Of a stretch of 64,000 nt of DNA, positions 1 to 64,000 are shown one piece after another (the first letter of the stretch is position 1; every line of letters begins with the position of its first letter). Under the pieces are notes generated by a model. It was not told where the DNA came from. It saw only the letters and a list, made by a program, of their open reading frames with translations, and did no database searches. This stretch comes from a phage. The position numbers were made by a program, and so were the translations under genes. Location of the stretch: NCBI GenBank assembly GCA_027337125.1, contig GCA_027337125.1_3057.1; one strand, written 5' to 3'.

Positions 1-431
1 CCAATTAAAGGCGTGTTTGTTTTTGATGACGCAGTTAATTTCGTAGCATTTAACAAGATTATTGACGTTATAAATAATATTGAAGATCAATGGTCAGTCC
101 GTCGTCTGATGCAAGCCCTAGGTACGGATTTGATTGTTAATAACTTCGACCGCATGTATTGGGTAAAATTATTTGCTTTAGATTATCTTGATAAATTTAA
201 CTCAGGTTATGATTATTATATCGTTCCTGATACTCGTCAAGATCATGAAATGGATGCGGCTAGGGCGATGGGTGCTACAGTAATTCATGTAGTTCGTCCT
301 GGTCAAAAATCCAATGATACTCATATTACAGAAGCTGGATTGCCAATTCGTGATGGCGATTTAGTAATTACAAACGATGGTTCTCTTGAAGAACTTTTTT
401 CTAAAATTAAAAATACACTAAAGGTACTATA

Positions 432-432
<1 letters not shown>
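1..432 (+). CDS. 1: dNMP kinase gp1, C-terminal part (5' end lies outside window)
   Basis: Frame is open from window start; C-terminus matches recalled T4 gp1 (...GSLEELFSKIKNTLKVL). Confidence 0.9.
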
Positions 433-1129
<697 letters not shown>

Positions 1130-1201
1130 TTTCACAAAGTTGTTTACACGTTGATGAGGTAGTGATACTATTATCTCATCAAAATTAATTAGGAAAATAA
1201 A

Positions 1202-1489
1202 ATGAAAACTTTCAAAGAATTTACTTCTACAACTACCCCGGTTTCTACTATTACTGAAGCTACTCTTACTTCTGAAGTTATTAAAGCAAATAAAGGACGA
1301 GAAGGTAAACCAATGATTAGTTTGGTTGATGGCGAAGAAATCAAAGGTACTGTTTACCTAGGTGATGGGTGGTCTGCTAAAAAGGATGGTGCTACAATCA
1401 TTATCTCTCCTGCTGAAGAAACTGCGTTGTTTAAAGCTAAACACATTTCTGCGGCACATCTCAAGATTATTGCTAAAAATCTTTTGTAA
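1202..1489 (+). CDS. internal head protein at the ipI locus, with capsid-targeting N-terminus
   Basis: N-terminus MKTFKEF resembles T4 CTS (MKTYQEF); 95 aa; early promoter upstream; T4 IPI is an anti-restriction protein. Confidence 0.65.
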   Translation: MKTFKEFTSTTTPVSTITEATLTSEVIKANKGREGKPMISLVDGEEIKGTVYLGDGWSAKKDGATIIISPAEETALFKAKHISAAHLKIIAKNLL

Positions 1490-1565
1490 TAAATATTTCA
1501 CAAAGTTGTTTACAGTAGGGTAGTAGTGTGATACTATTACCCTATCAACTACTGAGGAGAATAAA

Positions 1566-1751
1566 ATGAAACGTTGTGAATTAATTCGAAATGTTGCTAT
1601 TGCAATTTCTGCTTCCGCTTTTAGTTTTTCAATGTTTGCTGGATTTATATGCGGATTATTGACTACAGCAGAAAATGTTTTTTCACTTGTAGTAGCATTT
1701 TTAATTGGTTTAATCGCTATTGTTATGGATAAAATTTCTAAAGGTGAATAA
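1566..1751 (+). CDS. small hydrophobic membrane protein
   Basis: 61 aa, two hydrophobic segments; SD GAGGAG upstream; own early promoter. Confidence 0.5.
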   Translation: MKRCELIRNVAIAISASAFSFSMFAGFICGLLTTAENVFSLVVAFLIGLIAIVMDKISKGE

Positions 1752-2156
1752 ATGAATATTAACGAATATTATGTTTATGCTGGGGATTATGCAAATCCTT
1801 CTCATTTTGAAGGTAATTTAATACCTGATAGAGTTTTTAATACTCCTTTTGAAGCGTGGAGTTGGGTTGAAAGTAAAAATGGATTTTCTTATCGTTATGT
1901 TGAAGTAACTGATTGGAAAGGAACTAAATATCCTAAAGAGCATTATTATGTAGACCCATCTAAAGTAAATTTTCTTTTGTTCGCAGGCGATAATTACTAT
2001 CCTTGCGGTGGATATGATGATTTGATTGCGTATGCTGAAACAGAAGATGAATTACGCCAAATTATTGAAGACAATAAATCAAAACGATTTGGCGATAGTT
2101 TTGACTGGTGGCAAATCGTAAATACCCATACACATACTATTGTTGATAAAGGTTAA
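1752..2156 (+). CDS. hypothetical protein
   Basis: 134-aa ORF, start abuts previous stop, same strand operon. Confidence 0.55.
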   Translation: MNINEYYVYAGDYANPSHFEGNLIPDRVFNTPFEAWSWVESKNGFSYRYVEVTDWKGTKYPKEHYYVDPSKVNFLLFAGDNYYPCGGYDDLIAYAETEDELRQIIEDNKSKRFGDSFDWWQIVNTHTHTIVDKG

Positions 2157-2158
2157 TA

Positions 2159-2443
2159 ATGATTCTTTATGCGAAAGTATCGTCCATTGAAAATGGATAT
2201 AAATATGATCAAGAAGCAGCTAAAGCCTTGATTGATGATTATGGCATTTTAACGTGTTTTGAAGTTGAAAAGGTTTACATTGACCGTTCATCTTCTCAAG
2301 TTAAATTAGTGAAGGAAGACCGTAAATTTAATACAGTAAATTTTGATTTCTTTATTGAAACAGAAAAAGGTCCTCTTGAATATGATATTTTCAAGAATCC
2401 TTTGGGTCTTGAATGCATCGTAAACATGTATTATCATAAATGA
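2159..2443 (+). CDS. hypothetical protein
   Basis: 94-aa ORF tightly packed after previous gene. Confidence 0.5.
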   Translation: MILYAKVSSIENGYKYDQEAAKALIDDYGILTCFEVEKVYIDRSSSQVKLVKEDRKFNTVNFDFFIETEKGPLEYDIFKNPLGLECIVNMYYHK

Positions 2444-2543
2444 TAAATATGCTTTAAGAATTATTTGTTATTATTAACTCATACCGCACTGATTAATACC
2501 CTCTATCATCAAGGGTTCTTATTTGAGAGCCTTTGTTAATAAT

Positions 2544-2616
2544 TGGGAATTAGCCAAGTTGGTAAGGCATAGCACTTTGACTGCTAGATGCAAAGGTTCG
2601 AGTCCTTTATTCCCAG
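2544..2616 (+). tRNA. tRNA-Gln (anticodon TTG)
   Basis: Cloverleaf read by eye: acceptor TGGGAAT/ATTCCCA, T-arm GGTTCGAGTCC, anticodon loop CTTTGAC. Confidence 0.85.
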
Positions 2617-2617
2617 C

Positions 2618-2704
2618 GCGAGAATGGTCAAATTGGTAAAGGCACAGCACTTAAAATGCTGCGGAATGATTTCCTTGTGGGTTCGAGTCCCACTTCTCGT
2701 ACCA
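2618..2704 (+). tRNA. tRNA-Leu (anticodon TAA), long variable arm, CCA encoded
   Basis: Acceptor GCGAGAA/TTCTCGT, anticodon loop CTTAAAA, T-arm GGTTCGAGTCC, 3' ACCA. Confidence 0.85.
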
Positions 2705-2710
2705 AAGTTT

Positions 2711-2782
<72 letters not shown>

Positions 2783-2794
2783 AAATTTAATTTA

Positions 2795-2868
2795 CTCCGT
2801 GTAGCTCAGTTTGGTAGAGCGTCTGCTTTGGGAGCAGAATGTCGCAGGTTCAAATCCTGCCACGGAGA
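2795..2868 (+). tRNA. tRNA-Pro (anticodon TGG)
   Basis: Acceptor CTCCGTG/CACGGAG, anticodon loop TTTGGGA, T-arm GGTTCAAATCC. Confidence 0.85.
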
Positions 2869-2870
2869 CT

Positions 2871-2957
2871 GGAGGCGTGGCAGAGTGGTTTAATGCACCG
2901 GTCTTGAAAACCGGCAGTCGCTCCGGCGACTCATAGGTTCAAATCCTATCGCCTCCG
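2871..2957 (+). tRNA. tRNA-Ser (anticodon TGA), long variable arm
   Basis: Acceptor GGAGGCG/CGCCTCC, anticodon loop CTTGAAA, T-arm GGTTCAAATCC. Confidence 0.85.
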
Positions 2958-2964
2958 TAATTTC

Positions 2965-3037
2965 GCTGATTTAGCTCAGTAGGTAGAGCACCTCACTTGT
3001 AATGAGGATGTCGGCGGTTCGATTCCGTCAATCAGCA
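2965..3037 (+). tRNA. tRNA-Thr (anticodon TGT)
   Basis: Acceptor GCTGATT/AATCAGC, anticodon loop CTTGTAA, T-arm GGTTCGATTCC. Confidence 0.85.
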
Positions 3038-3043
3038 TATCAA

Positions 3044-3115
3044 GGCCCTGTAGCTGGAAGGTTCAAGCAAGCGACTCATAATCGCCAGATGGTGGTTCAA
3101 TTCCACCCAGGGCCA
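3044..3115 (+). tRNA. tRNA-Ile (anticodon CAT, lysidine-type as in T4)
   Basis: Acceptor GGCCCTG/CAGGGCC, anticodon loop TCATAAT, T-arm GGTTCAATTCC. Confidence 0.8.
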
Positions 3116-3156
3116 TATTTTGAGAACATAAATACTCTTAGAAATAGGAGATATTT

Positions 3157-3822
3157 ATGTTCCATTACATTTATAAAATAACAAATAAAATTAATAATAA
3201 AATCTATATAGGCGCTCATTCTACCGAAAATTTAGATGATGGATATATGGGTTCTGGTAAATTATTAAAAAGAGCCCAAGATAAATATGGTATAGAAAAT
3301 TTTTCTAAAGAAATATTAGAGTTCTTTGACGATAAAACCTCTATGTTTGAGTCAGAAAAGAATATTGTGACTGAAGAGTTTTTAAAGCGCCCTGATGTTT
3401 ATAATTTGAAATTAGGTGGTGAAGGTGGTTGGGACCATTTAAACACTAAAGAATATTTGGATAAAAAGAAAGAAGCTTCCTTAAAAGGAGCTGCCGCTTT
3501 TAAAACCAGATTTGAGAACGACCCAGACCTTAAAGAAAAATATCGTAAAATGGGTTCAGAAAGGTTTAAACAGCTTTGGGATAATCCTAAGTATAGAGAG
3601 AAATTTTTAAATACTAAATCTTTCTTGGGTAAGACCCATACTCCTGAAACTATTAATAAAATGAAAGAATCTCACGCCAGAAATAAACACCAACAAGGTG
3701 AAAAGAATTCCCAATTTGGCATGATGTGGATTCATTCATTAGATGAAAAAGTTTCTAAACGTATTAAGAAAACTGACCCAATTCCAGAAGGATGGTTTAA
3801 AGGTCGAAAAATGAAATTTTAA
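3157..3822 (+). CDS. segB: GIY-YIG homing endonuclease SegB-like, inside tRNA cluster
   Basis: N-terminal GIY-YIG motif (IYKITNKINNKIYIGAH); sits between tRNA subclusters as T4 segB does. Confidence 0.8.
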   Translation: MFHYIYKITNKINNKIYIGAHSTENLDDGYMGSGKLLKRAQDKYGIENFSKEILEFFDDKTSMFESEKNIVTEEFLKRPDVYNLKLGGEGGWDHLNTKEYLDKKKEASLKGAAAFKTRFENDPDLKEKYRKMGSERFKQLWDNPKYREKFLNTKSFLGKTHTPETINKMKESHARNKHQQGEKNSQFGMMWIHSLDEKVSKRIKKTDPIPEGWFKGRKMKF

Positions 3823-3825
3823 TTA

Positions 3826-3902
<77 letters not shown>

Positions 3903-4244
3903 GACAAGAAACCGGGTCGCTACCGGTAAGTCGTCGGACTGATGTTCCCTGAGTAAGGAATTGCGTTAATAATCTTTGTGTTTATTGATGCCCTCTTACA
4001 TCACAGCAGAAACGGCGCACCGAATTATCGATTCGAGGAAATATCTTTGCCGTAAGCCGAGTAGCGTTTTTGACGGAACGTTCGGATATGGTCGAGATGT
4101 GGCCTTTTAAAAATATTGAGTAGCGTCAACTACTTAATAACCGGGTTCGAATCCCGGCGTTTCGTACAAACACTTGCCTTAGCAGGTGGAACCCGACAAG
4201 GTTGCCGCAAGGCTTAGCCCCGACCGAAAGGTTGGGGCTTTTTA
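3903..4244 (+). ncRNA. stable small RNAs downstream of tRNA-Arg (T4 species 1/2, rnaC/rnaD-like); boundaries uncertain
   Basis: No ORF; GC-richer structured segment with tRNA-like T-arm (GGTTCGAATCC) ending in hairpin plus T-run; matches T4 rnaC/rnaD position. Confidence 0.45.
4216..4244 (+). terminator. rho-independent terminator closing the tRNA/stable RNA unit
   Basis: AGCCCCGACC-GAAA-GGTTGGGGCT hairpin followed by TTTTT. Confidence 0.55.
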
Positions 4245-4450
4245 GTATCTAGGCCTTTCTGGACCTCTCTAGGCATCATTTAGTTTCTACCCTTTATAAT
4301 ATATTATCTTATCTTTTAATTGTCCCTCCCTGCCCTAGAATTCCCTAAAACTTTTTAAAAATTTTTTCACAAAACTATTTACATCCCTGTTCTTCCATGG
4401 TACTATACAACTATCAACTACTGATACAGAAAAACAACTTGGATAATAAA

Positions 4451-4714
4451 ATGGATAATTACGGCGAACTGTTCAACTTCTTTATGAAATGTGTTTCAGA
4501 AGATTTCGGTCGTACGGTGAATGATATTAAAGTTATCGGTCCTGACCATCCGATGTTTGAAACTTACGCAGTAATGGGTAATGAAGATGGTCAGTGGTAT
4601 ACTGTAAAGGTTGTGATTAACATGTTTACTGCTGAAGGTTATGTTAAACTGTCTTCTAAAGTTTACCACGATAACGACGAAATCGCAGAAGAATATTTCA
4701 ATAATATGAAATAA
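4451..4714 (+). CDS. hypothetical protein
   Basis: Start moved to MDNYGE: the ORF-track start lies inside the promoter -10; 88 aa. Confidence 0.55.
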   Translation: MDNYGELFNFFMKCVSEDFGRTVNDIKVIGPDHPMFETYAVMGNEDGQWYTVKVVINMFTAEGYVKLSSKVYHDNDEIAEEYFNNMK

Positions 4715-4782
4715 ATGTGTACAAACACCAAGGACGGTGTTATTATAGATTTATCAAAACAATCACAGAAGCGGAGAAATAA

Positions 4783-4959
4783 ATGACTACTTTAACTATT
4801 TGGTTTGACGAAAATGAAGAAACATACTGCGTGAACATTGATGAAAGTCCAATGCCTGACTTTGAATCTTCAGATAAGAAGTCGGTTATATCTTGGGCTG
4901 AAGGTTATAAAGCAGCAAAAGGCGATGTTAAAATAGTTTATAAACTCTTTGAAATATAA
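4783..4959 (+). CDS. hypothetical small protein (58 aa)
   Basis: ATG preceded by GGAG; fills intergenic gap; below ORF-track size cut-off. Confidence 0.4.
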   Translation: MTTLTIWFDENEETYCVNIDESPMPDFESSDKKSVISWAEGYKAAKGDVKIVYKLFEI

Positions 4960-5002
4960 TATTCTCACGGATTTTAAATCTTAATCAACCTAAGGAAATA
5001 CT

Positions 5003-5596
5003 ATGAACACACTGAAGAAAATTGTTGAGTTTATTCGCACTAAACTTGGTTCTGCTATGGCTAAAAATCTATCTGTTGAAGAACAGTATACTGCTGCAGC
5101 AGCAAAACTACTTGATAAAATTAAAGATCTAAAAACTGCTTCTGTTAAATCTATTAATGAAGAAAAACGTATTCGTGAACTTGTTATCGAAAAGAATCGA
5201 CAGGCCGAATCAAAAGAGCGTGAAATTCGTAAACTTCTTTCCGAAGGTCAAGATGTAACAATGCATGCTAAACTCGGTTTGCTATATCGTCGAACAGCTG
5301 AACAGTTGACTACTAAAGCTGATGGTTATGCTGAAATGCGAATTGAAATCGCCAAGAAAGTAGTTGAGTTAGATGATGCTCGCCAAGAACTTGCAGTTAA
5401 ATTGGAATATATCCGTGAAACTCGTGCAGCAAATGCCCTTGGAATTAGTACTGCCGATGATGTAGTTGAAATTGCAGCACTGACTAAGGTTGATATTGAA
5501 GATACTCTTGCTCGAGTTGAAACCTTTAATGGCAATATTTCTGGGGTTGAAACCACCTCTGCTGATGTTCAGGAATACATTAATTCTCTGAAATAA
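5003..5596 (+). CDS. coiled-coil protein, PspA/IM30-like architecture (unverified)
   Basis: 197 aa, charged heptad-rich sequence; SD AAGGAAA upstream. Confidence 0.5.
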
Positions 5597-5601
5597 TGAT
5601 A

Positions 5602-5617
5602 AGGGGCTTCGGCCCCT
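5602..5617 (+). terminator. UUCG-tetraloop hairpin (terminator or RNA stability element)
   Basis: AGGGGC-TTCG-GCCCCT directly after stop; no clear U-tract. Confidence 0.4.
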
Positions 5618-5637
5618 ATTACTTGGAGTAAATAGGA

Positions 5638-6246
5638 ATGAGAATGCAAAATGATTTCAATTCAATGTTTGAAGAGTTCCAAAGACAGGTTGATGTTCCA
5701 GACCAATTACTGAATGCTCTTAAACGCATGGCAGAAGGACGTAATTACTATTGGGGGTCTTCATATGAAACTGACGAAAGTCTTTCTGGAAGATTTTATA
5801 GAGGTAAAAAGTCTTTAATACGTCCTGGAATACTTATTAACAGTATTGAATCAATTCATTCATTGACATGTGATTTTGATGTTGAATTTACTGATTTCAT
5901 TTCTCCTGAATGGACAGTTTGTTATTTAAACGACGATTATGATTATCTTGGCATTTATAGTTTAAGTGACGCATGGTTTAAGCGTAATTTACAAAAGTCA
6001 AATTTATTTTATATTGATACTACGGTAAAATTTCAAGGCAAGAAATATTTCTTTACTCTTATAGTTGACTCTGAAACAAAATATGAAAATAAGCGTATTC
6101 TTAGTAAAAAGAATATCTTGACTATTGTTGATGATCTTTTTGATAAATTCGTAGAAAATCCTAATTTTGAAAGCGATTTATTACTAGAAAAATTTGTTAA
6201 GGAATGTAGAGAATATGTCAAAGCCATCACTATACCTTCCAAGTAA
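5638..6246 (+). CDS. hypothetical protein
   Basis: 202-aa ORF with GGAG SD. Confidence 0.55.
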   Translation: MRMQNDFNSMFEEFQRQVDVPDQLLNALKRMAEGRNYYWGSSYETDESLSGRFYRGKKSLIRPGILINSIESIHSLTCDFDVEFTDFISPEWTVCYLNDDYDYLGIYSLSDAWFKRNLQKSNLFYIDTTVKFQGKKYFFTLIVDSETKYENKRILSKKNILTIVDDLFDKFVENPNFESDLLLEKFVKECREYVKAITIPSK

Positions 6247-6607
6247 ACCTTTGAAGTATGAATTAAAGCGCCAGCTAATTTCTACTGATGTATTAATAGG
6301 TCCTGTTATACTCATATCATTTGTAATTCTATTGATTATTGGAGGTGTTTTAGATGTTATGACTGATATTGATTCTGGCGAAATACTTGTATTAATGCTA
6401 ATTCTTCCATTAATAGTTCCATTTTTATTAGTACCTGTAAATTGGGTAGGATACTGGTATCAAGGAAGGCATTATCGTAAACGCGTACGTGATTGGAAAG
6501 CACAGTGTAAAAAGATTAAAAAGGAATATCAGCTTAAACTTGCTGCGTATGAATTTGATGAAATTATGAAATTTGTTAAGGAATCACGATGCAAAAGCCA
6601 AAACTAA
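6215..6607 (+). CDS. membrane protein (two TM segments)
   Basis: Start at MSKPSLY with AAGGAA SD; hydrophobic helices. Confidence 0.5.
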   Translation: MSKPSLYLPSKPLKYELKRQLISTDVLIGPVILISFVILLIIGGVLDVMTDIDSGEILVLMLILPLIVPFLLVPVNWVGYWYQGRHYRKRVRDWKAQCKKIKKEYQLKLAAYEFDEIMKFVKESRCKSQN

Positions 6608-6951
6608 ATAAAGTCAAATATTCGCTTCCTGAGTCATTTTTAATTTTTGCTGTGGCGTTGGCTGCAGCTCTTGCGGGTAGTCTTTTTGGATTGTTAATTG
6701 ACTGTCTTATTTTAAACATCGATGGCACAGTAAATATAATAGAAGTTTGGAGTGAACTTCGCTATACTAAAATTATTTCATTATTTTCATTCTTTTGTAT
6801 CATTCTATATTTTCATTATGATAATTTTAAAATAAATTGGCAAAGAAAAAAGGATTACAAAATACAATTAAAAGAATATAATAGCTACATGTCTTATATT
6901 GAAAATGAATCAATGAAAGAGTTTGTGATTGATTGCAGGAAATTAAAATGA
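6589..6951 (+). CDS. membrane protein
   Basis: 120 aa with N-terminal and central hydrophobic segments. Confidence 0.5.
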   Translation: MQKPKLNKVKYSLPESFLIFAVALAAALAGSLFGLLIDCLILNIDGTVNIIEVWSELRYTKIISLFSFFCIILYFHYDNFKINWQRKKDYKIQLKEYNSYMSYIENESMKEFVIDCRKLK

Positions 6952-7388
6952 AAACATTATCAGCTGGTATTATCTTTATGACAGAAGATAAAGATTTATT
7001 TATGGGTCGGGTTACTGGTTCTCGTAAGCCTGGAATGATGGCACATCGCTGGGATATTCCAAAGGGCCGTGTAGAAAATTCTGATTTAAGCGCATTAGAT
7101 GCAGCACGAAGAGAATGCTTAGAAGAGACTGGTTTTAGCAATTATAATCCAGACCTTCTAGAAGACCTAGGTGTATTTAAATATTCTAGTAATAAAGACT
7201 TACAGTTATTTTATTATACGATTCCAGTAGAGCATGAGATGTTTAGAAATTGCCATTGCGAGTCTTATTTTGAAAATAAAGATGGTGTTATGATTCCAGA
7301 GATGGATGCTTTTGCTCTTATTCCTCGTACTCAGTGGCAATATGTGATGGGTCCTTCACTTTACCGAATAATGAACAGCCTCTTTTAA
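6948..7388 (+). CDS. nudE: Nudix hydrolase NudE (e.1)
   Basis: Nudix box GRVENSDLSALDAARRECLEETG; immediately upstream of lysozyme as in T4; ORF-track TTG start replaced by ATG with AGGAAA SD. Confidence 0.75.
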   Translation: MKTLSAGIIFMTEDKDLFMGRVTGSRKPGMMAHRWDIPKGRVENSDLSALDAARRECLEETGFSNYNPDLLEDLGVFKYSSNKDLQLFYYTIPVEHEMFRNCHCESYFENKDGVMIPEMDAFALIPRTQWQYVMGPSLYRIMNSLF

Positions 7389-8308
<920 letters not shown>

Positions 8309-8310
8309 TA

Positions 8311-8328
8311 AGGCCTATACTTAGGCCT
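8311..8328 (+). terminator. hairpin after internal-protein gene
   Basis: AGGCCT-atactt-AGGCCT palindromic stem followed by ATTT. Confidence 0.35.
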
Positions 8329-8485
8329 ATTTACATTCAAATAACATGGGAACAAGCTGGACCTCATGATTCTGTGAGGGATTCCCGCCAACCTGTAATA
8401 AGGTCGAGCCCAAGTGCGGTAATGGGTAAATACAGAAACGGACAATTCATGCGCCATGGAATGGCCCAAATTTAGAGATAACAAA

Positions 8486-9028
8486 ATGAAAACATTTTTA
8501 ACTGGTCCTTATCTATCCCTGATGAATGCTTTTACACACCATTCTGATGCTAGAGTAGAAGAAATTTGTAATAGTGGATTTTATGTACCTGATTCGCCAC
8601 ATTTATTTAAAGAATACTGCACACTTCGACTAGATGGTGGACGTCAATCCGGTAAATCAACTGCAGTAACTAATTTTGCCGCTAATTGGTTGTATGACGG
8701 TGGAACAGTTATTGTTCTTTCTAATACTTCAGCTTACGCTAAAATTTCTGCGGGCCACATTAAAAAAGAATTTTCACGCTATTCTAATGATGATATTCGA
8801 TTCCGTTTATTTACTGATTCTGTCCGTAGTTTTGTTGGTAATAGAGGTAGCAAGTTCAGAGGTTTATCGCTTTCGCGGATTTTGTATATAATCGATGAGC
8901 CTGTTAAATCTCCTGATATGGATAAAATTTATGATATTCATATTGAAACTGTGCAACACTGCTGCAATAGTAAATGTTGCATTGGTGGTATTACTCGTCC
9001 ACAGTTTTTCGTAATCGGAATGCAATGA
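8486..9028 (+). CDS. small P-loop NTPase (Walker A/B)
   Basis: GGRQSGKST Walker A and ILYIIDE Walker B; start taken at second ATG (MKTFLTG); boundary uncertain. Confidence 0.5.
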   Translation: MKTFLTGPYLSLMNAFTHHSDARVEEICNSGFYVPDSPHLFKEYCTLRLDGGRQSGKSTAVTNFAANWLYDGGTVIVLSNTSAYAKISAGHIKKEFSRYSNDDIRFRLFTDSVRSFVGNRGSKFRGLSLSRILYIIDEPVKSPDMDKIYDIHIETVQHCCNSKCCIGGITRPQFFVIGMQ

Positions 9029-9354
9029 TGACAGACACACAGCTTTTCGAATATCTTTATTTTTCGCCAAAAACTATTAAAAATAAATTGGTGAATCATT
9101 TTGAAATTTTGGCAAATAACAACGTCTTGAGCGAATTTTATCCTAAGCAGTATAAACTACAAAAAGGTGTATTCAAAGGATGTAGAGTTTTGTGTACTGC
9201 TCCTAATGCACGGTTAATGAATAAAATTCCATATTTTACAATGGAATTTATTGATGGACCTTTTAAAGGACTAATTACCCAGAGTTTAATGGCATATGAT
9301 TCTGAGCCATTTTTAATTAAAGAACAATCTTGGATAAATTTATTTTCTAATTGA
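9025..9354 (+). CDS. hypothetical protein
   Basis: In-frame ATG overlapping upstream stop (ATGATGA), 109 aa. Confidence 0.45.
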
Positions 9355-9361
9355 GGTTTAT

Positions 9362-9724
9362 ATGAAAGCATATCAAATTCTTGAAGGCACGCACAAAGGT
9401 ACTATTTATTTTGAAGATGGTATTCAAGCACGAATTATCGTTTCTAAAACCTTTAAAGAGGACTCTTTTGTAGACCCAGAAATTTTCTATGGTTTGCATG
9501 CCCGTGAAATTGAAATTGAGCCACAGCCTACAGTTAAAATTGAAGGTGGTCAGCACCTGAACGTTAACGTTCTGCGTCGTGAAACTCTGGAAGATGCAGT
9601 TAAGCATCCGGAAAAATATCCGCAGCTGACCATCCGTGTCTCCGGTTATGCAGTTCGCTTTAACTCTCTGACTCCGGAACAGCAGCGCGACGTTATCGCT
9701 CGTACCTTTACCGAGAGTTTGTAA
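9362..9724 (+). CDS. autonomous glycyl-radical cofactor GrcA/YfiD-like protein
   Basis: C-terminal 60 aa essentially identical to recalled E. coli GrcA / PflB glycyl-radical domain ([10 protein letters not shown]...[29 protein letters not shown]). Confidence 0.8.
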
Positions 9725-9945
9725 TGGCAAAGATAATTATTGAAGGTTCTAAAGATGTGCTAAATGCTTTCGCCGAATGGTTTAGTAATTCAGGCGAACA
9801 GCAATTTAATGAAGCATGGAACATGGGTGATATTAGTGGAATTTATCCTACGACAGAAATTTCTGTTCAGGGATATGGCATTCATGAACCTATTCGTTTA
9901 GTTGAATATGATTTGGGTACTGGTGAGGAAGTAAAATATGATTGA
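9724..9945 (+). CDS. hypothetical protein
   Basis: 73-aa ORF, TAATG overlap with grcA-like stop. Confidence 0.5.
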   Translation: MAKIIIEGSKDVLNAFAEWFSNSGEQQFNEAWNMGDISGIYPTTEISVQGYGIHEPIRLVEYDLGTGEEVKYD

Positions 9946-10204
9946 AGATATTAAGGGTTATAAGCCACATACTGACGATAAAATCAGTAAAGTGAATGCT
10001 ATTAAAGATGCTGAAGTTCGTTTAGGACTTATCTTTGACGCTTTATATGATGAATTCTGGGAAGCACTAGATAATTGTGAAGACTGTGAATTCGCGAAGA
10101 ATTATGCTGAAAGCCTCGATCAGTTAACTATTGCTAAAACGAAACTCAAAGAAGCCAGTATGTGGGCTTGTCGTGCTGTGTTCCAACCAGAGGAAAAATA
10201 TTAA
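9938..10204 (+). CDS. hypothetical protein
   Basis: 88-aa acidic ORF with ATGA overlap to previous gene. Confidence 0.5.
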
Positions 10205-10482
10205 TGGCTCAATTAAGCGCAGGGTTTGGTTATGAGTATTATACTGCCCCTCGTCGTGTATCTGTTGCTCCTAAGAAAATTCAAAGTCTTGATGACTTCC
10301 AGGAAGTAGTTCGTAAAGCTTTCCATGACTATGCGAGTTATCTTAAAGAAGATTCACAGGACTGTCTCGAAGAAGATGAAATTGCTTACTATGAGCAGCG
10401 TCTTGAACAGCTTAAAAACCTACATGAGGTTCGTGCAGAAGTTTCAAAGTCTATGAATAAATTGATTAGATTTAAAGAATAA
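10204..10482 (+). CDS. hypothetical protein
   Basis: ATG (MAQLSAG) overlapping previous stop preferred over ORF-track GTG. Confidence 0.5.
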
Positions 10483-10484
10483 CT

Positions 10485-10533
10485 GTTTACTTTTCCTCTT
10501 GACTGTGGTATAATTTTTCTATCAGTTAAGAGG
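10485..10533 (+). promoter_or_regulatory. early promoter embedded in inverted repeat whose 3' arm covers the regB Shine-Dalgarno
   Basis: GTTTAC-17 bp-TATAAT; arms CCTCTTGACTG / CAGTTAAGAGG (10 pairs plus one G-T). Confidence 0.6.
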
Positions 10534-10541
10534 AGAATAAC

Positions 10542-11003
10542 ATGACTATCAACACAGAAGTTTTTATCCGTCGAAATAAGCTCCGTCGTCACTTTGAGTC
10601 GGAGTTTCGTCAAATTAACAATGAGATTCGTGAGGCATCAAAAGCAGCAGGGGTCTCATCGTTTCATCTAAAATATTCTCAACATCTTCTTGATCGTGCA
10701 ATTCAACGGGAGATTGATGAGACATATGTTTTTGAATTATTCCATAAAATAAAAGACCATGTTTTAGAAGTTAATGAATTCCTAAGTATGCCTCCGCGTC
10801 CTGACATTAATGAGGATTTTATTGATGGGGTTGAATATCGTCCTGGGCGTTTAGAAATCACCGATGGAAATCTTTGGCTTGGATTTACAGTTTGTAAACC
10901 TAACGAGAAGTTCAAAGACCCGTCACTTCAGTGCAGGATGGCAATTATCAACAGTCGTCGTTTACCGGGAAAGGCTTCTAAAGCAGTAATTAAAACTCAA
11001 TGA
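10542..11003 (+). CDS. regB: RegB sequence-specific endoribonuclease
   Basis: 153 aa, matches recalled T4 RegB (MTINTEVFIRRNKLRRHFESEFRQ...). Confidence 0.85.
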   Translation: MTINTEVFIRRNKLRRHFESEFRQINNEIREASKAAGVSSFHLKYSQHLLDRAIQREIDETYVFELFHKIKDHVLEVNEFLSMPPRPDINEDFIDGVEYRPGRLEITDGNLWLGFTVCKPNEKFKDPSLQCRMAIINSRRLPGKASKAVIKTQ

Positions 11004-11010
11004 GGTAAGC

Positions 11011-11556
11011 ATGAGAAAAGCACTACTCGCTGGTCTATTGGCCATTTCAATGATGGCACATAGCTCCGAGCATACTTTCAGTAATGTCCAACTCGATAAC
11101 ATGCGTTACGCGTATCAATTCGGGGAACAATTTTCTAAGGATGGAAAATATAAAACACACAAAAATATCCACAAGAGCGGATTAGGTCATATAATGGCTG
11201 CTATTTTATGGCAAGAAAGCTCTGCCGGAGTTAATTTAAAATCTAAACCAAAGCATCACGCTTATGGAATGTTCCAAAATTATTTGCCTACTATGCGAGC
11301 AAGAGTTAAGGAACTTGGTTATAATATGACCGATGCTGAAATAAAAAGAATGTTGAATAAACGATCCAATTCAGCTTCATGGGCGTACATTGAACTTTCT
11401 TATTGGTTAAATATACATAAGGGTGATATAAGAAAAGCAATATCCTCTTATAATTCGGGATGGAATGTTAAAGCAGGTTCTAAATATGCTTCTGAAGTCC
11501 TAGAAAAGGCTAATTACCTTAAAAATAATAAACTTTTGGAAATAGTAAATGACTAA
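11011..11556 (+). CDS. secreted lytic transglycosylase-like protein (vs.1 position)
   Basis: Signal peptide; SLT-like E-S-S...G-M-F-Q motif. Confidence 0.6.
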   Translation: MRKALLAGLLAISMMAHSSEHTFSNVQLDNMRYAYQFGEQFSKDGKYKTHKNIHKSGLGHIMAAILWQESSAGVNLKSKPKHHAYGMFQNYLPTMRARVKELGYNMTDAEIKRMLNKRSNSASWAYIELSYWLNIHKGDIRKAISSYNSGWNVKAGSKYASEVLEKANYLKNNKLLEIVND

Positions 11557-11896
11557 AATTTTGGTTTTATGTATAGGATTAATTTCATTTTCTGCTTATG
11601 CGTCAGCAGATACATCATATACTGAAATTAGAGAGTATGTAAACCGTACTGCCGCGGATTATTGCGGGAAAAATAAAGCATGCCAAGCTGAATTTGCGCA
11701 GAAATTAATATATGCATATAAAGACGGAGAAAGAGATAAATCAAGCAGATACAAAAATGATACTTTATTAAAACGATATGCTAAAAAGTGGAATACCTTA
11801 GAATGTTCAGTTGCGGAGGAGAAAGATAAAGCCGCTTGTCATTCAATGGTTGACCGTTTGGTAGATTCTTATAATCGAGGATTGAGTACTAGATGA
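11549..11896 (+). CDS. small secreted protein at the vs position
   Basis: 115 aa with N-terminal signal-like hydrophobic segment; identity with T4 Vs not established. Confidence 0.45.
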   Translation: MTKILVLCIGLISFSAYASADTSYTEIREYVNRTAADYCGKNKACQAEFAQKLIYAYKDGERDKSSRYKNDTLLKRYAKKWNTLECSVAEEKDKAACHSMVDRLVDSYNRGLSTR

Positions 11897-12372
11897 TTGT
11901 AAAATATATCAAGGGCGATATTGTCGCCCTATTTCTTCAAGGTAATATTATTGCGCATGGGTGCAACTGCTTTCATACTATGGGTTCAGGTGTAGCAGGT
12001 CAATTAGCAAGGGCCTATCCTAAAATTTTAGAAATAGATAAAACCACAACTGAATATGGTTCGCGTGAAAAACTTGGTGATATGTCTATTGTTTTTAAAC
12101 ATAATCCTACAGGATTTGGTATATGCTATAACCTGTATACACAATACGAACCAGGTCCTAATCTTGATTATGGTGCTTTAGTAAACTGCATGATAGAATT
12201 AAATCTACAGGCAGAAACCCTTTTGTTTAAACCAGTAATTTACATTCCACGCATAGGTTGTGGTATTGCTGGCGGTGATTGGGATAAGGTTTCTAAATTA
12301 ATCGACATGTTTACTCCTGATATTGATTTAATAGTGGTGGATTATGAAAGCACATTACCCGCATCCGTTTGA
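11893..12372 (+). CDS. macro-domain protein (ADP-ribose binding/processing)
   Basis: Macro-domain glycine motifs HGCNCFHTMGSGVAGQL and GCGIAGG. Confidence 0.65.
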   Translation: MIVKYIKGDIVALFLQGNIIAHGCNCFHTMGSGVAGQLARAYPKILEIDKTTTEYGSREKLGDMSIVFKHNPTGFGICYNLYTQYEPGPNLDYGALVNCMIELNLQAETLLFKPVIYIPRIGCGIAGGDWDKVSKLIDMFTPDIDLIVVDYESTLPASV

Positions 12373-12556
12373 TCCTAAAAACAAAGCAGAAATTATTCGT
12401 CAATGGGAACGCATTTGCCGTACTAAATGCCCAATTAATAGTCCACATGATGTAGATAAAGACTATATTGGAACATTCGTTGAATATACCTTTATTGATA
12501 AGAAAGGTCGTAAACAGCATGTAGAAGAATATTGCTTAAAGGTTACATGGTTATGA
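12344..12556 (+). CDS. hypothetical protein
   Basis: 70-aa ORF with GGTGG SD, overlaps macro gene end. Confidence 0.45.
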   Translation: MKAHYPHPFDPKNKAEIIRQWERICRTKCPINSPHDVDKDYIGTFVEYTFIDKKGRKQHVEEYCLKVTWL

Positions 12557-12738
12557 GTTTAAGTAAAGAACAGAAAGATAAATTGTTTGAGCTTATCCAT
12601 GAACTTCTAGATGAGCATACAGAAGCAAACACCTTTTATGATGAATACGGCCCGCTATCTCCCGAACAGCAGGAAGAATTTGCTGAACGGTTTGATAAGA
12701 AAGAAAATGAATTAATAGCTTATGTGAATACACTTTAA
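12547..12738 (+). CDS. hypothetical acidic protein
   Basis: ATG (MVMSLSK) after AAAGG; ORF-track start is TTG. Confidence 0.45.
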   Translation: MVMSLSKEQKDKLFELIHELLDEHTEANTFYDEYGPLSPEQQEEFAERFDKKENELIAYVNTL

Positions 12739-12747
12739 GAAGGTGAT

Positions 12748-13329
12748 ATGGCGAGTTTAATTTTTACTTATGCAGCAATGAATGCTGGAAAATCTGCTTC
12801 TCTTTTGACTGCTGCGCATAATTATAAAGAACGTGGAATGAGTGTATTAGTTCTTAAGCCTGCTATTGATATTCGCGATTCTGTCTGTGAAGTTGTTTCT
12901 CGCATTGGAATTAAACAGGAAGCGAATATTATTACAGATGATATGGATATTTTCGAGTTCTATAAATGGGCTGAAGCACAAAAAGATATTCATTGCGTAT
13001 TTGTAGATGAAGCTCAGTTTTTAAAAACTGAACAAGTACACCAATTAAGCCGGATTGTTGATACATATAATGTTCCTGTTATGGCTTATGGATTAAGAAC
13101 TGATTTCGCTGGAAAATTATTTGAAGGTTCTAAAGAACTTTTGGCGATTGCTGATAAACTTATTGAGCTTAAAGCGGTTTGTCACTGTGGTAAAAAAGCT
13201 ATTATGACCGCTCGATTAATGGAAGATGGAACCCCAGTTAAAGAAGGCGATCAAATTTGTATTGGTGATGAAATTTACGTATCTTTATGTAGAAAACATT
13301 GGAACGAATTAACTAAAAAGCTAGATTAG
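12748..13329 (+). CDS. tk: thymidine kinase
   Basis: 193 aa, P-loop AMNAGKS, zinc-ribbon CHCG...C; matches recalled T4 Tk. Confidence 0.9.
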   Translation: MASLIFTYAAMNAGKSASLLTAAHNYKERGMSVLVLKPAIDIRDSVCEVVSRIGIKQEANIITDDMDIFEFYKWAEAQKDIHCVFVDEAQFLKTEQVHQLSRIVDTYNVPVMAYGLRTDFAGKLFEGSKELLAIADKLIELKAVCHCGKKAIMTARLMEDGTPVKEGDQICIGDEIYVSLCRKHWNELTKKLD

Positions 13330-13371
13330 CGCAAAAGTTATAAATAGGTTTATCTAACTAAAGGGGTATAT

Positions 13372-13584
13372 ATGCTACAATTAACTGAAAAGCAACTTCG
13401 CAATCTTACTGTGCTTCAATTAGATGAAATTCGTAGAGAAGTTGGAAATGTTATTTCAGCTTTGCGTCGAGAAGTATCAATCAACCAATCTCCGGCAGAC
13501 TATACCAGATTGCGAAATTTTGAAAAATACCTTGATAAAGTTAAGGCCGTACATCGGCATAAAGTAAATACAGGACAAAAATGA
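13372..13584 (+). CDS. hypothetical protein
   Basis: 70-aa ORF with AAAGGGG SD; TATAAATA-like box upstream. Confidence 0.5.
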
Positions 13585-13596
13585 TAGGAGGCCTTT

Positions 13597-13890
13597 ATGG
13601 CCTTAAAAGCAACGGCACTATTTGCCATGCTAGGATTGTCATTTGTTTTATCTCCATCTATTGAAGCGAATGTCAATCCTCATTTTGATAAATTTATGGA
13701 ATCTGGTATTAGGCATGTTTATACACTTTTTGAAAACAAAAGCGTAGAATCGTCTGAACAATTCTATAGTTTTATGAGAACGACCTATAAAAATGACCCG
13801 TGCTCTTCTGATTTTGAATGTATAGAACGAGGCGCGGAGATGGCACAATCATACGCTAGAATTATGAACATTAAATTGGAGACTGAATGA
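13597..13890 (+). CDS. secreted protein
   Basis: Signal peptide MALKATALFAMLGLSFVLSPSIEA; GGAGG SD. Confidence 0.5.
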   Translation: MALKATALFAMLGLSFVLSPSIEANVNPHFDKFMESGIRHVYTLFENKSVESSEQFYSFMRTTYKNDPCSSDFECIERGAEMAQSYARIMNIKLETE

Positions 13891-14273
13891 AATTCAGCGA
13901 CTTTTCACAAAGTGGAAAACCTTCGAAGGCAGATGAATACTTAGGTTTATTAATGGCTGCACAAGCTTATTTTCATTCTGCACATTTTGAAACTAAAAGT
14001 TATGCTAGACACAAAGCATACGATTTTATTTTTTCCGAGTTACCAGATTTGATTGACAAATTTGGTGAGCAGTATTTGGGGTATTCTGGTAGAAAATACA
14101 CTCCTTCAATTCCAGATGCTAGTAAACTTCCTACCGATACAATTAAAATGATTGATCACATACTAGACCAATCTAACAGCATTTATAAAGAAATGCCTCC
14201 AGCCATTCAAAGCACGATAGATGATATTACTGGAATGTTTTATCAAAGTAAATATCTTCTTTCCCTCGAATAA
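13887..14273 (+). CDS. hypothetical protein
   Basis: 128-aa ORF, ATGA overlap. Confidence 0.5.
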
Positions 14274-14276
14274 CAT

Positions 14277-14300
14277 TAGTCTCCTTCGGGAGACTTTTTT
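14277..14300 (+). terminator. rho-independent terminator
   Basis: AGTCTCC-TTCG-GGAGACT hairpin plus TTTTTT, immediately followed by an early promoter. Confidence 0.65.
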
Positions 14301-14310
14301 CATTTTACCA

Positions 14311-14340
14311 GTTTACTTTTCGTTTGAGCCGTGGTACTAT
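14311..14340 (+). promoter_or_regulatory. early promoter (GTTTAC / TACTAT) with conserved leader
   Basis: GTTTAC, 17-bp spacer, TGGTACTATACAACTATCAA block shared with four other promoters. Confidence 0.6.
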
Positions 14341-14368
14341 ACAACTATCAAATAAAGAGGAGAACATC

Positions 14369-14557
14369 ATGAAAATTGAAGCACTCAATCAAGAAGGAAA
14401 TATCTATGTCATCATTAATGGTGATTTTTTCGTCGACATGGATGAAGTCACTAGTGAAGAACTTGTAGAATTTCTTAAGAAACGCTATAATATGTGTGAT
14501 GAAGCTGCAACTCACATGGCGTGTGCAATATTCTCTCTTTCATATGTGGTGGAATAA
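14369..14557 (+). CDS. hypothetical protein
   Basis: ATG after AAAGAGGAG SD; ORF-track start lies in promoter. Confidence 0.5.
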
Positions 14558-14760
14558 TGATTAGTATCGAACAAGCGGATAAGATTAAAGAATTGGTGGC
14601 TTTAATTCGTAAAGCAGATGAGGAACTTAGTGACTTTGGTTGGTTTTCGTCAGGCATTGCAAATAAAGGTATTGATGAATTTGAAGCTAAAGTTGATAAT
14701 GCTATGGAAGCTTTAGATAGGTTTCTTGATGAAATTATCGATCACAATACGAGAGTTTAA
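14557..14760 (+). CDS. hypothetical protein
   Basis: ATG (MISIEQ) overlapping previous stop, GGTGGAA SD. Confidence 0.5.
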   Translation: MISIEQADKIKELVALIRKADEELSDFGWFSSGIANKGIDEFEAKVDNAMEALDRFLDEIIDHNTRV

Positions 14761-14762
14761 GT

Positions 14763-14957
14763 ATGCTGACACACGAACAGTTTGAAAAAATCATTAAATT
14801 AGCACGTGATGTTGAAATAGATTCATATCAATTAGCAGTTGAGCATTGCGAAGGATATTCATACGAAGGTATAGCAGCAGCTAAAAAGGATTTGGATAAA
14901 TCTAAAGCTAAGTTAGTTCAATATCTTGAAATGATTAGGTGGAATAATGAAAACTGA
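14763..14957 (+). CDS. hypothetical protein
   Basis: 64-aa ORF. Confidence 0.5.
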   Translation: MLTHEQFEKIIKLARDVEIDSYQLAVEHCEGYSYEGIAAAKKDLDKSKAKLVQYLEMIRWNNEN

Positions 14958-15120
14958 AAAGCAGATGTTTTTAATGAAGCTAATTGAAGAATATGCTAAT
15001 GCAGTTTCTGACTATGAGTATTCTTCTCGTGAAAGAGGTACAGCTTTCGCCAAAGAAGAAATGAAAATCATGGTTGATGCTCATACAAAGCTTCAAAATT
15101 TTATTGAAAACAACATTTAA
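14947..15120 (+). CDS. hypothetical small protein (57 aa)
   Basis: ATG overlapping previous gene end, coding-like composition; below ORF-track cut-off. Confidence 0.4.
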   Translation: MKTEKQMFLMKLIEEYANAVSDYEYSSRERGTAFAKEEMKIMVDAHTKLQNFIENNI

Positions 15121-15122
15121 CG

Positions 15123-15152
15123 GTTTACAAGTTGGCAAGGTTATGGTATAGT
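15123..15152 (+). promoter_or_regulatory. early promoter
   Basis: GTTTAC-17 bp-TATAGT. Confidence 0.5.
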
Positions 15153-15180
15153 AATCTTGTCAACTGCCAAGGAGAAGAGA

Positions 15181-15285
15181 ATGAAAGTTTTGTTTGTTGT
15201 GTATGTGATGATTCAATATAATTACCCAATGTTTACTTATAATCTAGTGAACAACATTATTGATATTATTCAAAGGAGTATGTAA
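15181..15285 (+). CDS. possible small hydrophobic peptide (34 aa)
   Basis: ATG 8 nt after CCAAGGAGAAGAGA; very short. Confidence 0.25.
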   Translation: MKVLFVVYVMIQYNYPMFTYNLVNNIIDIIQRSM

Positions 15286-15287
15286 CT

Positions 15288-15611
15288 GTGAGTGAGTCGA
15301 AGAGAATCAATATGAAACGATTAGTACTAGAAGTTAGTTCACTTTTTGGTGAATTGGCTATAGAAAAAGTAAATAACATGTATCGTTTGACGCAAGAAGA
15401 CGATATGCTATATTTTACGCCTAGCGAAATTATTCATTTAACCCAAATTGAAAAACCTTACACTGATAAAATTGTAAGCATTAATGATGAGCATAAAATT
15501 CATTTTTATTCTTTATGCCCAGGATTTAATATTGAAAGCGAGTCAATATGCTTATCAATTAATAATTGGGATAATTTTATAGCTAAGATTAAATATTTTC
15601 TATTATTCTAA
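15288..15611 (+). CDS. hypothetical protein, possibly N-terminal part of a frameshifted gene
   Basis: GTG start after AAAGGAG; 107 aa; a start-less open frame in +1 continues downstream. Confidence 0.35.
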   Translation: MSESKRINMKRLVLEVSSLFGELAIEKVNNMYRLTQEDDMLYFTPSEIIHLTQIEKPYTDKIVSINDEHKIHFYSLCPGFNIESESICLSINNWDNFIAKIKYFLLF

Positions 15612-15843
15612 TGAAAGAAAACATGGTTTAAAATGGTTTAAAAATTGCAATGCTATTATTACTAACGCTTGTAATCAAAATTATGAAACTGTTTTAAATG
15701 TATCAAAATGCTATGAAGAGGGAGATGTCTTAACTATTCGTCAATCGGTAAATGATGTTAATGCTGTTGTATTAAACAAAGAAGAAGCTGTTTTATTAAA
15801 GACTTATCTTGATTCTGTCATTCCAACTATGATTTCAAAGTGA
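15583..15843 (+). pseudogene. start-less +1-frame ORF (86 codons), putative C-terminal part of disrupted or frameshifted gene
   Basis: Protein-like translation with no ATG/GTG/TTG start; overlaps end of upstream ORF; adjacent 10-bp tandem duplication ATGGTTTAAA. Confidence 0.3.
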
Positions 15844-15917
15844 GGAAATATGTTTATTTCAAGTGGAACAGACCTGTGTTATAAATGCAAAGCAAAATTA
15901 AATGAGACGAAGAACCA

Positions 15918-16697
15918 ATGAATTATACTAAAGTATATAATAATTTAATTAAGAAAGGAAAACTCAGAAAATTAGATAAATCTAAATTAAATTTTTATAC
16001 GGAAAAGCATCATATTATTCCATCTTGTATTGGTGGTAATGATGATTCTGATAATCTAGTTTTATTAACAGCTAGAGAGCATTTTATAGCCCATTGGCTT
16101 TTAGCTAAAATTCATTATAATTCGCCTGGATTAATTTATGCATGGTGGTCATTTTATAATTTTGGAGAAGATTCTTTAGGAAGAAATCTCAAATTAACTT
16201 CAAGAGGATATCAGTTAGTTAGAGAAAAATTTTCAAAAATACATTCTAATACAATGAAAGAAATGTGGAAGTCTAATGAATACAGAGAAAAACGTTCGAT
16301 AACATTAAGTCTTCCTGAAATAAGGGCTAAAATTTCAGAATCCCAGTTAGAAGCACAAAACAAACCGGAAGTTAAAGAAAAAATATCTAAAGGGGTGAAA
16401 GCTGCTTTTAAACGACCGGGAGTTAAAGAAAAACACTCTGCTGCAGTCAAAAAATCTTTGAATAATTTTGAAACTAAAAAGAAACAATCAAATTCATCTA
16501 AAATTAGACAAAGAACTGGTAAACATTGGCAAGACTATGACTTACTTTATAAGTTATGGATTAAATTAAATAGACCTAAACGCGGGTCATTCGGAACTTA
16601 TATAAGTAAATTAGGATATCCAAAATCTAATTATCATCGATTGATTGTACAATTTAATGAAGATTATGAAAGGTCTAATAATGAAAACTGTAGTTAA
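15918..16697 (+). CDS. HNH homing endonuclease (MobD-like)
   Basis: HNH motif EKHHIIPSCIGGNDDSDNLVLLTAREHFIAH plus repeated NUMOD-like PEVKEK/PGVKEK motifs. Confidence 0.75.
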   Translation: MNYTKVYNNLIKKGKLRKLDKSKLNFYTEKHHIIPSCIGGNDDSDNLVLLTAREHFIAHWLLAKIHYNSPGLIYAWWSFYNFGEDSLGRNLKLTSRGYQLVREKFSKIHSNTMKEMWKSNEYREKRSITLSLPEIRAKISESQLEAQNKPEVKEKISKGVKAAFKRPGVKEKHSAAVKKSLNNFETKKKQSNSSKIRQRTGKHWQDYDLLYKLWIKLNRPKRGSFGTYISKLGYPKSNYHRLIVQFNEDYERSNNENCS

Positions 16698-17691
16698 GTC
16701 TTATTTTGGTAGTCATCTTTATGGAACTTCTACCCCAGAATCTGATGTAGATTTTAAAGAAATCTTTGTTCCTCCTGCTCGTGATATTCTTATCGGAAAT
16801 GTTAAAGAGCATATGAGTAAAAATACCAACAACACATCATCTAAAAACACTAAAGATGATATTGACCATGAACTATACAGTCTTAAATATTTCTTTAAAT
16901 TAGCAGCAGATGCTGAAACTGTAGCATTGGATATGCTCCATACTCCACCTGAGTTAGTGGTTAAATCTGATTTGCCTGATGTATGGAAGTTTATTCAAGA
17001 CAATCGTTCTCGTTTTTATACGACTAACATGAAATCCTATTTAGGATATGTTCGCAAGCAAGCTTCTAAATACGGCGTCAAGGGTTCTCGTTTGGCCGCA
17101 TTACGTGATGTATTGAAAGTAGTTAATCAAATCCCTGATCAGTGGGTTGATTATCAAGAAGACGGTTCTATTAAGCAGCGTCGTACTAAAGTTGAAGATA
17201 TTAAGCATCGTCTTCCAGAGAACGAATTCTGTGAATGGGTGTTCCATAATCATGAGAAAACAGGCCCACAAACGTTCTATACAGTGTTGGGTCGTAAATA
17301 TCAGACAACGCTTTCTCTTATTGAGCTTAAGCAGTCACTGAACAAATTAGATGCTGAATACGGCGAACGCGCTCGTAAGGCTGAAGCGAATGAAGGTATT
17401 GACTGGAAAGCTCTGAGTCATGCTTGTCGTGGTGGACTTCAATTATTGGAAATTTACAAAACTGGTGACTTAGTTTATCCACTTCAAGACGCTCCATTTA
17501 TTCTCGACGTGAAGCTGGGTAAACACCCATTTAAAACTGTTCAAGAGTTTTTGGAAGATGTGGTCGATCAAGTAGAAGCAGCATCCATTGAAGCTTCTAA
17601 GAATGGTATGCAGCAAAAAGTAGACATGAGTTTCTGGGATGACTTCCTTGAAAGGGTGTATCTCGAAAACCACCGAAGTTATTATAAATGA
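16681..17691 (+). CDS. Pol-beta-superfamily nucleotidyltransferase-like protein
   Basis: hG[GS]x9-13[DE]h[DE]h motif: YFGSHLYGTSTPESDVDF, then DHE; ATG start with AAAGG SD. Confidence 0.55.
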   Translation: MKTVVKSYFGSHLYGTSTPESDVDFKEIFVPPARDILIGNVKEHMSKNTNNTSSKNTKDDIDHELYSLKYFFKLAADAETVALDMLHTPPELVVKSDLPDVWKFIQDNRSRFYTTNMKSYLGYVRKQASKYGVKGSRLAALRDVLKVVNQIPDQWVDYQEDGSIKQRRTKVEDIKHRLPENEFCEWVFHNHEKTGPQTFYTVLGRKYQTTLSLIELKQSLNKLDAEYGERARKAEANEGIDWKALSHACRGGLQLLEIYKTGDLVYPLQDAPFILDVKLGKHPFKTVQEFLEDVVDQVEAASIEASKNGMQQKVDMSFWDDFLERVYLENHRSYYK

Positions 17692-17692
17692 T

Positions 17693-17718
17693 AGGGAGCC
17701 TTCGGGCTCCCTTTTTTT
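17693..17718 (+). terminator. rho-independent terminator
   Basis: AGGGAGCC-TTCG-GGCTCCCT hairpin plus TTTTTTT. Confidence 0.65.
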
Positions 17719-17742
17719 ATTTCAAAATTTTTTCATAAAACA

Positions 17743-17772
17743 GTTTACAAACATAAAGCTTTATGGTACTAT
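17743..17772 (+). promoter_or_regulatory. early promoter with conserved leader
   Basis: GTTTAC-17 bp-TACTAT followed by ACAACTATCAACTGATACGGATTTGGAGAA leader. Confidence 0.6.
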
Positions 17773-17806
17773 ACAACTATCAACTGATACGGATTTGGAG
17801 AACAAA

Positions 17807-18775
17807 ATGAAAACTGTAACTATCAATAAGGGTATCTACTTCGGTAAAGAAATCTCTGGAACTTTTGAGCTCTTAGGCGAATGGTTCCCAGATAATGCTC
17901 CGGTAGATGCACAAGGAGATGGTAAAGTTTTTGTTGAAATTGACGGTAAACGTCGCGGTGTTTGGGTTTACAAATCAGACATTTCATATGATGGTGTAAA
18001 AGTTGAAGAAGTTAAAGAATCATATGAAGATATGAAAACCCGCATTAATAAAAGATTTAATGTTATGGGAATGATGACGAATGGTATTATTAACGGAAAT
18101 ATTCGTTCATTAATTATCTCTGGTGCGGCGGGTATTGGTAAAACGTATTCTTTAGATAAAGCTTTAAATAAAGCAAATGATATTGGATACATTGAGTATA
18201 AAAGCATTAACGGTAAAATCTCTGGTATCGGTCTTTATGAACAGCTTTGGAATAATCGTGAAGAGAATTCTGTCCTTTTGATTGATGATGTGGATGTTTT
18301 CTCTGATATGGACATTCTTAATCTTCTAAAAGCTGCTCTGGACACTGGAGAGACCCGTAAAGTCTGCTGGAGCACTGCATCTTCTTACTTAGAAGAAAAA
18401 GGCATTGAGCGTGAGTTTGAATTTAAAGGAACGATTGTTTTTATCACAAACGTTGATATTGACCACGAATTAGACCGTGGTACTAAACTTGCTCCACATT
18501 TACAAGCATTAGTGTCCCGCTCAGTTTATTTAGATTTGGGTGTTCACACTAATGAAGAAATTATGGTCAGGGTTGAAGATGTTATTCTTTCAACTGACAT
18601 GATGCAAAAGCGCGGTCTTTCTGATGAAGAAACTTATAAAGCATTATCATGGATGAAAGTCAATGTTAATCGTTTACGCAATGTTTCACTGCGTACTGCA
18701 CTTTATCTTGCTGACTTTATTATGACCGACAAAAACGGTTGGGAAGAAATCGCTGAAACGGTATTGTTAAAATGA
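17807..18775 (+). CDS. AAA+ family ATPase
   Basis: Walker A SGAAGIGKTYS, Walker B LLIDDVD, sensor-like ITN; ATG after GGAGAA; ORF-track upstream extension runs through terminator and promoter. Confidence 0.6.
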   Translation: MKTVTINKGIYFGKEISGTFELLGEWFPDNAPVDAQGDGKVFVEIDGKRRGVWVYKSDISYDGVKVEEVKESYEDMKTRINKRFNVMGMMTNGIINGNIRSLIISGAAGIGKTYSLDKALNKANDIGYIEYKSINGKISGIGLYEQLWNNREENSVLLIDDVDVFSDMDILNLLKAALDTGETRKVCWSTASSYLEEKGIEREFEFKGTIVFITNVDIDHELDRGTKLAPHLQALVSRSVYLDLGVHTNEEIMVRVEDVILSTDMMQKRGLSDEETYKALSWMKVNVNRLRNVSLRTALYLADFIMTDKNGWEEIAETVLLK

Positions 18776-19491
18776 AAAAATATTTTACTATCTATAAAAC
18801 TGAAATATTAAATTTAAAGACTGGCATTAAGAAATATTATTATGGTCGACATATAACTAATAATATCAATGATTCGTATGTTGGTAGTGGAAATTATATA
18901 GAACGCGTAAAAGTGTCAAATGACCATATATTATCAAAAACTGTTTTAGAAGTTTTTGATAATTATGATAAAATGGTACAATCTGAAATATTATATATCA
19001 TGGCAGGCAAATTAAAATATGGTAAAAACTGTGTTAATCTGTCGTATGGGGGTGAAGGAGGAAAAGTTGCGGATGAAACTAGGATAAAATGTAAAAAGCA
19101 TTCCATAAATTTATGGAAAAATCCTAATCATATACAGCATATGAAGAAAAAGATGAAAGAGGTCACATCTACACCAGAAGCTAAATTAAACACTTCAATA
19201 AAAACTTCACAACGATATAAGGACCCAGTTTTTGTTAGAAAAGTTAGTAATATTATTAAAAAGGCACTAAGCAATCCTACGGTAAAAGAAAAGCATATTA
19301 ATGGAATTAAAGCTGCAAAGCGTTCTCATTTAACTATATGGCAGTATGAAGATGAATTATTCGAGCTTTGGAAAGAAACTAAATATGGATGGAGAAAATT
19401 TACAAAGGAAGCTATAAAACACGGGTATCCAAATGAACCGTATCGTAGTATGGTATCAACTTTTCAGAAAAGACATTTAGAAGAATCGTAA
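18772..19491 (+). CDS. GIY-YIG homing endonuclease (Seg-like)
   Basis: IYK...YYYGRH...YVGSG GIY-YIG motif; NUMOD-like PTVKEKH; ATGA overlap with AAA+ gene. Confidence 0.75.
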   Translation: MKKYFTIYKTEILNLKTGIKKYYYGRHITNNINDSYVGSGNYIERVKVSNDHILSKTVLEVFDNYDKMVQSEILYIMAGKLKYGKNCVNLSYGGEGGKVADETRIKCKKHSINLWKNPNHIQHMKKKMKEVTSTPEAKLNTSIKTSQRYKDPVFVRKVSNIIKKALSNPTVKEKHINGIKAAKRSHLTIWQYEDELFELWKETKYGWRKFTKEAIKHGYPNEPYRSMVSTFQKRHLEES

Positions 19492-19573
19492 GACAAAAAG
19501 GCAGTTCAGAAATAGATTATATGGACTGCCATCAAAAAGATGACTAGAATTAAACTGGTAAATGGAGGTAGTG

Positions 19574-19876
19574 ATGTTATACTCAAAGGCTCGTGAAATT
19601 TACGAAACTAAAATTAAAGAAGCAGTATTTCAGTTCGCAACAACAATGCGATGGACAAATGATTGGGAATATTCAAAAAATCATAAGAAGCCCCTGGTGA
19701 CAAGAAAGACTCATATGTTAGTGTTAATAGACCGTGAGCAGATTAAAGCCCGAGAAGCCCTCCAGAATCATAAAAAGGCTGCCTTTGAATGGTTTATGGA
19801 TAACACTGCTCCTGAGACTAAGAAAGCAGTGAGCGCTTGGTTCAGTGGAAAAAATTGTGAAAGAAGTTTCTTTTAG
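19574..19876 (+). CDS. hypothetical protein
   Basis: ATG 5 nt after GGAGG; 100 aa. Confidence 0.5.
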   Translation: MLYSKAREIYETKIKEAVFQFATTMRWTNDWEYSKNHKKPLVTRKTHMLVLIDREQIKAREALQNHKKAAFEWFMDNTAPETKKAVSAWFSGKNCERSFF

Positions 19877-19878
19877 TG

Positions 19879-19931
19879 GTTTACAAGACTGTTCCTCTGT
19901 GGTACTATACAACTATCAACTACGGAGGAAC
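19879..19931 (+). promoter_or_regulatory. early promoter inside inverted repeat whose 3' arm covers the SD
   Basis: GTTTAC-17-TACTAT; arms GTTCCTC / GAGGAAC (the latter is the SD of the 19937 gene). Confidence 0.6.
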
Positions 19932-19936
19932 ACAAA

Positions 19937-20464
19937 ATGAACGCTAAAGATATTTTCAACCTGGTAAATTACAACGACGGTAAATTTAAATCTGAAGCAC
20001 AAAGCAAGTTCTTTAATGACATCTCAATCGGAGGTGAAATCACGGTTGATGGAGGACAAATTTACAAATCCCGTTGGAATTGGATCGTTATTATTGATGA
20101 GATTGGTATTATAGAAATTTATAAGAATACGAATAAAAATCGTACATTACACTGGTCTCGTGATACTAACGAACAGTACAAAAAGGATAAAGCATCTAAA
20201 TTATCTCGTGTAACTCAAGAAGATATTGAGTTCATCAAGAAAGATATTTTGATGTATGATAACTTAATTGCTGAAGAGCAAGCTGTTATTGATAAATTTG
20301 ATGAGATTAAAGCTTCTCGTGAAATTCCTGATTTTATGAAAGAATCAGTAAATGAACGATACACTCTCATTTCAGAGCGTATTGAAACTTACAAAAAGCA
20401 AAGAGCTGAACGCCAAAATACTCTTCGGAAGTTTGAAGAACGGTTAAAGACGGTACTCGCATAA
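19937..20464 (+). CDS. hypothetical protein
   Basis: 175-aa ORF, C-terminal coiled-coil character. Confidence 0.55.
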   Translation: MNAKDIFNLVNYNDGKFKSEAQSKFFNDISIGGEITVDGGQIYKSRWNWIVIIDEIGIIEIYKNTNKNRTLHWSRDTNEQYKKDKASKLSRVTQEDIEFIKKDILMYDNLIAEEQAVIDKFDEIKASREIPDFMKESVNERYTLISERIETYKKQRAERQNTLRKFEERLKTVLA

Positions 20465-20519
20465 CCGCTTTATACCAAGGATGGTATAATGGTTCTAAGC
20501 CCTTTTAATTGAGATTATT

Positions 20520-20858
20520 ATGAAACAGTTGATAATTAAAAGATTGAATTTATTGATATGTTGTTTATGTATAGTAATTGCATATGGTTATTATGCTATT
20601 AATGATTATATGCATTATAAAGATTATGATGTTACTGTAGTTAATACCCTTACAGGAACTCAAGGAAAGGGGTCTAGTTTATCGTTTATTGCTGTATATG
20701 AACTAAATGACGGTTATAGATTTAGTGAATATATTTCCCCAGAGATGTATTCTTCAATAGAAAAAGGTGATAATATTACTGTAAGTTTACGTCCTTTCGA
20801 CGTAAAACAGACATGGTTTGATAATATTGTTTGGTTCTTTGGAATGGTATTAGTTTAA
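20520..20858 (+). CDS. membrane protein
   Basis: N- and C-terminal hydrophobic segments; TGGTATAAT extended -10-like box upstream. Confidence 0.5.
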   Translation: MKQLIIKRLNLLICCLCIVIAYGYYAINDYMHYKDYDVTVVNTLTGTQGKGSSLSFIAVYELNDGYRFSEYISPEMYSSIEKGDNITVSLRPFDVKQTWFDNIVWFFGMVLV

Positions 20859-20934
20859 TCTGTGTGTGGTGCTTATGTAGTCTGTTCAATCATATTCTGT
20901 GTATTTAGTAAAATTGAAATTGAGTGAGGAAAAT

Positions 20935-21825
20935 ATGTCAGTGGTAATTAATAATGTCAATGCAGTAATTAAATCTTTAGTTAATAAAAAAATGATGAAT
21001 GAATGGACTGTATTTCGTCGTGGAGAGCCAGATAAATTTTTTCATAGATTTAACCCAACTTTGGATTTGAATGTTATTGACAGAGATGTTCATGCCGAAA
21101 TTTTAGATAAGTTTAAAGTTGATATTGGCTTTGGATTAGAAAAACATTTACAGCGAACAAATGGGTCTGGAATGAGTTTATCTAATCGCATTATGAAAGC
21201 CCTTAATAAAATTGGAGCATTGTCTCGTATTAATGCGAGTGAAATCCTTCGCAATTATAATAAAGGATATGACCTTTATGATCGACTAATGCCGAAGTTA
21301 TCATTTGACCAAATGATAGCAGATTTGTGGGAAAATCAACGACGATTATTAGCATTAGGCGCTCGATTAGCTAAAGGTCTAGATAAACAAATGATTTTTA
21401 AGACCAATAATACAGAAGACCTTAAATGCTTTAAATTTAGTATTCGCGGAGATGATTATTATATCAGAGCTCGCTCTACAGATTATGTTAATATGGGGCA
21501 TCATCTCTGTTTAGCTTTTGAAGTTTTAAAAGAAGCTGGAACATTAGAATATTCATCTGGTGCAAAATGTCCAATTGGTTCAAGTTGTATTTTAATTTAT
21601 CGCCCTGATGAATCCAGTTCATCTAAATTACCTACAAAACCTGTACCAGTTCGTAGTAACGAAAAACATTCTGAACAAATTGATTATTTTAATAAGCAGA
21701 TTGAAGAGCTGAATATTTCTATTCAACAATATGATGATGAAATTTTTAGACTATCTGGATTGAGTAGTAAAGCTAAATCTGAGCGTGAAAAGTTAATTAA
21801 AATTGTTGATTTACTTAAATCTTAA
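20935..21825 (+). CDS. hypothetical protein with C-terminal coiled coil
   Basis: ATG after GAGTGAGGAAAAT; ORF-track start is GTG. Confidence 0.55.
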   Translation: MSVVINNVNAVIKSLVNKKMMNEWTVFRRGEPDKFFHRFNPTLDLNVIDRDVHAEILDKFKVDIGFGLEKHLQRTNGSGMSLSNRIMKALNKIGALSRINASEILRNYNKGYDLYDRLMPKLSFDQMIADLWENQRRLLALGARLAKGLDKQMIFKTNNTEDLKCFKFSIRGDDYYIRARSTDYVNMGHHLCLAFEVLKEAGTLEYSSGAKCPIGSSCILIYRPDESSSSKLPTKPVPVRSNEKHSEQIDYFNKQIEELNISIQQYDDEIFRLSGLSSKAKSEREKLIKIVDLLKS

Positions 21826-21833
21826 GGAATACT

Positions 21834-22862
21834 ATGAAAACTCGTTCTCAAATTGAAGATATTGTTCGTAATGCCAGTTATACTCGTGATGCTATGACAT
21901 TTTTGTGCGAAAATAATTTAGACCTTGGTAAAGTTAATTGTTCCATTCATGCCTTTAAGCATCTGAATAGCAGTGAATGGTTACGTCATTTTAGTAAAGC
22001 GGGGTATATTACACAAATGACTGCTCGTGAACAACTCGTTGATTTCTGTAAAACTATTGATTATAAAAATCCTCTATTTGTTCAAGGTGTTGGTCAAAGT
22101 AAGGTCGATTTATCATCTGGATTTTTCAATCCAAATCATTATCGTATTGAATGGAGATTTATTGCTCTATTTCGTAAACAACTAAAACAAATTTTGTCCA
22201 CAGCAAGTCGATTAAAAGGTTCTGATATCAACTTAAAGAATCTGAAATTTGATGGTTATACTCTTCAGATGGAAGTAAGACCATTAAAAGAAAATAATAG
22301 AACTGCACGAATTAGCTTTAAACCTAATACAAAAAATTCTCTTTCAATTTGCGAATGCCTTAAATCGCAGTTGACAGAAGCATTTAAGTATATGGATGTT
22401 GTTGCTGGTGTTCAGTCTAAGATTTCACAGCATTTCGAACGATTTAAATTAGACACAACAACATATGAACTTGATATGATCGTTTCATTTAAATATGATT
22501 TTTTGAGAAAGGACGAAGTCACGCAAGAGAAAAAGCAGGAAGTGCAAGATAACTTAAATTTAAATTTATCCAATTACTCATCAAACGATCCTAAATTTTG
22601 GATGTATAGTTCAGGTAATAAGGATGCATGGAAATTCAATAAAGTGAATTTTCTTCCTGTTGAAAATCCGAGTCTTAAACCTGTTGAAAAATGGCATGCT
22701 GATGCGATTGAGAAGTCTATCAAGGCAGTAGATGATGAACTCGTTAAAGCAACTAATGAAGTGTTAGAAGCTGAAAAGATGTTAGAAAAAGCTCAAGAAA
22801 AAGTCAAAAATCTCACGAAGCAACGTTCTAAACTGAACAATGCACTAAATGCACTGAACTAG
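21834..22862 (+). CDS. hypothetical protein with C-terminal coiled coil
   Basis: 342-aa ORF, AAGGAA SD. Confidence 0.55.
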   Translation: MKTRSQIEDIVRNASYTRDAMTFLCENNLDLGKVNCSIHAFKHLNSSEWLRHFSKAGYITQMTAREQLVDFCKTIDYKNPLFVQGVGQSKVDLSSGFFNPNHYRIEWRFIALFRKQLKQILSTASRLKGSDINLKNLKFDGYTLQMEVRPLKENNRTARISFKPNTKNSLSICECLKSQLTEAFKYMDVVAGVQSKISQHFERFKLDTTTYELDMIVSFKYDFLRKDEVTQEKKQEVQDNLNLNLSNYSSNDPKFWMYSSGNKDAWKFNKVNFLPVENPSLKPVEKWHADAIEKSIKAVDDELVKATNEVLEAEKMLEKAQEKVKNLTKQRSKLNNALNALN

Positions 22863-22891
22863 TTTACTTTACCACAAGGATGTGGTATAAT
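22862..22891 (+). promoter_or_regulatory. early promoter
   Basis: GTTTAC-17 bp-TATAAT. Confidence 0.55.
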
Positions 22892-22919
22892 GTTCTTACT
22901 TTCTACTGAGGAGATTAAT

Positions 22920-23921
22920 ATGACTCGTAACGAATATATCAAATCATTCAACAGCGTTATTGATGATAAAGCTATACCGATGTTTGGCCAAAATAGCGTT
23001 ATTTCTATTATCAATCAATGGCTCAATAGCGTTGACGCAAGTATTGTTTCTTCTGTTAAATTTATTCATGAAATTCGTAAAATTTCTAGCCGTGTAGATA
23101 AAGATGTTATCAAGAAAACCTTTAAAGAGTCTCGTCTTCTTTCATATTTGGTTAATCGGGATATTCTTGGTAATTTTGGGAAAGAAATTAAACGAACCAA
23201 AGATGTAGTAGGATATAATTGGTTCGGTGATGTTAATTCTTATCATCTTAATGTCAAAGAAGACCCCGAGAATATTTTTACTCGTCGTTGGATTAGTAAT
23301 TTCAGACTTTTCAAAGGACAGATTCTAAAATCAGCTTCTAAATTATGTTATGGTGATTATCGTCAAATTCATCCTTTGGCTTCTGATATGATTATCGTAA
23401 AAGAATATGAGCTTGATAAAAATAAAGTAGCTATTTTTGTGAATTATGAATTTTTTACACCAGAAACTAATCAAAAGAATATTAATAAATTTTTCTCAAT
23501 TGCTAGCACTATAACTCGTCAATTAGAAACCGCATTACTTTGTATGGAAACGGTAGAAAATATTCATACTTATCCTTTTAAGAATATGTGCGGTTGGGAA
23601 GGATATAAAATTGTAGTTAGTCTTCGTGAAGTGAAATGTGCTTATTCACCGACTGATAAAGAAATTTACCAACAAAAATGTGATGAAATTGTGAATACTC
23701 CTAAAGAAGAAACCACCCTTGAGGAACTAATGGATAATCTTAATGATTCGCCTGAACCAGTAGAAATTCGTCCAGAAGTTATTGCACTAGAAAAAGCTTA
23801 TAAAGAAGCTCTAGAAATTTCTAATAAAGCACAGAAAGAATATGTGCAGGCTAAAAGGATTTGGGAAGAATCTGTTAATCGCCTGGATCGTCTTGAACAA
23901 GCTTTACAGTTAATTAAGTAA
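22920..23921 (+). CDS. hypothetical protein with C-terminal coiled coil
   Basis: ATG after GAGGAG; ORF-track ATG lies within the -10. Confidence 0.55.
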   Translation: MTRNEYIKSFNSVIDDKAIPMFGQNSVISIINQWLNSVDASIVSSVKFIHEIRKISSRVDKDVIKKTFKESRLLSYLVNRDILGNFGKEIKRTKDVVGYNWFGDVNSYHLNVKEDPENIFTRRWISNFRLFKGQILKSASKLCYGDYRQIHPLASDMIIVKEYELDKNKVAIFVNYEFFTPETNQKNINKFFSIASTITRQLETALLCMETVENIHTYPFKNMCGWEGYKIVVSLREVKCAYSPTDKEIYQQKCDEIVNTPKEETTLEELMDNLNDSPEPVEIRPEVIALEKAYKEALEISNKAQKEYVQAKRIWEESVNRLDRLEQALQLIK

Positions 23922-23973
23922 TTTAAAGCCAAGGATGGCTCGGAGCATAAATCATTAACCAAGTGAGAAGAAA

Positions 23974-24216
23974 ATGACCAAGCGTAAAGAATATATGGAG
24001 ATTGCTGAAAAGGCAGTCCGTGAATTAGCAATAGCGTATTATAATGAACACGGTAAATTTCCTGATAGATACAGCGTGCTTAAATCTGCTTTAACTCGTT
24101 CATATAAAAATATGCTATCAGAAGTAAGTGATATTATATACAAACATAAAGAACAAACAGGTCAAAGTCTTGATTACGACGAGACTTTTAAACAAGTACT
24201 AGGAATTAAGGAATAA
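23974..24216 (+). CDS. hypothetical protein
   Basis: 80-aa ORF. Confidence 0.5.
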
Positions 24217-24217
24217 T

Positions 24218-24481
24218 ATGTTTAAAGTATATGGTTATGATAGCAACATCCACAAATGTGTGTATTGCGATAATGCAAAACGTCTCTTGACTGTGAAGAA
24301 ACAGCCGTTTGAATTTATCAACATTATGCCGGAAAAAGGTGTTTTTGATGATGAGAAAATTGCTGAGCTTCTGACGAAACTAGGTCGTGATACTCAAATC
24401 GGATTGACGATGCCTCAGGTATTTGCTCCTGATGGAAGTCATATTGGTGGATTTGACCAATTGCGGGAATACTTTAAATGA
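24218..24481 (+). CDS. nrdC: thioredoxin/glutaredoxin NrdC
   Basis: 87 aa, CVYC active site; matches recalled T4 thioredoxin. Confidence 0.9.
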   Translation: MFKVYGYDSNIHKCVYCDNAKRLLTVKKQPFEFINIMPEKGVFDDEKIAELLTKLGRDTQIGLTMPQVFAPDGSHIGGFDQLREYFK

Positions 24482-24693
24482 TGCTCGAAGGAACTGATTA
24501 TATCCATGACTACCGCGGAAGCGCGGTATATGTGGGTGATGAGGTTGCAGTTTATTATGGTTATGGAACTTTGATGACAGCAAAGGTTATTCAAATTAAA
24601 AATGGCCGCGCTAAACTCGAAGTTTATTATTCTAATGGTGAAAAGTCTATTTCTAAATGGAAATACGGCGATTGTATCGTCAAATTGGGGTAA
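24478..24693 (+). CDS. hypothetical protein
   Basis: ATGATG overlapping nrdC stop. Confidence 0.5.
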   Translation: MMLEGTDYIHDYRGSAVYVGDEVAVYYGYGTLMTAKVIQIKNGRAKLEVYYSNGEKSISKWKYGDCIVKLG

Positions 24694-24695
24694 AT

Positions 24696-24866
24696 ATGAT
24701 TTACGATATTAGTGTATCAAGAACTCCGTCAATGGTTACTATTCCAGCTGAAGAATTAGATCGTCTTCAGAAAATTGAAGAGCTTCTTTGGGAAATTGAA
24801 TCTGATTTGCCATCAGGATTAGAATCCTGGATTGATTATGAAGAACTTAATAAATTGCGAAATTAA
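24696..24866 (+). CDS. hypothetical small acidic protein
   Basis: ATG after GGGG; alternative upstream ATG at 24657 possible. Confidence 0.4.
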   Translation: MIYDISVSRTPSMVTIPAEELDRLQKIEELLWEIESDLPSGLESWIDYEELNKLRN

Positions 24867-24876
24867 GTGGTGACAA

Positions 24877-25197
24877 ATGACTATTGAAAATAAATTAGAT
24901 GTTGATGCAGTTCTGAGTGAAATCATCGAAGACCATGATGCATTTTCAGAAAACTATGATTTCGATTTTTCCGATTATCTTAAACCTGTCGAAATAGAAG
25001 ACTGGGTGCAAGATGGTAAATGCCAATATCGTCAGTGTGTTTATTTTAGCCCAAAACATAATGTACATGTTTCCGTAAATGAATGCCGTTCAGGTTCTTA
25101 TCATTCTGACTGGTATTATGCAGTTCCGACTGTTGAATTAGTCGAGCCCCGTGAACGTGTAGTAACCCAGACAGTACGAGAATGGATTACGCTATAA
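24877..25197 (+). CDS. hypothetical protein
   Basis: 106-aa ORF. Confidence 0.5.
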   Translation: MTIENKLDVDAVLSEIIEDHDAFSENYDFDFSDYLKPVEIEDWVQDGKCQYRQCVYFSPKHNVHVSVNECRSGSYHSDWYYAVPTVELVEPRERVVTQTVREWITL

Positions 25198-25320
25198 AAC
25201 CCTGGTGGGCGGCTAGATGGGAAACTGTAGAGCCAGAGCCGGAAGAACCGGTTTACACTGATGAAGAAACAGTATATAATGAACCAACGATAAACGACTT
25301 AATTGATATGGAGATGGGAT

Positions 25321-25704
25321 ATGATTGCAGTAGATAAGTGGTTTAGAATTAATCGTGCTGATATAGGGTTGTGTAATTACTGGCCGGAACTTAGTGCAGG
25401 TATTGTCTTTAAAGTTCGTGAACTTGTAAAAGAATGTGAAGATGACATAGAACCTGATATTGGAATTATTGAAATTGAACTTTCTGATGGAAAGATTATT
25501 AACATCTACGATAAGCCAATTACCTATTGGTGCTTGTGGAATACTGAATCAGTAGAAAATGGCGAAATTGAAGAAGTTGTAGAACGAGCTGATCAAGCTC
25601 TTCATAAACCTAAAGCCGCTTTTCAAGGTGAACGCATTTCATACGCATTAGCTAAATTAGCTGCACAAGAAAATAACGATGGTTATGAAGGAAATTTGAT
25701 GTAA
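25321..25704 (+). CDS. hypothetical protein
   Basis: ATG 7 nt after GGAG; ORF-track start is TTG. Confidence 0.5.
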   Translation: MIAVDKWFRINRADIGLCNYWPELSAGIVFKVRELVKECEDDIEPDIGIIEIELSDGKIINIYDKPITYWCLWNTESVENGEIEEVVERADQALHKPKAAFQGERISYALAKLAAQENNDGYEGNLM

Positions 25705-25785
25705 GCTGCGGCAGAATATATTGAATGGCTTGAAACTCAAATTTCTTTTTCTGACCGAGCGTTTTAATACTTGAAAATAATAAAT

Positions 25786-25810
25786 ACCCTTATCTATTCA
25801 AGGTAAGGGT
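25786..25810 (+). promoter_or_regulatory. hairpin immediately upstream of gene 49 start
   Basis: ACCCTTA / TAAGGGT stem then TTTATT; T4 gene 49 is known to be regulated by 5' hairpins. Confidence 0.45.
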
Positions 25811-25816
25811 TTTATT

Positions 25817-26290
25817 ATGTTATTGACTGGCAAATTATATAAAGAAGAAAAACAGAAATTTTATGATGCACAAAACGGTAAATGCTTAATTTGCCAACGA
25901 GAATTAAATCCTGATGTTCAAGCTAATCACCTTGACCATGACCATGAATTAAATGGACCGAAAGCTGGAAAGGTACGTGGGTTGCTTTGTAATCTCTGTA
26001 ATGCGGCAGAAGGTCAAATGAAACATAAATTTAATCGTTCTGGCTTAAAAGGACAAGGCGTTGATTATCTTGAATGGTTAGAAAATTTACTTACTTATTT
26101 AAAATCCGATTACACCCAAAATAATATTCACCCTAACTTTGTTGGAGATAAATCAAAGGAATTTTCTCGTTTAGGAAAAGAGGAAATGATGGCCGAGATG
26201 CTTCAAAGAGGATTTGAATATAATGAATCTGACACCAAAACACAGTTAATAGCTTCATTTAAGAAGCAGCTTAGAAAGAGTTTAAAATGA
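25817..26290 (+). CDS. 49: endonuclease VII (Holliday junction resolvase)
   Basis: 157 aa, zinc-binding CLICQ...C and HLDHDHE motifs; matches recalled T4 gp49. Confidence 0.9.
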   Translation: MLLTGKLYKEEKQKFYDAQNGKCLICQRELNPDVQANHLDHDHELNGPKAGKVRGLLCNLCNAAEGQMKHKFNRSGLKGQGVDYLEWLENLLTYLKSDYTQNNIHPNFVGDKSKEFSRLGKEEMMAEMLQRGFEYNESDTKTQLIASFKKQLRKSLK

Positions 26291-27108
26291 ATGTAGTATA
26301 TAAACTATCATTTGTTAATAGAATTAATGCTAAAACCCCGCCATATTATTACATTGGAAGTAAAACTAATTGCACTTTTGATGGAACGAATATTATTGAT
26401 AAAAATGGTAAATTTTATTATTCGTCTTCGTCATCTTCTGAATTTCAAAACGCTCTATTGAAAGAAACGCCGAAAGTTGAAATATTATATTTTCAATTAG
26501 TCGGAGATGAACAAATAACTAGCATTGAAGCTGAATTTCAAAAGAATGTAGAAAAAGATGTATGGAATAAAGAGTATTTTAATTTAGCATATGCTGATGG
26601 CCAATTTACGACATATGGTATTTCTCCTTCTAAAGAAACTAGAGAAAAGCAATCAATAACCATGATTAAAAGAAATCGTAATAAAGGCAAAAATCATGGA
26701 TTTTATGGAAAGCATCATACTAATTTAGCCAGAAAGAAAATATCAGAAGCTTCTAAAAAATACTGGAAAGAAAATCCACATCGTGGATTTTCGCATACAA
26801 AGGAAGCTAAAATTAAAATTGGAATTTCATCTTCTATCAGGCATAAAGGAAGTGGAAATCCGATGTATGGTGTAAAACCTTGGAAAACTCCGAGAGCAAT
26901 TAAATCTGGTACTTGTATATTATGGTTAAAATACGCAGAAATTTTATATGATTATTTAGGTCCAGATTTTAAAAGTAAATCATCTGTTTTTGTGGATTTA
27001 AACTTACCGAAATTTAGAATTGATAATTTCATCAAAAGGTTTAAAATGGGTTGGAACCCATATTTAGACGAAGAATTTCAAAAGGATAAATTAGAATTAT
27101 GTCTTTAG
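26287..27108 (+). CDS. GIY-YIG-type homing endonuclease-like protein
   Basis: VYKLSF...YYIGSK GIY-YIG-like N-terminus, NUMOD-like NHGFYGKHH and GNPMYG motifs; overlaps nrdD start. Confidence 0.6.
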   Translation: MNVVYKLSFVNRINAKTPPYYYIGSKTNCTFDGTNIIDKNGKFYYSSSSSSEFQNALLKETPKVEILYFQLVGDEQITSIEAEFQKNVEKDVWNKEYFNLAYADGQFTTYGISPSKETREKQSITMIKRNRNKGKNHGFYGKHHTNLARKKISEASKKYWKENPHRGFSHTKEAKIKIGISSSIRHKGSGNPMYGVKPWKTPRAIKSGTCILWLKYAEILYDYLGPDFKSKSSVFVDLNLPKFRIDNFIKRFKMGWNPYLDEEFQKDKLELCL

Positions 27109-28916
27109 AGAAAGATGTTTTAAATTTTATTTCAAATAAAGATAAAGAATTAAATACCGAAAATGCCAACAAAGATTCTCGTGTCTTTCCAACAAAAAGA
27201 GATTTAATGGCCGGTATTGTTTCTAAACATATCGCTTGTAGTATTCTTCCAAGCCATATTGTAAATGCTCATAATGCCGGGTTAATTCATTTTCATGATT
27301 TAGATTACAGTATATCATTGCCTTTTACTAATTGTTGTTTAGTAGATTTAAAAGGAATGCTTGAGAACGGATTTAAGCTTGGTAATGCACAGATTGAAAC
27401 TCCTAAATCAATCGGTGTTGCTACTGCAATTATGGCACAAATTACTGCACAGGTTGCTTCCCATCAATACGGCGGAACGACTTTTGCTAATGTAGATAAA
27501 GTACTTTCTCCTTATGTTAAACGCACCTATGCAAAACATATTGAGGATGCAGAAAAATGGCAAATCGCTGATGCGTTAAATTATGCTCAATCTAAAACAG
27601 AAAAAGACGTATACGATGCATTCCAAGCTTATGAATATGAAGTAAATACTCTCTTTAGTTCAAACGGACAAACGCCTTTTGTAACAATTACATTTGGTAC
27701 GGGAACTGACTGGACTGAACGAATGATTCAGAAAGCAATTCTGAAAAATCGTATTAAAGGTCTTGGTCGTGATGGGATAACTCCTATTTTCCCTAAGCTT
27801 GTTATGTTTGTTGAAGAAGGTGTTAATCTTTATAAAGACGATCCGAACTATGATATTAAGCAGCTTGCTTTAGAGTGTGCAAGCAAAAGGATGTATCCTG
27901 ATATTATTTCAGCTAAGAACAATAAAGCTATCACTGGTTCATCTGTTCCTGTTTCTCCAATGGGTTGTCGTAGTTTCTTGAGCATATGGAAAGATTCGAC
28001 TGGCAATGAAATTCTTGATGGACGTAATAATCTCGGTGTTGTAACACTGAATCTTCCTCGTATTGCGTTAGATTCTTATATTGGAACACAGTTCAATGAA
28101 CAGAAATTTACTGAATTATTCAATGAACGAATGGATTTGTGTTTTGAAGCTTTGATGTGTAGAATTAGTTCCTTAAAAGGAGTTAAAGCGACTGTTGCTC
28201 CTATTCTTTACCAAGAAGGCGCATTCGGGGTTCGTCTTAAACCTGATGACGACATAATTGAGTTATTTAAAAACGGTAGAAGTTCAGTGTCTTTAGGATA
28301 CATTGGTATTCACGAATTGAATATTCTTGTCGGTCGTGATATTGGACGAGAAATTTTAACTAAAATGAATGCTCATCTTAAACAGTGGACTGAAAGAACC
28401 GGATTTGCTTTTAGTTTATATTCGACTCCTGCTGAAAACCTTTGTTATCGCTTCTGTAAACTTGATACAGAGAAATATGGAAGTGTAAAAGATGTTACCG
28501 ATAAAGGCTGGTACACTAACAGTTTCCATGTTTCAGTAGAAGAAAATATTACTCCGTTTGAAAAGATTTCTCGTGAAGCTCCATATCATTTCATTGCGAC
28601 AGGTGGTCACATTTCTTATGTTGAACTTCCTGATATGAAAAATAACTTAAAAGGTCTTGAGGCCGTGTGGGATTATGCCGCACAACATTTAGATTATTTT
28701 GGTGTTAATATGCCAGTAGATAAATGTTTTACATGTGGAAGTACCCATGAAATGACTCCTACTGAAAACGGATTTGTTTGTTCTATTTGCGGAGAAACTG
28801 ATCCTAAAAAGATGAACACAATAAGAAGAACGTGTGGTTATTTGGGAAATCCGAACGAACGCGGATTTAATCTCGGTAAAAATAAAGAAATCATGCATAG
28901 GGTTAAACACCAATGA
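27099..28916 (+). CDS. nrdD: anaerobic ribonucleotide reductase NrdD (uninterrupted)
   Basis: 605 aa, C-terminal glycyl-radical motif RTCGYLG and zinc ribbon CFTCG...CSICG. Confidence 0.95.
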   Translation: MSLEKDVLNFISNKDKELNTENANKDSRVFPTKRDLMAGIVSKHIACSILPSHIVNAHNAGLIHFHDLDYSISLPFTNCCLVDLKGMLENGFKLGNAQIETPKSIGVATAIMAQITAQVASHQYGGTTFANVDKVLSPYVKRTYAKHIEDAEKWQIADALNYAQSKTEKDVYDAFQAYEYEVNTLFSSNGQTPFVTITFGTGTDWTERMIQKAILKNRIKGLGRDGITPIFPKLVMFVEEGVNLYKDDPNYDIKQLALECASKRMYPDIISAKNNKAITGSSVPVSPMGCRSFLSIWKDSTGNEILDGRNNLGVVTLNLPRIALDSYIGTQFNEQKFTELFNERMDLCFEALMCRISSLKGVKATVAPILYQEGAFGVRLKPDDDIIELFKNGRSSVSLGYIGIHELNILVGRDIGREILTKMNAHLKQWTERTGFAFSLYSTPAENLCYRFCKLDTEKYGSVKDVTDKGWYTNSFHVSVEENITPFEKISREAPYHFIATGGHISYVELPDMKNNLKGLEAVWDYAAQHLDYFGVNMPVDKCFTCGSTHEMTPTENGFVCSICGETDPKKMNTIRRTCGYLGNPNERGFNLGKNKEIMHRVKHQ

Positions 28917-29752
28917 ATTATGATAGATTTTATCCTTGCGATTTTGTGAATGATAAATTATCTTTAATATTTGAAGAAAATAATGATTTACTATTGTCAT
29001 ATGTTGATTTGATAACAAAAAATTATAATAATCCTAAAATAAAAGGAAAAACGGAAGCACATCACGTGCTTCCCAAATCTATATTTCCTGAATATAAAAC
29101 AGATAAATGGAATATTGTTAATTTGTCATATTATGACCACGCGTTAGCTCATTACTATTTAGCTAAAACAAGTAATAGTAAAATGTGTTATGCCTTTCAT
29201 AGAATGATAAACTCGAATACCGATAGATTTAATACAAATGAATTGGATGAAATTCTTAAATTGTATTCCAGCGAAAAGGAATTATTTCACCGCTCTATGT
29301 CAAAATTATCGAAAAATATATGGAAGGATGACGATTTTAGAAAAAGACATAGAGAACTAACTAAGTTAGCAATGCAAAAACCTGAAGTTAGAAATAAAAC
29401 TTTATTAAATTTGTCAAATGCAATGAAAACTGATGAAGTTAGAAATAAAATTTCCAGGCTAACTAAGTTAGCAATGCAAAAACCTGAAGTAAAAGAAAAA
29501 CATAGAAATTCATTGAAGTTGGCGTATGCAAATCCTGAGGTTATGAAAAGGAAACATCAGCGTCTTCGAGAAAAATATACTCTTAATTTATTTGGCGCAT
29601 ATAAAGATGGTGTTCTTTTAAAAACATTTAATTATATACCAGACGCAGCAAAATATTTTAATATTTCTAGCAAAGGAAATATTTTAAAATGTTTAAATGG
29701 CGAACGTAAAAGTGTTGAAGGCTATAATTGGAAATATATAAATGAATTATGA
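28913..29752 (+). CDS. HNH homing endonuclease (MobC-like) between nrdD and nrdG
   Basis: HNH motif EAHHVLPKS...YDHALAH; tandem NUMOD-like repeats; N-terminus duplicates nrdG start. Confidence 0.75.
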   Translation: MNYDRFYPCDFVNDKLSLIFEENNDLLLSYVDLITKNYNNPKIKGKTEAHHVLPKSIFPEYKTDKWNIVNLSYYDHALAHYYLAKTSNSKMCYAFHRMINSNTDRFNTNELDEILKLYSSEKELFHRSMSKLSKNIWKDDDFRKRHRELTKLAMQKPEVRNKTLLNLSNAMKTDEVRNKISRLTKLAMQKPEVKEKHRNSLKLAYANPEVMKRKHQRLREKYTLNLFGAYKDGVLLKTFNYIPDAAKYFNISSKGNILKCLNGERKSVEGYNWKYINEL

Positions 29753-30212
29753 CAGAATATACCCGTGCTGCTTCGTGAATGGCCCTGGATGCAGGACCGT
29801 TCTTTTCGTTACAGGTTGTTTGCATAAATGTGAAGGGTGTTATAATAAATCAACATGGAATGCTAGAAATGGTATTCCATTCACTGGTGAAACACTAGAA
29901 CAATTGATTGAATGTTTGAATAATGATTATATAGAAGGATTAACTATAACCGGAGGTGACCCTCTTTATCCTGATAACAGAGACGTGATTCACTCTGTGG
30001 TTCAAACTATTAAAAATCTTTATCCCAATAAAAGCATTTGGTTGTGGACAGGATATAAGTTTGAAGATATTAAACAACTAGAAATGCTTAAATATGTTGA
30101 TGTTATTATTGATGGGAAGTATGAGAAAAATCTTCCGACCAAAAAGCTGTGGCGAGGTTCAGATAATCAGCGACTTTGGTCAAATACCGATGGGGTGTGG
30201 AAACATGATTAA
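29742..30212 (+). CDS. nrdG: anaerobic RNR activating enzyme NrdG (radical SAM)
   Basis: 156 aa, cysteine cluster CCFVNGPGCRTVLFVTGCLHKCEGC. Confidence 0.9.
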   Translation: MNYDRIYPCCFVNGPGCRTVLFVTGCLHKCEGCYNKSTWNARNGIPFTGETLEQLIECLNNDYIEGLTITGGDPLYPDNRDVIHSVVQTIKNLYPNKSIWLWTGYKFEDIKQLEMLKYVDVIIDGKYEKNLPTKKLWRGSDNQRLWSNTDGVWKHD

Positions 30213-30326
30213 ATTGAATTATATTATGGACACTATAAATGATATGATTTTTCATTTTGGTCCAGAATTTTATTCGCAATATAGTTTAGTGCTTATCAAT
30301 GCTTGGTTAATCAATTAAGGGTAAAT

Positions 30327-30539
30327 ATGTATAAATTTCGTAAAGGTTTAGCTGATTTTCTTACAACCGTAACGTTCTTTTTGTTTATGGCAGTTGGTGC
30401 TATTTTTCTTATTCCTTTTATTGCTATATTTTTCGTGATTAGTTTGATTTCTCCAGAAAAAGGACTGTCTTCTAGCGAATTCAATGAGCGTCTGGATAAA
30501 ATTACTAACAAGCTGAATGCTGCTCTTAGTAAGGAATAG
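30327..30539 (+). CDS. membrane protein
   Basis: ATG (MYKFRKG) after AAGGG; long hydrophobic helix. Confidence 0.45.
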   Translation: MYKFRKGLADFLTTVTFFLFMAVGAIFLIPFIAIFFVISLISPEKGLSSSEFNERLDKITNKLNAALSKE

Positions 30540-30541
30540 TT

Positions 30542-30850
30542 GTGAAACAAAACAAGATTGAAGTCTATGGAATTCCAGATGAAGTAGGTCGTTGTCCTGG
30601 ATGTCAATCAGTTACAAAACTTCTAAAGGAGCTCAATGCTCCTTTTACTTTCTATAAAGTTCTTACAAATAATGGTAAGATTGAGTATGATCGTCCACTG
30701 ATTGTATCTCTTGCTAAACGAGCTGGATTCACATCTCTTAACATTCGTTATCCAGTCATTTTCATCAATGATTCTAGACAAAAGAACATTAAACACTTCA
30801 AAGAAACTCTCATTTCACTTGGATATGATAGAGATATCATAGAAGACTAA
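30542..30850 (+). CDS. glutaredoxin/NrdH-like redoxin
   Basis: CPGC active site in thioredoxin-fold context; GTG start 6 nt after AAGGAA. Confidence 0.6.
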   Translation: MKQNKIEVYGIPDEVGRCPGCQSVTKLLKELNAPFTFYKVLTNNGKIEYDRPLIVSLAKRAGFTSLNIRYPVIFINDSRQKNIKHFKETLISLGYDRDIIED

Positions 30851-30854
30851 GACG

Positions 30855-30873
30855 GGCCCTCTGGGCCTTTCTT
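30855..30873 (+). terminator. hairpin terminator
   Basis: GGCCC-tct-GGGCC followed by T-rich tract. Confidence 0.45.
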
Positions 30874-30946
30874 TCTCGCATTCTGTATATTACCATTCTA
30901 AGCTATCGTTCCCTTCTTATCATTCCCTAAAAATTTTCACAAAGTT

Positions 30947-30976
30947 GTTTACAAGAAGTTCAAACTGTGGTATTAT
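30947..30976 (+). promoter_or_regulatory. early promoter
   Basis: GTTTAC-17 bp-TATTAT with ATTCCCTAAAAATTTT upstream element. Confidence 0.55.
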
Positions 30977-31006
30977 TGACATATGAATTGCCTTTGAGGA
31001 ATTGAT

Positions 31007-31189
31007 ATGGTTGTGGTTGATAAAGAAATTAAAAAGGGACAATATTATCTTATTAATGGTAATGTTGTTCGTGTTACTTATGTAAACGGTTTTGAAGTTT
31101 ATTATCTTATACTTAAGTTAAATAAACAGATGATTTGTGACCGTGCTGTATTTAGTTCAGTTGCTAAGGAAATTAAACTCCATGGGTAA
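31007..31189 (+). CDS. hypothetical protein
   Basis: 60-aa ORF with GAGGAA SD. Confidence 0.45.
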   Translation: MVVVDKEIKKGQYYLINGNVVRVTYVNGFEVYYLILKLNKQMICDRAVFSSVAKEIKLHG

Positions 31190-31475
31190 AACGTATCGTC
31201 GTAAAGACTTGAAAGTTCGTGATTATGACTATTTCGGAAAGCGTAAAGCTCCTGATGGCGTAAGTCATAAAGATATGGTTGAAAACATTTTTCGCTCAGA
31301 TAAATGGCGTAGAATGAAAGGCATTGATTCAGAAGTTAAAGATGAGCTAAATCGCCAATTACGTGGTGAAGTAAGAAAGTTGAAAAAATCAGTTTACATT
31401 GATGATGATTTTGATTATAATACTTCTCAACGAGTTGCTAAACGTAAATCAAACGAGTGCTATCGTTACAGCTGA
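31182..31475 (+). CDS. hypothetical basic protein
   Basis: ATG overlapping previous gene end; Lys/Arg-rich. Confidence 0.45.
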   Translation: MGKTYRRKDLKVRDYDYFGKRKAPDGVSHKDMVENIFRSDKWRRMKGIDSEVKDELNRQLRGEVRKLKKSVYIDDDFDYNTSQRVAKRKSNECYRYS

Positions 31476-31482
31476 GGAAAAT

Positions 31483-31614
31483 ATGAATATCAAACGCATG
31501 CTTTTTAAACAAGGATTATACACTTTAAATGTTACTCCAAAAGGTGATACAACTAAGTGGTCAGTAAATGACTGGATTAAATTTATTGATGAAAACGGTA
31601 ACTGGAAAATTTAA
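31483..31614 (+). CDS. hypothetical small protein (43 aa)
   Basis: ATG after GAGGAAAAT. Confidence 0.35.
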   Translation: MNIKRMLFKQGLYTLNVTPKGDTTKWSVNDWIKFIDENGNWKI

Positions 31615-31815
31615 ATGAATCCTGAATCTAAATTATCGCAACGAATTGCTGAAGCTCGTCGCCAGTTCTTTGAAAATATGATAGCCCAAGGTATTGATGA
31701 CGAAGTTTTTCTGAACTGGTTTTGGAATCACAAATATTCAAGTTGCTCAGGAGCAATATTAATATCAGCCGCAATGATGTACGAAGGCTGGAAGGGCGCC
31801 AAAAAGTTTAGCTAA
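31615..31815 (+). CDS. hypothetical protein
   Basis: 66-aa ORF, ATG overlaps previous stop. Confidence 0.45.
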   Translation: MNPESKLSQRIAEARRQFFENMIAQGIDDEVFLNWFWNHKYSSCSGAILISAAMMYEGWKGAKKFS

Positions 31816-31832
31816 GGGCTTCGGCCCTTTTT
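31815..31832 (+). terminator. rho-independent terminator
   Basis: AGGGC-TTCG-GCCCT hairpin plus TTTT. Confidence 0.55.
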
Positions 31833-31867
31833 GGATAATAAAATTTTAACGTAATTGGGAATAATGT

Positions 31868-32194
31868 ATGACTATTCAAATTAAAAACGCCATTAATTCT
31901 TATGCATATGATAAAGTAGTTTCTTTGCTAGAAAAAGGCGATATTGTAACTCCTCAAATTTTGGATAACTGGGAAAAAGAGCTTCATCAGACGATGAAAC
32001 AGAATGATCAGAAGATTGGACGCAATACTGTCCGTGAATTGCTGGTTCAATATATCTTGTCAGAATTTGATGTTAAAGCCTTTGGTGTAGAATCGAAAGC
32101 TTATCAAAAGCACGAAATTTCCGATAAAACTATTCGTCGCATGAAAAATCAACGCAAGAAAAAATTTGCAGACCTGAAAATTACTAAGGCATAA
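31868..32194 (+). CDS. hypothetical protein
   Basis: 108-aa ORF. Confidence 0.5.
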   Translation: MTIQIKNAINSYAYDKVVSLLEKGDIVTPQILDNWEKELHQTMKQNDQKIGRNTVRELLVQYILSEFDVKAFGVESKAYQKHEISDKTIRRMKNQRKKKFADLKITKA

Positions 32195-32196
32195 TT

Positions 32197-32412
32197 ATGA
32201 ACGAAGCTCTTATTAACGATTTACGCCTTGCTGGATATGAAGTAAATACAAATGGCATTGGTTTAACTCAAATTGAAGGAAATGGATTCATCCTTGAGTA
32301 TGAATTCAATCAATGGTGGTTATATGCCAATTACGGCGAATTGATTGAATATGTTGACCAATTTGATTCACTGGATGCAGCTCTTGGAGCAGCTAAGTTG
32401 ATGAATGTATGA
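32197..32412 (+). CDS. hypothetical protein
   Basis: 71-aa ORF. Confidence 0.5.
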   Translation: MNEALINDLRLAGYEVNTNGIGLTQIEGNGFILEYEFNQWWLYANYGELIEYVDQFDSLDAALGAAKLMNV

Positions 32413-32678
32413 AATTTATTAATATTTCTATTACTATTGAAAATTATGGAATTTTCTATGTTGACCAATACATGAAAATTTCATTTTTTCCAAATAAGAC
32501 TGGTGTTGGATATTGGGAAAGTCATGTTTCTGAATTAAATGAAAGTGAATATGTTAGCACCCATGAAAAGTTTTTAAACTTTTTATATCATGCTGATTTA
32601 ACTAGTCATTATATAGATATTCATGAATTTAAAAAGATGATGGAGAAAGTGTTCCAAGCATACTGTTTACTTAGATAA
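32409..32678 (+). CDS. hypothetical protein
   Basis: 89-aa ORF, ATGA overlap. Confidence 0.5.
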   Translation: MKFINISITIENYGIFYVDQYMKISFFPNKTGVGYWESHVSELNESEYVSTHEKFLNFLYHADLTSHYIDIHEFKKMMEKVFQAYCLLR

Positions 32679-32756
32679 CTGATATCCTCTATGCTTTAAG
32701 ATAGATCTTCAAATATTATGATATAATAGATCTATGAATTGAGCTAAGAGGTGAAA

Positions 32757-33314
32757 ATGTCAGAAACTAAGCCTAAATATAATTACGTAAACAATAAAGA
32801 GCTTTTACAAGCTATTATTGATTGGAAAACAGAATTAGCAAATAATAAAGACCCAAATAAAGTAGTTCGTCAGAATGATACTATCGGATTAGCCATTATG
32901 CTTATTGCAGAAGGCTTATCTAAACGTTTCAACTTTTCAGGATACACCCAGTCTTGGAAACAAGAAATGATTGCAGATGGTATAGAAGCTTCTATTAAGG
33001 GGCTTCATAATTTTGATGAAACGAAATATAAAAACCCACATGCATATATAACTCAAGCTTGTTTTAATGCATTCGTCCAACGTATTAAAAAAGAGCGTAA
33101 GGAAGTTGCAAAGAAATATAGTTACTTCGTTCACAATGTCTATGACAGTCGTGACGACGATATGGTTGCGTTAGTAGATGAAACTTTTATTCAAGATATC
33201 TACGATAAAATGACGCATTACGAAGAATCAACCTATAGAACACCGGGGGCTGAAAAGAAAAGTGTTGTAGACGATTCTCCTAGTTTGGATTTTTTATATG
33301 AGGCTAACGATTAA
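32757..33314 (+). CDS. 55: late sigma factor gp55
   Basis: 185 aa from [11 protein letters not shown], matches recalled T4 gp55; SD AAGAGGTG. Confidence 0.9.
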
Positions 33315-33516
33315 CCTCTCCGGATTCTTGGAAGAAATACCTGAAGTTGAAGCTATTCCCTATTTACTTAAAATGTATCTCAGGGAAGTTTTAGCTCTTG
33401 ACATTGATATTGACCCAGAAAATCCGTATGATACCGCTTTTAAATCTAATGGTGTAGAATTAAACTATCGGTATCATTTAACAGATGATGATTTTTATTT
33501 TATATTAGAGAAATAA
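33298..33516 (+). CDS. hypothetical protein
   Basis: 72-aa ORF overlapping end of gene 55; weak SD. Confidence 0.35.
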
Positions 33517-33517
33517 T

Positions 33518-33835
33518 ATGACTGATAAACCCGAAATTAATGATGAAGTGGAAAAGCTTATTTCTTCTATTGAAGAAAAGAACCGTCTTGAAGCAGAAAG
33601 AAAAGCAAACAAGTTATTGTCTAAAAACAAACGCGAACTGAACCGTCTTTACAAGCACGCTCAGATTGCAGCTGAAAATAATAATTTTGCTCAGTACGAA
33701 TATGCTATCAAGAAAAGTCGGGATATTCTTAAACAGCCATATAACGATGAACTCATTAGTATTCTTTGGAAGACTACTAGATCACAGATTGAGGATATGA
33801 TTGATGCTTACACACGTAAAATTCAAGCGTCTTAA
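33518..33835 (+). CDS. hypothetical protein
   Basis: 105-aa ORF. Confidence 0.5.
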   Translation: MTDKPEINDEVEKLISSIEEKNRLEAERKANKLLSKNKRELNRLYKHAQIAAENNNFAQYEYAIKKSRDILKQPYNDELISILWKTTRSQIEDMIDAYTRKIQAS

Positions 33836-34007
33836 AATTAATGCAGGATTTACCGAATCTTTGAATGGTCATCTTTGTGTGAAAATTTCTGAAAAAGAAT
33901 ACCATGACAGTTCAATTAAAGAAGTTAATCCTCCTATTGTAAGAGCAGACCCTAATATGAAAGTGTGGGTTGATTCTTATCAAGTCAAAAAATGGTGGCA
34001 ACTGTGA
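33804..34007 (+). CDS. hypothetical protein
   Basis: ATG 8 nt after GAGGA, overlapping upstream gene. Confidence 0.4.
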   Translation: MLTHVKFKRLKINAGFTESLNGHLCVKISEKEYHDSSIKEVNPPIVRADPNMKVWVDSYQVKKWWQL

Positions 34008-34010
34008 AAG

Positions 34011-34184
34011 ATGAACGCCCAGACTTGTGAAATAGATTATAATAAAATTCGTTCCTCTAAAGTAGAAATGATGAGACTCTTTAAAGAGTCTCATGATAAA
34101 GCTAAAGCAGAAGGAACTATAAAATATAAGCGTATAAAATTTAGAAGTTCTAATGAGCCTCTGTATGGTGTATTATGCGGATAG
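34011..34184 (+). CDS. hypothetical small protein (57 aa)
   Basis: Coding-like ORF filling gap, followed by terminator hairpin. Confidence 0.35.
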   Translation: MNAQTCEIDYNKIRSSKVEMMRLFKESHDKAKAEGTIKYKRIKFRSSNEPLYGVLCG

Positions 34185-34200
34185 GAGCTTCGGCTCCTAT
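34181..34200 (+). terminator. UUCG hairpin
   Basis: ATAGGAGC-TTCG-GCTCCTAT. Confidence 0.45.
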
Positions 34201-34250
34201 ATTGCTTTATAAATTTTTGGTAAAATAAACCAAAACAATGAGGATATTAA

Positions 34251-35453
34251 ATGAAAGTATGTATTTTTATGGCTCGGGGTCTTGAAGGTTGCGGTGTAAC
34301 TAAATTTTCTCTCGAGCAACGTGATTGGTTTATTAAAAATGGTCATGAAGTAACTTTGGTTTATGCTAAAGATAAATCATTTACTCGTAACTGTGCGCAT
34401 GATTATAAATCATTTTCAATTCCGGTTTTATTGGCAAAAGAATACGATAAAACACTTAAGCTGGTAAATGATTGTGATATTCTAATTATCAATTCAGTTC
34501 CTGCTACTTCAGTCGAAGAAGACACTATTAATAACTATAAAAAAATTATTGATAACATTAAACCTTCTGTTCGTGTTGTAGTTTATCAACATGACCATTC
34601 TTCTCTTTCTTTACGCCGAAATTTGGGATTAGAAGAAACTGTTCGTCGAGCTGATGTTATTTTTAGTCATTCTGATAATGGTGACTTTAATAAAGTTTTG
34701 ATGAAAGAATGGTATCCAGAAACAGTTTCTTTGTTTGATGATATTGAAGAAGCACCGACCGTATATAACTTTCAGCCTCCTATGGATATTGCGAAGGTTC
34801 GATCAACTTACTGGAAAGATGTTTCTGAAATTAACATGAATATCAACCGTTGGATTGGTCGTACAACTACGTGGAAAGGTTTTTATCAGATGTTTGATTT
34901 TCACGAAAAACATCTTAAACCTGCAGGACTAAGTACTATTATGGAAGGTCTGGAACGTTCTCCGGCATTCATTCCTATTAAAGAAAAAGGAATTCCATAC
35001 GAGTATTATCGTCTTCATCAAGTAGACCAAATTAAAATTGCTCCTAATTTGCCAACGCAAATTCTTGACCGTTATGTAAATAGCGAAATGCTTGAACGCA
35101 TGAGTAAATCCGGATTTGGTTATCAGCTGAGTAAATTGGACAAAAAATATCTACAACGTTCTTTAGAATATACTCATCTCGAGCTTGGTGCGTGCGGAAC
35201 AATTCCGGTATTTTGGAAATCTACTGGCGAAAATTTAAAATTCCGTGTTGATAATACTCCGTTAATTTCGCATGATAGCGGTATCGTTTGGTTTGATGAA
35301 AATGACATGGAATCAACATTTGAGCGTATTAAAGAACTGTCATCTGACCGAGCTCTTTATGACCGTGAACGTGAAAAAGCTTATGAATTTTTGTATCAGC
35401 ACCAAGATTCAAGCTTCTGCTTTAAAGAACAGTTTGACATTATTACAAAATAA
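34251..35453 (+). CDS. agt: DNA alpha-glucosyltransferase
   Basis: 400 aa, closely matches recalled T4 a-gt (MxxCIFMARGLEGCGVTKFSLEQRDWFIKNGHEV...). Confidence 0.9.
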   Translation: MKVCIFMARGLEGCGVTKFSLEQRDWFIKNGHEVTLVYAKDKSFTRNCAHDYKSFSIPVLLAKEYDKTLKLVNDCDILIINSVPATSVEEDTINNYKKIIDNIKPSVRVVVYQHDHSSLSLRRNLGLEETVRRADVIFSHSDNGDFNKVLMKEWYPETVSLFDDIEEAPTVYNFQPPMDIAKVRSTYWKDVSEINMNINRWIGRTTTWKGFYQMFDFHEKHLKPAGLSTIMEGLERSPAFIPIKEKGIPYEYYRLHQVDQIKIAPNLPTQILDRYVNSEMLERMSKSGFGYQLSKLDKKYLQRSLEYTHLELGACGTIPVFWKSTGENLKFRVDNTPLISHDSGIVWFDENDMESTFERIKELSSDRALYDREREKAYEFLYQHQDSSFCFKEQFDIITK

Positions 35454-35467
35454 AGGGCTTCGGCCCT
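35454..35467 (+). terminator. UUCG hairpin
   Basis: AGGGC-TTCG-GCCCT after a-gt stop. Confidence 0.4.
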
Positions 35468-35492
35468 TTAGCTTTATACGGAGTTTGATATA

Positions 35493-35633
35493 ATGATATT
35501 TCTTGGATATGTGATACTTTTTCTTGCATTTTATCTATTCACTAGAGCATGTTGGATTGGGTTCTTTAGTACTCCAGATGGATTTATTTCAATAATTTTA
35601 TTTTGCATTTCAATGACGGTTCTTGATATATGA
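35493..35633 (+). CDS. small hydrophobic peptide (46 aa)
   Basis: ATG to stop overlapping gene 47 start (ATATGA); two hydrophobic segments. Confidence 0.4.
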   Translation: MIFLGYVILFLAFYLFTRACWIGFFSTPDGFISIILFCISMTVLDI

Positions 35634-36649
35634 AAATACTAAACTTGGGTGATTGGCATTTAGGCGTTAAAGCTGATGATGAGTGGGTTCAATCCATTCA
35701 GTTGGATGGAATTAAGCAAGCGATAGAATATTCTAAGAAAAATGGAATTACTGTATGGATTCAATACGGCGATATTTTTGATGTGCGAAAAGCAATCACG
35801 CATAAAACTATGGAGTTCGCTCGTGAAATAGTTCAAATGCTTGATGATGCTGGTATTACCCTACATACTATTGTAGGAAACCATGATATGCACTTCAAAA
35901 ATACTTTAACTCCAAATGCCTCTACTGAGCTTTTGGCTAAATATCCTAATGTTAAAGTATATGATAAGCCTACTACCGTAGATTTTGACGGATGTTTGAT
36001 TGATTTGATTCCTTGGATGTGCGAAGAAAATACTGGTGAAATCTTAGATCACATCAAAACTTCATCTGCTTCTTTTTGTGTCGGTCACTGGGAACTGAAT
36101 GGATTTTATTTTTATAAAGGAATGAAATCTCACGGTCTTGAGCCTGATTTCCTTAAGACTTATAAAGAGGTGTGGTCTGGTCACTTCCATACTATTTCTG
36201 AGGCTGCAAACGTCAAGTATATTGGGACACCATGGACACTAACCGCAGGTGACGAGAATGACCCTCGTGGGTTCTGGATGTTTGATACAGAAACAGAGCG
36301 AATGGAATTTATTCCAAACAATACTACTTGGCATCGTCGAATTCAATATCCATTTAAGGGAAAAATTGACTATAAAGATTTTACAAATCTATCAGTACGT
36401 GTTATAGTAACTGAAGTAGACAAAAATCTGACGAAGTTCGAATCTGAACTAGAAAAAGTTGTGCATTCATTGCGAGTTGTGTCAAAGATTGATAACTCTG
36501 TCGAGTCAGATGATAGTGAAGAAGTTGAAGTTCAATCTCTTCAGACGTTGATGGAAGAATATATTAATGCAATTCCAGACATCACTGATTCTGACCGTGA
36601 AGCACTTATTCAATATGCAAATCAGTTATATGTAGAGGCAACACAATGA
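35630..36649 (+). CDS. 47: recombination nuclease subunit gp47 (Mre11-like)
   Basis: 339 aa; calcineurin-like phosphoesterase motifs GDWHLG, GDIFD, GNHD. Confidence 0.9.
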   Translation: MKILNLGDWHLGVKADDEWVQSIQLDGIKQAIEYSKKNGITVWIQYGDIFDVRKAITHKTMEFAREIVQMLDDAGITLHTIVGNHDMHFKNTLTPNASTELLAKYPNVKVYDKPTTVDFDGCLIDLIPWMCEENTGEILDHIKTSSASFCVGHWELNGFYFYKGMKSHGLEPDFLKTYKEVWSGHFHTISEAANVKYIGTPWTLTAGDENDPRGFWMFDTETERMEFIPNNTTWHRRIQYPFKGKIDYKDFTNLSVRVIVTEVDKNLTKFESELEKVVHSLRVVSKIDNSVESDDSEEVEVQSLQTLMEEYINAIPDITDSDREALIQYANQLYVEATQ

Positions 36650-36909
36650 CTTTTGATGAATTTAAAAATGTTATGATGAGTCAGCATTTTGAATGCGAAG
36701 TAAAAGATGATATTGGTCATAAAGATATTATTGAATACTGGTTTGAACCACTAGAGGTTGAAGATAATTGTATTAAAAAGGTTACAGTCTGCACTGACTG
36801 GGCTGTATCTTTTAACTTCAACATTTTAGATAATGACACACCTAAATCATTACGAGATATGGCTGTATCTTGTATTAAGGATGCATACTGTGAAGTTTTC
36901 GACATTTGA
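36646..36909 (+). CDS. hypothetical protein
   Basis: 87-aa ORF, ATGA overlap with gene 47. Confidence 0.5.
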   Translation: MTFDEFKNVMMSQHFECEVKDDIGHKDIIEYWFEPLEVEDNCIKKVTVCTDWAVSFNFNILDNDTPKSLRDMAVSCIKDAYCEVFDI

Positions 36910-37096
36910 CATTAATGATGAATTCATAGCAAATATTGATTATACTGAAGAAGATTCTAGATATGTTGGAATAATTTATATCACATCAAAAGCAGCACAA
37001 GGTGTTGTTTGCATGGCTGAATTTGATGAATACTTTTTAGATTATGATGATATGATAGAATGGTCTAAAAGATACATTAAAAGGAATCTTTTGTGA
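36833..37096 (+). CDS. hypothetical protein (start uncertain)
   Basis: 87-aa ORF overlapping neighbours; weak SD. Confidence 0.35.
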   Translation: MTHLNHYEIWLYLVLRMHTVKFSTFDINDEFIANIDYTEEDSRYVGIIYITSKAAQGVVCMAEFDEYFLDYDDMIEWSKRYIKRNLL

Positions 37097-38775
37097 AGAA
37101 TTTTAAACTTAACAGAGTAAAATATAAAAATATAATGTCAGTTGGACAAAATCCTATTGACATTCAACTAGATAAGGTTCAAAAAACTCTTATTACTGGA
37201 CGAAATGGCGGTGGTAAGTCTACTATGCTAGAAGCCATCACATTTGGGCTTTTTGGCAAGCCATTTCGCGATGTAAAGAAAGGCCAATTAATAAACAGCA
37301 CAAATAAGAAAGAACTTTTAGTTGAATTGTGGATGGAATATGATGAGAAAAAGTACTATATCAAAAGAGGACAAAAACCAAATGTTTTCGAAATCACCGT
37401 TAACGGTACACGTCTTAATGAATCTGCCAGCAGTAAAGATTTCCAAGCAGAATTTGAACAGCTTATCGGAATGTCATATGCCAGTTTCAAGCAGATTGTT
37501 GTCCTTGGTACAGCAGGGTATACCCCTTTCATGGGTTTGTCGACCCCTGCGCGAAGAAAGCTTGTGGAAGACCTGCTCGAGGTAGGAACATTAGCTGAAA
37601 TGGATAAGCTTAATAAAGCACTAATACGTGAATTAAATTCACAAAACCAAGTGCTTGACGTTAAAAAAGATAGTATTATCCAACAAATTAAAATATATAA
37701 TGATAACGTTGAACGCCAGAAAAAATTAACTGGTGACAACCTTACTCGTCTTCAAAATATGTATGATGATTTGGCAAAAGAAGCTAGAACATTAAAGTCT
37801 GAAATTGAAGAAGCTAATGAAAGATTAGTTAATATTGTTTTGGATGAAGACCCGACTGATGCATTTAATAAAATTGGTCAAGAAGCATTTTTAATTAAAT
37901 CAAAAATTGACTCATATAATAAAGTCATTAATATGTATCACGAAGGTGGATTATGCCCAACCTGTTTGTCACAATTAAGTTCAGGTGATAAAGTTGTTTC
38001 TAAAATTAAAGATAAAGTTTCTGAATGCACACATTCATTTGAACAGCTTTCAACACATCGTGATAATTTAAAAGTTCTTGTTGATGAATACCGAGATAAT
38101 ATTAAAACTCAACAATCATTGGCAAATGATATTCGCAATAAAAAGCAATCTCTAATTACGACAGTAGATAAAGCTAAAAAAGTTAAAGCGGCTATAGAAA
38201 AAGCATCTTCTGAGTTTATTGACCATGCTGATGAAATAGCACTGCTTCAAGAAGAACTTGATAAAATTGTTAAGACAAAAACTAATTTAGTAATGGAAAA
38301 ATACCACCGAGGAATTTTGACTGATATGCTCAAAGATTCTGGTATTAAAGGTGCTATTATTAAAAAGTACATTCCATTATTCAATAAGCAGATTAACCAT
38401 TATCTTAAAATAATGGAAGCGGATTATGTGTTTACATTAGATGAAGAATTTAATGAGACAATTAAATCCCGCGGTCGCGAAGATTTTAGTTATGCTTCAT
38501 TTAGTCAAGGTGAAAAAGCGCGAATTGATATTGCTCTTTTATTTACTTGGCGTGATATTGCTGAAAAAGTTTCAGGTGTTAAAATAAACACACTAATTCT
38601 TGATGAAGTTTTTGATTCAGCCACCGACGTTGAAGGTGTAAAAGCTATTTCAACTATTTTAGATAGTTTAAAAAATACTAATGTTTTTGTTATTTCACAC
38701 AGAGACCATGACCCACAAGCATATGGTCAGCATCTTCAAATGAAGAAAGTTGGTCGATTTACTGTAATGGCTTAA
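37093..38775 (+). CDS. 46: recombination nuclease subunit gp46 (Rad50/SbcC-like ATPase)
   Basis: 560 aa; Walker A GRNGGGKST, coiled-coil with CPTC zinc hook, Walker B/D-loop LILDEVFD; GTG start after AAGGAA. Confidence 0.9.
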   Translation: MKNFKLNRVKYKNIMSVGQNPIDIQLDKVQKTLITGRNGGGKSTMLEAITFGLFGKPFRDVKKGQLINSTNKKELLVELWMEYDEKKYYIKRGQKPNVFEITVNGTRLNESASSKDFQAEFEQLIGMSYASFKQIVVLGTAGYTPFMGLSTPARRKLVEDLLEVGTLAEMDKLNKALIRELNSQNQVLDVKKDSIIQQIKIYNDNVERQKKLTGDNLTRLQNMYDDLAKEARTLKSEIEEANERLVNIVLDEDPTDAFNKIGQEAFLIKSKIDSYNKVINMYHEGGLCPTCLSQLSSGDKVVSKIKDKVSECTHSFEQLSTHRDNLKVLVDEYRDNIKTQQSLANDIRNKKQSLITTVDKAKKVKAAIEKASSEFIDHADEIALLQEELDKIVKTKTNLVMEKYHRGILTDMLKDSGIKGAIIKKYIPLFNKQINHYLKIMEADYVFTLDEEFNETIKSRGREDFSYASFSQGEKARIDIALLFTWRDIAEKVSGVKINTLILDEVFDSATDVEGVKAISTILDSLKNTNVFVISHRDHDPQAYGQHLQMKKVGRFTVMA

Positions 38776-38830
38776 TTTACAAGAGATTATGCTTTAATTT
38801 ATTAGAGTATAATCTCTATGGAGGAAAAAC

Positions 38831-39019
38831 ATGGAATATTCAACTGGACAGCATTTATTAACTTTTCCTGAAATAAAACGATATATTCTGAGAAATAATT
38901 TTTCTAATGAAGAGCATATAGTTACTGAATCTATGCTTAAGAATGCATTTAAATCAGAATATACAAAAATAATGTCCAACAGAAATGAAGCTTGGACTGT
39001 TACTGATTATTATGACTAA
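38831..39019 (+). CDS. hypothetical protein
   Basis: 62-aa ORF with GGAGGAAAAAC SD. Confidence 0.5.
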   Translation: MEYSTGQHLLTFPEIKRYILRNNFSNEEHIVTESMLKNAFKSEYTKIMSNRNEAWTVTDYYD

Positions 39020-39028
39020 AGGTGTATT

Positions 39029-39418
39029 ATGACTAAAATTACTGTGAATTATAACGTTGATGTAAAAGATATTCAGCCAAAACACGTGCGTTCTGACTCA
39101 AATCCGCAAAACCAAAATAAAATTCGTCGAGCATGGGTTTTGTCTCTTTCTGAAAACGCAATGGAAATTATTCAGGATAAAATTAAATCTGCTCCAGCTC
39201 GTCATGCGTATTATGAAGCTATCGATCGTGAAGTAAGCGATAAATGGATTGAACTAATGCGTAAACATACTGCAGAATCCCTAAACGCCGGTGCTAAATT
39301 TATTATGACTTCATGTGGTGAACGCCTTGAAGATGATTATTGTGGTAATGCAGATGAACGTCTAATTGTCGCTGCTCAAATTGTTGCAGAAACAATTGCT
39401 TCTGATTTTAATCGTTAA
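39029..39418 (+). CDS. rpbA: RNA polymerase binding protein RpbA-like
   Basis: 129 aa at the position between 46 and 45 where T4 rpbA lies. Confidence 0.6.
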
Positions 39419-39473
39419 TTGCTTTATTAAATTAGTTATAAAATTAAATCTCATTTGAATTGAAGGAAATTAC

Positions 39474-40160
39474 ATGAAACTGTCTAAAGATACTACTGCT
39501 CTGCTTAAAAATTTCGCTACTATTAACTCCGGTATTATGCTTAAATCAGGTCAATTTATTATGACTCGCGCAGTTAATGGTACAACTTATGCGGAAGCAA
39601 ATATTTCTGACGTTATTGATTTTGATGTTGCAATTTACGATTTGAACGGTTTTCTCGGTATTCTGTCTCTAGTTAACGATGATGCAGAAATTTCCCAGTC
39701 AGAAGATGGAAATATTAAAATTGCTGATGCCCGCTCAACAATTTTTTGGCCAGCAGCCGATCCGAGTACAGTAGTTGCTCCTAATAAACCAATTCCATTC
39801 CCGGTAGCATCTGTTGTTACTGAAATTAAAGCTGAAGACCTTCAACAGCTGTTGCGTGTATCTCGTGGTCTGCAGATTGATACAATTGCTATCACAGTAA
39901 AAGAAGGTAAAATCGTAATTAACGGTTTTAACAAAGTAGAAGATTCTGCTTTGACTCGTGTTAAATATTCTTTAACTCTTGGTGATTATGATGGTGAAAA
40001 TACATTTAATTTCATTATCAATATGGCAAATATGAAAATGCAACCAGGAAATTATAAACTTCTGCTCTGGGCAAAAGGTAAACAAGGCGCTGCTAAATTT
40101 GAAGGTGAACACGCGAATTATGTAGTAGCTCTTGAAGCTGATTCCACCCACGATTTTTAA
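39474..40160 (+). CDS. 45: sliding clamp gp45
   Basis: 228 aa, matches recalled T4 gp45 (MKLSKDTTALLKNFATINSGIMLKSGQFIMTRAVNGTTYAEANISD...). Confidence 0.95.
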   Translation: MKLSKDTTALLKNFATINSGIMLKSGQFIMTRAVNGTTYAEANISDVIDFDVAIYDLNGFLGILSLVNDDAEISQSEDGNIKIADARSTIFWPAADPSTVVAPNKPIPFPVASVVTEIKAEDLQQLLRVSRGLQIDTIAITVKEGKIVINGFNKVEDSALTRVKYSLTLGDYDGENTFNFIINMANMKMQPGNYKLLLWAKGKQGAAKFEGEHANYVVALEADSTHDF

Positions 40161-40163
40161 TAG

Positions 40164-40177
40164 AGGGCTTCGGCCCT
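40164..40177 (+). terminator. UUCG hairpin
   Basis: AGGGC-TTCG-GCCCT after gene 45. Confidence 0.4.
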
Positions 40178-40210
40178 TTATAATTTACACTAAACTTGAA
40201 TGAGGAAATT

Positions 40211-41170
40211 ATGATTACCGTAAATGAAAAAGAACACATTCTTGAACAGAAATATCGTCCATCTACTATCGATGAATGTATTCTTCCCGCCTTTGATAAA
40301 GAAACCTTTAAATCTATTACAAGTAAAGGTAAGATTCCACATATTATTCTTCATTCTCCTTCTCCAGGAACAGGTAAAACAACTGTAGCAAAAGCATTGT
40401 GCCATGATGTAAATGCTGATATGATGTTTGTGAATGGATCAGATTGTAAAATTGATTTCGTTCGTGGTCCTTTGACTAATTTTGCCAGCGCCGCTTCATT
40501 TGATGGTCGTCAAAAAGTAATCGTTATTGATGAATTTGACCGCTCAGGATTAGCAGAGTCTCAGCGACATCTTCGTTCCTTTATGGAAGCTTATAGTTCA
40601 AACTGCAGTATTATTATTACTGCTAACAATATTGATGGTATTATTAAACCGCTTCAGTCACGCTGCCGAGTTATCACATTCGGTCAACCGACCGATGAAG
40701 ATAAAATTGAAATGATGAAGCAGATGATTCGTCGATTGACTGAAATCTGTAAACATGAAGGAATTGCTATAGCTGATATGAAAGTTGTAGCAGCTTTGGT
40801 TAAAAAGAATTTTCCTGATTTTCGTAAAACTATTGGCGAGCTCGATAGTTATTCATCTAAAGGTGTTTTGGATGCTGGTATTTTATCACTGGTTACTAAC
40901 GATCGTGGTGCTATTGATGATGTTCTTGAGTCTCTCAAAAATAAAGATGTTAAACAACTCAGAGCTTTAGCACCAAAATATGCGGCTGATTATTCGTGGT
41001 TCGTGGGTAAACTTGCCGAAGAAATCTATTCACGTGTAACTCCACAGAGTATTATTCGTATGTACGAAATTGTCGGCGAAAATAATCAGTATCATGGTAT
41101 TGCAGCTAATACTGAATTGCATCTAGCTTATCTTTTCATTCAGTTAGCATGTGAAATGCAGTGGAAGTGA
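40211..41170 (+). CDS. 44: clamp loader large subunit gp44
   Basis: 319 aa from MITVNEKEH; Walker A GTGKTT, DEFD box, SRC motif; ORF-track TTG start replaced by ATG after GAGGAA. Confidence 0.95.
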
Positions 41171-41171
41171 T

Positions 41172-41735
41172 ATGAGCTTATTTGAAGATGATATTCAATT
41201 AAACGAGCATCAAGTTGCTTGGTATTCAAAAGATTGGACAGCTGTCCAATCCGCTGCTGATTCTTTTAAAGAAAAAGCTGAAAATGAGTTTTTTGAAATA
41301 ATTGGAGCTATTAATAATAAAACTAAATGCTCTATTGCTCAAAAAGATTATTCAAAATTCATGGTTGAGAATGCATTATCACAATTTCCAGAGTGCATGC
41401 CAGCTGTATATGCTATGAATTTAATTGGATCAGGCTTAAGCGATGAAGCTCATTTTAATTATCTGATGGCTGCAGTTCCTCGTGGTAAAAGATATGGTAA
41501 ATGGGCAAAACTGGTTGAAGATTCCACTGAAGTATTGATTATTAAGTTACTTGCTAAGCGGTATCAAGTTAATACAAATGATGCAATTAACTATAAATCA
41601 ATTCTTACTAAAAATGGAAAACTTCCTTTAGTATTAAAAGAACTAAAAGGTTTAGTCACGGATGATTTTTTGAAAGAAGTGACTAAGAACGTAAAAGAAC
41701 AGAAACAACTCAAAAAACTAGCATTGGAATGGTAA
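41172..41735 (+). CDS. 62: clamp loader small subunit gp62
   Basis: 187 aa from [18 protein letters not shown]; ATG 1 nt after gene 44 stop. Confidence 0.9.
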
Positions 41736-41736
41736 A

Positions 41737-42105
41737 ATGATTGAAATTACTCTTAAAAAACCTGAAGATTTTCTGAAAGTAAAAGAAACTTTGACTCGTA
41801 TGGGAATTGCTAATAATAAAGATAAAGTTCTGTATCAGTCCTGTCATATTCTTCAGAAAAAAGGACTATACTATATCGTTCATTTTAAAGAAATGCTTCG
41901 TATGGATGGTCGCCAAGTTGAAATGACAGAAGAAGATGAAGTTCGTCGTGATTCGATTGCATGGCTATTAGAAGATTGGGGACTGATTGAAATCGTTCCT
42001 GGTCAAAGAACTTTTATGAAAGATTTAACTAATAACTTCCGAGTTATTTCTTTTAAACAAAAACATGAATGGAAACTCGTTCCTAAATATACGATTGGTA
42101 ATTAA
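41737..42105 (+). CDS. regA: translational repressor RegA
   Basis: 122 aa, matches recalled T4 RegA (MIEITLKKPEDFLKVKETLTRMGIANNKDKVLYQSCHILQKKG...). Confidence 0.9.
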   Translation: MIEITLKKPEDFLKVKETLTRMGIANNKDKVLYQSCHILQKKGLYYIVHFKEMLRMDGRQVEMTEEDEVRRDSIAWLLEDWGLIEIVPGQRTFMKDLTNNFRVISFKQKHEWKLVPKYTIGN

Positions 42106-42108
42106 GCA

Positions 42109-42124
42109 AGGGGCTTCGGCCCCT
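42109..42124 (+). terminator. UUCG hairpin
   Basis: AGGGGC-TTCG-GCCCCT after regA. Confidence 0.4.
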
Positions 42125-42146
42125 TAATTGGAGTATAATATATCAA

Positions 42147-42183
42147 GAGCCTAATAACTCGGGCTATAAACTAAGGAATATCT
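42147..42183 (+). promoter_or_regulatory. gp43 translational operator (hairpin plus SD)
   Basis: 5-bp stem with 8-nt loop (GAGCC-TAATAACT-CGGGCT) just 5' of AAGGAA and the gene 43 ATG, as in the T4 autogenous operator. Confidence 0.6.
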
Positions 42184-44880
42184 ATGAAAGAATTTTATAT
42201 CTCTATTGAAACAGTCGGAAATAACATTGTTGAACGTTATATTGATGAAAACGGAAAGGAACGTACTCGTGAAGTAGAATATCTTCCGACTATGTTTAGG
42301 CATTGTAAGGAAGAGTCAAAATACAAAGACATCTATGGTAAAAACTGTGCTCCTCAAAAATTTCCATCAATGAAAGATGCTCGAGATTGGATGAAGCGAA
42401 TGGAAGACATCGGTCTCGAAGCTCTCGGTATGAACGATTTTAAACTCGCTTATATCAGTGATACATATGGTTCAGAAATTGTTTATGACCGAAAATTTGT
42501 TCGTGTAGCTAACTGTGACATTGAGGTTACTGGTGATAAATTTCCTGACCCAATGAAAGCAGAATATGAAATTGATGCTATCACTCATTATGATTCAATT
42601 GACGATCGTTTTTATGTTTTCGACCTTTTGAATTCAATGTATGGTTCAGTATCAAAATGGGATGCAAAGTTAGCTGCTAAGCTTGACTGTGAAGGTGGTG
42701 ATGAAGTTCCTCAAGAAATTCTTGACCGAGTAATTTATATGCCATTTGATAATGAGCGTGATATGCTCATGGAATATATCAATCTCTGGGAACAGAAACG
42801 ACCTGCTATTTTTACTGGTTGGAATATTGAGGGATTTGACGTTCCGTATATCATGAATCGCGTTAAAATGGTTCTCGGTGAACGTAGTATGAAACGTTTC
42901 TCTCCAATCGGTCGAGTAAAATCTAAACTAATTCAAAATGTGTACGGTAGCAAAGAAATTTATTCTATTGATGGCGTATCTATTCTTGATTATTTAGATT
43001 TGTATAAGAAATTCGCATTTACTAATTTACCGTCATTCTCTTTGGAATCAGTTGCTCAACATGAAACCAAAAAAGGTAAATTACCGTACGACGGTCCTAT
43101 TAATAAACTTCGTGAGACTAATCATCAACGATACATTAGTTATAACATCATTGACGTAGAATCAGTTCAAGCAATTGATAAAATTCGTGGGTTTATCGAT
43201 CTAGTTTTAAGTATGTCTTATTATGCTAAAATGCCTTTTTCTGGTGTAATGAGTCCTATTAAAACTTGGGATGCTATTATTTTTAACTCGTTGAAAGGTG
43301 AACATAAGGTTATTCCTCAACAAGGTTCGCACGTTAAACAGAGTTTTCCGGGTGCATTTGTGTTTGAACCTAAACCAATTGCTCGTCGATATATTATGAG
43401 TTTTGACTTGACGTCTCTGTATCCGAGTATTATTCGTCAGGTTAACATTAGTCCTGAGACTATTCGTGGGCAGTTTAAAGTTCATCCAATTCATGAATAT
43501 ATTGCAGGAACAGCTCCTAAACCGAGTGATGAATATTCTTGTTCTCCGAATGGATGGATGTATGATAAGCATCAAGAAGGTATCATTCCAAAGGAAATCG
43601 CTAAAGTATTTTTCCAGCGTAAAGACTGGAAAAAGAAAATGTTCGCTGAAGAAATGAATGCCGAAGCTATTAAAAAGATTATTATGAAAGGCGCAGGGTC
43701 TTGTTCAACTAAACCTGAAGTTGAACGATATGTTAAGTTCAGTGATGATTTCTTAAATGAACTATCGAATTACACCGAATCCGTTCTCAATAGTCTGATT
43801 GAAGAATGTGAAAAAGCAGCTACACTTGCTAACACAAATCAACTTAACCGTAAAATTCTTATTAACAGTCTTTATGGTGCTCTTGGTAATATTCATTTCC
43901 GTTACTATGATTTGCGAAATGCTACTGCTATCACAATTTTCGGCCAAGTCGGTATTCAGTGGATTGCTCGTAAAATTAATGAATATCTGAATAAAGTATG
44001 CGGAACTAATGGTGAAGATTTCATCGCAGCAGGTGATACTGATTCGGTATATGTTTGCGTAGATAAAGTTATTGAAAAAGTTGGTCTTGACCGATTCAAA
44101 GAGCAGAACGATTTAGTTGAATTCATGAATCAGTTCGGTAAGAAAAAGATGGAACCTATGATTGATGTTGCATATCGTGAGTTATGTGATTATATGAATA
44201 ACCGCGAGCATCTGATGCATATGGACCGTGAAGCTATTTCTTGCCCTCCACTTGGTTCAAAGGGCGTAGGTGGATTTTGGAAAGCGAAAAAGCGTTATGC
44301 TCTGAACGTTTATGATATGGAAGATAAGCGATTTGCTGAACCGCATCTAAAAATCATGGGTATGGAAACTCAGCAGAGTTCAACACCAAAAGCAGTGCAA
44401 GAAGCTCTCGAAGAAAGTATTCGTCGTATTCTTCAGGAAGGTGAAGAGTCTGTCCAAGAATACTACAAGAACTTCGAGAAAGAATATCGTCAACTTGACT
44501 ATAAAGTTATTGCTGAAGTAAAAACTGCGAACGATATAGCGAAATATGATGATAAAGGTTGGCCAGGATTTAAATGCCCGTTCCATATTCGCGGTGTGCT
44601 AACTTATCGTCGAGCTGTTAGTGGTCTAGGTGTAGCTCCAATTTTGGATGGAAATAAGGTAATGGTTCTTCCATTACGTGAAGGAAATCCATTTGGTGAT
44701 AAGTGCATTGCTTGGCCATCGGGTACAGAACTTCCAAAAGAAATTCGTTCTGATGTGCTATCTTGGATTGACCACTCAACTTTGTTCCAAAAATCGTTTG
44801 TTAAACCGCTTGCAGGTATGTGTGAATCGGCTGGCATGGACTATGAAGAAAAAGCTTCGTTAGACTTCCTGTTTGGCTGA
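42184..44880 (+). CDS. 43: DNA polymerase gp43 (family B, with 3'-5' exonuclease)
   Basis: 898 aa; exo motifs and polymerase motifs (YPSII, KINSLYG, GDTDS region) recognisable. Confidence 0.95.
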   Translation: MKEFYISIETVGNNIVERYIDENGKERTREVEYLPTMFRHCKEESKYKDIYGKNCAPQKFPSMKDARDWMKRMEDIGLEALGMNDFKLAYISDTYGSEIVYDRKFVRVANCDIEVTGDKFPDPMKAEYEIDAITHYDSIDDRFYVFDLLNSMYGSVSKWDAKLAAKLDCEGGDEVPQEILDRVIYMPFDNERDMLMEYINLWEQKRPAIFTGWNIEGFDVPYIMNRVKMVLGERSMKRFSPIGRVKSKLIQNVYGSKEIYSIDGVSILDYLDLYKKFAFTNLPSFSLESVAQHETKKGKLPYDGPINKLRETNHQRYISYNIIDVESVQAIDKIRGFIDLVLSMSYYAKMPFSGVMSPIKTWDAIIFNSLKGEHKVIPQQGSHVKQSFPGAFVFEPKPIARRYIMSFDLTSLYPSIIRQVNISPETIRGQFKVHPIHEYIAGTAPKPSDEYSCSPNGWMYDKHQEGIIPKEIAKVFFQRKDWKKKMFAEEMNAEAIKKIIMKGAGSCSTKPEVERYVKFSDDFLNELSNYTESVLNSLIEECEKAATLANTNQLNRKILINSLYGALGNIHFRYYDLRNATAITIFGQVGIQWIARKINEYLNKVCGTNGEDFIAAGDTDSVYVCVDKVIEKVGLDRFKEQNDLVEFMNQFGKKKMEPMIDVAYRELCDYMNNREHLMHMDREAISCPPLGSKGVGGFWKAKKRYALNVYDMEDKRFAEPHLKIMGMETQQSSTPKAVQEALEESIRRILQEGEESVQEYYKNFEKEYRQLDYKVIAEVKTANDIAKYDDKGWPGFKCPFHIRGVLTYRRAVSGLGVAPILDGNKVMVLPLREGNPFGDKCIAWPSGTELPKEIRSDVLSWIDHSTLFQKSFVKPLAGMCESAGMDYEEKASLDFLFG

Positions 44881-44892
44881 TAGAATAAATCT

Positions 44893-44914
44893 AGGGACCT
44901 CCAGGTCCCTTTTT
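44893..44914 (+). terminator. rho-independent terminator
   Basis: AGGGACC-tcca-GGTCCCT hairpin plus TTTTT. Confidence 0.6.
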
Positions 44915-44997
44915 CATACAAGTAATATAAATCTATACTTATGAAAAAGAGATGATTCTGGACCCTTTGGATTCCCTAAAAATTTTTTCACAAAACT

Positions 44998-45027
44998 GTT
45001 TACATCCCTGTTCTTCTATGGTACTAT
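44998..45027 (+). promoter_or_regulatory. early promoter, part of duplicated promoter-leader cassette
   Basis: About 67 bp nearly identical to the cassette at 4361-4427 (GTTTACATCCCTGTTCTTC.ATGGTACTATACAACTATCAACTACTGATAC). Confidence 0.6.
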
Positions 45028-45064
45028 ACAACTATCAACTACTGATACGGATTTGGAGAATGAA

Positions 45065-45301
45065 ATGAAAATTGTTATGGGATGCTTAGCAGTTTGTTTA
45101 GTTGCATTAGCAGCAGTTCCATTTGTTAGTGTTGAAAATGATACCCAACCTGTGATTGAATCTAGCACTGTTATTCACACTAATGGTAAAATATCAGTTA
45201 AAATTGATGATAATCTTCATGTGAATACAAATGGATCTTTAGGTGTGCAAATAGGTAATACCTGCATAAGCACTATTGGAGTAATTACTACTTGCATTTG
45301 A
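45065..45301 (+). CDS. small secreted or membrane protein
   Basis: ATG after GGAGAATGAA; signal-like hydrophobic N-terminus. Confidence 0.5.
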   Translation: MKIVMGCLAVCLVALAAVPFVSVENDTQPVIESSTVIHTNGKISVKIDDNLHVNTNGSLGVQIGNTCISTIGVITTCI

Positions 45302-45311
45302 GGAAATTATT

Positions 45312-45692
45312 ATGAAAATCGCTATTTTGGTTATTGCATTAGGTCTTACTGGTTGTGTAGCTCAAGGACCGGTAGTAAATCAGTCTGATGTAGGAAAAAT
45401 TGTAAACTGTTCAAGCAAGTTTTATAATCCTAATGTCAAGTGTTATAAAGAAGCTCCAAAACAGACAGTAGAACAAATGCAGGCGAATTTTGACGAAGCT
45501 ATTCGTCCAGATGAATCTGCCCAAGCATATCGTAATTCAGATGTGATTACACGTGAAGAAAAAATTGAAAACTACTGTGCTGAACTTTGGGCAAATTGGG
45601 CTAATAATTACCAATGGCGTACCGGTAAAAATGCTCCGATGGAGTATGTAGTAAATTCTTATAATTCATGCGTAAAAAATTTGACTAAGTGA
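45312..45692 (+). CDS. putative lipoprotein
   Basis: Signal peptide with lipobox LTGC. Confidence 0.5.
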   Translation: MKIAILVIALGLTGCVAQGPVVNQSDVGKIVNCSSKFYNPNVKCYKEAPKQTVEQMQANFDEAIRPDESAQAYRNSDVITREEKIENYCAELWANWANNYQWRTGKNAPMEYVVNSYNSCVKNLTK

Positions 45693-45699
45693 GGAAAAT

Positions 45700-45951
45700 A
45701 TGGAAACTTTAGTAGCAGGTTCAATTTTTATGGTTTTAGTTTCAGGTGTGTTGGCTATTATTATATACATGCTTCCTTGGTTCATTGCCTTGATGCGTGG
45801 GTCAAAATCGACAGTAGGAATCTTTTTTACATCTTTACTGTTTAACTGGTCAATCATTGGTTGGTTTATTACATTTATTTGGTCAATTGCGGGTGAAACT
45901 AAAAAGTCAACACAGCCAAATCAAGTAATTATCATCAGAGAGAAGGAATGA
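45700..45951 (+). CDS. imm: superinfection immunity protein Imm (membrane)
   Basis: 83 aa, two TM helices; matches recalled T4 Imm and its position between 43 and 42. Confidence 0.75.
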   Translation: METLVAGSIFMVLVSGVLAIIIYMLPWFIALMRGSKSTVGIFFTSLLFNWSIIGWFITFIWSIAGETKKSTQPNQVIIIREKE

Positions 45952-46097
45952 AAAGCAAAATTTTAGCAGTATTGCTTTTAATCTTGATGATTATAATAAG
46001 TATATACTATAGTGTAACGGTTCCTCTTATGATTCCAACTATTATTTTAGGTTGGGGTTTATTACTGTTACAAGTTAAATATGAATGTATCAATTGA
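45948..46097 (+). CDS. small hydrophobic peptide (49 aa)
   Basis: ATG overlapping imm stop (ATGA); two hydrophobic segments. Confidence 0.35.
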   Translation: MKSKILAVLLLILMIIISIYYSVTVPLMIPTIILGWGLLLLQVKYECIN

Positions 46098-46104
46098 GGT
46101 TTAA

Positions 46105-46845
46105 ATGATTAATGATTCTTTGACAGTTGAAGAAATCCGTCTTCATTTGGGAATTGCATTAAAGGAAAAAGATTTCGTAATTGATAAAACTGGTGTTAAA
46201 ACTATTGAAATTATTGGCGCATCATTTGTAGCAGATGAACCGTTTATTTTTGGCGCTCTTAATGATGAATACATTCAGCGTGAACTTGAATGGTACAAGT
46301 CTCAAAGTCTGTTTGTTAAAGATATTCCAGGCGAAACGCCAAAGATTTGGCAACAGGTAGCATCTTCTAAAGGTGAAATTAACTCGAATTATGGTTGGGC
46401 TATCTGGTCAGAAGATAACTATGCCCAGTATGATATGTGTTTAGCTGAACTTGGTCAAAATCCTGATTCTCGCCGCGGTATCATGATTTATACTCGTCCA
46501 TCCATGCAGTTTGACTACAACAAAGATGGTATGTCAGATTTCATGTGTACGAATACAGTACAGTACCTGATTCGTGATAAGAAAGTCAATGCAGTAGTAA
46601 GCATGCGTTCAAATGACGTGGTCTTTGGATTCCGTAATGATTATGCATGGCAAAAATACGTACTAGATAAATTAGTATCTGATTTGAATGCAGGTGATTC
46701 AACTCGTCAGTATAAAGCAGGTTCCATTATATGGAATGTTGGAAGCCTTCATGTGTATTCTCGTCATTTTTATTTGGTTGACCATTGGTGGAAAACTGGC
46801 GAAACTCATATTGCGAAAAAAGATTATAACGGTGAGTGGAAATGA
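46105..46845 (+). CDS. 42: dCMP hydroxymethylase gp42
   Basis: 246 aa, thymidylate-synthase-like fold; matches recalled T4 gp42. Confidence 0.95.
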   Translation: MINDSLTVEEIRLHLGIALKEKDFVIDKTGVKTIEIIGASFVADEPFIFGALNDEYIQRELEWYKSQSLFVKDIPGETPKIWQQVASSKGEINSNYGWAIWSEDNYAQYDMCLAELGQNPDSRRGIMIYTRPSMQFDYNKDGMSDFMCTNTVQYLIRDKKVNAVVSMRSNDVVFGFRNDYAWQKYVLDKLVSDLNAGDSTRQYKAGSIIWNVGSLHVYSRHFYLVDHWWKTGETHIAKKDYNGEWK

Positions 46846-47684
46846 TTCAATTCGTAATTCCAAGCTATCAACGTGTAGGGGCAGTTTCTGCCCTTGATAT
46901 GTTTCCGACTGATTATGAACCTCATATTGTAGTACGTAAACACGAAGAAAAAGCTTATTATGACGCTTATGGGTCTAGAGCTAAAATTATAACTATTCCT
47001 GATGATGTTAATGGAATTGCTGGAACTCGTAAAGCAATTACTGATATGTATGCAGGTCAACGAATCTGGATGATTGACGATGATACTACGATTCGTATGA
47101 GTTCAATACGAAAGAGAGACGATAAACGGCGCGTAGATAAAATTAATCAATTAACTCGTGAACAGTTCTATGAATTGATTCAATACGTTGAAGATGCCAT
47201 GGATTGCGGGTATTATCATGGCCATGCTCGTCTACCAATTTTTAAAATTACTTCATCTTGGGGTAATTATCGTGAAAACTCATATGGATTCACGAATACG
47301 TGGTATGACCTCGGAAAACTTACGACAGAACAAATTGGGTATGGAAAAATTGATTTATGCGAAGATATGTATGCATTTCTCAATTTAATTAATCAAGGTT
47401 ATCCGCATTTGGCCTTGTTCAAATATCTAGTTGTATCTGGAAAATCACACGCTCCCGGTGGGTGTAGTTCAATTCGTAGTAATTCTAAACATAATAGAGC
47501 GCTTGAGCAAATCAATAGAGAGTTTCCAGAGCAAGCTCGTTGGAAAACTTCTAATATTGAAAAACGAAAATCGTTGGGTGAAGAAGATGAACCATTAAAG
47601 GTTCTTCGCATGTGTGTTTCGCGTAAAGAAAAATCAGAAGCATTTCATAAGTTTAATGCTATTCATCCAATAGCAGTTGATTAA
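46842..47684 (+). CDS. putative HMC-DNA glycosyltransferase at the beta-gt locus (beta-alpha-gt-like, unverified)
   Basis: ORF between 42 and uvsX where T4 carries beta-gt, but sequence unlike recalled T4 beta-gt; T2/T6 carry a different transferase here. Confidence 0.45.
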   Translation: MIQFVIPSYQRVGAVSALDMFPTDYEPHIVVRKHEEKAYYDAYGSRAKIITIPDDVNGIAGTRKAITDMYAGQRIWMIDDDTTIRMSSIRKRDDKRRVDKINQLTREQFYELIQYVEDAMDCGYYHGHARLPIFKITSSWGNYRENSYGFTNTWYDLGKLTTEQIGYGKIDLCEDMYAFLNLINQGYPHLALFKYLVVSGKSHAPGGCSSIRSNSKHNRALEQINREFPEQARWKTSNIEKRKSLGEEDEPLKVLRMCVSRKEKSEAFHKFNAIHPIAVD

Positions 47685-47761
47685 TGCCTAAATTTATTGT
47701 GTTATAATTACTCTATCTTTAACCAGTGAGGAAAATATAATGATGCCTATGGAAAAAATGA

Positions 47762-48943
47762 ATGTCTATTGCAGATTTAAAATCCCGTTTGATTAAAGCT
47801 TCCACTTCTAAAATGACTGCTGAACTGACTACATCTAAATTCTTTAATGAAAAGGATGTAATTCGTACAAAAATCCCAATGCTTAATATTGCTATTTCTG
47901 GTGCGATTGATGGCGGTATGCAGTCTGGTTTAACTATTTTCGCAGGGCCTTCTAAACACTTTAAATCAAATATGTCTTTGACTATGGTTGCGGCATATTT
48001 GAACAAATATCCTGATGCAGTTTGTCTATTCTATGATAGCGAATTTGGTATTACTCCAGCTTATTTGCGATCCATGGGAGTTGACCCGGAACGAGTAATT
48101 CATACGCCAATCCAGTCAGTTGAACAGCTAAAAATTGATATGGTGAATCAGCTTGAAGCTATTGAGCGCGGTGAAAAGGTTATTGTATTCATCGACTCAA
48201 TCGGTAATATGGCTTCTAAGAAAGAAACGGAAGATGCCCTGAATGAAAAATCTGTGGCAGATATGACTCGTGCTAAATCACTGAAGTCATTATTCCGTAT
48301 TGTTACTCCTTACTTTAGCATTAAAAATATTCCGTGTGTTGCGGTTAACCATACAATTGAAACAATTGAAATGTTTAGTAAAACCGTGATGACAGGTGGT
48401 ACAGGCGTAATGTATTCGGCTGATACCGTATTCATTATCGGTAAACGTCAGATTAAAGATGGTTCTGATCTTCAGGGGTATCAATTTGTTCTAAATGTAG
48501 AAAAATCTCGTACTGTTAAAGAAAAAAGTAAATTCTTTATTGATGTTAAATTTGACGGTGGTATCGATCCTTATTCTGGATTGTTAGATATGGCTCTAGA
48601 ATTAGGATTTGTAGTAAAACCTAAAAATGGCTGGTATGCTCGTGAATTTCTTGACGAAGAAACCGGCGAGATGATTCGCGAAGAAAAATCTTGGCGTGCA
48701 AAAGATACCAACTGCACTACATTCTGGGGTCCTTTATTTAAGCATCAACCATTCCGAGATGCTATTAAACGTGCTTATCAGTTAGGTGCTATTGATAGTA
48801 ATGAAATTGTTGAAGCTGAAGTTGATGAATTGATTAACTCAAAGGTTGAAAAATTTAAATCTCCAGAAAGTAAAAGTAAATCAGCTGCTGATTTAGAAAC
48901 TGACCTCGAGCAGTTAAGTGATATGGAAGAATTTAATGAGTAA
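47762..48943 (+). CDS. uvsX: recombinase UvsX (RecA-like)
   Basis: 393 aa, Walker A GPSKHFKS; matches recalled T4 UvsX. Confidence 0.95.
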   Translation: MSIADLKSRLIKASTSKMTAELTTSKFFNEKDVIRTKIPMLNIAISGAIDGGMQSGLTIFAGPSKHFKSNMSLTMVAAYLNKYPDAVCLFYDSEFGITPAYLRSMGVDPERVIHTPIQSVEQLKIDMVNQLEAIERGEKVIVFIDSIGNMASKKETEDALNEKSVADMTRAKSLKSLFRIVTPYFSIKNIPCVAVNHTIETIEMFSKTVMTGGTGVMYSADTVFIIGKRQIKDGSDLQGYQFVLNVEKSRTVKEKSKFFIDVKFDGGIDPYSGLLDMALELGFVVKPKNGWYAREFLDEETGEMIREEKSWRAKDTNCTTFWGPLFKHQPFRDAIKRAYQLGAIDSNEIVEAEVDELINSKVEKFKSPESKSKSAADLETDLEQLSDMEEFNE

Positions 48944-49286
48944 AGATGATTTAGATTTAGATTTAGATCTAGAAATTATCGATGAATCCCCCTCTTCGGA
49001 GGGGGAAGAAGAAAGAAAAGAACGTCTTTTTAATGAATCTCTTAAGATAATTAAATCTGCCATGGAAAATGTTATCCAGGAGATTGTCATTAAACTAGAA
49101 GATGGTTCTACACACATTGTGTATGTGACAAAATTAGATTGGGTTGATGGAAAAGTCGTAATGGACTTTGCTGTTCTTGACCAAGAAAGAAAAGCTGAGT
49201 TAGCTCCTCATGTAGAAAAATGTATTACAATGCAACTACAAGATGCATTTAATAAAAGGTCAAAGAAAAAATTTAAATTCTTTTAA
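48936..49286 (+). CDS. 40: gp40-like head vertex assembly protein
   Basis: Position between uvsX and 41; ATG overlapping uvsX stop; acidic DLDLDLDLE repeat at N-terminus. Confidence 0.5.
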   Translation: MSKDDLDLDLDLEIIDESPSSEGEEERKERLFNESLKIIKSAMENVIQEIVIKLEDGSTHIVYVTKLDWVDGKVVMDFAVLDQERKAELAPHVEKCITMQLQDAFNKRSKKKFKFF

Positions 49287-49295
49287 GGAGTAAGT

Positions 49296-50723
49296 GTGGT
49301 AGAAATTATTCTTTCTCATCTCATATTTGATCAAGCTTATTTTTCAAAAGTTTGGCCATATATGGATTCAGAATATTTTGAAAGTGGTCCAGCTAAAAAT
49401 ACATTCAAATTAATTAAATCTCATGTTAATGAGTACCATAGCGTTCCATCTATTAATGCGTTAAATGTTGCATTAGAAAATAGTTCATTTACTGAAACAG
49501 AATATTCTGGTGTAAAAACACTTATTTCGAAACTAGCCGATTCTCCAGAAGACCACAGCTGGTTAGTAAAAGAAACAGAAAAATATGTTCAGCAAAGGGC
49601 GATGTTTAATGCTACGTCTAAAATAATTGAAATTCAAACTAATGCTGAGCTTCCTCCGGAAAAACGAAATAAGAAAATGCCGGATGTTGGTGCTATTCCT
49701 GACATCATGCGCCAAGCATTATCAATTTCATTTGATAGTTACGTTGGCCATGATTGGATGGATGACTACGAAGCACGTTGGCTATCTTATATGAATAAAG
49801 CTCGTAAGGTTCCATTTAAACTCAAAATTCTAAATAAAATTACTAAAGGCGGAGCTGAGACTGGAACACTGAACGTTTTAATGGCTGGTGTTAACGTTGG
49901 TAAGTCATTAGGTCTATGTTCATTGGCAGCAGATTATTTACAACTCGGTCATAATGTTCTTTACATTTCAATGGAAATGGCAGAAGAAGTCTGTGCTAAA
50001 CGTATTGACGCTAATATGCTCGATGTTTCTCTTGATGACATTGATGATGGGCATATTTCTTATGCTGAGTATAAAGGAAAAATGGAAAAATGGCGTGAGA
50101 AATCTACTCTCGGCCGTTTAATCGTTAAACAGTATCCTACTGGCGGAGCAGACGCTAATACATTTAGATCGCTTTTAAACGAATTAAAGCTCAAGAAGAA
50201 TTTTGTTCCAACAATCATTATTGTTGACTATCTAGGTATTTGTAAATCTTGCCGCATCAGAGTTTACTCAGAAAATAGTTACACAACTGTTAAAGCTATC
50301 GCAGAGGAATTGCGTGCTCTGGCTGTTGAAACAGAAACTGTTCTTTGGACTGCAGCGCAGGTTGGTAAACAAGCTTGGGATTCTTCCGATGTTAACATGA
50401 GCGATATTGCAGAATCCGCCGGTCTTCCAGCAACAGCCGATTTTATGCTTGCGGTCATTGAAACCGAGGAGTTAGCAGCTGCTGAACAACAACTCATTAA
50501 GCAAATCAAATCACGATATGGTGATAAGAATAAATGGAATAAGTTTTTGATGGGTGTTCAAAAAGGAAATCAGAAATGGGTAGAAATTGAACAAGATTCT
50601 ACTCCAACTGAAGTGAACGAAGTAGCAGGTTCACAGCAGATTCAGGCTGAACAGAACCGCTATCAAAGAAACGAATCTACTCGAGCTCAGTTAGATGCTT
50701 TGGCGAATGAATTAAAATTTTAG
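49296..50723 (+). CDS. 41: replicative helicase gp41 (DnaB-like)
   Basis: 475 aa, GTG start (MVEIILSHLIFDQAYF...), Walker A GVNVGKS. Confidence 0.95.
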   Translation: MVEIILSHLIFDQAYFSKVWPYMDSEYFESGPAKNTFKLIKSHVNEYHSVPSINALNVALENSSFTETEYSGVKTLISKLADSPEDHSWLVKETEKYVQQRAMFNATSKIIEIQTNAELPPEKRNKKMPDVGAIPDIMRQALSISFDSYVGHDWMDDYEARWLSYMNKARKVPFKLKILNKITKGGAETGTLNVLMAGVNVGKSLGLCSLAADYLQLGHNVLYISMEMAEEVCAKRIDANMLDVSLDDIDDGHISYAEYKGKMEKWREKSTLGRLIVKQYPTGGADANTFRSLLNELKLKKNFVPTIIIVDYLGICKSCRIRVYSENSYTTVKAIAEELRALAVETETVLWTAAQVGKQAWDSSDVNMSDIAESAGLPATADFMLAVIETEELAAAEQQLIKQIKSRYGDKNKWNKFLMGVQKGNQKWVEIEQDSTPTEVNEVAGSQQIQAEQNRYQRNESTRAQLDALANELKF

Positions 50724-50760
50724 TTTACAAGCTGACAAGACTATGGTATAGTAGTCTTGT
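50723..50760 (+). promoter_or_regulatory. early promoter with -10 bracketed by 8-bp inverted repeat
   Basis: GTTTAC-17-TATAGT; arms ACAAGACT / AGTCTTGT. Confidence 0.6.
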
Positions 50761-50781
50761 TGGTTAAATGAGGAGATCGTT

Positions 50782-50964
50782 ATGGAATTGGTAAAGGTAG
50801 TTTTTATGGGGTGGTTTAAGAATGAAAGCGTGTTTACTAAAGAAATCACAATGATGAAAGATGACGTTCAATGGGCTACTACTCAATATGCTGAAGTTAA
50901 TAAAGCATTAGTTAAAGCTTTCATTGATGACAAGAAAGTGTGTGAAGTGGATTGCAGAGGATAA
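50782..50964 (+). CDS. dmd: Dmd antitoxin-mimic (61.5), inhibitor of RnlA/LsoA
   Basis: 60 aa, matches recalled T4 Dmd (MELVKVVFMGWFKNES.FTKEITMMKDD...). Confidence 0.85.
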   Translation: MELVKVVFMGWFKNESVFTKEITMMKDDVQWATTQYAEVNKALVKAFIDDKKVCEVDCRG

Positions 50965-50965
50965 T

Positions 50966-51208
50966 ATGCACATTGTTTTATTTAAACCTACTCCGTATAA
51001 TGTCAAGAAAAATACTCAATTCAAAGCACTTGTTGCAGATACGTGGGAATTGGTGTTAGATATTCCAGCAGAAGAAAGTCCTCCATTTGGTCGAGTGGAA
51101 TTTATTAAGTTTGCTGTGCGCCCTACGAAGCGACAGATTCGCCAATGCAAAAGATACTTTCGTAAAATCGTCAAGTTAGAGAAACAGTTATTGATGCTAG
51201 TAAAATAG
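50966..51208 (+). CDS. hypothetical basic protein (61.4 position; candidate anti-toxin factor)
   Basis: ATG after GAGGATAAT; 80 aa, Lys/Arg-rich C-terminus; sits in dmd-sp island. Confidence 0.5.
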   Translation: MHIVLFKPTPYNVKKNTQFKALVADTWELVLDIPAEESPPFGRVEFIKFAVRPTKRQIRQCKRYFRKIVKLEKQLLMLVK

Positions 51209-51210
51209 TA

Positions 51211-51252
51211 GTTTACAAGCTGATAGAGTTGTGTTATAGTAATTCTATCAGC
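51211..51252 (+). promoter_or_regulatory. early promoter with -10 bracketed by 9-bp inverted repeat
   Basis: GTTTAC-17-TATAGT; arms GCTGATAGA / TCTATCAGC. Confidence 0.6.
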
Positions 51253-51271
51253 TAATCGTGGAGAAAAGAAA

Positions 51272-51526
51272 ATGATGCTAGTTAATAGAGAATATCAGTT
51301 TAAATCAGAAGAAGATTTGGAAAAATTCGCGAGTGGTTGTGAACTGAATAGACGCACAGCTAAAGTCATAGGATTAAAACCCTTTACAGTTCTAGATTGT
51401 GAAGTTTCTAAATTCCGCAGAGGGTGTTCTATTAGCGGTCATGCTCTGGTTGATGGGAACACATTTTTCTTTGTTTTTAGCGTCAGAGAACTTTTATTGA
51501 TTAACGAACTTGAGGAAATAAAATAG
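51272..51526 (+). CDS. hypothetical protein
   Basis: 84-aa ORF with GGAG SD. Confidence 0.5.
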   Translation: MMLVNREYQFKSEEDLEKFASGCELNRRTAKVIGLKPFTVLDCEVSKFRRGCSISGHALVDGNTFFFVFSVRELLLINELEEIK

Positions 51527-51555
51527 TTTACTTTTGTTGGAAATTGAGATACTAT
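51526..51555 (+). promoter_or_regulatory. early promoter
   Basis: GTTTAC-17 bp-TACTAT. Confidence 0.5.
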
Positions 51556-51583
51556 ATAAACATAAACTACTGAGGAGATTATC

Positions 51584-51877
51584 ATGAAAAAATTTGTTTT
51601 TGCTGCAATTTTTGCTTTGGCTTCTTGTGCTGCTCAGCCTGCTATGGCGGGTTATGATAAAGATTTGTGCGAATGGTCTATGACTGCAGATCAGACTGAG
51701 GTTGAAACTCAGATTGAAGCAGATATTATGAATATCGTTGAACGTGATCGCCCTGAAATGAAAGCTGAAGTACAAAAACAGCTTAAGTCTGGTGGTGTAA
51801 TGCAGTATAATTACGTTCTGTATTGTGATAAAAACTTCAATAATAAAAATATCATCGCTGAAGTAGTAGGTGAATAA
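51584..51877 (+). CDS. sp: Spackle (Sp, 61.3) periplasmic lysozyme inhibitor
   Basis: 97 aa with signal peptide; matches recalled T4 Sp (MKKF.FA.IFALASCAAQPAMAGYDKDLCEW...). Confidence 0.85.
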   Translation: MKKFVFAAIFALASCAAQPAMAGYDKDLCEWSMTADQTEVETQIEADIMNIVERDRPEMKAEVQKQLKSGGVMQYNYVLYCDKNFNNKNIIAEVVGE

Positions 51878-51889
51878 TTAGAGGCTAAT

Positions 51890-52056
51890 ATGAAAACGTT
51901 TAAAGAATTTATCAAAGAAGATATGGTCGCTGGAGATTCAGGTGGTAATCCTGAAAATATCTCTACTGGAACAACGTCAGGCGCTGTAGTAAATAAAGGT
52001 CCTGAACAGATTCCTAAAAAGAAAAAAGAGGAATCTAAAGAAAAAGAAGAGTAAAA
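51890..52056 (+). CDS. small Lys/Glu-rich peptide with CTS-like N-terminus (55 aa)
   Basis: MKTFKEFIKE resembles capsid-targeting sequence with I-x-E; below ORF-track cut-off. Confidence 0.4.
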
Positions 52057-53085
52057 ATGTCATCAATACCTTGGATTGATAATGAGTTTGCATATCGTGC
52101 GCTAGCTCATTTACCTAAATTCACACAAGTAAATAATAGTTCAACTTTTAAATTACGGTTTAGATGCCCTGTTTGTGGAGATTCAAAAACCGACCAAAAT
52201 AAAGCTCGTGGATGGTATTATGGCGATAATAATGAAGGAAATATTCATTGCTATAACTGTAACTATCATGCACCAATCGGAATATATTTAAAGGAGTTTG
52301 AACCCGATTTATATCGTGAGTATATCTTTGAAATAAGAAAAGAAAAAGGTAAAAGTCGTCCAGCAGAAAAACCTAAAGAACTTCCTAAACAACCTGAGAA
52401 GAAAATAATTAAATCTCTTCCGTCATGCATTAGATTGGATAAACTGGCGGAAGACCATCCAATTATAAAATACGTAAAAGCTCGATGTATTCCAAAGGAT
52501 AAATGGAAATATCTTTGGTTTACAACCGAATGGCCTAAATTAGTTAATAGTATAGCGCCAGGAACATATAAAAAGGAAATATCTGAGCCTCGTCTTGTTA
52601 TTCCAATTTATAATGCTAATGGAAAAGCTGAGTCTTTTCAAGGACGTGCATTAAAGAAAGATGCTCCTCAAAAATATATCACCATCAAAGCTTATCCTGA
52701 GGCAACAAAAATCTATGGAGTCGAACGGGTTAAAGATGGTGATGTATATGTTCTAGAAGGACCTATAGATTCTCTTTTTATTGAAAATGGTATAGCTATT
52801 ACGGGTGGTCAATTAGACCTAGAAATTGTTCCATTTAAAGATAGACGTGTATGGGTTTTAGATAATGAACCTCGTCACCCTGACACTATTAAACGAATGA
52901 CTAAATTAGTTGATGCAGGAGAAAGGGTTATGTTTTGGGATAAATCTCCCTGGAAATCAAAAGATGTCAATGATATGATTAGAAAGGAAGGTGCAACCCC
53001 TGAACAAATTATGGAATATATGAAAAATAATATTGCCCAAGGGTTGATGGCTAAAATGCGGCTATCTAAATATGCTAAGATTTAA
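52057..53085 (+). CDS. 61: DNA primase gp61
   Basis: 342 aa; zinc ribbon CPVCGDS...CYNCNYH; TOPRIM-like EGPIDSLF. Confidence 0.95.
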   Translation: MSSIPWIDNEFAYRALAHLPKFTQVNNSSTFKLRFRCPVCGDSKTDQNKARGWYYGDNNEGNIHCYNCNYHAPIGIYLKEFEPDLYREYIFEIRKEKGKSRPAEKPKELPKQPEKKIIKSLPSCIRLDKLAEDHPIIKYVKARCIPKDKWKYLWFTTEWPKLVNSIAPGTYKKEISEPRLVIPIYNANGKAESFQGRALKKDAPQKYITIKAYPEATKIYGVERVKDGDVYVLEGPIDSLFIENGIAITGGQLDLEIVPFKDRRVWVLDNEPRHPDTIKRMTKLVDAGERVMFWDKSPWKSKDVNDMIRKEGATPEQIMEYMKNNIAQGLMAKMRLSKYAKI

Positions 53086-53282
53086 ATTAACCCAACTAAA
53101 GCAAATGCTAAATCTACGAATGTATCAAGAGTAATTACTGGAATACTAACGCCATGAGCAATAGCAACTGGCGATAAAACAAAATTCCAAAGTAAAATTC
53201 CTATCATAGCAGAAATAGTAAAAGCTATACGTTTTTTATTACCTTTGATGGCATTAACAAGTGCCATTAATTTTTGTACCAT
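53082..53282 (-). CDS. small membrane protein on the opposite strand (66 aa)
   Basis: Only minus-strand gene with strong SD (AAAGGAGG 7 nt before ATG) and ATAAATAT late-promoter-like box; two hydrophobic helices; overlaps last codons of gene 61. Confidence 0.5.
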   Translation of the reverse strand: MVQKLMALVNAIKGNKKRIAFTISAMIGILLWNFVLSPVAIAHGVSIPVITLDTFVDLAFALVGLI

Positions 53283-53330
53283 GCGTCGTCCTCCTTTAAA
53301 TTAATATTTATCGCAAATTTTACAAAATTT

Positions 53331-53376
53331 GTTTACTTTCTCAGCTTGTTATGGTATTATAAAATAAACTGCTGAG
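53331..53376 (+). promoter_or_regulatory. early promoter inside inverted repeat whose 3' arm covers the SD
   Basis: GTTTAC-17-TATTAT; arms CTCAGC / GCTGAG, the latter within GCTGAGGA SD. Confidence 0.55.
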
Positions 53377-53385
53377 GATAATATA

Positions 53386-54725
<1,340 letters not shown>

Positions 54726-54785
54726 TTGCTTATATATTCAAATGATATAATTATTTAACTTATTAATGAATTGAAAGGAAAAATA

Positions 54786-55304
54786 ATGGCATACTTTAAT
54801 GAATGTTCACAACTGATTGAAGGCGCTGATAAAGCTCAAAATGAATACTGGGATATTCTCGGTGATGAAAAAGACCCGCTGCAGGTTATGCTTGATATGC
54901 AGAAATCTTTACAGGTTCGTTTAGCTAAAGATAAACCTGAATATAACCGTCATCCTGATGATTTGGCTACTGCAGGTGAAGTTGTTGATTGGCTACGTAA
55001 TCAGAAAGATTATATTGACGATGAATTCCGCGAACTTCTGACTTCTCTTGGCGGTATGAGCAATGGTGAAAAAGATGCATCTGCTGTATGGAAGCCTTGG
55101 AAAGCTCAACATGGTGAACGCCGTGAAACTCTAATTACTGATTTGTCTCCACAAGACCAGTTGGAAATTAAATTCGAAATGATTGATATTCTTCATTTCG
55201 TTCTGAACATGTTCCAAGGTCTCGGCCTTACAGCTGAAGAAATCTTTAAACTTTATTATCTGAAAAATGCTGAAAACTTCGCGCGTCAAGACCGAGGTTA
55301 TTAA
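54786..55304 (+). CDS. 56: dCTPase/dUTPase gp56
   Basis: 172 aa from MAYFNEC; closely resembles recalled T4 gp56. Confidence 0.9.
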   Translation: MAYFNECSQLIEGADKAQNEYWDILGDEKDPLQVMLDMQKSLQVRLAKDKPEYNRHPDDLATAGEVVDWLRNQKDYIDDEFRELLTSLGGMSNGEKDASAVWKPWKAQHGERRETLITDLSPQDQLEIKFEMIDILHFVLNMFQGLGLTAEEIFKLYYLKNAENFARQDRGY

Positions 55305-55348
55305 TGGCTCGTTTATTTAAACGACGACTTAAAAGCCGTGAGAATTAT

Positions 55349-55356
55349 TATAAATA
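55349..55356 (+). promoter_or_regulatory. late promoter of soc
   Basis: Exact TATAAATA box about 30 nt upstream of soc ATG. Confidence 0.65.
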
Positions 55357-55386
55357 ATCATGTAATTTAAATAAAAGGAGAATTAC

Positions 55387-55632
55387 ATGGCTAGTACTCG
55401 CGGTTATGTTAATATCAAAACGTTTGAGCAGAAATTAGATGGAAATAAGAAAATTGAAGGAAAGGAAATTTCTGTAGCTTTCCCTCTTTATTCTGACGTT
55501 CACAAAATTTCTGGCGCTCATTATCAGATATTCCCTTCAGAAAAAGCAGCATATACTACCGTATATGAAGAAAATCAACGTGCTGCGTGGATTGCTGCAA
55601 ACGAAGATTTGTGGAAAGTAACTGGTGAATAA
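55387..55632 (+). CDS. soc: small outer capsid protein Soc
   Basis: 81 aa, matches recalled T4 Soc (MASTRGYVNIKTFEQKLDGNKKIEGKEISVAFPLYSDVHKISGAHYQ...). Confidence 0.9.
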   Translation: MASTRGYVNIKTFEQKLDGNKKIEGKEISVAFPLYSDVHKISGAHYQIFPSEKAAYTTVYEENQRAAWIAANEDLWKVTGE

Positions 55633-55638
55633 ATTCAG

Positions 55639-55662
55639 GGACTCCTTCGGGAGTCCTTTTTT
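55639..55662 (+). terminator. rho-independent terminator
   Basis: GGACTCC-TTCG-GGAGTCC hairpin plus TTTTTT. Confidence 0.65.
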
Positions 55663-55672
55663 CATTTTACCG

Positions 55673-55702
55673 GTTTACTTTCCACAATGAGTATGGTATA
55701 AT
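55673..55702 (+). promoter_or_regulatory. early promoter
   Basis: GTTTAC-17 bp-TATAAT directly after terminator. Confidence 0.6.
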
Positions 55703-55728
55703 AGAATTATCTTATAGAGGAGAGCACT

Positions 55729-55941
55729 ATGTTAAATCGTTGGATTAAACCAAATGAAGACCTCCAGAAGGTTCTTGATAAAGCTATCTCTGATAAATGG
55801 GGTATGAAAAGCTGGGATTGTGATATCGTCACGCATTCATTCATGATGCATACAGATGGTTCAGTCGAGTTCAATGCTGAAATGCGATACACTGACTGGG
55901 GTGGATTTCAAAGAGTCGAATTTCAAAGAGGCTTTTTGTAA
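55729..55941 (+). CDS. hypothetical protein
   Basis: 70-aa ORF with AGAGGAGAG SD. Confidence 0.5.
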   Translation: MLNRWIKPNEDLQKVLDKAISDKWGMKSWDCDIVTHSFMMHTDGSVEFNAEMRYTDWGGFQRVEFQRGFL

Positions 55942-56282
55942 TGTTTATCTTTAATTGGTTTAAAAGTTTCTTTACGGATTTTTTCTCTACAACTCCCGGA
56001 GAAGGTGTAGTTCCTATTTCAAATGACTACCTTCCTTTAACTGTAGTTGAATATGTTTATATGGGAGATGGAACAGTAGAAGCAGTTACTATGACTTATG
56101 AAGAAGCCCAGGAATATTATAAAAATCCTTGGCGCTGGTCAACACCTACTACATCATCTAATACGCAGAATACACAGTCTAGTTCTGATTCATATGACAC
56201 TAATGTTCCTGTTCATGTATGGGCAGGCGATTCGTGTGGAAGTTCTTGTGATTCTAGTTGTTCATCTACATCTTGTGATTGA
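55941..56282 (+). CDS. hypothetical Ser/Cys-rich protein
   Basis: 113-aa ORF, low-complexity C-terminus. Confidence 0.5.
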
Positions 56283-56290
56283 GGAAAATT

Positions 56291-56776
56291 ATGGAAGCGA
56301 TTTTGTTTGAAATGTATATTAGCAGTGATAGCATGGCGTTTGCTAAAGATATTCCAATTACAGTAGCAGTAATGATTGATAAGGGTTATTGTGACCCAAT
56401 GTATCTCGTAGAAAATTTCGTTTCAATGCCAGTTCCAGAAGATGCTGAAATAAAGCTTAAAAAGATTGGTATCATTGAAACTGTACCAAATATTCCGTTT
56501 AGAGCAATTGAAGCATTTACTAAATCCGAATACATTAATGTTAGCGCAGAACAATATAATGATAAGCCTTTATCTTTTTATTCGTACGATTCACTATATA
56601 GCTGGAAAATAGATAAAGGAAATAAATTTATAATTGCAAGTGAAGATGCTTTATCATACTTTATTTCTTCTGTATGGAATAGTTTACATCCAAATTTGCT
56701 AAAAATTCATGAATTTGATGATGCTCCTACTGTTGTTTTAGGTAAAACAAATGAAAGTTCTGAAGAAAATGTTTGA
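56291..56776 (+). CDS. hypothetical protein
   Basis: ATG after TGAGGAAAATT; ORF-track start is TTG. Confidence 0.5.
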
Positions 56777-56954
56777 ATGGTTCAATAGACCAAACTCAAT
56801 GTACATTGACGATGGTTGGGTTGAACAGGCAAATAAAGAAATGCAGAACGAATCAGAAGAATGGATGAAATCAATGATTAGTGCCGAGAAAGAAAAGAAA
56901 TTAGAACGCTCAGCGCTTAAATTGATGAGAGACATCTATGGGGATAAATCATGA
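56751..56954 (+). CDS. hypothetical protein
   Basis: 67-aa ORF overlapping previous gene end. Confidence 0.45.
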
Positions 56955-57115
56955 ACAGAGATATGACGTTAGAAGAGGCCAAGGCTAAAGCAAATGAAGC
57001 ATTGGATTTGCTTCTTAAAATTGGCAGTAAAATGATGGAAGAAAATGAGAAATATATCCAGGAAAACAAAATTCCTGACGGTCCATTAGTAGGCAAGAGG
57101 AAATCATATGATTGA
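56951..57115 (+). CDS. hypothetical small protein (54 aa)
   Basis: ATG overlapping previous stop; coding-like. Confidence 0.4.
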
Positions 57116-57578
57116 AGTAGCAAAACATTATTCAATAGAATTTATGTCCAAAGAAGGTAAATCAGTAAATACACTTGATAAAAAGTGCTCATTAATTATT
57201 CCTTTAGCAGAAAATCCGGATCTTTTAATTAAAGATATAAAAGAAAGAAAATATCCAGAAAATGTTATTCTAATTATAAAGCATACTGAAGATATTTTGC
57301 AGAATACTGATTCACCATTTTCTTCTTCTGAAGCTTTAACTATTAAAGGCTATAAAAGAGCTCGTGAATATGGTCTTTTTGACCTGTTTGAAGACGATAA
57401 AGTTAAATTAGCGAGTCAACCTTCTAAAAGTAAAACATTCATTATTGAAGATATTAAAGATATAAATGCATTTGTTAAGATGGTCTGGGCTCATTTTGAT
57501 GTTGGACTACGCTGGAGAATGTCCGAAGAAGAAAGAAAGATTATTGAAGCTAATCGTCAATTTGGTTTTTATCGCTAG
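57108..57578 (+). CDS. hypothetical protein
   Basis: 156-aa ORF. Confidence 0.55.
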
Positions 57579-57586
57579 GAATTAGT

Positions 57587-57769
57587 ATGGATTTATTTGA
57601 GATGTTAGAAGATAATCATTCTACGAATATCCAGAATGATTCTAGTGATTATAAGAAAGAATACCGTATAGTATTACAGAATTATGGAATTGAAGCCCCA
57701 GATGCTCTTCTAGAAGAACTGGCTTCATACCATCTTGACCCTCCGCCTTGGGCTCCCTGGGCAAAATAA
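57587..57769 (+). CDS. hypothetical acidic protein
   Basis: 60-aa ORF. Confidence 0.5.
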   Translation: MDLFEMLEDNHSTNIQNDSSDYKKEYRIVLQNYGIEAPDALLEELASYHLDPPPWAPWAK

Positions 57770-57780
57770 TTCAAAAAGTT

Positions 57781-57836
57781 GTTTACTTTCCTTTCTAACG
57801 ATGATATGATAGCTTCTGAAGTATACGGAGGCTATC
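57781..57836 (+). promoter_or_regulatory. early promoter with inverted repeat flanking SD
   Basis: GTTTAC-17-TATGAT; arms GATAGC / GCTATC enclosing TACGGAGG SD. Confidence 0.5.
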
Positions 57837-58460
57837 ATGATTATTAATCTTGCAGATGTTGAACAGTTATCTATAAAAGCTGAAAGCGTTGATTTTCAAT
57901 ATGATATGTATAAAAAGGTCTGTGAAAAATTTACTGACTTTGAACAGTCAATTCTTTGGCAATGTATGGAAGCCAAAAAGAATGAAGCTCTTCATCGGCA
58001 GTTGAATAAAATCATTAAAAAGCATTTAACTAAATCACCTTATCAGCTATATCGTGGTATATCAAAATCGACAAAAGAACTCATTAAAGATTTACAAGTC
58101 GGAGAAGTGTTTTCAACGAACAGAGTAGATTCATTTACTACTAGTTTGCACACAGCGTGTTCTTTTTCTTATGCTGAATATTTTACTGAAACAATACTTC
58201 GCTTAAAAACTGATAAAGCTTTTAATTACTCTGACCATATCAGCGATATTATACTTTCTTCTCCTAATACTGAGTTTAAGTATACATATGAAGATACTGA
58301 TGGATTAGATTCAGAACGTACTGATAACTTAATGATGATTGTGCGTGAACAAGAATGGATGATTCCAATTGGAAAGTATAAAATAACTTCTATTTCAAAA
58401 GAAAAATTACATGATTCATTTGGAACATTTAAAGTGTATGATATTGAGGTAGTTGAATGA
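57837..58460 (+). CDS. modB: ADP-ribosyltransferase ModB-like
   Basis: 207 aa; ART signature R (YRGIS), S-T-x, and EQEWMIP (Q/E-x-E). Confidence 0.65.
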   Translation: MIINLADVEQLSIKAESVDFQYDMYKKVCEKFTDFEQSILWQCMEAKKNEALHRQLNKIIKKHLTKSPYQLYRGISKSTKELIKDLQVGEVFSTNRVDSFTTSLHTACSFSYAEYFTETILRLKTDKAFNYSDHISDIILSSPNTEFKYTYEDTDGLDSERTDNLMMIVREQEWMIPIGKYKITSISKEKLHDSFGTFKVYDIEVVE

Positions 58461-59059
58461 AATATTCAGCAATGCAATTAAAAGATTTTAAAATCAAATC
58501 AATGGATGCATCGGTGCGTGCTTCTATTCGTGAAGAATTACTTTCTGAAGGATTTAATTTATCTGAAATTGAACTTTTAATTCATTGTATTACTAATAAG
58601 CCAGACGATCATTCTTGGTTAAATGAAATAATCAAATCTCGTTTGGTTCCAAACGATAAACCTCTTTGGAGAGGTGTTCCAGTTGAGACTAAGCAGGTGT
58701 TAAATCAAGGAATTGATATTATTACATTTGATAAAGTAGTATCAGCTTCATATGATAAAAATATAGCTCTGCATTTTGCTTCTGGATTAGAATACAACAC
58801 GCAAGTTATTTTTGAATTCAAAGCTCCTATGGTATTTAATTTTCAGGAGTATGCTATAAAAGCTCTACGCTGTAAAGAATATAGTCCAAGTTTTAAGTTT
58901 CCGGATAGCCATCGCTATCGTAATATGGAATTAGTTTCAGATGAACAAGAAGTAATGATACCAGCTGGAAGTGTATTTAGAATTGCGGATAGATACGAGT
59001 ATAAAAAGTATTCAACATACACTATCTATACTCTTGACTTTGAAGGATTTAATCTATAA
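58457..59059 (+). CDS. modA: ADP-ribosyltransferase ModA-like
   Basis: 200 aa; LWRGV, SASYD and EQEVMIP motifs; paralogue of preceding gene. Confidence 0.65.
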   Translation: MKYSAMQLKDFKIKSMDASVRASIREELLSEGFNLSEIELLIHCITNKPDDHSWLNEIIKSRLVPNDKPLWRGVPVETKQVLNQGIDIITFDKVVSASYDKNIALHFASGLEYNTQVIFEFKAPMVFNFQEYAIKALRCKEYSPSFKFPDSHRYRNMELVSDEQEVMIPAGSVFRIADRYEYKKYSTYTIYTLDFEGFNL

Positions 59060-59115
59060 TGGAAGGACTTAGATTCATTATACCATGAAAGTTTTAAAGC
59101 ATTTTTCATAAAGTT

Positions 59116-59145
59116 GTTTACAAGCTGAAGTAAAAATGTTATAAT
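59116..59145 (+). promoter_or_regulatory. early promoter
   Basis: GTTTAC-17 bp-TATAAT. Confidence 0.55.
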
Positions 59146-59175
59146 ATAAGTAGTTAACCCGTCCGTGAGAAAAAT

Positions 59176-59922
59176 ATGAAACTGTCTAAAAATCAAATTC
59201 GTAAAATTACACGTCGTCTAGAGCATACTCAGGCATCAGCTAAAAGACGTTCTAAAGATTTTAACTTAGACTTCAATTACATTAAGAACATTTTAGATCA
59301 GAAAGTTTGCGCTTACTCAGGAGAACCTTTTGATAATCGTATTGAAGGAGAGAAATTATCGTTAGAACGTTTTGATAATAACGTTGGATACATTAAAGGG
59401 AATGTTATTGCAGTAAAGAAAAAGTATAATACATTTCGTTCTGATTATACTTTAGAAGAGTTGATTGAAAAGCGTGATTTATTTGCTTTGCGAATTGGTC
59501 GTTCATCTGCGAAAAAAGTTCATAAACTAAATTTAGATGAAAAGAAATGGGCTAAAATCAAAAAGACTTATAATCAAATTAAAGCTATACAGAAAAAACG
59601 TGAAAACCGAATTGAACACATTTCTCAGCTTTCTAAATCAAAACAAACTTCTGACGTTAAGCTAACGATTATAGCACTTAAAGCTCGTATTGATGGTTCT
59701 CGTATAGCAGAAGGCGCTGAAGTTGTTAAATTGAACGTTCTTCTTAAAGGCTCGGATTGGAAAACTGTGAAAAAGCTGTCAGAAGCAGAAATGCAATATG
59801 ATATGTGTGATAAAATTATTCAAGGTGTAGAGCGGTATCAAAACTTGTCTTTTATTGATAAACTTAAACTGAAAAGAGGATACCCGCTAAATTGTTCAAT
59901 TTTTAAACTTATCCGAGGATAA
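59176..59922 (+). CDS. srd: Srd-like protein (sigma-related, RNase E activator in T4)
   Basis: 248-aa basic protein at the position between modA and dda. Confidence 0.55.
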   Translation: MKLSKNQIRKITRRLEHTQASAKRRSKDFNLDFNYIKNILDQKVCAYSGEPFDNRIEGEKLSLERFDNNVGYIKGNVIAVKKKYNTFRSDYTLEELIEKRDLFALRIGRSSAKKVHKLNLDEKKWAKIKKTYNQIKAIQKKRENRIEHISQLSKSKQTSDVKLTIIALKARIDGSRIAEGAEVVKLNVLLKGSDWKTVKKLSEAEMQYDMCDKIIQGVERYQNLSFIDKLKLKRGYPLNCSIFKLIRG

Positions 59923-59923
59923 T

Positions 59924-60235
59924 ATGTTTTATGTATATGCGATAGTGTATAGAGATAAAGATGGTTTTGCGGTGCCTGTTCCTCTTGATGAACATCGCCC
60001 TGCTGTATTTTTTGAAAGGGAGATTGCTGATAAAGTATTTACAACTCTTAAAGAGCAGTATCGACTAGCTTTAGGTATGGGAATTCCTAGATTAGTTGAG
60101 ACTCCACGCAAGTTTTGGTTTAATAAAATAGAAGTTAAACATGTTAAGCCTGATGTAGACACACAAAGATTATATCGGCGAATTTTAGATACTGGGCGTA
60201 TTGTTAGTATACCAATTGCAGGGAATTTACGATGA
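59924..60235 (+). CDS. hypothetical protein (dda.1 position)
   Basis: 103-aa ORF immediately upstream of dda. Confidence 0.5.
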   Translation: MFYVYAIVYRDKDGFAVPVPLDEHRPAVFFEREIADKVFTTLKEQYRLALGMGIPRLVETPRKFWFNKIEVKHVKPDVDTQRLYRRILDTGRIVSIPIAGNLR

Positions 60236-61551
60236 CATTTGATGATTTGACCGAAGGCCAGAAAAATGCCTTTAACATTGTTATGAGGGCTATTAAAGAA
60301 AAGAAACATCATGTAACTATTAATGGACCTGCTGGTACCGGTAAGACTACTCTTACTAAGTTCATCATTGAAGCTTTAATATCTACAGGCGAAACTGGAA
60401 TTATTTTAGCAGCTCCTACACATGCAGCTAAAAAGATTCTTTCAAAACTATCAGGGAAAGAAGCGAGTACTATTCACAGTATTCTTAAAATTAACCCAGT
60501 AACATACGAAGAAAACGTTCTTTTTGAGCAAAAAGAAGTACCGGATTTGGCTAAATGCAGGGTATTAATCTGCGACGAAGTGTCAATGTATGATAGAAAG
60601 CTATTTAAAATTTTGCTTTCAACTATCCCGCCATGGTGTACTATAATTGGAATAGGCGATAATAAGCAAATTAGACCTGTTGACCCAGGAGAAAACACTG
60701 CTTATATCAGTCCGTTCTTTACGCACAAAGACTTTTATCAGTGTGAACTCACCGAAGTTAAACGCAGTAATGCTCCTATTATTGATGTAGCTACTGATGT
60801 TCGCAACGGTAAGTGGATTTATGATAAAATTGTTGACGGACATGGAGTACGTGGATTTACTGGTGATACCGCTTTACGCGATTTTATGGTAAATTATTTT
60901 TCAATCGTCAAATCACTAGATGATTTGTTTGAAAATCGTGTAATGGCATTTACGAATAAATCTGTTGATAAGTTAAATAGCATTATTCGCAAAAAGATTT
61001 TTGAAACCGATAAAGATTTTATCGTTGGTGAAATTATTGTAATGCAGGAACCATTAATTAAAACATATAAAATTGATGGAAAGCCTGTGTCAGAAATTAT
61101 TTTTAATAACGGGCAATTAGTTCGTATTATAGAAGCAGAATATACATCAACATTTGTTAAAGCTCGTGGTGTTCCTGGAGAATATCTAATTCGTCATTGG
61201 GATTTAACAGTAGAAACTTACGGCGATGATGAATATTATCGTGAAAAGATTAAAATAATTTCATCTGATGAAGAGCTGTATAAGTTTAACTTATTTTTAG
61301 GTAAAACTGCAGAAACTTACAAAAATTGGAATAAAGGCGGAAAGGCTCCATGGAGTGATTTTTGGGATGCTAAATCACAATTTAGTAAAGTGAAAGCACT
61401 TCCTGCGTCAACATTCCATAAAGCTCAGGGCATGTCTGTAGATCGTGCTTTTATCTATACGCCTTGTATTCATTATGCAGACGCTGAACTAGCTCAACAG
61501 CTTCTTTATGTTGGTGTCACTCGTGGTCGTTATGATGTGTTTTATGTATGA
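60232..61551 (+). CDS. dda: DNA helicase Dda (SF1B)
   Basis: 439 aa; Walker A GPAGTGKTT; matches recalled T4 Dda. Confidence 0.95.
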   Translation: MTFDDLTEGQKNAFNIVMRAIKEKKHHVTINGPAGTGKTTLTKFIIEALISTGETGIILAAPTHAAKKILSKLSGKEASTIHSILKINPVTYEENVLFEQKEVPDLAKCRVLICDEVSMYDRKLFKILLSTIPPWCTIIGIGDNKQIRPVDPGENTAYISPFFTHKDFYQCELTEVKRSNAPIIDVATDVRNGKWIYDKIVDGHGVRGFTGDTALRDFMVNYFSIVKSLDDLFENRVMAFTNKSVDKLNSIIRKKIFETDKDFIVGEIIVMQEPLIKTYKIDGKPVSEIIFNNGQLVRIIEAEYTSTFVKARGVPGEYLIRHWDLTVETYGDDEYYREKIKIISSDEELYKFNLFLGKTAETYKNWNKGGKAPWSDFWDAKSQFSKVKALPASTFHKAQGMSVDRAFIYTPCIHYADAELAQQLLYVGVTRGRYDVFYV

Positions 61552-61572
61552 TTAAATTTGAGGAAGCTATTC

Positions 61573-61818
61573 GTGGAAATAACTAAAGACCAGTTTTATC
61601 TGCTTCAAGATAAAGTAAGCGAAATTTATGAAATAGCTTATAGTAAAAATCGTAAAAACGTGAAAATTGAATCAGGCAAGTTAATGCTTCAATTGGAAGA
61701 AATTGAACGAGATTTGATTGCGTTAGAATTCTTTTGTGGTGAAGTGAAAACTGTTACAATCAGTGATTACGTTTTAGGTGAAATTAGCCATCTTTATAAG
61801 GCGGTTATTAATGATTGA
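61573..61818 (+). CDS. hypothetical protein (paralogue of next gene)
   Basis: GTG start 7 nt after GAGGAAG; C-terminal pattern LEEI...DY.LGEI shared with following ORF. Confidence 0.45.
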   Translation: MEITKDQFYLLQDKVSEIYEIAYSKNRKNVKIESGKLMLQLEEIERDLIALEFFCGEVKTVTISDYVLGEISHLYKAVIND

Positions 61819-62053
61819 ATTAAGTTTGCATCAGTTTAAATCTCTTATGACAAATGTTAAAGCTGTCATTCAAGAAAATTCAGGACCTGATAATGTTACT
61901 ATTCGCGAAAAAGCTTTAAAGATAGTATACAGTCTTGAAGAGATACAAAAAGATATTGAATCTATGGCAAAATTTATTGATGAGCCCATTAATAAAGTTT
62001 ATATCCAAGATTATACTGTAGGTCAAATTCGCGATTTAGCGAGGAAAATTTAA
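61811..62053 (+). CDS. hypothetical protein (paralogue of previous gene)
   Basis: ATG overlapping previous stop; shared C-terminal motif SLEEIQKDI...YIQDYTVGQI. Confidence 0.5.
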   Translation: MIELSLHQFKSLMTNVKAVIQENSGPDNVTIREKALKIVYSLEEIQKDIESMAKFIDEPINKVYIQDYTVGQIRDLARKI

Positions 62054-62736
62054 TGTTTGATTTTATTATAGATTTTGAAACAATGGGAAGCGGTGAAAAG
62101 GCAGCTGTTATTGATTTGGCTGTTATTGCCTTTGACCCTAATCCAGAAGTAGTTGAATCATTTGATGAATTAGTTTCGCGCGGCATTAAAATCAAATTTG
62201 ATTTAAAAAGCCAAAAAGGACATCGTCTTTTTACTAAAAGCACTATCGAATGGTGGAAAAATCAGTCTCCTGAAGCTCGAAAAAATATTGCACCATCAGA
62301 TGAAGATGTAAGCACTATCGATGGTATTGTAAAATTTAATGATTACATCAATGCACATAACATCGATCCTTGGAAATCTCAAGGATGGTGCCGTGGAATG
62401 TCGTTTGATTTTCCAATTTTAGTCGATCTCATTCGCGATATTCAACGTCTTAATGGCGTTTCTGAGAATGAACTTGACACATTTAAGTTAGAACCATGTA
62501 AATTCTGGAATCAGCGTGATATTCGTACCAGAATTGAAGCACTTCTCCTTGTTCGTGATATGACCACGTGTCCTCTTCCAAAGGGAACTTTAGATGGATT
62601 CGTTGCACATGATTCTATTCATGACTGTGCGAAAGACATCTTGATGATGAAGTATGCTTTGCGATATGCTATGGGTCTTGAAGACGCTCCGTCAGAGGAA
62701 GAGTGCGATCCTCTATCTCTTCCAACAAAACGATAA
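62053..62736 (+). CDS. dexA: exonuclease A DexA (DEDDh 3'-5' exonuclease)
   Basis: 227 aa; exo I motif IDFETMG; matches recalled T4 DexA. Confidence 0.9.
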   Translation: MFDFIIDFETMGSGEKAAVIDLAVIAFDPNPEVVESFDELVSRGIKIKFDLKSQKGHRLFTKSTIEWWKNQSPEARKNIAPSDEDVSTIDGIVKFNDYINAHNIDPWKSQGWCRGMSFDFPILVDLIRDIQRLNGVSENELDTFKLEPCKFWNQRDIRTRIEALLLVRDMTTCPLPKGTLDGFVAHDSIHDCAKDILMMKYALRYAMGLEDAPSEEECDPLSLPTKR

Positions 62737-62742
62737 AAAGTT

Positions 62743-62772
62743 GTTTACTTCCTCGGTTAGTTGTGGTATTAT
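62743..62772 (+). promoter_or_regulatory. early promoter
   Basis: GTTTAC-17 bp-TATTAT. Confidence 0.55.
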
Positions 62773-62799
62773 AACACCATAGTTACTGAGGATAATAAA

Positions 62800-63300
62800 A
62801 TGAAAATTTATCGTGTTGAATCATCGTTTAGTATTCTTGATTATGAAGATGCTATAACAATACGTCGAAATCTTTGTGTTCAAATAACACCGTACAGGAG
62901 TATAATAGATTCATGGAGCGAAGAGTGGCTATTACACGTAGGTTATGACAGACCTAATTTTATGCATCATAGCGATAATAATAAAAGAATTCCTTTACCA
63001 CACGAAGATAAACTATTAGTTAAAAACGCTAATATAGTAATTAATACTAAGTTCAAGAAAGATTATGTTGGAGTAGAATATCATATTCCAGGATGGTTTA
63101 TAGCTCTTTATCATTTTGCTTTCGCTAGTGAATATGATATGATGAGATGGTTCACACGAGAAGAGCGGGAAGAATTATCTTCTAAAGGATTTTATCTCGC
63201 TGTATACGAAGTTCCTGAAGATGAAGTTATCATTGGCGGGCACCAAGTAATGTTCCGTAAATCCCATGCTGAACTCGTAGATTTTATTGAAATGAGATAA
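62800..63300 (+). CDS. hypothetical protein (motB position)
   Basis: ATG after GAGGATAAT; ORF-track upstream start lies in promoter. Confidence 0.5.
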   Translation: MKIYRVESSFSILDYEDAITIRRNLCVQITPYRSIIDSWSEEWLLHVGYDRPNFMHHSDNNKRIPLPHEDKLLVKNANIVINTKFKKDYVGVEYHIPGWFIALYHFAFASEYDMMRWFTREEREELSSKGFYLAVYEVPEDEVIIGGHQVMFRKSHAELVDFIEMR

Positions 63301-63302
63301 TT

Positions 63303-63845
63303 ATGAAATTTAATTATAATCCTGAATATACACCAAATCCGGTAGCTAAACTGATTGATTTTGATGTTGTAAGCACTTATGTATGCCCTGTTAAACCACT
63401 GGAAATTAAGGAATCTACTATGACTACCGCTATTGAAATCGGCAAAACCTACAAACTAGTTGAACCTGAAATTAAAACCAATGCCTTGATTTCCGGCTAT
63501 AAAACTTTGACTGATGTTTTTGGCGAAGGCGAATTTACTGTTGAAGACTTTGGAAAAAGTAAATGGTTTACTAAATCTTATATTGTCCACGGTCGTCGTT
63601 TAGACAATAACAAAATAGAGAAAATCCTGGTTTATGAAGCAGAGTTCATCCTGTTCCAAGAAGTTGAAGAACAAGACCCTACAGACCTTCTAACTCGTGC
63701 TATAGCTATCAAGACTCCATTTATTTCGGTCTGTGGTTGGGTAACAGACCAATGGATTGAAGATGGCGTTGAACTTCTGAACGTTGTTCATGCAGGTGAT
63801 TTTAGTGTAGTACCTCGTAGTGCGGTGGTAGCTATTTTGAATTAA
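63303..63845 (+). CDS. hypothetical protein
   Basis: 180-aa ORF. Confidence 0.5.
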   Translation: MKFNYNPEYTPNPVAKLIDFDVVSTYVCPVKPLEIKESTMTTAIEIGKTYKLVEPEIKTNALISGYKTLTDVFGEGEFTVEDFGKSKWFTKSYIVHGRRLDNNKIEKILVYEAEFILFQEVEEQDPTDLLTRAIAIKTPFISVCGWVTDQWIEDGVELLNVVHAGDFSVVPRSAVVAILN

Positions 63846-63847
63846 TA

Positions 63848-63883
63848 GTTTACAAACTCTTGGGACCAGAGTATAATGGTCCC
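63848..63883 (+). promoter_or_regulatory. early promoter with -10 bracketed by inverted repeat
   Basis: GTTTAC-17-TATAAT; arms GGGACC / GGTCCC. Confidence 0.55.
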
Positions 63884-63921
63884 GCGGAGTATAAAATCTT
63901 TTTAACAAGTGAGAGATAACT

Positions 63922-64000
63922 ATGATTATTAATATTGGTGAAATTGCTCGTGTATCTGATAAATCCCGTTCTAAAGCAGCAGGAAAATTGGTCGAAATTG
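63922..64000 (+). CDS. hypothetical protein, N-terminal part (runs off window end)
   Basis: ATG after GAGAGATAAC; open to window end. Confidence 0.35.
   Translation, partial: MIINIGEIARVSDKSRSKAAGKLVEI

Follow-up and report, generated by a model that had tools for sequence, protein, structure and literature searches.

Introduction

A screen of transposon mutants on a DarTG2-expressing host identified tk.4 as the sole T4 gene that was depleted, and a clean tk.4 knockout made T4 sensitive to DarTG2 (bioRxiv 10.1101/2025.11.20.689424). The gene was renamed adfM (anti-DarT factor Macrodomain), and the support in T4 is genetic and comes from this 2025 preprint. T4 lacking both adfA and adfN remains resistant to DarTG2 (PMC11825919), and a further anti-DarTG2 factor was therefore already expected. 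Gp104 of the chimallivirus PhiKZ, also called AdfM, is a stand-alone phage macrodomain that counters DarTG2, reverses thymidine ADP-ribosylation in biochemical assays and is imported into the phage nucleus; its N23A mutant showed reduced de-ADP-ribosylation of DNA (PMC13309987). The name AdfM has thus been given independently to two phage proteins, T4 Tk.4 and PhiKZ gp104, that are not orthologous.

The ALC1/TARG1-like class of macrodomains comprises TARG1, DarG, SCO6735/BT1257 and Poa1p, and reversal of thymidine ADP-ribosylation has been demonstrated biochemically for DarG, TARG1 and SCO6735 (PMC9411070). SCO6735 from Streptomyces coelicolor and BT1257 from Bacteroides thetaiotaomicron, which are 54% identical, form a Gln-type subclass. 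In SCO6735 the equivalent of the catalytic lysine is Gln85, mutation of which (Q85A) results in the loss of all activity, and within the subclass hydrolysis of thymidine-ADP-ribose on single-stranded DNA has been shown for SCO6735 only (PMC9411070). Both proteins are basic, cellular and associated with a RecA-independent, DNA-damage-inducible (RecA-NDp-type) promoter, and both carry a mobile loop, about 5-6 residues longer and bearing lysines, that has been proposed to clamp DNA.

RES-domain (aRES) defence proteins phosphorolyse NAD+ to ADPR-1''-P. A macrodomain protein of Vibrio phage Gary, Adpp, acts on this soluble product as part of the NARP1-AP pathway: the purified protein turns ADPR-1P into ADPR, and activity against aRES is lost with the H24A mutation (bioRxiv 10.64898/2026.01.28.702374). 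Here we describe a macrodomain gene in a 64-kb stretch of phage DNA (the whole stretch analysed, referred to as the window) and compare it with these systems.

Results

The macrodomain gene occupies the tk.4 slot of a T4-like genome

The window is from a Tequatrovirus, with the genes regB, vs.1, vs, tk.4, tk.3 and tk in the same order as in T4. The ORF at 11893..12372 (plus strand, stop codon included) begins with ATG and encodes a stand-alone macrodomain protein of 159 residues. It lies in the slot between vs and tk.3 that T4 tk.4 occupies, which is the position that characterises the AdfM orthologous group. The preliminary description had placed the gene next to tk (12748..13329); it is indeed near tk, but two small ORFs, tk.3 (DUF7202; 12344..12556) and a tk.2-like ORF (12532..12738), lie between them. 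No darT adjoins the gene, the immediate neighbours being vs and tk.3.

The upstream gene, vs, encodes the valyl-tRNA synthetase modifier and ends at 11896. The translation start region of tk.4, as read from the sequence (11877..11896, plus strand), contains a Shine-Dalgarno element, GAGGA, at 11877-11881, 11 nt 5' of the ATG at 11893-11895. The start codon overlaps the stop codon of vs in an ATGA at 11893-11896, which suggests that translation of tk.4 may be coupled to that of vs. Within codons 7-13 of tk.4, a terminator scan detected an RNA hairpin, AGGGCGATATTGTCGCCCT, followed by ATTTCTT (11912..11930, plus strand), with a folding energy of about -13 kcal/mol. The same hairpin is found in T4, Shfl2 and SP1, and it carries a 'terminator' annotation in MT682709.

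The window carries a divergent allele of tk.4

The encoded protein was 58% identical to T4 Tk.4 (NP_049723) over 155 residues (E 1.3e-69), and this homology extends along the full length. The two proteins share genomic slot, fold family and length class (159 residues in the window, 155 in T4), as well as invariant residues that include H22, N25 and Q84. The two also agree in every one of the first 14 residues and in the 5' hairpin. They differ in glycine-rich loop 2, which in the window protein reads GCGIAGGDW, the family consensus, and in T4 Tk.4 reads GAGIGKGNW, and at the C-terminus, which is 4 residues longer in the window protein and runs 29 nt into tk.3.

We examined the extent of this divergence by calculating identity to T4 per block of 100 columns in a MAFFT alignment. 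Nucleotide identity was 49-67% across 11982..12368 (plus strand), as compared to 88-100% just upstream and 89-97% just downstream, so that the segment has the appearance of an allelic replacement block. The hairpin at 11912..11930 sits at the left edge of this block. Flanking proteins were closely similar to those of T4 (Vs.1, 99.4%; Vs, 99.1%; Tk.3, 94.3%; Tk, 98.4%). The new finding here is the divergent allele itself, with 58% identity to T4 Tk.4 between flanks of 94-99% identity.

The protein is a macrodomain of the ALC1/TARG1-like class

The Pfam Macro family (PF01661) matched residues 22-136 with 34.4 bits (E=2.3e-8; model positions 2-117 of 118), above the gathering cut-off of 22 bits. 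Together with two glycine loops that contain residues invariant in 53 homologues, this bears out the macro-domain glycine motifs that had been noticed in the ORF. An AlphaFold2 model, which rests on an alignment of homologues from which the T4 Tk.4 row was left out, had a mean pLDDT of 95 and a pTM of 0.89. It showed the three-layer alpha/beta/alpha arrangement of macrodomains, in which the ADP-ribose cleft is lined by the two glycine-rich loops, and its top structural matches were macrodomains throughout. Both structure and profile comparisons placed the protein nearer to the ALC1/TARG1-like class than to the MacroD, viral, PARG or macroH2A types. Domain identity and class, together with synteny and the conservation of residues, are shown by the present analysis.

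Database labels for the family are varied. Both the window protein and T4 Tk.4 matched phrog_335, labelled 'phosphatase', several homologues carry the JGI label 'O-acetyl-ADP-ribose deacetylase (regulator of RNase III)', and the NCBIfam OAADPr deacetylase model matched the window protein weakly (E 0.005). The DarG macrodomain models of PADLOC (positions 3-144 of 329) and NCBIfam (NF048014, positions 2-142 of 338) were also matched, the latter with 28 bits, below the cut-off of 250 bits. The protein is acidic, with a pI of about 5.1 and 12 K+R versus 17 D+E.

A glutamine takes the place of the catalytic lysine

Three segments of the plus strand encode the putative active site. Loop 1 of the ADP-ribose pocket (codons 22-35, 11956..11997) reads H22-G-C-N-C-F-H-T-M-G-S-G-V-A35; the N-L-Y-T-Q segment (codons 80-84, 12130..12144) ends in Q84 (caa, 12142-12144); and the glycine-rich loop 2, predicted to bind the diphosphate (codons 119-130, 12247..12282), reads P119-R-I-G-C-G-I-A-G-G-D-W130. 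Alignment of 53 diverse homologues revealed invariant columns in all three segments: H22, G23, N25, C26, G33 and A35 in loop 1, N80, Y82 and Q84 (53/53) in the second, and P119, G122, G124 and W130 in loop 2.

Q84 falls at the site of the catalytic lysine in DarG (K80) and TARG1 (K84); in SCO6735 the same site has Gln85, which is essential. This register was obtained with hhalign, which aligned the Tk.4 family with a DarG set (gathered via a PhiKZ gp104 query) at a probability of 98.7%, with NLYTQ over NFPTK. In profile alignments to PDB entries, LITK of TARG1 and NMIGQ of BT1257 shared columns with NLYTQ; a phmmer search with a truncated query against DarG aligned the C-terminal loop alone. 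The DarG-type lysine was thus absent from the window protein in the hhalign and profile alignments, its place being taken by Gln84. A126 lies at the position of the catalytic D125 of TARG1, in the alignment to TARG1 PRIGCGLDRLQW. H22 aligned with H24 of Gary Adpp and with the Poa1p histidine that is mutated in PDB 6LFS, and N25 aligned with N23 of PhiKZ AdfM.

The preliminary description had regarded a lack of catalytic residues as evidence against hydrolysis. In part this is what we observed, with Gln84 at the DarG/TARG1 lysine and Ala126 at the TARG1 aspartate; however, a glutamine at this site supports thymidine-ADP-ribose hydrolysis by SCO6735. We considered and dropped the possibility that the missing lysine reflects loss of catalytic activity, because SCO6735 uses, and requires, a glutamine there (PMC9411070).

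Relationship to characterised macrodomains

The window protein shares with SCO6735 and BT1257 the glutamine in place of the catalytic lysine. It differs from them in being acidic and phage-encoded, and in the absence of the longer, lysine-bearing mobile loop: relative to the Tk.4 profile, BT1257 has a 6-residue insertion right after the glutamine, whereas the loop of Tk.4 is of TARG1/DarG length. Identity to the DarG proteins of DarTG2 systems (Mtb Rv0060 and T. aquaticus DarG) was about 20%; the FPTK motif with its catalytic lysine (Taq K80) is replaced by YTQ, and the C-terminal DarT-binding domain of DarG is absent. PhiKZ gp104 is of DarG type (E 9e-25 to Mtb DarG) and has kept the FPTK lysine. 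It belongs to another lineage than Tk.4, a Gln-type protein with BT1257 and Poa1p as nearer relatives, although N25 corresponds to N23 of gp104.

The similarity to Gary Adpp was considerably higher (39% identity, E 6e-27). Adpp and Poa1p have in common with Tk.4 the motifs H-x-C-N-C-F, K-L-G, N-x-Y-x-Q and GCGxAGGDW, and the essential histidine of Adpp (H24) and of yeast Poa1p (H23) corresponds to H22, AHGCNCF of the window protein lying over AHQCNCF of Adpp. Adpp is set between Adps and Namat, whereas tk.4 in the window is without NARP1 partners. As judged from these alignments, the Tk.4-type AdfM is a Gln-type macrodomain, akin to SCO6735/BT1257 and Adpp, and not a copy of DarG.

Two ADP-ribosyltransferase genes in the window

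Two ADP-ribosyltransferases had been proposed at 57837-59059, and the assignment holds. The ORFs at 57837..58460 (207 residues) and 58457..59059 (200 residues) matched phrog_832, 'RNA polymerase ADP-ribosylase' (E 7e-42 and 4e-33, respectively), and both were 98% identical in DNA sequence to genes annotated as modB and modA in T4-like phages. A Pfam search of the two ORFs gave no match.

Discussion

The gene in the window is, in our estimation with a probability of about 0.68, an orthologue of T4 tk.4 (adfM) whose product serves as an 'orphan antitoxin', a stand-alone macrodomain that guards the phage against DarTG2-type defence. That a macro domain here could counter DNA ADP-ribosylation by DarT had been suggested in the preliminary description; for the T4 orthologue this is already published, the adfM knockout being sensitive to DarTG2, and the find in the window is a real instance of a known system. 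For the 58%-identical allele, the anti-DarTG2 function would follow by orthology.

During infection, the host toxin DarT2 would ADP-ribosylate thymidines in the single-stranded DNA of the phage and thereby block its replication. Tk.4, presumably produced early from the transcription unit regB-vs.1-vs-tk.4, would hold the ADP-ribose moiety in the cleft between loop 1 (H22-A35) and loop 2 (P119-W130) and cut the N-glycosidic bond between ribose and thymine, so that ADP-ribose is freed and the base restored. Gln84 may act as does the glutamine of SCO6735, which has been proposed to position the substrate and a water molecule. We infer enzymatic removal of ADP-ribose from DNA and a Gln-type mechanism; the chemistry of Tk.4 is probably not lysine-dependent as in DarG and TARG1, given that Gln84 is invariant there throughout the family and that SCO6735 likewise has a glutamine.

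Several features weigh against this explanation. The window allele is only 58% identical to the T4 protein that was tested, and the alignments place neither the lysine of DarG/TARG1, nor the aspartate of TARG1, nor the longer mobile loop of the SCO6735/BT1257 type in Tk.4. The protein is acidic, whereas SCO6735, TARG1 and Taq DarG are electropositive, and its closest experimentally characterised phage relative by sequence is Gary Adpp, an ADPR-1''-phosphate phosphatase and no DNA hydrolase.

The kinship with Adpp means that a second or an alternative substrate is possible for Tk.4. We tentatively suggest, as a minority view, that the Tk.4/Adpp family is a dual-purpose 'ADP-ribose 1''-position eraser' and that the sharply bounded, 58%-identical allele cassettes of tk.4 that circulate among T4-like phages are substrate- or toxin-specific variants kept by an arms race. 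If so, a single Gln/His/Asn site would both strip ADP-ribose from thymidine, countering DarT2, and dephosphorylate ADPR-1''-P, countering aRES, and window-type and T4-type alleles would differ in what each neutralises; loop 2 of the window allele (GCGIAGGDW) resembles that of Adpp and SCO6735, unlike the GAGIGKGNW of the T4 type. A neighbour-joining tree did not cleanly split NARP1-linked macrodomains from Tk.4-type proteins, so that the substrate cannot be told from sequence by itself. Neither pI nor net charge separated DNA-acting from metabolite-acting macrodomains, since both groups showed a wide spread.

We consider it rather unlikely that Tk.4 is an Adpp-like ADPR-1''-P phosphatase directed against RES-domain aRES defence, whether as its main or as an added function. 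The 39% identity to Gary Adpp and the match of Adpp H24 to the invariant H22 are consistent with this role, as are the RefSeq label of T4 Tk.4 ('phosphatase; contains A1pp phosphatase motif') and the macro proteins of NARP1 operons, which have the H-x-x-N-C-F motif as well as N-x-Y-[TG]-Q and branch in among Tk.4-type proteins in the distance tree. However, Adpp requires the three-gene operon Adps-Adpp-Namat, any one deletion of which ends counter-defence (bioRxiv 10.64898/2026.01.28.702374), and is defined by a location no more than two genes from Adps and Namat, where the window has vs and tk.3. No homologue of Adps, Namat, Nampt or Nmnat was detected by tblastn in the 64-kb window (best E 0.2), and among the matches sampled, the genomes of Escherichia phages with an Adps homologue measured about 86 kb and 146 kb, as opposed to the ~168 kb of T4-like phages. 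Production of ADPR without NARP1 would not regenerate NAD+, and the only known phenotype of the T4 orthologue is DarTG2-specific (bioRxiv 10.1101/2025.11.20.689424). We rejected NAD+ reconstitution by NARP1-AP as the primary role, given that partner genes are lacking from the window and the neighbours are unrelated. A homologue in a Vibrio phage (MG592554) is flanked by terminase and rIIB-like genes.

Tk.4 could instead act without catalysis, by binding DarT2 or its NAD+/ADPr site ('interaction-inhibition') and not by hydrolysing the adduct, which we regard as improbable. Catalytically dead SCO6735 (Q85A), DarG (K80A) and TARG1 (K84A) still inhibit DarT in vitro, SCO6735 the most (PMC9411070), the phage anti-DarT factors AdfA and AdfB work via toxin binding, and the acidic surface of Tk.4 (pI 5.1) fits mimicry of single-stranded DNA better than binding to it. 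Nevertheless, H22, N25, Q84 and both glycine loops are invariant among homologues whose phages infect widely differing hosts, which fits conserved small-molecule or adduct chemistry and not binding to one fast-evolving toxin; in addition, Tk.4 is without the C-terminal DarT-binding domain of DarG, its matches ending at position 144 of 329 (PADLOC) and 142 of 338 (NCBIfam).

It is more doubtful still that Tk.4 is a generic scavenger of ADPr metabolites, such as a YmdB-like O-acetyl-ADP-ribose deacetylase or a degrader of some other ADPr-derived immune signal. Macrodomains are versatile toward soluble ADPr derivatives, and both the JGI names and the weak NCBIfam match point in this direction, but the deacetylase names are automatic transfers of Pfam/COG labels, and no phenotype links Tk.4 to OAADPr-type substrates. 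T-even phages are reported to be still susceptible to CmdTAC, a defence that ADP-ribosylates mRNA (PMC11618068); Tk.4 therefore does not erase every ADPr mark on nucleic acids.

The proposal that the macrodomain balances the phage's own Mod enzymes, erasing or tuning modification of host proteins by Alt, ModA or ModB (or RNAylation by ModB), found no support and is very improbable, despite the presence of modB and modA in the same window. The T4 enzymes Alt, ModA and ModB form arginine-linked ADP-ribose, a bond that is cleaved by ARH/DraG-type enzymes; to our knowledge, ALC1/TARG1-like macrodomains cleave ester-linked (Glu/Asp) or thymine-linked ADPr and not Arg-ADPr. The two loci are about 45 kb apart, and homologues of Tk.4 occur in >2,700 phage records, including phages of Pseudomonas, Vibrio and Bacillus, whereas the 502 DNA matches to modA/modB were all T4-type. 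TARG1 and SCO6735 of this class do also de-ADP-ribosylate proteins (PMC9411070), but in the T4 screen tk.4 counts were reduced specifically when DarTG2 was present (bioRxiv 10.1101/2025.11.20.689424).

T-even phages stack anti-DarT factors, namely AdfA, AdfN and AdfM/Tk.4; AdfN is a NADAR enzyme directed against the guanine-modifying DarT1, and AdfM/Tk.4 is a macrodomain directed against the thymine-modifying DarT2. Database entries that describe tk.4 as a 'phosphatase' or 'hypothetical protein' would be better named 'macrodomain anti-DarT2 factor AdfM (Tk.4)', and the natural allele cassettes of tk.4 may provide ready material for the study of specificity toward different DarT2 toxins.

The tk.4 orthologue and its neighbourhood

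The ORF at 11893..12372 (+) has an ATG start and 159 codons. A Shine-Dalgarno sequence (GAGGA) could be read 11 nt 5' of the ATG, and this ATG overlaps, as ATGA, with the stop of the gene before it. The encoded protein matched the Pfam Macro family (PF01661) with 34.4 bits (E 2.3e-8; gathering cut-off 22) over nearly the whole model. Loop 1 was found as M30-G-S-G-V-A35, preceded by H22-G-C-N-C, and loop 2 as I121-G-C-G-I-A-G-G-D-W130, confirming the macro-domain glycine motifs reported in the preliminary description. Across 53 diverse homologues, residues H22, G23, N25, C26, G33, A35, D49, N80, Y82, Q84, P119, G122, G124 and W130 were invariant, and the AlphaFold2 model built from this alignment was very confident (pLDDT 95, pTM 0.89).

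The surrounding 2.4 kb matched 750 phage records at up to 97.3% identity, mostly Tequatrovirus of Escherichia and Shigella; the window is a T4-like phage. As described earlier, the ORF lies near tk (thymidine kinase), which begins 376 bp downstream with two small ORFs between. T4 and Shfl2 have the same gene order (GrcA-like, vs.5-vs.3, regB, vs.1, vs, tk.4, tk.3, tk.2, tk, rI.1, rI), so the ORF is the orthologue of T4 tk.4, labelled in RefSeq as 'phosphatase; contains A1pp phosphatase motif'.

Of the sigma-70-like promoter matches in the region, the best is at 10486-10514 (+), just 5' of regB (10542). It consists of TTTACT, a 17-nt spacer, an extended -10 TG and TATAAT, and is a plausible early promoter for a regB-vs.1-vs-tk.4 unit; the total of promoter-like matches in the region was no higher than in shuffled sequence. 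Upstream, a 120-aa ORF at 9362-9724 (+) ends with a glycyl-radical motif (RVSGYAV). The Shfl2 annotation calls it 'autonomous glycyl radical cofactor GrcA'; in T4-like phages it represents a spare glycyl-radical domain. Vs.1 (11011-11556, +), annotated in T4 only as 'hypothetical protein', has a signal-peptide-like N-terminus and matches SLT lytic transglycosylase (PF01464) weakly, though over the threshold (23.4 bits, cut-off 21.3).

Macrodomain class and relation to DarTG2

Structural match scores dropped to at most 13.7 for the coronavirus, alphavirus, PARP and MacroD macrodomains, and Foldseek returned the same set of matches. A profile search with the Tk.4 family found BT1257 (3e-19, the best PDB match), TARG1 (6e-17), SCO6735 (4e-15), Poa1p (4e-14) and DarG (6e-12). 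DarG models were also matched by the window protein (PADLOC, 3.6e-7; NCBIfam, 1.1e-6), though only in the N-terminal macro part and far under the equivalog cut-off. By these matches, the window protein is a stand-alone macrodomain of the ALC1/TARG1-like type. It belongs to a well-known domain class that occurs in about 41% of myoviruses (PMC9503650).

In November 2025, a preprint on HIDEN-SEQ described a T4 transposon library grown on a DarTG2-expressing host; a clean knockout of tk.4, which received the name adfM (for anti-DarT factor Macrodomain), made T4 sensitive to DarTG2 (bioRxiv 10.1101/2025.11.20.689424). This fills an earlier gap, since T4 lacking both adfA and adfN was still resistant to DarTG2 (PMC11825919). 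The central proposal of the preliminary description, that the macro domain could reverse ADP-ribosylation by DarT, is therefore supported, and was already published for the orthologue. The name AdfM was coined independently for PhiKZ gp104, a chimallivirus macrodomain that strips DarT2-installed ADP-ribose from DNA in vitro, an activity lowered by N23A (PMC13309987). The two proteins are not orthologues: T4 Tk.4 is Gln-type and BT1257/Poa1p-like, whereas gp104 is Lys-type and genuinely DarG-like (E 9e-25 to Mtb DarG), retaining F-P-T-K.

Proposed chemistry of the active site

DarG sequences were taken from a PDB search with gp104 as query and used for profile-profile alignment. The [F/L]-[P/I]-T-K motif of DarG and TARG1, which holds the catalytic lysine (Taq DarG K80, TARG1 K84), aligned with N-L-Y-T-Q of the phage family (probability 98.7%), placing the invariant Gln84 where those enzymes have Lys; Ala126 stands at the position of the TARG1 partner Asp125. 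The preliminary description had counted a lack of catalytic residues against hydrolysis. At face value, the absence of the Lys and Asp would speak against it, but SCO6735 of Streptomyces coelicolor carries exactly the Lys-to-Gln replacement (Gln85) and is faster than either DarG or TARG1 at taking thymidine-linked ADP-ribose off DNA; Q85A inactivates it completely, and a water-mediated mechanism with the substrate positioned by Gln was proposed (PMC9411070). BT1257, 54% identical to SCO6735, shows N-x-x-G-Q in register with the phage-family motif. From this parallel we infer that the window protein would use Gln-type chemistry like that of SCO6735 to hydrolyse the bond between ribose and thymine, in which N25 (equivalent to PhiKZ N23) and H22 may contribute to binding the distal ribose. 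The analogy is weakened by the 5-6-residue-longer, lysine-bearing 'mobile loop' of SCO6735, which is missing from the phage protein, and by the acidic character of the latter (pI about 5.1).

Alternative activities

That the protein is a dual-substrate enzyme is doubtful. An Adpp-like phosphatase is improbable, yet deserves consideration. Adpp is a Poa1p-like macro protein inserted in phage NARP1 operons; it dephosphorylates ADPR-1''-phosphate, which the aRES defence makes from NAD+ by phosphorolysis, and so lets NARP1 rebuild NAD+. Purified Adpp of Vibrio phage Gary carries out the dephosphorylation, and H24A abolishes counter-defence (bioRxiv 10.64898/2026.01.28.702374, January 2026). With 39% identity (E 6e-27), Gary Adpp is closer to the window protein than any DarG, and all family-invariant motifs are common to both, among them the Gln and the His (H22 in the window protein). 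A distance tree interleaved the macros linked to NARP1 with Tk.4-type proteins. However, the anti-aRES function of Adpp needs Adps and Namat (bioRxiv 10.64898/2026.01.28.702374), and tblastn found no homologue of Adps, Namat, Nampt or Nmnat in the 64-kb window, where the neighbours of tk.4 are vs and tk.3. Among the rows sampled, the genomes that carried Escherichia-phage Adps homologues were about 86 kb and 146 kb long and not T4-like. The phosphatase reading is therefore a minor rival to reversal of DarT modification.

The ORFs at 57837-58460 (+, 207 aa) and 58457-59059 (+, 200 aa) are, as first described, ADP-ribosyltransferases: both matched PHROG 832 ('RNA polymerase ADP-ribosylase'), and their DNA shares 98% identity with genes annotated as modB and modA, respectively. 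A Pfam search gave no match at E<=0.1, so that they were recognisable only through PHROG 832 and the annotation of near-identical phages. Just upstream of modB, at 57108-57578, lies a gene for an MRH-like protein (PF24070). The suggestion that the macro domain balances these Mod enzymes was not supported, and there is little support for an eraser of the phage's own Alt/Mod marks, for non-catalytic DarT2 inhibition, or for generic scavenging of OAADPr or a signal.

Allelic variation of tk.4

Window Tk.4 is only 58% identical to T4 Tk.4, against 99.4% for Vs.1, 99.1% for Vs, 94.3% for Tk.3 and 98.4% for Tk. Nucleotide identity to T4 was 93-100% up to about 11,880, 88% in 11,882-11,981 and 49-67% over 11,982-12,368, returning to 89-97% in tk.3; the divergent stretch is a sharply bounded allelic cassette. 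In loop 2 the window allele keeps the family consensus GCGIAGGDW, from which T4 deviates (GAGIGKGNW). A terminator-like hairpin, AGGGCGATATTGTCGCCCT followed by ATTTCTT, lies at 11912-11930 (+) in tk.4 codons 7-13, 20 nt past the start codon (RNA fold about -13 kcal/mol). It is kept in T4, Shfl2 and SP1 and is annotated as 'terminator' in MT682709. Because it stands where the divergent block has its left boundary, attenuation of read-through from vs is a possible role; alternatively, it could be the trace of a recombination joint.

Just downstream, a second swapped segment (12532-12790) was 46-60% identical to T4 in nucleotides. Its single 68-aa ORF (12532..12738) has 54% identity with T4 Tk.2 and 30% with Tk.1, and tk.1 itself is missing; the closest relatives, with flanks 97% identical, have about 367 bp extra here, in which two additional small ORFs lie.

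Each of the two alleles is common among sequenced phages: 319 records, JS98 and Shfl2 among them, have the window type (at least 90% identical), and 224, including T2, have the T4 type by the same measure. Homologues of Tk.4 occurred in over 2,700 phage records, whose hosts belong to many genera. In the schitovirus Vibrio phage 1.188.A (MG592554), a homologue 35% identical lies at 3501-3974, with a terminase module on one side and a histidine-kinase-like ATPase/rIIB pair on the other, linked to neither NARP1 nor tk. The family moves among very different genomic contexts. The gene already described as T4 tk.4/adfM is thus present in the window as a common alternative allele, and the points remaining of interest are its Gln-type chemistry, the overlap with Adpp activity and the specificity of the alleles.

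Follow-up and report, generated by a model that had tools for sequence, protein, structure and literature searches.

The window analysed here, a stretch of 64,000 nucleotides, derives from a T4-like phage (Tequatrovirus), and its segment 15288-15843 is the ortholog of the T4 gene mobD.1. Very probably, this segment represents a mobD.1 gene with both domains of its family, T4_y05I_N and T4_y05I_C, into which a single base has recently been inserted. The copy in the window is a frameshifted allele of the T4_y05I family and not an intact member. Three options had been left open by the first-pass annotation, of which a pseudogene or truncated allele fits best, while a programmed frameshift is not supported and an assembly error has been made unlikely. 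The features of the locus and its surroundings are as follows.

12748-13329, thymidine kinase gene (ORF map around mobD.1)
13597-13890, rI (ORF map around mobD.1)
between rI and 15288, four small mobD.x genes (ORF map)
15124-15152, plus strand, early sigma-70-type promoter: TTTACA, 17-nt spacer, TATAGT, extended TG (10/12 in the scan)
15181-15285, plus strand, mobD.2 ortholog, 34 aa (translation; position and length as in T4 mobD.2)
15288-15611, plus strand, 5' part of mobD.1, ORF of 107 aa with a GTG start (ORF list, Pfam, alignment to T4 MobD.1)
15596-15599, plus strand, frameshift site, TTTT as against TTT (ATATTTCTAT) in the nearest intact alleles (alignments)
15601-15843, plus strand, 3' part of mobD.1 in the +1 frame, 80 codons and TGA, T4_y05I_C, no start of its own
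15623-15644, plus strand, 10-bp tandem repeat, two copies of ATGGTTTAAA followed by AA, coding for HGLKWFK in intact genes
15745-15800, plus strand, hypervariable patch in the part encoding the C-terminal domain
15918-16697, plus strand, mobD, free-standing HNH homing endonuclease gene (ORF list, T4 annotation, PMC2988022)
16645-17691, nrdC.11 (ORF map)

A megablast search with 15100-15950 matched 492 records of T-even-type phages at about 90-94% identity. The gene order tk, rI, mobD.5 to mobD.2, mobD.1, mobD, nrdC.11 is the same in the window and in T4, and the segment occupies the conserved position of mobD.1, 3' of mobD.2 in the early region that holds tk, rI, mobD and nrdC.11. For the corresponding stretch the T4 annotation lists mobD.2, mobD.1 and mobD, with mobD.1 as one gene of 546 nt and 181 aa (T4p097, NP_049711, UniProt Y05I_BPT4) that lies, like the window copy, between mobD.2 and the HNH gene mobD. 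According to the review PMC2988022, the latter encodes a free-standing homing endonuclease of the HNH type and has its insertion point between nrdC.11 and mobD.1. The promoter at 15124-15152, 5' of mobD.2 and mobD.1, coincides with the -35 and -10 elements annotated in the T4 record U76612. T4 mobD.1 starts with an ATG in a TAATG overlap, whereas the window copy has a GTG or a later ATG.

Both halves of the T4_y05I family are recognizable in the window copy and in T4 MobD.1, to which the N-terminal part is 89% identical and the C-terminal part 72% (E = 4e-41 for the 3' piece). The protein obtained by repairing the frame matches PF24449 (T4_y05I_N) over residues 12-108 with 136.7 bits (cut-off 24.9, E = 4.6e-40), and it matches PF24448 (T4_y05I_C) over residues 114-181 with 64.3 bits (cut-off 27, E = 1.4e-17), a match that holds only when one T is removed or the +1 frame is read. 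Pfam names the two halves the N and C domains of a "y05I-like putative transcription factor". In the literature, a search for "mobD.1" retrieved one paper only, which mentions it as the neighbour of the mobD insertion site, and a search for "y05I" retrieved nothing relevant. At the related loci L004, L005 and L006 and in many RefSeq phage records, homologues of mobD.1 (and of mobD.4) are named [quoted passage not shown]. Because Pfam detects only T4_y05I domains in these homologues, this name appears, from the wording of the two names, to have arisen through confusion with T4 mobD, which stands for mobile endonuclease D.

That a single gene has been split by a frameshift, as the first reading of the sequence had proposed, is borne out by an end-to-end alignment in which the 5' piece covers residues 6-100 of T4 MobD.1 and the 3' piece residues 101-181. 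The upstream ORF indeed runs from the GTG at 15288 to a TAA at 15609-15611 and encodes 107 aa, or 99 aa if translation begins at the alternative ATG at 15312. It ends with ...KIKYF followed by an aberrant LLF and the stop, and retains the whole T4_y05I_N domain. The +1 frame is likewise open as described, with 86 sense codons from 15583 and a TGA at 15841-15843, and the chance of so many open codons at the local base composition is about 9e-4. The accompanying statement that this frame lacks a start holds in the sense of a usable one, as ATG, GTG and TTG are absent from it save for one ATG, that in "...PTMISK", five codons short of the stop. Thus the single ORF of about 176-190 aa with both domains that characterizes intact members is interrupted in the window copy by the stop at 15611, and the remainder lies in +1.

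The lesion was located in alignments with T4, pSe_SNUABM_01, EcNP1, Nami, vB_EcoM_P8, ZCEC14, GRNsp7 and T2. The run at 15596-15599 has gained a T, giving ATATTTTCTAT in the window as opposed to ATATTTCTAT in the intact alleles nearest to it; with more of the flanks included, AAATATTTTCTATTATTC in the window corresponds to AAATATTTCTATTATTC in those alleles. The parental codons AAA TAT TTC TAT TAT thereby become AAA TAT TTT CTA TTA TTC TAA, and the peptide K-Y-F-Y-Y-S-N-E becomes K-Y-F-L-L-F-stop. Deleting one T in silico yields an ORF of 184 aa, full-length and with both Pfam domains. Over the whole gene, three substitutions and the extra T are all that separate the window from its closest alleles, those of vB_EcoM_P8 and ZCEC14, and the best seven phage hits to 15520-15700 are 99.4% identical to it, which means identical save for one gap. 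The lengthening of TTT to TTTT between flanks that have a local identity of 1.0 to ZCEC14 is the pattern expected of a frameshift by homopolymer slippage. Since so few differences separate the window from P8 and ZCEC14, the lesion must be very recent, and the downstream frame is therefore still open.

The first-pass annotation had also placed a 10-bp tandem duplication at the junction and implied that it caused the frameshift, which we consider to have next to no chance of being correct. A perfect 2 x 10-bp repeat of ATGGTTTAAA does exist, although its coordinates had been given off by one (it occupies 15623-15642 and is followed by AA). In favour of the proposal, it begins 12 nt past the stop codon and has a unit length, 10, that is not divisible by 3. 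It is the sole perfect tandem repeat with a unit of at least 10 nt in the 64-kb window, where repeats with units of 8-12 number 6 as against 2.2 +/- 1.5 in Markov simulations. However, it does not lie at the junction: the extra T is situated 10 nt upstream of the stop codon and 24 nt upstream of the repeat, and the stop of the upstream ORF precedes the repeat. Nor is it a duplication, as no alignment with intact homologues contains a gap or a length difference at 15623-15642, and there is therefore no extra 10-nt copy. The identical 20 nt are found inside the intact genes of EcNP1, Nami, vB_EcoM_P8 and ZCEC14, where they are ordinary coding sequence; the T4 counterpart is ATAATTTAAAATGGTTTAAA, an 8/10 match. 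Removal of 10 bp, worked out from the sequence, does not bring the frame back.

An alternative that we regard as improbable is a sequencing or consensus error, in which the fourth T would be artefactual, the true phage having only TTT and hence an unbroken mobD.1. A one-base change in the length of a homopolymer in AT-rich DNA is compatible with such an error, as are the near identity of the rest of the allele to intact ones, the absence of the fourth T from every other record found, and a downstream frame that has undergone no further decay. Against it, the contig SRR22893651_78, assembled independently by Logan from public reads and continuous through the site, equals window positions 12288-15946 at 100% identity (3659 nt), TTTT included, and encodes the 107-aa product. 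NCBI protein EKH7476165.1 corresponds to the 99-aa form with the ATG start; it is encoded by a contig of 170 kb that is catalogued under Escherichia coli and is probably the source of the window. The comparison is thus between two assemblies, the window with EKH7476165.1 on one side and the Logan contig on the other, which may share one read set, in which case a consensus error could be common to both. A run of 4 nt is, however, short for a systematic homopolymer error. When the window was scanned for indels against T4 (over its full 64 kb) and against pSe_SNUABM_01 and ZCEC14 (first 36 kb), no isolated, uncompensated indel of a length other than a multiple of 3 was found, besides that in mobD.1, to break a conserved ORF that the comparators have intact; differences seen against T4 only (the nrdC.6 3' end, a-gt.2, mobD.2a, vs.5) are common to other relatives. 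Homopolymer errors are therefore not a general feature of the assembly, and because TTTT recurs in a second assembly, the truncated protein is in NCBI and the indel is the only one of its kind in 64 kb, an assembler artefact is an unlikely source of the fourth T.

Two further observations concern other positions. The Logan contig ends at window position 15946, 29 nt into mobD, which may reflect a heterogeneous population at the mobD junction or a repeated k-mer that further mob genes share. The mobD.2a gene is 117 nt long in the T4 RefSeq sequence (1349-1465 of locus L001) and 174 nt in T4T and the window, owing to a one-base difference (window position 15049), and the T4 reference version is probably truncated or erroneous.

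With regard to the family at large, nearly all relatives have mobD.1 as an intact, single gene of 176-185 aa. Exact searches for the mutant pattern returned 0 matches in IMG/VR, JGI metagenomes and GTDB genomes; the intact pattern also returned 0 in IMG/VR, where this allele type is absent, which makes the IMG/VR zero uninformative. As IMG/VR contributed only 4 related loci, the survey was based instead on tblastn against phage records and on protein clusters. With the repaired protein as the tblastn query, 722 of 727 phage records match it over 80% or more of its length in one place, and 56 of 60 evenly sampled phage records give a single-piece match. In two protein searches about 52 of 60 clusters, from Tequatrovirus and Gaprivervirus, comprise proteins of 176-190 aa with both Pfam domains.

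These data also bear on the notion of two genuine separate genes, with the C domain expressed from a start of its own, which strikes us as very improbable. The break falls exactly at the boundary between the two Pfam domains, two PHROG families, 7763 and 10804, cover only the C part, and in one protein cluster (P0060) the C domain is joined to a different N-terminal segment. Yet the +1 frame lacks a Shine-Dalgarno sequence, its last five codons are preceded by no ATG, GTG or TTG, and the ATGs past the stop open ORFs of only 6 and 2 codons. Across genera the homologues, those of PE37, VR7 and MN01 (37-47% identity) included, consist of one ORF, in which residues flanking the junction on either side are conserved. 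The alignment of the fused protein to homologues, a check put forward together with the original description, shows a single full-length family protein, and the homologues were not found to consist of two genes with an independent start for the downstream part. A downstream restart was considered separately and rejected, given that the ATG at 15611 (in a TAATG overlap) leads only to MKENMV and a stop and the ATG at 15633 only to MV and a stop.

Broken copies of mobD.1 do occur elsewhere, sporadically and every one different. In pSe_SNUABM_01 (1713-2250 of related locus L002) one A has been lost (A5 to A4) from the run that corresponds to window 15640-15644, and the T2 record PV648363.1 (560-1140 of related locus L019) has two lesions, T4 to T2 and A6 to A5. 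Among the protein clusters, P0059 has a deletion, P0024 is a C-terminal fragment, and P0025 and P0026 are natural deletion fusions mobD.1::nrdC.11. Since broken copies, homopolymer indels and deletions recur in different phages, mobD.1 is evidently dispensable and the lesion presumably tolerated. Within the part encoding the C-terminal domain, the patch at 15745-15800 comes in two allele types, set apart by numerous substitutions and an indel of 3 nt with the frame preserved, the surrounding sequence being 95% identical: one type is found in T4, pSe_SNUABM_01 and EcNP1, the other in P8, ZCEC14, GRNsp7 and the window. Although its patch is of the P8 type, the window has mobD downstream, a gene that is absent from P8 and ZCEC14.

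Frameshifts by Streisinger-type slippage in homopolymer runs were classically defined in the rII and lysozyme genes of T4. By analogy with this established mechanism, the parental TTT run would have gained one T by replication slippage, and the window copy shares with such mutations the gain of one base within a run of identical bases; independent losses of one or two bases in other mobD.1 runs of pSe_SNUABM_01 and T2 are of the same type. The run in the window is short (3 to 4 T's) and in no way unusual, which points to a sporadic event and not to a hypermutable tract. Whether it begins with the GTG (15288) or the ATG (15312), translation would end at the TAA at 15609-15611 after LLF, and the product would be a protein of 99-107 aa that keeps the entire N-terminal domain and loses the C-terminal one. 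The 80 C-terminal codons, left with no start, would presumably go untranslated, their +1 frame being open only because the mutation is young. Known from one lineage only, the allele results from a recent frameshift of the ordinary kind in a dispensable gene. In itself this routine truncation, or loss of function, of a non-essential T-even accessory gene matters little; the recurrent homopolymer indels and deletions in different phages add to the case for dispensability. For annotation, the label of a frameshifted mobD.1 suits the locus better than that of a hypothetical protein of 99 aa with an unannotated gap behind it.

The fold of MobD.1 was modelled with AlphaFold, which reached a pLDDT of 84.8 with an alignment of 41 sequences that included Gaprivervirus and PE37-type homologues; an earlier model on a shallow alignment of 21 sequences had a pLDDT of 36 and was unusable. 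The model consists of three beta-beta-beta-beta-alpha repeats at residues 10-52, 60-107 and 112-179. Their pairing, scored as PC4-like, suggests a predicted nucleic-acid-binding fold of the PUR/Whirly kind. As in Pur-alpha, one of the PC4-like proteins together with Whirly and MRP, the modelled protein has an N domain of two repeats and a single third repeat, although sequence identity to PUR, Whirly and MRP members is only 4-12%. A sequence-profile search of the PDB gave no match (best E = 0.24), and Foldseek with the MobD.1 model returned low-TM noise only, so that a PUR/Whirly match was not reproduced. Nucleic-acid binding in Pur-alpha resides in the domain built from repeats I-II, and dimerisation is due to repeat III, the loss of which is pathogenic in humans (PMC7549692). 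By analogy, truncated MobD.1 may keep nucleic-acid binding (repeats I-II) and lose dimerisation (repeat III). The predicted three-repeat architecture thus leads to the hypothesis that MobD.1 binds ssDNA or RNA and dimerises through its C domain.

A recoding function for the site was weighed as well. Programmed frameshifting is, as far as the sequence indicates, not supported: the insertion was found in none of the related records examined (phage hits, tblastn sample, protein clusters, metagenome and genome collections), RNA structure around the site is no better than in shuffled sequences (z = -0.12), and on these grounds the explanation is disfavoured. No Shine-Dalgarno-like stimulator was found in the 15 nt upstream of the site. 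Programmed +1 sites, such as those of E. coli prfB (CUU UGA C) and influenza PA-X, differ from the window site, which is a recent mutation that is not conserved, with no stop codon in the A site, no upstream stimulator and no RNA structure. A gene-60-like bypass, from UUC-UAA (15606-15611) to UUU (15637-15639), was rejected for lack of a supporting structure and of conservation.

A functional or leaky +1 shift at UAU UUU CUA, giving the full-length wild-type protein beside the truncated one, strikes us as quite improbable. The P-site tRNA-Phe would re-pair from UUU to UUC while a slow CUA waits in the A site, and the insertion does create UUU_C followed by CUA. Influenza PA-X shifts likewise at UCC UUU CGU, where the efficiency is low, the A-site codon is rare and a 3' signal is not known (PMC8310308). 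In the window, the phage-encoded tRNA-Leu has the anticodon UAA and not UAG, and CUA is a minor Leu codon used 8.2 times per 1000 codons. In 48 ORFs of at least 150 aa, in-frame TTT_CTA occurs 0 times in 13,072 codons as against about 3.7 expected, a count whose statistics are weak. The resemblance to PA-X, that is, tRNA-Phe moving from UUU to UUC before a slow A-site codon, is nevertheless a formal one. Near relatives are all in frame, so that no recoding signal has been selected, and with no stimulator visible upstream and an insignificant RNA fold, any shifting would be an accidental low-level leak. There is a slim chance that the extra T made a PA-X-like site from which a little full-length MobD.1 and an excess of N-domain-only protein are produced; if so, the locus would be a newborn two-product recoding arrangement and not a dead gene, the short form being a PUR-like module deprived of its dimerisation repeat. 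As a separate observation, the deficit of TTT_CTA in the ORFs of the window may reflect avoidance of a shift-prone codon pair, on weak evidence.

If mobD.1 is simply a recent frameshift allele, the preferred reading, its early stop leaves about 300 nt untranslated before mobD, and a polar effect on mobD is speculative. A good Shine-Dalgarno sequence accompanies an ORF of 23 codons in the interval before mobD, at 15850-15921 (MFISSGTDLCYKCKAKLNETKNQ, then a stop). In its first five codons this ORF agrees with the beginning of a 173-aa gene that lies 3' of mobD.1 in phages devoid of mobD (ZCEC14), and it looks like a remnant of the gene displaced by the mobD cassette. The TGA of this ORF overlaps the ATG of mobD (ATGA at 15918-15921), and it may couple translation into mobD. 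A sequence resembling a late promoter, TATAAATG, is present at 15880-15887.

Elsewhere in the window, at about 25757-25768, some 160 nt are missing that ZCEC14 and pSe_SNUABM_01 have between pin and gene 49, and that contain a hypothetical gene of 58 aa in these two phages. At 3044-3115 ARAGORN reports a tRNA with the anticodon CAT as "Met"; it adjoins a tRNA-Thr, where T4 annotates tRNA-Ile, and is presumably an Ile tRNA with a lysidine-modified anticodon.

Follow-up and report, generated by a model that had tools for sequence, protein, structure and literature searches.

The nrdD-nrdG junction of this T4-like phage raises the question of why an endonuclease gene located between the two genes begins like nrdG itself. 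In the window, by which we mean the entire 64,000-nt stretch of phage DNA that was analyzed, the preliminary description had placed an HNH open reading frame between nrdD and nrdG and had reported a similarity of about 70% between the first 45 nt of this frame and of nrdG; both observations are real, with 31 of the 45 positions (69%) being identical. We consider it probable, at about 0.8 for the explanation as a whole, that an 829-nt cassette represents a free-standing homing endonuclease which entered nrdG by a start swap. The locus is organized as follows:

27099-28916, plus strand: nrdD (anaerobic ribonucleotide reductase), here without an intron (Pfam NRDD, E=7.6e-171; open reading frame list)
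28913-28952, plus strand: resident nrdG 5' end (ATG + 13 codons + 1 nt), serving as the start of the HNH frame (40/40 to HNH-less nrdG)
28913-29752, plus strand: putative HNH (Mob-type) homing endonuclease frame, 279 aa, beginning MNYDRFYPCDFVND (PHROG 655, PHROG 12434)
28953-29781, plus strand: cassette of 829 nt that is absent from HNH-less relatives (empty-site comparison in two genera)
28953-29741, plus strand: HNH body within the cassette
29045-29164, plus strand: HNH beta-beta-alpha motif region, residues 45-84 (alignment, BLASTP to T4 MobC, AF2)
29357-29504, plus strand: three 51-nt repeats encoding NUMOD3-like AMxKPEVxxK units (repeat search)
29621-29728, plus strand: candidate C-terminal I-HmuI/NUMOD1-like helix-turn-helix, residues 237-272 (Pfam PF22083 and PF07453, both below the gathering score)
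29742-29781, plus strand: imported, re-coded nrdG start, the "CC allele" MNYDRIYPCCFVN (Asp10->Cys is among its 9/40 differences from the resident allele)
29742-30212, plus strand: nrdG (class III RNR activase), 156 aa, beginning MNYDRIYPCCFVNG (Pfam Fer4_12, E=1.4e-48)

The nrdD stop codon TGA overlaps the ATG at 28913 (ATGA), and the same overlap links the nrdD stop to the nrdG start in relatives lacking the endonuclease gene. The nrdG start follows the start of the HNH frame at a distance of 829 nt and contains the HNH stop codon (29750-29752), resulting in an overlap of 11 nt. The cassette boundaries are ambiguous within the sequence GTGAATG that is common to both ends (28946-28952 and 29775-29781), and scans for sigma-70 promoters and terminators yielded background levels.

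The two starts share 31 of 40 nt; these 40 nt constitute the true duplicated part, and the longer 45-nt span runs past the junction. In a scan of 40-mers on both strands of the window the mean was 10.6 matches (sd 2.8) and the next-best site reached 23/40, so the 31/40 match is unique in the window. The copies differ by four synonymous codons and two replacements (F6I and D10C), and the difference at codon 14 (D vs G) already lies across the junction. Comparison with HNH-less phages provided the origin of each copy. In the HNH-less Tequatrovirus phages R5505, F1 and L017-L020, nrdG starts with a sequence identical (40/40) to the HNH 5' copy, and contiguous junctions in which the nrdD stop forms ATGA with the nrdG start were found in R5505, F1 and eight IMG/VR contigs, with six matches of 40/40 to the HNH 5' copy. 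The preliminary description had interpreted the repeat as the footprint of a homing endonuclease gene insertion and had named comparison with HNH-less relatives beforehand as the observation that could overturn this interpretation; the junctions turned out to be contiguous and 40/40 identical to the duplicated segment, and the claim survives. The window nrdG differs from that of R5505 at 9/40 positions in nt 1-40, at two in nt 41-100 and at none in nt 100-400 (ERS-1 and L039, whose indels disturb the alignment, were left out of these comparisons). Judged by these alignments, the window nrdG from nt 41 on is the resident haplotype. In each host genus the HNH gene begins with the resident allele of that genus, and the nrdG behind it with a foreign one.

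An in situ duplication of the target site or gene start upon insertion, with the copies diverging later, would account for the presence of two same-frame 40-nt direct repeats on either side of the HNH body. Such an insertion by duplication of the target was part of the preliminary description, but the two copies differ in origin, one being resident and the other imported. We regard the duplication as very improbable, since the right copy carries 9/40 differences, yet only two follow over the next 360 nt of nrdG, and since two genera have this foreign right copy in common, each with its own local allele as the left copy. Furthermore, homing by double-strand-break repair does not generate target-site duplications. 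A transposon-like target-site duplication was rejected as well, with copies that differ at 9-11/40 positions and a foreign right copy common to both genera.

The second genus is Jiaodavirus, in which the Klebsiella phages Roth04, UTI-K1 and SmallBear exhibit the same layout. Their HNH 5' copy corresponds to the local HNH-less nrdG start (MNFDRIYPSDFVN) with 0-1/40 differences, and the nrdG behind the HNH gene restarts with the imported MNYDRIYPCCFVN peptide, which shows only synonymous differences from the window copy. This nrdG copy differs from the local HNH-less nrdG at 10-11/40 positions, followed after nt 40 by 0-4/100 differences in Roth04 and UTI-K1 and 13-14/100 in SmallBear. The right copies of the two genera are 34/40 identical to each other and 30-31/40 to the local alleles, and the foreign nrdG-start peptide MNYDRIYPCC is linked to the cassette in both Tequatrovirus and Jiaodavirus. 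The endonuclease of UTI-K1 is annotated as "RNR activating protein", an example of the borrowed N-terminus misleading automated annotation.

Nucleotide identity between the genera was 85.2% for the HNH body, 85.0% for the CC40 copy and 77.5% for the left 40 nt, compared to 70.6% for nrdG and 75.6% for nrdD in the flanks. Because the cassette thus retains 85% identity versus 71-76% in the flanks, it has moved horizontally. Within Tequatrovirus the cassette was found on differing nrdG haplotypes and had diverged less than its flanks (0.4% versus 2.7-3.5%), as illustrated by TB004 and Ec_MI-02 with 3/789 differences in the cassette and 21/600 in nrdD. The HNH gene was present with an intact frame in 32 of about 840 matching phage records, most others representing the empty site, and its distribution is sporadic (22 of about 700 Tequatrovirus records, about 3-4%). 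At all seven loci inspected the insertion is located at nrdG nt 40. When IMG/VR was scanned with the HNH protein, no full-length relative was found and the matches comprised nrdG starts of empty sites only. In these sequence comparisons the element behaves as a homing gene, being sporadically present at one precise site and less diverged than its flanks.

Alternatively, the cassette could have descended vertically from a Tequatrovirus/Jiaodavirus ancestor, been lost from most lineages and persisted, perhaps immobile, domesticated or decaying, because the nrdG start is embedded in it. Imprecise deletion would indeed take the nrdG start away, and among mob genes activity has been shown for MobA and MobE only (PMC2988022). 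We nevertheless consider this unlikely in view of the between-genera dS of 0.87 in the cassette versus 1.41 and 1.82 in the flanking genes, the 40/40 identity, in both genera, of the left copy and the local allele of empty sites, the near-identical cassettes on different local haplotypes and the sporadic distribution. The frame is also intact, with an HNH dN/dS of 0.076 between genera, a comparison in which purifying selection is seen to act on the endonuclease.

The encoded protein matches PHROG 655 ("homing endonuclease", E=3.1e-36 over residues 1-221), which also includes T4 MobC, as well as PHROG 12434 ("HNH endonuclease", E=5.4e-15). In a Pfam search none of the HNH domain models matched the window protein, while T4 MobC passes Pfam HNH (27.6 > 21.4 bits). 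The HH...N...H motif was aligned to T4 MobC by BLASTP (E=1e-7), H50, H51, N67, H76 and H80 are invariant in the homologue alignment, and AF2 placed strands at 47-51 and 68-72 and a helix at 73-84 (strand-strand-helix). Foldseek against the PDB listed I-HmuI (1u3e) first, a weak match (E=0.43) on a model of pLDDT 69 that is supportive only, and a sequence-profile search of the PDB returned nothing significant. By motif and profile membership the window protein is assigned to the HNH, T-even Mob-type endonucleases. Its relationship to T4 MobC is only a distant one. Orthology with T4 MobC (NP_049689) was rejected, with only 60 aa aligning at 38%, lengths of 279 and 210 aa, and unrelated C-terminal halves; the window HNH is a positional analogue of T4 MobC, not an orthologue, although Yersinia phage PST has the gene under the name "mobC".

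Toward the C-terminus, matches to PF22083 (E=2.3e-4, 21.1 bits, cut-off 27) and PF07453 (NUMOD1; E=5e-3, 17.4 bits, cut-off 22.8) remained below the gathering scores, and homologue P0007 passes both cut-offs. The NUMOD3-like repeat units presumably form a DNA-binding linker; the natural variant P0003 is without 102 nt within this 51-nt repeat region.

The N-terminus of the HNH protein is, as far as these comparisons indicate, borrowed from nrdG. The distant HNH homologues P0004-P0008 have N-termini unrelated to that of the window protein, and for residues 1-19 AF2 gave a pLDDT <50. Chance or generic N-terminal similarity would require that Mob-type HNH proteins natively start with MNYxxIY, resembling MNYDRIY of NrdG. 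T4 MobB does start with MNYLNIYNLLI and the window frame 15918-16697 with MNYTKVYNNLI, and such native sequence may explain, partly or wholly, the 21-nt likeness of the T4 mobC start to nrdG. For the window gene this explanation is extremely improbable and was rejected, as the nearest non-cassette homologues are without an MNY start and the 40/40 match to the resident nrdG allele of each genus tracks the host, not the endonuclease. It is kept as a caveat for T4 mobC only.

The cassette is inserted after nrdG nt 40, within the Gly14 codon of the conserved V-N-G-P-G motif, by a start swap instead of an intron, intein or split protein. The endonuclease frame appropriates the resident nrdG initiation site (ATGA with the nrdD stop) and the first 13 codons, and the 3' end of the cassette brings a spare nrdG start (ATG + 13 codons) in frame with the resident nrdG body, doubling as the source of the endonuclease stop codon. 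Comparison between genomes demonstrates the junctions, the origins of the copies, the two-genus architecture, the horizontal transfer, the purifying selection on the endonuclease and the strict linkage to the rare Asp10->Cys allele. The enzyme would nick or cut HNH-less nrdG at or near a 25-nt stretch (nt 31-55) spanning the insertion point, and the cassette would spread during mixed infections by double-strand-break repair, a pathway summarized in PMC2988022. When the empty sites of the two genera were compared, no conservation was detected upstream of the ATG, and the longest identical run, which crosses the junction, was nrdG nt 31-55. Since the junction lies inside the only stretch conserved between these empty sites, the nrdG start is a plausible site of cleavage. 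The enzyme could also cut away from the junction, as cuts by free-standing T-even endonucleases are often far from their own genes (PMC2988022); T4 mobC is listed there as "activity ND, target unknown" (Edgell et al. 2010). The left-hand junction would be broken up by the insert itself, and the re-coded start (Ile6 ATA, Pro8 CCR, Cys10 TGC) may render the regenerated right-hand junction a non-substrate. Translation of the endonuclease would be coupled to nrdD and that of nrdG to the endonuclease, and the rare HNH-less CC phages could represent loss or repair scars.

The role of the CC start is the part of this scheme for which an alternative deserves the most weight. Among 120 NrdG representatives, 117 have Asp at residue 10, and Cys at this position is confined to the CC allele. 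A CC right copy is compatible with each of the 32 records of this HNH gene and was confirmed in 7/7 inspected, and CC occurs in only 3 of 619 full-length HNH-less Tequatrovirus junctions. The allele is also located 3' of a GIY-YIG gene in the mobC position, which we take to be segH of Sandegren et al. 2005 (4/4 inspected, plus RB3/5/6/7 by BLAST), behind some T4-type mobC genes, and in the uncultured T4-like lineage P0010 without any endonuclease gene. When the CC allele was sought as an exact pattern, IMG/VR yielded no match and the JGI metagenomes a single one, on a contig carrying the segH-position GIY-YIG gene. The endonuclease-free CC phages have flanking haplotypes nearest to endonuclease-carrying genomes, although this signal is weak. 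As CC is not confined to this HNH gene, it could confer immunity to a different nuclease or merely be donor-lineage sequence.

The cassette may accordingly be a real start-swap element in which the CC start is a hitch-hiking donor sequence that rebuilds the nrdG frame, with self-immunity arising from site disruption alone, or with an enzyme that cuts elsewhere or cuts its own genome too. We lean against this but regard it as a genuine possibility. It is favored by the presence of CC alongside both the GIY-YIG gene and T4-type mobC, as well as in a lineage free of endonuclease genes, and SegH reportedly cuts its own DNA as well. In addition, polymorphisms of the MobA cassette alone failed to block nicking (bioRxiv 10.1101/2022.08.31.505936). 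Against it, with an identical duplication the right junction would again contain the whole nt 1-65 site, a near-invariant Asp is the residue that the substitution replaces, CC accompanies all HNH-positive records and so few empty Tequatrovirus sites, and three CC lineages exhibit zero amino-acid changes despite synonymous differences at 6/40 positions.

The start-swap cassette is of a known kind, the free-standing T-even homing endonucleases, and would be a variant on them. T4 mobC resembles it in the nrdD-nrdG locus, PHROG 655, the HH...N...H motif, a start on the ATGA of the nrdD stop and an end (..KDEL*) within the nrdG start with an 11-nt overlap. It differs in belonging to another protein lineage (210 vs 279 aa, alignable over 60 aa at 38%), in having only 21 nt (7 codons) in common with the nrdG start, which may be native Mob sequence, and in being accompanied by an nrdG tract that has diverged over a long distance (95 differences in nt ~40-300) instead of a 40-nt spare start. 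The GIY-YIG gene in the mobC position (fPS-2, PM108, CE1 and RB3/5/6/7, in the last four annotated "segD") occupies the same hotspot and similarly captures resident codons, its ATG being that of native nrdD ATGCATAGG (MHR), and supplies a re-coded nrdD end (..KEMVKRVKHA*) followed by the same CC nrdG allele. Unlike the window gene it is not HNH and inserts in the last nrdD codons, outside nrdG, without a 40-nt nrdG duplication.

The T4 MobA/gene 60 bypass cassette (Bonocora et al. 2011; bioRxiv 10.1101/2022.08.31.505936) is likewise an HNH cassette within conserved coding sequence and carries an insert-derived diverged target copy (homR) plus extra sequence against self-nicking (bioRxiv 10.1101/2022.08.31.505936). 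There, however, the topoisomerase is split into two polypeptides with added tails and a 50-nt translational bypass is required, whereas in the window the host protein stays in one piece and only its first 13 codons are replaced. The Aeh1 mobE "genes-in-pieces" nrdA (Friedrich et al. 2007) also has a free-standing Mob gene inside a ribonucleotide reductase frame without intron or intein, but with two NrdA fragments that reassemble; the window cassette involves no split protein and a 13-residue N-terminal piece fused to the endonuclease. SegF/gene 56 and SegG/gene 32 (Belle 2002; Liu 2003) share the combination of a free-standing endonuclease with a co-inherited variant neighboring target allele. 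These are intergenic genes with long co-conversion tracts, whereas the variant linked to the window cassette is a 30-40-nt segment that is structurally part of it.

A broader reading, in which the portable gene start offers a distinct and general route into conserved coding sequences, is tentative as a whole and, in our estimate, rather doubtful. Taken jointly and at that same strength, it would imply that homology to ~65 nt at the start of the target gene suffices, that homing can cross genera whatever lies upstream, that Asp10->Cys in NrdG is a dedicated immunity allele, that CC is shared or contested by the HNH gene, the segH-position GIY-YIG gene and T4-type MobC at one hotspot, and that the endonuclease-free CC phages U5, ESh24 and ERS-1 are immunized survivors. 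Survival inside genes is known to proceed via introns, inteins, splitting of the host protein or, for MobA, translational bypass. In contrast to these routes, the window cassette replaces the initial 13 codons of its host gene and reuses the old ones itself, suggesting that a selfish gene can live inside coding sequence without an intron via a start swap. If both cleavage and immunity hold true, the locus would provide a defined target of ~25 bp with a natural resistant allele for an HNH enzyme, would account for the odd replacement of a near-invariant NrdG residue, and would offer a tractable competition of three endonucleases at one T-even locus.

The window phage is T4-like and belongs to the genus Tequatrovirus, with best matches to Escherichia phages TadeuszReichstein, Paracelsus, BF15 and KK4 (~98% identity). 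The genes around the insertion are arranged as follows:

25817-26290, gp49 endonuclease VII
26287-27108, + strand, GIY-YIG/NUMOD3 seg-like ORF between gp49 and nrdD (PHROG 7504, E=8e-35)
27099-28916, + strand, nrdD, intron-less
28913-29752, HNH ORF (279 aa)
29742-30212, nrdG

The HNH ORF starts on an ATG overlapping the nrdD stop (ATGA) and ends on a TGA located 8 nt inside nrdG. Its first 40 nt were identical to those of nrdG, 829 nt away, at 31 of 40 positions, and the count of 31/45 over the first 45 nt agrees with the roughly 70% identity reported in the preliminary description. The next-best 40-mer match on both strands of the 64-kb window did not exceed 23/40. The left copy (HNH start) and the right copy (nrdG start) differed by four synonymous codons, F6I and D10C.

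In HNH-less Tequatrovirus relatives (R5505, F1 and eight IMG/VR contigs), nrdD leads directly into nrdG via the same ATGA overlap, the contiguous junction anticipated earlier. In six of these relatives (R5505, F1 and loci L017-L020), the nrdG start matched the left copy, and not the right one, at 40/40 positions. Relative to R5505, the window nrdG exhibited nine differences in nt 1-40 and two in nt 41-100, and it was identical over nt 100-400. Because the differences nearly end at nt 40, we place an 829-nt insertion (28953-29781) after nrdG nt 40 of the empty site, with ..GTGAATG|ATAAAT.. as left and ..GTGAATG|GCCCTGG.. as right junction. The final 40 nt of this insert replace the nrdG start with a diverged version. 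The repeated gene start had been described as a duplication left by endonuclease insertion; a footprint at the nrdG start is indeed present, but it is not a duplication made by the insertion, the left copy being resident and the right one imported.

A HNH protein with 86-88% identity is encoded at the same nrdG position in the Klebsiella Jiaodavirus phages Roth04, UTI-K1 and SmallBear, where a 77-aa ORF instead of nrdD lies upstream. Compared with nrdG in the HNH-less Jiaodavirus contigs L030 and L039, the start of this gene (MNFDRIYPSDFVN) showed 0-1/40 nt differences, while the nrdG restart (MNYDRIYPCCFVNG) differed at 10-11/40 from the local allele. Past nt 40, Roth04 and UTI-K1 were back on the local haplotype with 0-4 differences per next 100 nt, and SmallBear showed 13-14/100 differences from it. 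The left copy matches the local HNH-less allele in each genus and is therefore the host's own. Divergence between the genera separated the cassette cleanly from its flanks:

Table. Divergence between the two genera (region; nucleotide identity; dS)
HNH body; 85.2%; 0.87
Imported nrdG start (40 nt); 85.0%; not computable
Left 40 nt; 77.5%; none given
Rest of nrdG; 70.6%; 1.41
nrdD 3' end; 75.6%; 1.82

The imported starts of the two genera exhibited six differences, 6/6 synonymous; with its cassette-like identity, the spare start belongs to the mobile unit. Since the cassette is less diverged than its flanks, it moved between the genera after these had diverged. Tequatrovirus cassettes were likewise found on different nrdG haplotypes with divergence below that of the flanks, and strong purifying selection acts on the endonuclease (dN/dS 0.076). 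In a comparison of the window nrdD (27099-28916, +) with phage PST (L002, 467-3317), PST had the same HNH cassette as well as the I-TevII group I intron, which is absent from the window nrdD; cassette and intron assort independently.

The first 13 codons of the HNH ORF are the resident nrdG start in frame 0, and its last three codons and stop belong to the imported start in another frame. Distant HNH homologues (P0004-P0008, 29-36% identity) have unrelated N-termini with homology from residue ~25-30, the AlphaFold model (mean pLDDT 69) falls below 50 at residues 1-19, and no in-frame ATG occurs between 28913 and the HNH motif, so the first 13 residues are NrdG residues fused to the endonuclease. 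This borrowed N-terminus is presumably why the HNH gene of UTI-K1 (L051, 1514-2350) is misannotated as 'ribonucleotide reductase of class III (anaerobic), activating protein'. A second Mob-type HNH ORF in the window (15918-16697, +, 259 aa, MNYTKVYNNLIKKG...HHIIP...), 32% identical to the 279-aa protein over residues 35-214, shows that Mob proteins can begin natively with MNYxxxY.

The protein matched PHROG 655 'homing endonuclease' (E=3e-36), which also holds T4 MobC, and PHROG 12434 'HNH endonuclease' (E=5e-15), and its HH...N...H motif aligned with T4 MobC (E=1e-7). Pfam HNH models did not match the window protein; T4 MobC passes them. The AlphaFold model contains a strand-strand-helix at residues 47-84, and its top PDB fold match was I-HmuI, a weak one. 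We filed the protein as a Mob-type HNH homing endonuclease. Orthology with T4 MobC was rejected because the alignment covers just 60 aa; the 'mobC' annotation in phage PST is a positional label. Three 51-nt direct repeats within the gene (29357-29504, +) encode NUMOD3-like AMxKPEVxxK units; in P0003, a naturally occurring variant of 242 aa, 102 nt are missing at these repeats, probably through repeat-mediated deletion.

Of the 120 best phage and bacterial NrdG cluster representatives, 117 have Asp at residue 10 and two have Cys, both of the latter reading MNYDRIYPCC. This CC allele was compatible with 32/32 phage records having the HNH gene beside nrdG and was confirmed in 7/7 inspected. It was also present behind a GIY-YIG gene that occupies this position in fPS-2, PM108, CE1 and one metagenome contig, as well as in RB3/5/6/7 by BLAST. 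We take this GIY-YIG gene for segH (Sandegren et al. 2005). T4-type mobC genes were followed by CC in 215Ecol030PP, SHFML-11 and ELT1 and by Asp10 in T4, T4T and HP3.2. Only 3/619 full-length HNH-less Tequatrovirus junctions carried CC, namely U5 (L044), ESh24 (L045) and ERS-1 (L046). One uncultured T4-like lineage (P0010; L053-L055) has CC without an endonuclease gene and uses other codons (CGA Arg5, TGT Cys10), so the allele is old. The endonuclease-free CC junctions (U5, ESh24, ERS-1 and L053-L055) may be scars of endonuclease loss or alleles that have become immune. The U5-type sequence is the exact product expected from deletion between the two identical 11-nt starts (ATGAATTATGA) and is also expected from repair off the right copy without copying of the endonuclease; in their flanks, U5 and ESh24 were nearest to the haplotypes of endonuclease-carrying genomes, a weak signal. 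The nrdD-nrdG junction of U5, RB27 and RB61 was reportedly sequenced by Sandegren et al. in 2005.

The empty sites of the two genera shared no sequence upstream of the nrdG ATG. Their longest identical run is nrdG nt 31-55 (25 nt, TTTGTGAATGGCCCTGGATGCAGGG), coding for F-V-N-G-P-G-C-R and extending across the insertion point, and an element homing into both genera would have to find its homology there. We infer that the enzyme cleaves at the nrdG start, and most simply its target would also fall within nt 31-55. In a HNH+ genome, the insert breaks up the left junction; the right junction regenerates nt 31 onward but differs upstream, the differences constant in all CC copies being Ile6 ATA, Pro8 CCR and Cys10 TGC. 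Since an intact site would be restored by an exact duplication, self-immunity would need a re-coded spare start, and the CC start may confer it. Alternatively, CC could be an immunity allele against one of the two other endonucleases or donor sequence only, and its association with both of these enzymes is consistent with either alternative to self-protection.

The seg-like ORF (26287-27108) starts on the ATGA that forms the gp49-stop/nrdD-start in endonuclease-less ESh24, and the nrdD 5' end behind it (27099-27160) is diverged over ~20 codons (MSLEKDVLNFISNKDKELN vs MTIEKEIEGLIHKTNKDLLN); with only 4 nt shared, it follows the same logic of a captured start and a replacement 5' end. The segH-position GIY-YIG cassette of Yersinia phage fPS-2 (L042, 1040-1939), also seen in L056 and L057, brings a re-coded nrdD 3' end (..GTPSVVPWNLGKMKEMVKRVKHA* vs ..GNPNERGFNLGKNKEIMHRVKHQ*). 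The true ATG of its gene lies in native nrdD codons (ATGCATAGG, MHR), and the fPS-2 annotation begins 96 nt late, cutting off the GIY-YIG motif. Escherichia phage 215Ecol030PP (L043, 1050-1850) is a mosaic of, in this order, a segH-type re-coded nrdD end, a native nrdD-end remnant, a T4-type mobC and a CC-type nrdG, and SHFML-11 and ELT1 look alike by BLAST, which suggests that one endonuclease gene replaced another at this hotspot. In T4 (L004, 4800-5620, -), the first 21 nt of mobC match nrdG at 19/21 (MNYDRIY), and nrdG nt ~40-300 depart strongly from the nrdG of other Tequatrovirus phages, with 95 differences relative to the window. This stretch resembles a long tract co-converted from a foreign donor.

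Edgell et al. 2010 (PMC2988022) list mobC as a free-standing gene of undetermined activity and target, and note nrdD and nrdG as targets of both seg and mob genes. The closest precedents are the MobA/gene 60 cassette with its insert-derived diverged target copy and self-protection device (bioRxiv 10.1101/2022.08.31.505936), the 'genes-in-pieces' nrdA of Aeh1 mobE, and SegF and SegG, which co-convert variant alleles of their targets. The literature searched contained no description of the start swap, in which the HNH ORF uses the resident nrdG start and the cassette supplies a replacement, though Sandegren et al. 2005 may have noted parts of it. The start swap is a variation within a very well-known class of homing elements, and it offers a tidy, testable mechanism at a three-endonuclease hotspot.

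Follow-up and report, generated by a model that had tools for sequence, protein, structure and literature searches.

A T-even-like phage genome carries, between gene 42 and uvsX, an open reading frame that very probably encodes a T2/T6-type β-glucosyl-HMC-α-glucosyltransferase

Which enzyme is encoded between gene 42 and uvsX in this phage, and what does it imply for the sugar carried by the phage DNA? In T4, this interval holds b-gt, the gene for β-glucosyltransferase, together with the homing endonuclease gene segA. In the DNA analyzed here (the window, a single stretch of 64,000 nucleotides), it holds a 280-codon open reading frame (ORF). A sequence-only reading had described this ORF as unlike T4 β-gt and, together with an α-gt gene further upstream, as fitting T2/T6-type modification, in which 5-hydroxymethylcytosine (hmC) carries gentiobiosyl groups, rather than the T4 pattern. 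The finding is correct and already known: the arrangement, the function and the relevance to defence have all been published. The features on which our analysis draws are collected in Table 1.

Table 1. Positions in the window of the βα-gt gene, its motifs and the genes associated with it
Feature	Position	Strand	Evidence or remark
ipI, internal protein I	1202..1486	+	tblastn, 99% over all 95 residues of T4 IPI
α-gt, DNA α-glucosyltransferase, makes the α-glucosyl-hmC acceptor	34251..35453	+	PF11440 at 2.4e-236
Gene 42, dCMP hydroxymethylase, source of hm-dCMP	46105..46845	+	96% identity with T4 gp42; PF00303
βα-gt (ggt, ba-gt, TAGT), very probable β-glucosyl-HMC-α-glucosyltransferase, 280 aa	46842..47684	+	stop TAA 47682-47684
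R11 (CGT), N-terminal IPSYxR motif	46872..46874	+	invariant in 50/50 family members; His only in T2
D79-D80-D81 (GAC GAT GAT), DxD-type motif, presumed metal and UDP-sugar site	47076..47084	+	invariant in 50/50 family members
D175, EDxY motif at helix start, candidate catalytic base	47364..47366	+	D in 44/50 family members
Last 25-nt region of βα-gt including the stop; relic copy in T4	47662..47686	+	blastn, 24/25 identical, E 5e-6
uvsX recombinase, downstream flank	47762..48943	+	91% identity with T4 UvsX
Gene 56, dCTPase/dUTPase, excludes dCTP, whereby C is replaced by hmC	54786..55301	+	tblastn with T4 gp56, 74% over residues 1-171 of 171

In the ORF listing the open frame spans positions 46836 to 47684 on the plus strand, starting from a GTG. 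The GTG was ruled out as the start of βα-gt since the homologs all begin with MIQF; translation from the ATG at 46842 yields an intact protein of 280 residues that opens with MIQFVIPSY, the N-terminus common to all homologs, so that the interval given by the sequence-only reading is exact. Both flanking products closely match their T4 counterparts (gp42 and UvsX, Table 1), which bears out its placement of the ORF as well. The ATG of βα-gt shares the tetranucleotide ATGA with the TGA stop of gene 42, and a spacer of 77 nt separates βα-gt from uvsX. By our own arithmetic, 280 codons would remain free of stops by chance with P of about 2e-9 (about 36% GC, stop probability about 0.07 per codon), a value that rises to about 2e-4 when every start position on either strand is counted, and the frame is therefore not a chance one; the protein is moreover conserved, with tblastn matches in 689 phage records. 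GC content across the ORF is 0.36-0.37, the same as in the flanks, and composition thus gives no hint that the gene was acquired recently from elsewhere. A scan of positions 45900-48000 for sigma-70 promoters and terminators was uninformative: it returned 15 promoter-like sites where 10.1 ± 3.4 would be expected.

The product of this ORF does not resemble T4 β-gt, as had been claimed from the sequence. BLASTP finds no similarity between the two proteins (best E 3.9), and PF09198, the Pfam family of T4 β-gt, does not match the ORF in a search in which T4 β-gt itself scores 9.4e-98. Nor does tblastn detect a T4 β-gt homolog anywhere in the 64-kb window (best E 2.9), which covers part of a genome of about 168 kb. 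The modelled fold of the ORF product, described below, is a single GT-A domain and not the two-domain GT-B architecture of T4 β-gt (PMC13216743). A diverged β-gt was accordingly rejected, similarity being absent and the fold being different. What the two enzymes have in common is their slot downstream of gene 42 and, for βα-gt as for β-gt, the use of UDP-glucose to link glucose β-glycosidically to the hmC DNA of the phage after α-gt has acted. They differ in that β-gt glucosylates bare hmC, whereas an enzyme of the type in the window instead extends α-glucosyl-hmC.

Comparison with the T2 and T6 enzymes, which the sequence-only reading had suggested as a check, gives a clear match. The window protein is 97% identical to T2 βα-gt over 280 aa (nine substitutions) and 96% identical to the annotated T6 coding sequence over 261 aa (about 10 substitutions versus T6), and it matches PHROG 842, 'beta-glucosyl-HMC-alpha-glucosyltransferase', at 1.5e-87. 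In Pfam, it scores 39.4 bits against PF20691 (TAGT, TET-associated glycosyltransferase), for which the gathering cutoff is 27.5, with residues 3-207 aligned over profile positions 2-205 of 205; no other Pfam family, PF00535 (Glycos_transf_2) included, matches at E ≤1. Beginning at the end of gene 42 and reaching into uvsX, the DNA of the window, T2 and T6 is collinear; the three share an identical 77-nt spacer upstream of uvsX, and the order 42, βα-gt, uvsX is common to the window, T2, T6, EL, NR1 and HP3. Like the window protein, the T2 and T6 enzymes (UniProt Q06717 and Q06718 as cited in PMC6024577) are 280 aa long, and they share with it the ATGA overlap with gene 42, the locus and the α-gt partner. 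With the TAGT family at large the window protein shares R11, R63 and the DDD triplet. It stands apart from the context in which that family was named in two respects: there hmC is produced on DNA by a TET/JBP dioxygenase, whereas here it comes from the nucleotide-level hydroxymethylase gp42, and the window enzyme would act on a sugar that the base already carries. As far as sequence can tell, the ORF thus displays every defining feature of both Pfam TAGT and the T2/T6 βα-gt family. We conclude that it very probably encodes a T2/T6-type β-glucosyl-HMC-α-glucosyltransferase, a GT-A enzyme of the TAGT family that would make gentiobiosyl-hmC.

A sequence search of the PDB revealed no solved structure of the βα-gt family; phmmer gave no meaningful match, and the best hit of a profile search, 9jma, stayed below threshold (E 0.078). 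Fifty diverse family members, gathered in two homolog searches of which the first yielded 11 proteins, were aligned, and this alignment underlies both the AlphaFold model and the conservation counts given here. It replaced a single-sequence AlphaFold run that had proved unusable (pLDDT 38) and resulted in a model of the window protein with a pLDDT of 92.2 and a pTM of 0.90. Foldseek searches of the PDB with this model return WrtF, TarS, K4CP, TarP and RmlT with probability 1.00 and E of about 1e-6. Model and Foldseek matches together identify a GT-A glycosyltransferase fold, and the proposal that the ORF encodes a glycosyltransferase has thereby passed the fold prediction suggested for it. R11, R63 and D79-D80-D81 do not vary across the 50 family members, and the window protein keeps every one of them. 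In the model, the DDD triplet directly follows the β-strand formed by residues 74-78, the canonical DxD position after the fourth β-strand, and in the alignment with 9jma (AvpGT), a GT-A glucosyltransferase, it is paired with DDD. D175 is a candidate catalytic base, as it lies at a helix start where GT2 enzymes have their ED base; its alignment with the ED motif of 9jma falls within a non-significant stretch. The single Rossmann-like GT-A domain and the DxD after β4 are found in GT2-like GT-A enzymes such as TarS and TarP of S. aureus, the β-1,3-glucosyltransferase AvpGT, WrtF and K4CP of E. coli, and an acidic residue opening the next helix may be a further feature in common. The window enzyme is thus expected to work in a GT2-like manner but is not a member of PF00535 at the level of sequence. 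From the GT-A/DxD architecture and from these fold neighbors, at 8-16% identity, an inverting, metal-dependent mechanism is predicted.

The window also encodes the partners that such an enzyme would need. The gene at 34251, put forward earlier as a T4-like α-gt, is indeed an α-gt, but its allele class is that of T2: the product is 99.0% identical to that of T2 and 99.2% to that of NR1, versus 91% to those of T4 and T6. Two classes of α-gt alleles, about 91% identical, can be distinguished, one comprising T4, T6 and EL and the other T2, NR1 and the window. Besides genes 42 and 56 (Table 1), the C-terminus of gp1 dNMP kinase is encoded in the window as well. In T-even phages, hmC is incorporated at replication and is then glucosylated by α-gt, after which βα-gt adds a β-1,6-linked glucose (PMC13216743, PMC6024577, PMC11078745); T6 lacking ba-gt/g-gt carries only α-glucosyl-hmC in its DNA (PMC11078745; bioRxiv 10.64898/2026.02.25.707755). 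In the pathway we propose for the present phage, gp42 and gp56 would ensure that DNA is built with 5-hydroxymethylcytosine, and α-gt, acting at the replication fork or directly behind it, would transfer glucose from UDP-glucose onto hmC through an α linkage. βα-gt would then place a second glucose from UDP-α-glucose, β-1,6, onto the first in a metal-dependent, inverting reaction via the DDD triplet to give gentiobiosyl-hmC. The ATGA overlap suggests that βα-gt is translationally coupled to gene 42 and probably made early, alongside the hydroxymethylase. The identity of the ORF, the presence of an α-gt to supply the acceptor and the absence of a β-gt homolog from the window all support the T2/T6-type modification that the sequence-only reading had favored.

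This arrangement is far from rare. Megablast with a 2-kb segment comprising gene 42, the ORF and the start of uvsX matched 597 phage records, 475 of them with a query coverage of 80% or more, and the gene is annotated as β-glucosyl-HMC-α-glucosyltransferase in many of the matching records. T4 β-gt, by comparison, is found by tblastn in 126 records, 29 of them at identities of at least 90%. In published surveys, a-gt and ba-gt occur together in 12 of 14 sequenced T4-like 'RB' phages (PMC6024577), α-GT and β-GT in 6 of 753 phage genomes (PMC13216743). The combination of α-gt and βα-gt is the usual state of Tequatrovirus, with hundreds of sequenced genomes, and the α-gt and β-gt pair of T4 is the rare exception. 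T4 itself carries, immediately upstream of segA, a relic of the 3′ end of βα-gt with the stop codon included (Table 1), and homology between T4 and the window breaks off within gene 42, 18 nt short of its end, and sets in again 12 nt inside uvsX. The relic and these breakpoints suggest that the b-gt and segA cassette of T4 replaced an ancestral βα-gt.

What, then, is to be expected of the virion DNA? LC-MS analyses of ten natural Tequatrovirus isolates found 40-67% gentiobiosyl-hmC in all ten (PMC13390438): in EL, BGP and Geo, hmC, α-glucosyl-hmC and α-gentiobiosyl-hmC occur at about 1:2:2, and in the seven others, NR1 among them, about one-third is hmC and two-thirds is gentiobiosylated, with monoglucosyl-hmC in trace amounts only. 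The window protein differs from EL βα-gt at two residues (K33E and I50V) and from NR1 βα-gt at eight, and because phages with such near-identical alleles contain 40-67% gentiobiosyl-hmC, we expect this modification here too. The virion DNA is predicted to contain gentiobiosyl-hmC as a major form (about 40-70%), about one-quarter to one-third bare hmC and no β-glucosyl-hmC, with proportions that we infer from these comparisons. Presence of the gene does not by itself determine the share of gentiobiosyl-hmC, which is about 5% in T2 and about 72% in T6 (bioRxiv 10.64898/2026.02.25.707755): T2 has an intact 280-aa gene, and an intact ORF is thus no guarantee of high activity.

The T2 case provides an argument for an alternative in which the ORF in the window is intact but hypomorphic or inactive, as that of T2 appears to be, so that the DNA is essentially α-monoglucosylated. 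The window α-gt moreover belongs to the T2 allele class. We nevertheless regard this alternative as improbable, as the window protein retains R11 and all other invariant residues and the ten natural isolates cited above are without exception rich in gentiobiosyl-hmC. NR1 also argues against it, for it has the same class of α-gt and a βα-gt that equals that of T2 except at residues 11, 24 and 251, yet is about two-thirds gentiobiosylated. Still less probable is a TAGT transferase with another sugar, linkage or acceptor, for instance bare hmC or β-glucosyl-hmC. TAGT homologs are also found next to homologs of β-gt, or where neither α-gt nor β-gt is present (PMC13216743), and this variation in gene context implies that specificity varies across the family; variants of this kind are, however, at most 65% identical, whereas the window protein is 96-99% identical to alleles of phages that contain α-gentiobiosyl-hmC, and the window is devoid of a β-gt homolog. 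Finally, as the window shows 64 kb of the genome, a T4-type β-gt encoded outside it could in principle produce a mixed T4 and T6 pattern. We consider this the least probable of all, and very nearly negligible: in T4 and a few close relatives β-gt sits at exactly the gene 42 locus, the close homologs of β-gt counted above (29 records) compare with several hundred records for βα-gt, and the published count of genomes with both α-gt and β-gt is low. The reading of the ORF as a T2/T6-type βα-gt is therefore the one we retain.

In the course of these comparisons, the reference alleles of T2 and T6 themselves were found to be atypical. In T2 records AP018813 and MH751506 alike, R11H replaces the invariant arginine that the window allele keeps, and a 38-mer specific to T2 is confined to seven T2 records and SV76, whose genome is as long as that of T2. 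Because the NR1 and T2 enzymes differ only at the three residues named above, R11H or, less likely, P251S would be a concrete candidate cause, as a hypothesis, for the low gentiobiosyl content of T2. That the window allele is wild type and fully active, and that the gap between T2 and T6 in gentiobiosyl-hmC is an allele effect due to R11H in T2, is a tentative proposition, to which we would give slightly less than an even chance. In T6 record MH550421, codon 10 is changed from CAG to TAG (Q10amber) and the coding sequence is annotated from Met20; in T6 record AP018814 and RefSeq NC_054907, one GAT of GATGATGAT is missing, by which DDD becomes DD. The window allele has neither lesion, its triplet reading GAC GAT GAT. 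Both lesions in the T6 reference genomes are probably null. The same loss of one Asp is the sole protein change in HP3.2 (source given as 'in vitro directed evolution'), whose parent HP3 has DDD, and this renewed occurrence in a directed-evolution derivative suggests that the second glucosylation may be recurrently lost or attenuated in laboratory propagation. In a preprint on phage contingency loci, the passages that matched a search for the GAT-repeat deletion concern agt. The lesions could matter to those who use T2 and T6 as modification standards.

For the window itself, the significance of these findings lies in annotation only: the phage is to be annotated as a T2/T6-type modifier, with hmC, α-glucosyl-hmC and gentiobiosyl-hmC and without β-glucosyl-hmC. 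That this class bears on sensitivity to modification-dependent defence, as the sequence-only reading had held, is documented in papers on Brig1, BapA and GmrSD, and its relevance to BrxU has likewise been published. In vitro, T6 DNA with gentiobiosyl-hmC withstands Brig1; the Δba-gt mutant of T6 shows greater sensitivity, its DNA becoming a Brig1 substrate in vitro (PMC11078745). BapA is unable to deglucosylate gentiobiosyl-hmC DNA, and T6 without g-gt is a BapA substrate (bioRxiv 10.64898/2026.02.25.707755). Gentiobiosyl-hmC DNA is still a target of GmrSD, which cuts glucosylated hmC DNA and of which processed IPI is a known inhibitor (PMC13216743). By published work, membership in the T2/T6-type class predicts that the packaged DNA would be shielded from BapA deglucosylation and, in vitro, from the Brig1 glycosylase, and that the phage would remain sensitive to GmrSD-, BrxU- and TgvAB-type enzymes, a sensitivity that the ipI gene in the window may partly offset.

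α-gt, the gene of the first-step enzyme, occurs as two allele classes with about 91% identity between them, one found in T4, T6 and isolate EL and the other in T2, isolate NR1 and the window. The sequence-only reading had named the window gene a T4-like α-gt; the gene is indeed present, but is more precisely called a T2-type α-gt, its identity to that of T2 being 99.0%. The βα-gt gene of T2, whose product adds the second glucose to yield gentiobiosyl-hmC, carries an R11H substitution at an arginine kept in the aligned homologues (50/50), and a 38-mer specific to this allele is present only in seven T2 records and in SV76. T2 DNA contains 5% gentiobiosyl-hmC, and NR1 DNA about two-thirds (PMC13390438). 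On comparison of the alleles, R11H is a candidate cause of the low T2 level, because NR1, with an α-gt of the same class, differs from T2 in βα-gt only at residues 11, 24 and 251.

Both public T6 genome records contain βα-gt lesions that are probably null. In MH550421 codon 10 is an amber, and in AP018814 and NC_054907 GATGATGAT is shortened to GATGAT, leaving one Asp codon fewer in the invariant DDD motif (D79-D80-D81). The same deletion (ΔAsp) is the sole βα-gt change in HP3.2, a directed-evolution phage, with respect to HP3, and its occurrence in both T6 and HP3.2 points either to sequencing artefacts or to a triplet repeat that repeatedly loses a unit when these phages are propagated in the laboratory.

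Coordinates of βα-gt alleles and other features (L numbers denote compared sequences)
Feature	Location	Remark
βα-gt, T2	L003:4283-5125; L007:4286-5128	residue 11 codon equivalent to window 46872-46874
βα-gt, T6 MH550421	L002:4138-4980	amber allele
βα-gt, T6 AP018814	L005:4135-4974	one Asp codon of DDD gone
βα-gt, HP3.2	L015:381-1220	ΔAsp
βα-gt, HP3	L016:843-1685	reference for HP3.2
α-gt	window 34251-35453	
b-gt; TAGT	ON585039: 24720-25793; 25799-26620	
βα-gt 3′ end, and its relic in T4	window 47662-47686; T4 L001:5239-5263	T4 relic between b-gt and segA
Stem-loop	window 46876-46896	inside βα-gt codons 12-19
ipI	window 1202-1486	GmrSD inhibitor precursor; 99% identity to T4
GIY-YIG (seg-like) match	window 3160-3429	inside tRNA cluster
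GIY-YIG (seg-like) match, second of two	window 18832-19467	

Within βα-gt, a GC-rich 9-bp stem-loop (TAGGGGCAGTTTCTGCCCTTG, then a T-rich tail) is terminator-like by scan and is kept in T2 and T6. The 77-nt spacer upstream of uvsX (window 47685-47761) is 100% identical among the window, T2 and T6, and holds TGCCTAAA followed about 11 nt on by TATAAT, which resembles a T4 MotA-dependent middle promoter (putative).

The gp56 dCTPase (window 54786-55301) has just 74% identity to that of T4, and since its neighbours dam, gp61 and soc reach 98%, 99% and 95%, respectively, it reads as a local mosaic patch; segF, lying between 56 and soc in T4, has no counterpart at that place in the window. T4 ipII and denV gave no tblastn match in the window and ipIII matched over its C-terminal 115 residues only (88%), so that from e to regB (window 7425-11000), the internal-protein/denV region, the window differs from T4. 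One GIY-YIG homing-endonuclease match falls between tRNAs at 3044-3115 and 3826-3902, the same position as T4 segB.

In T4-like phages of Enterobacter, Citrobacter, Salmonella and Klebsiella, a TAGT (the βα-gt family) of about 64% identity directly adjoins a β-gt homologue of about 50% identity (ON585039, KJ000058, NC_028857 and others). TAGT accompanies either first-step enzyme. No segA lies between βα-gt and uvsX in the window. T4 retains the βα-gt 3′ end, stop codon included, as a 24/25-nt relic just upstream of segA (blastn E 5e-6), and T4/window homology ends at window 46827 and restarts at 47774. Relic and homology break together suggest that an ancestral βα-gt in T4 was displaced by a b-gt plus segA cassette.
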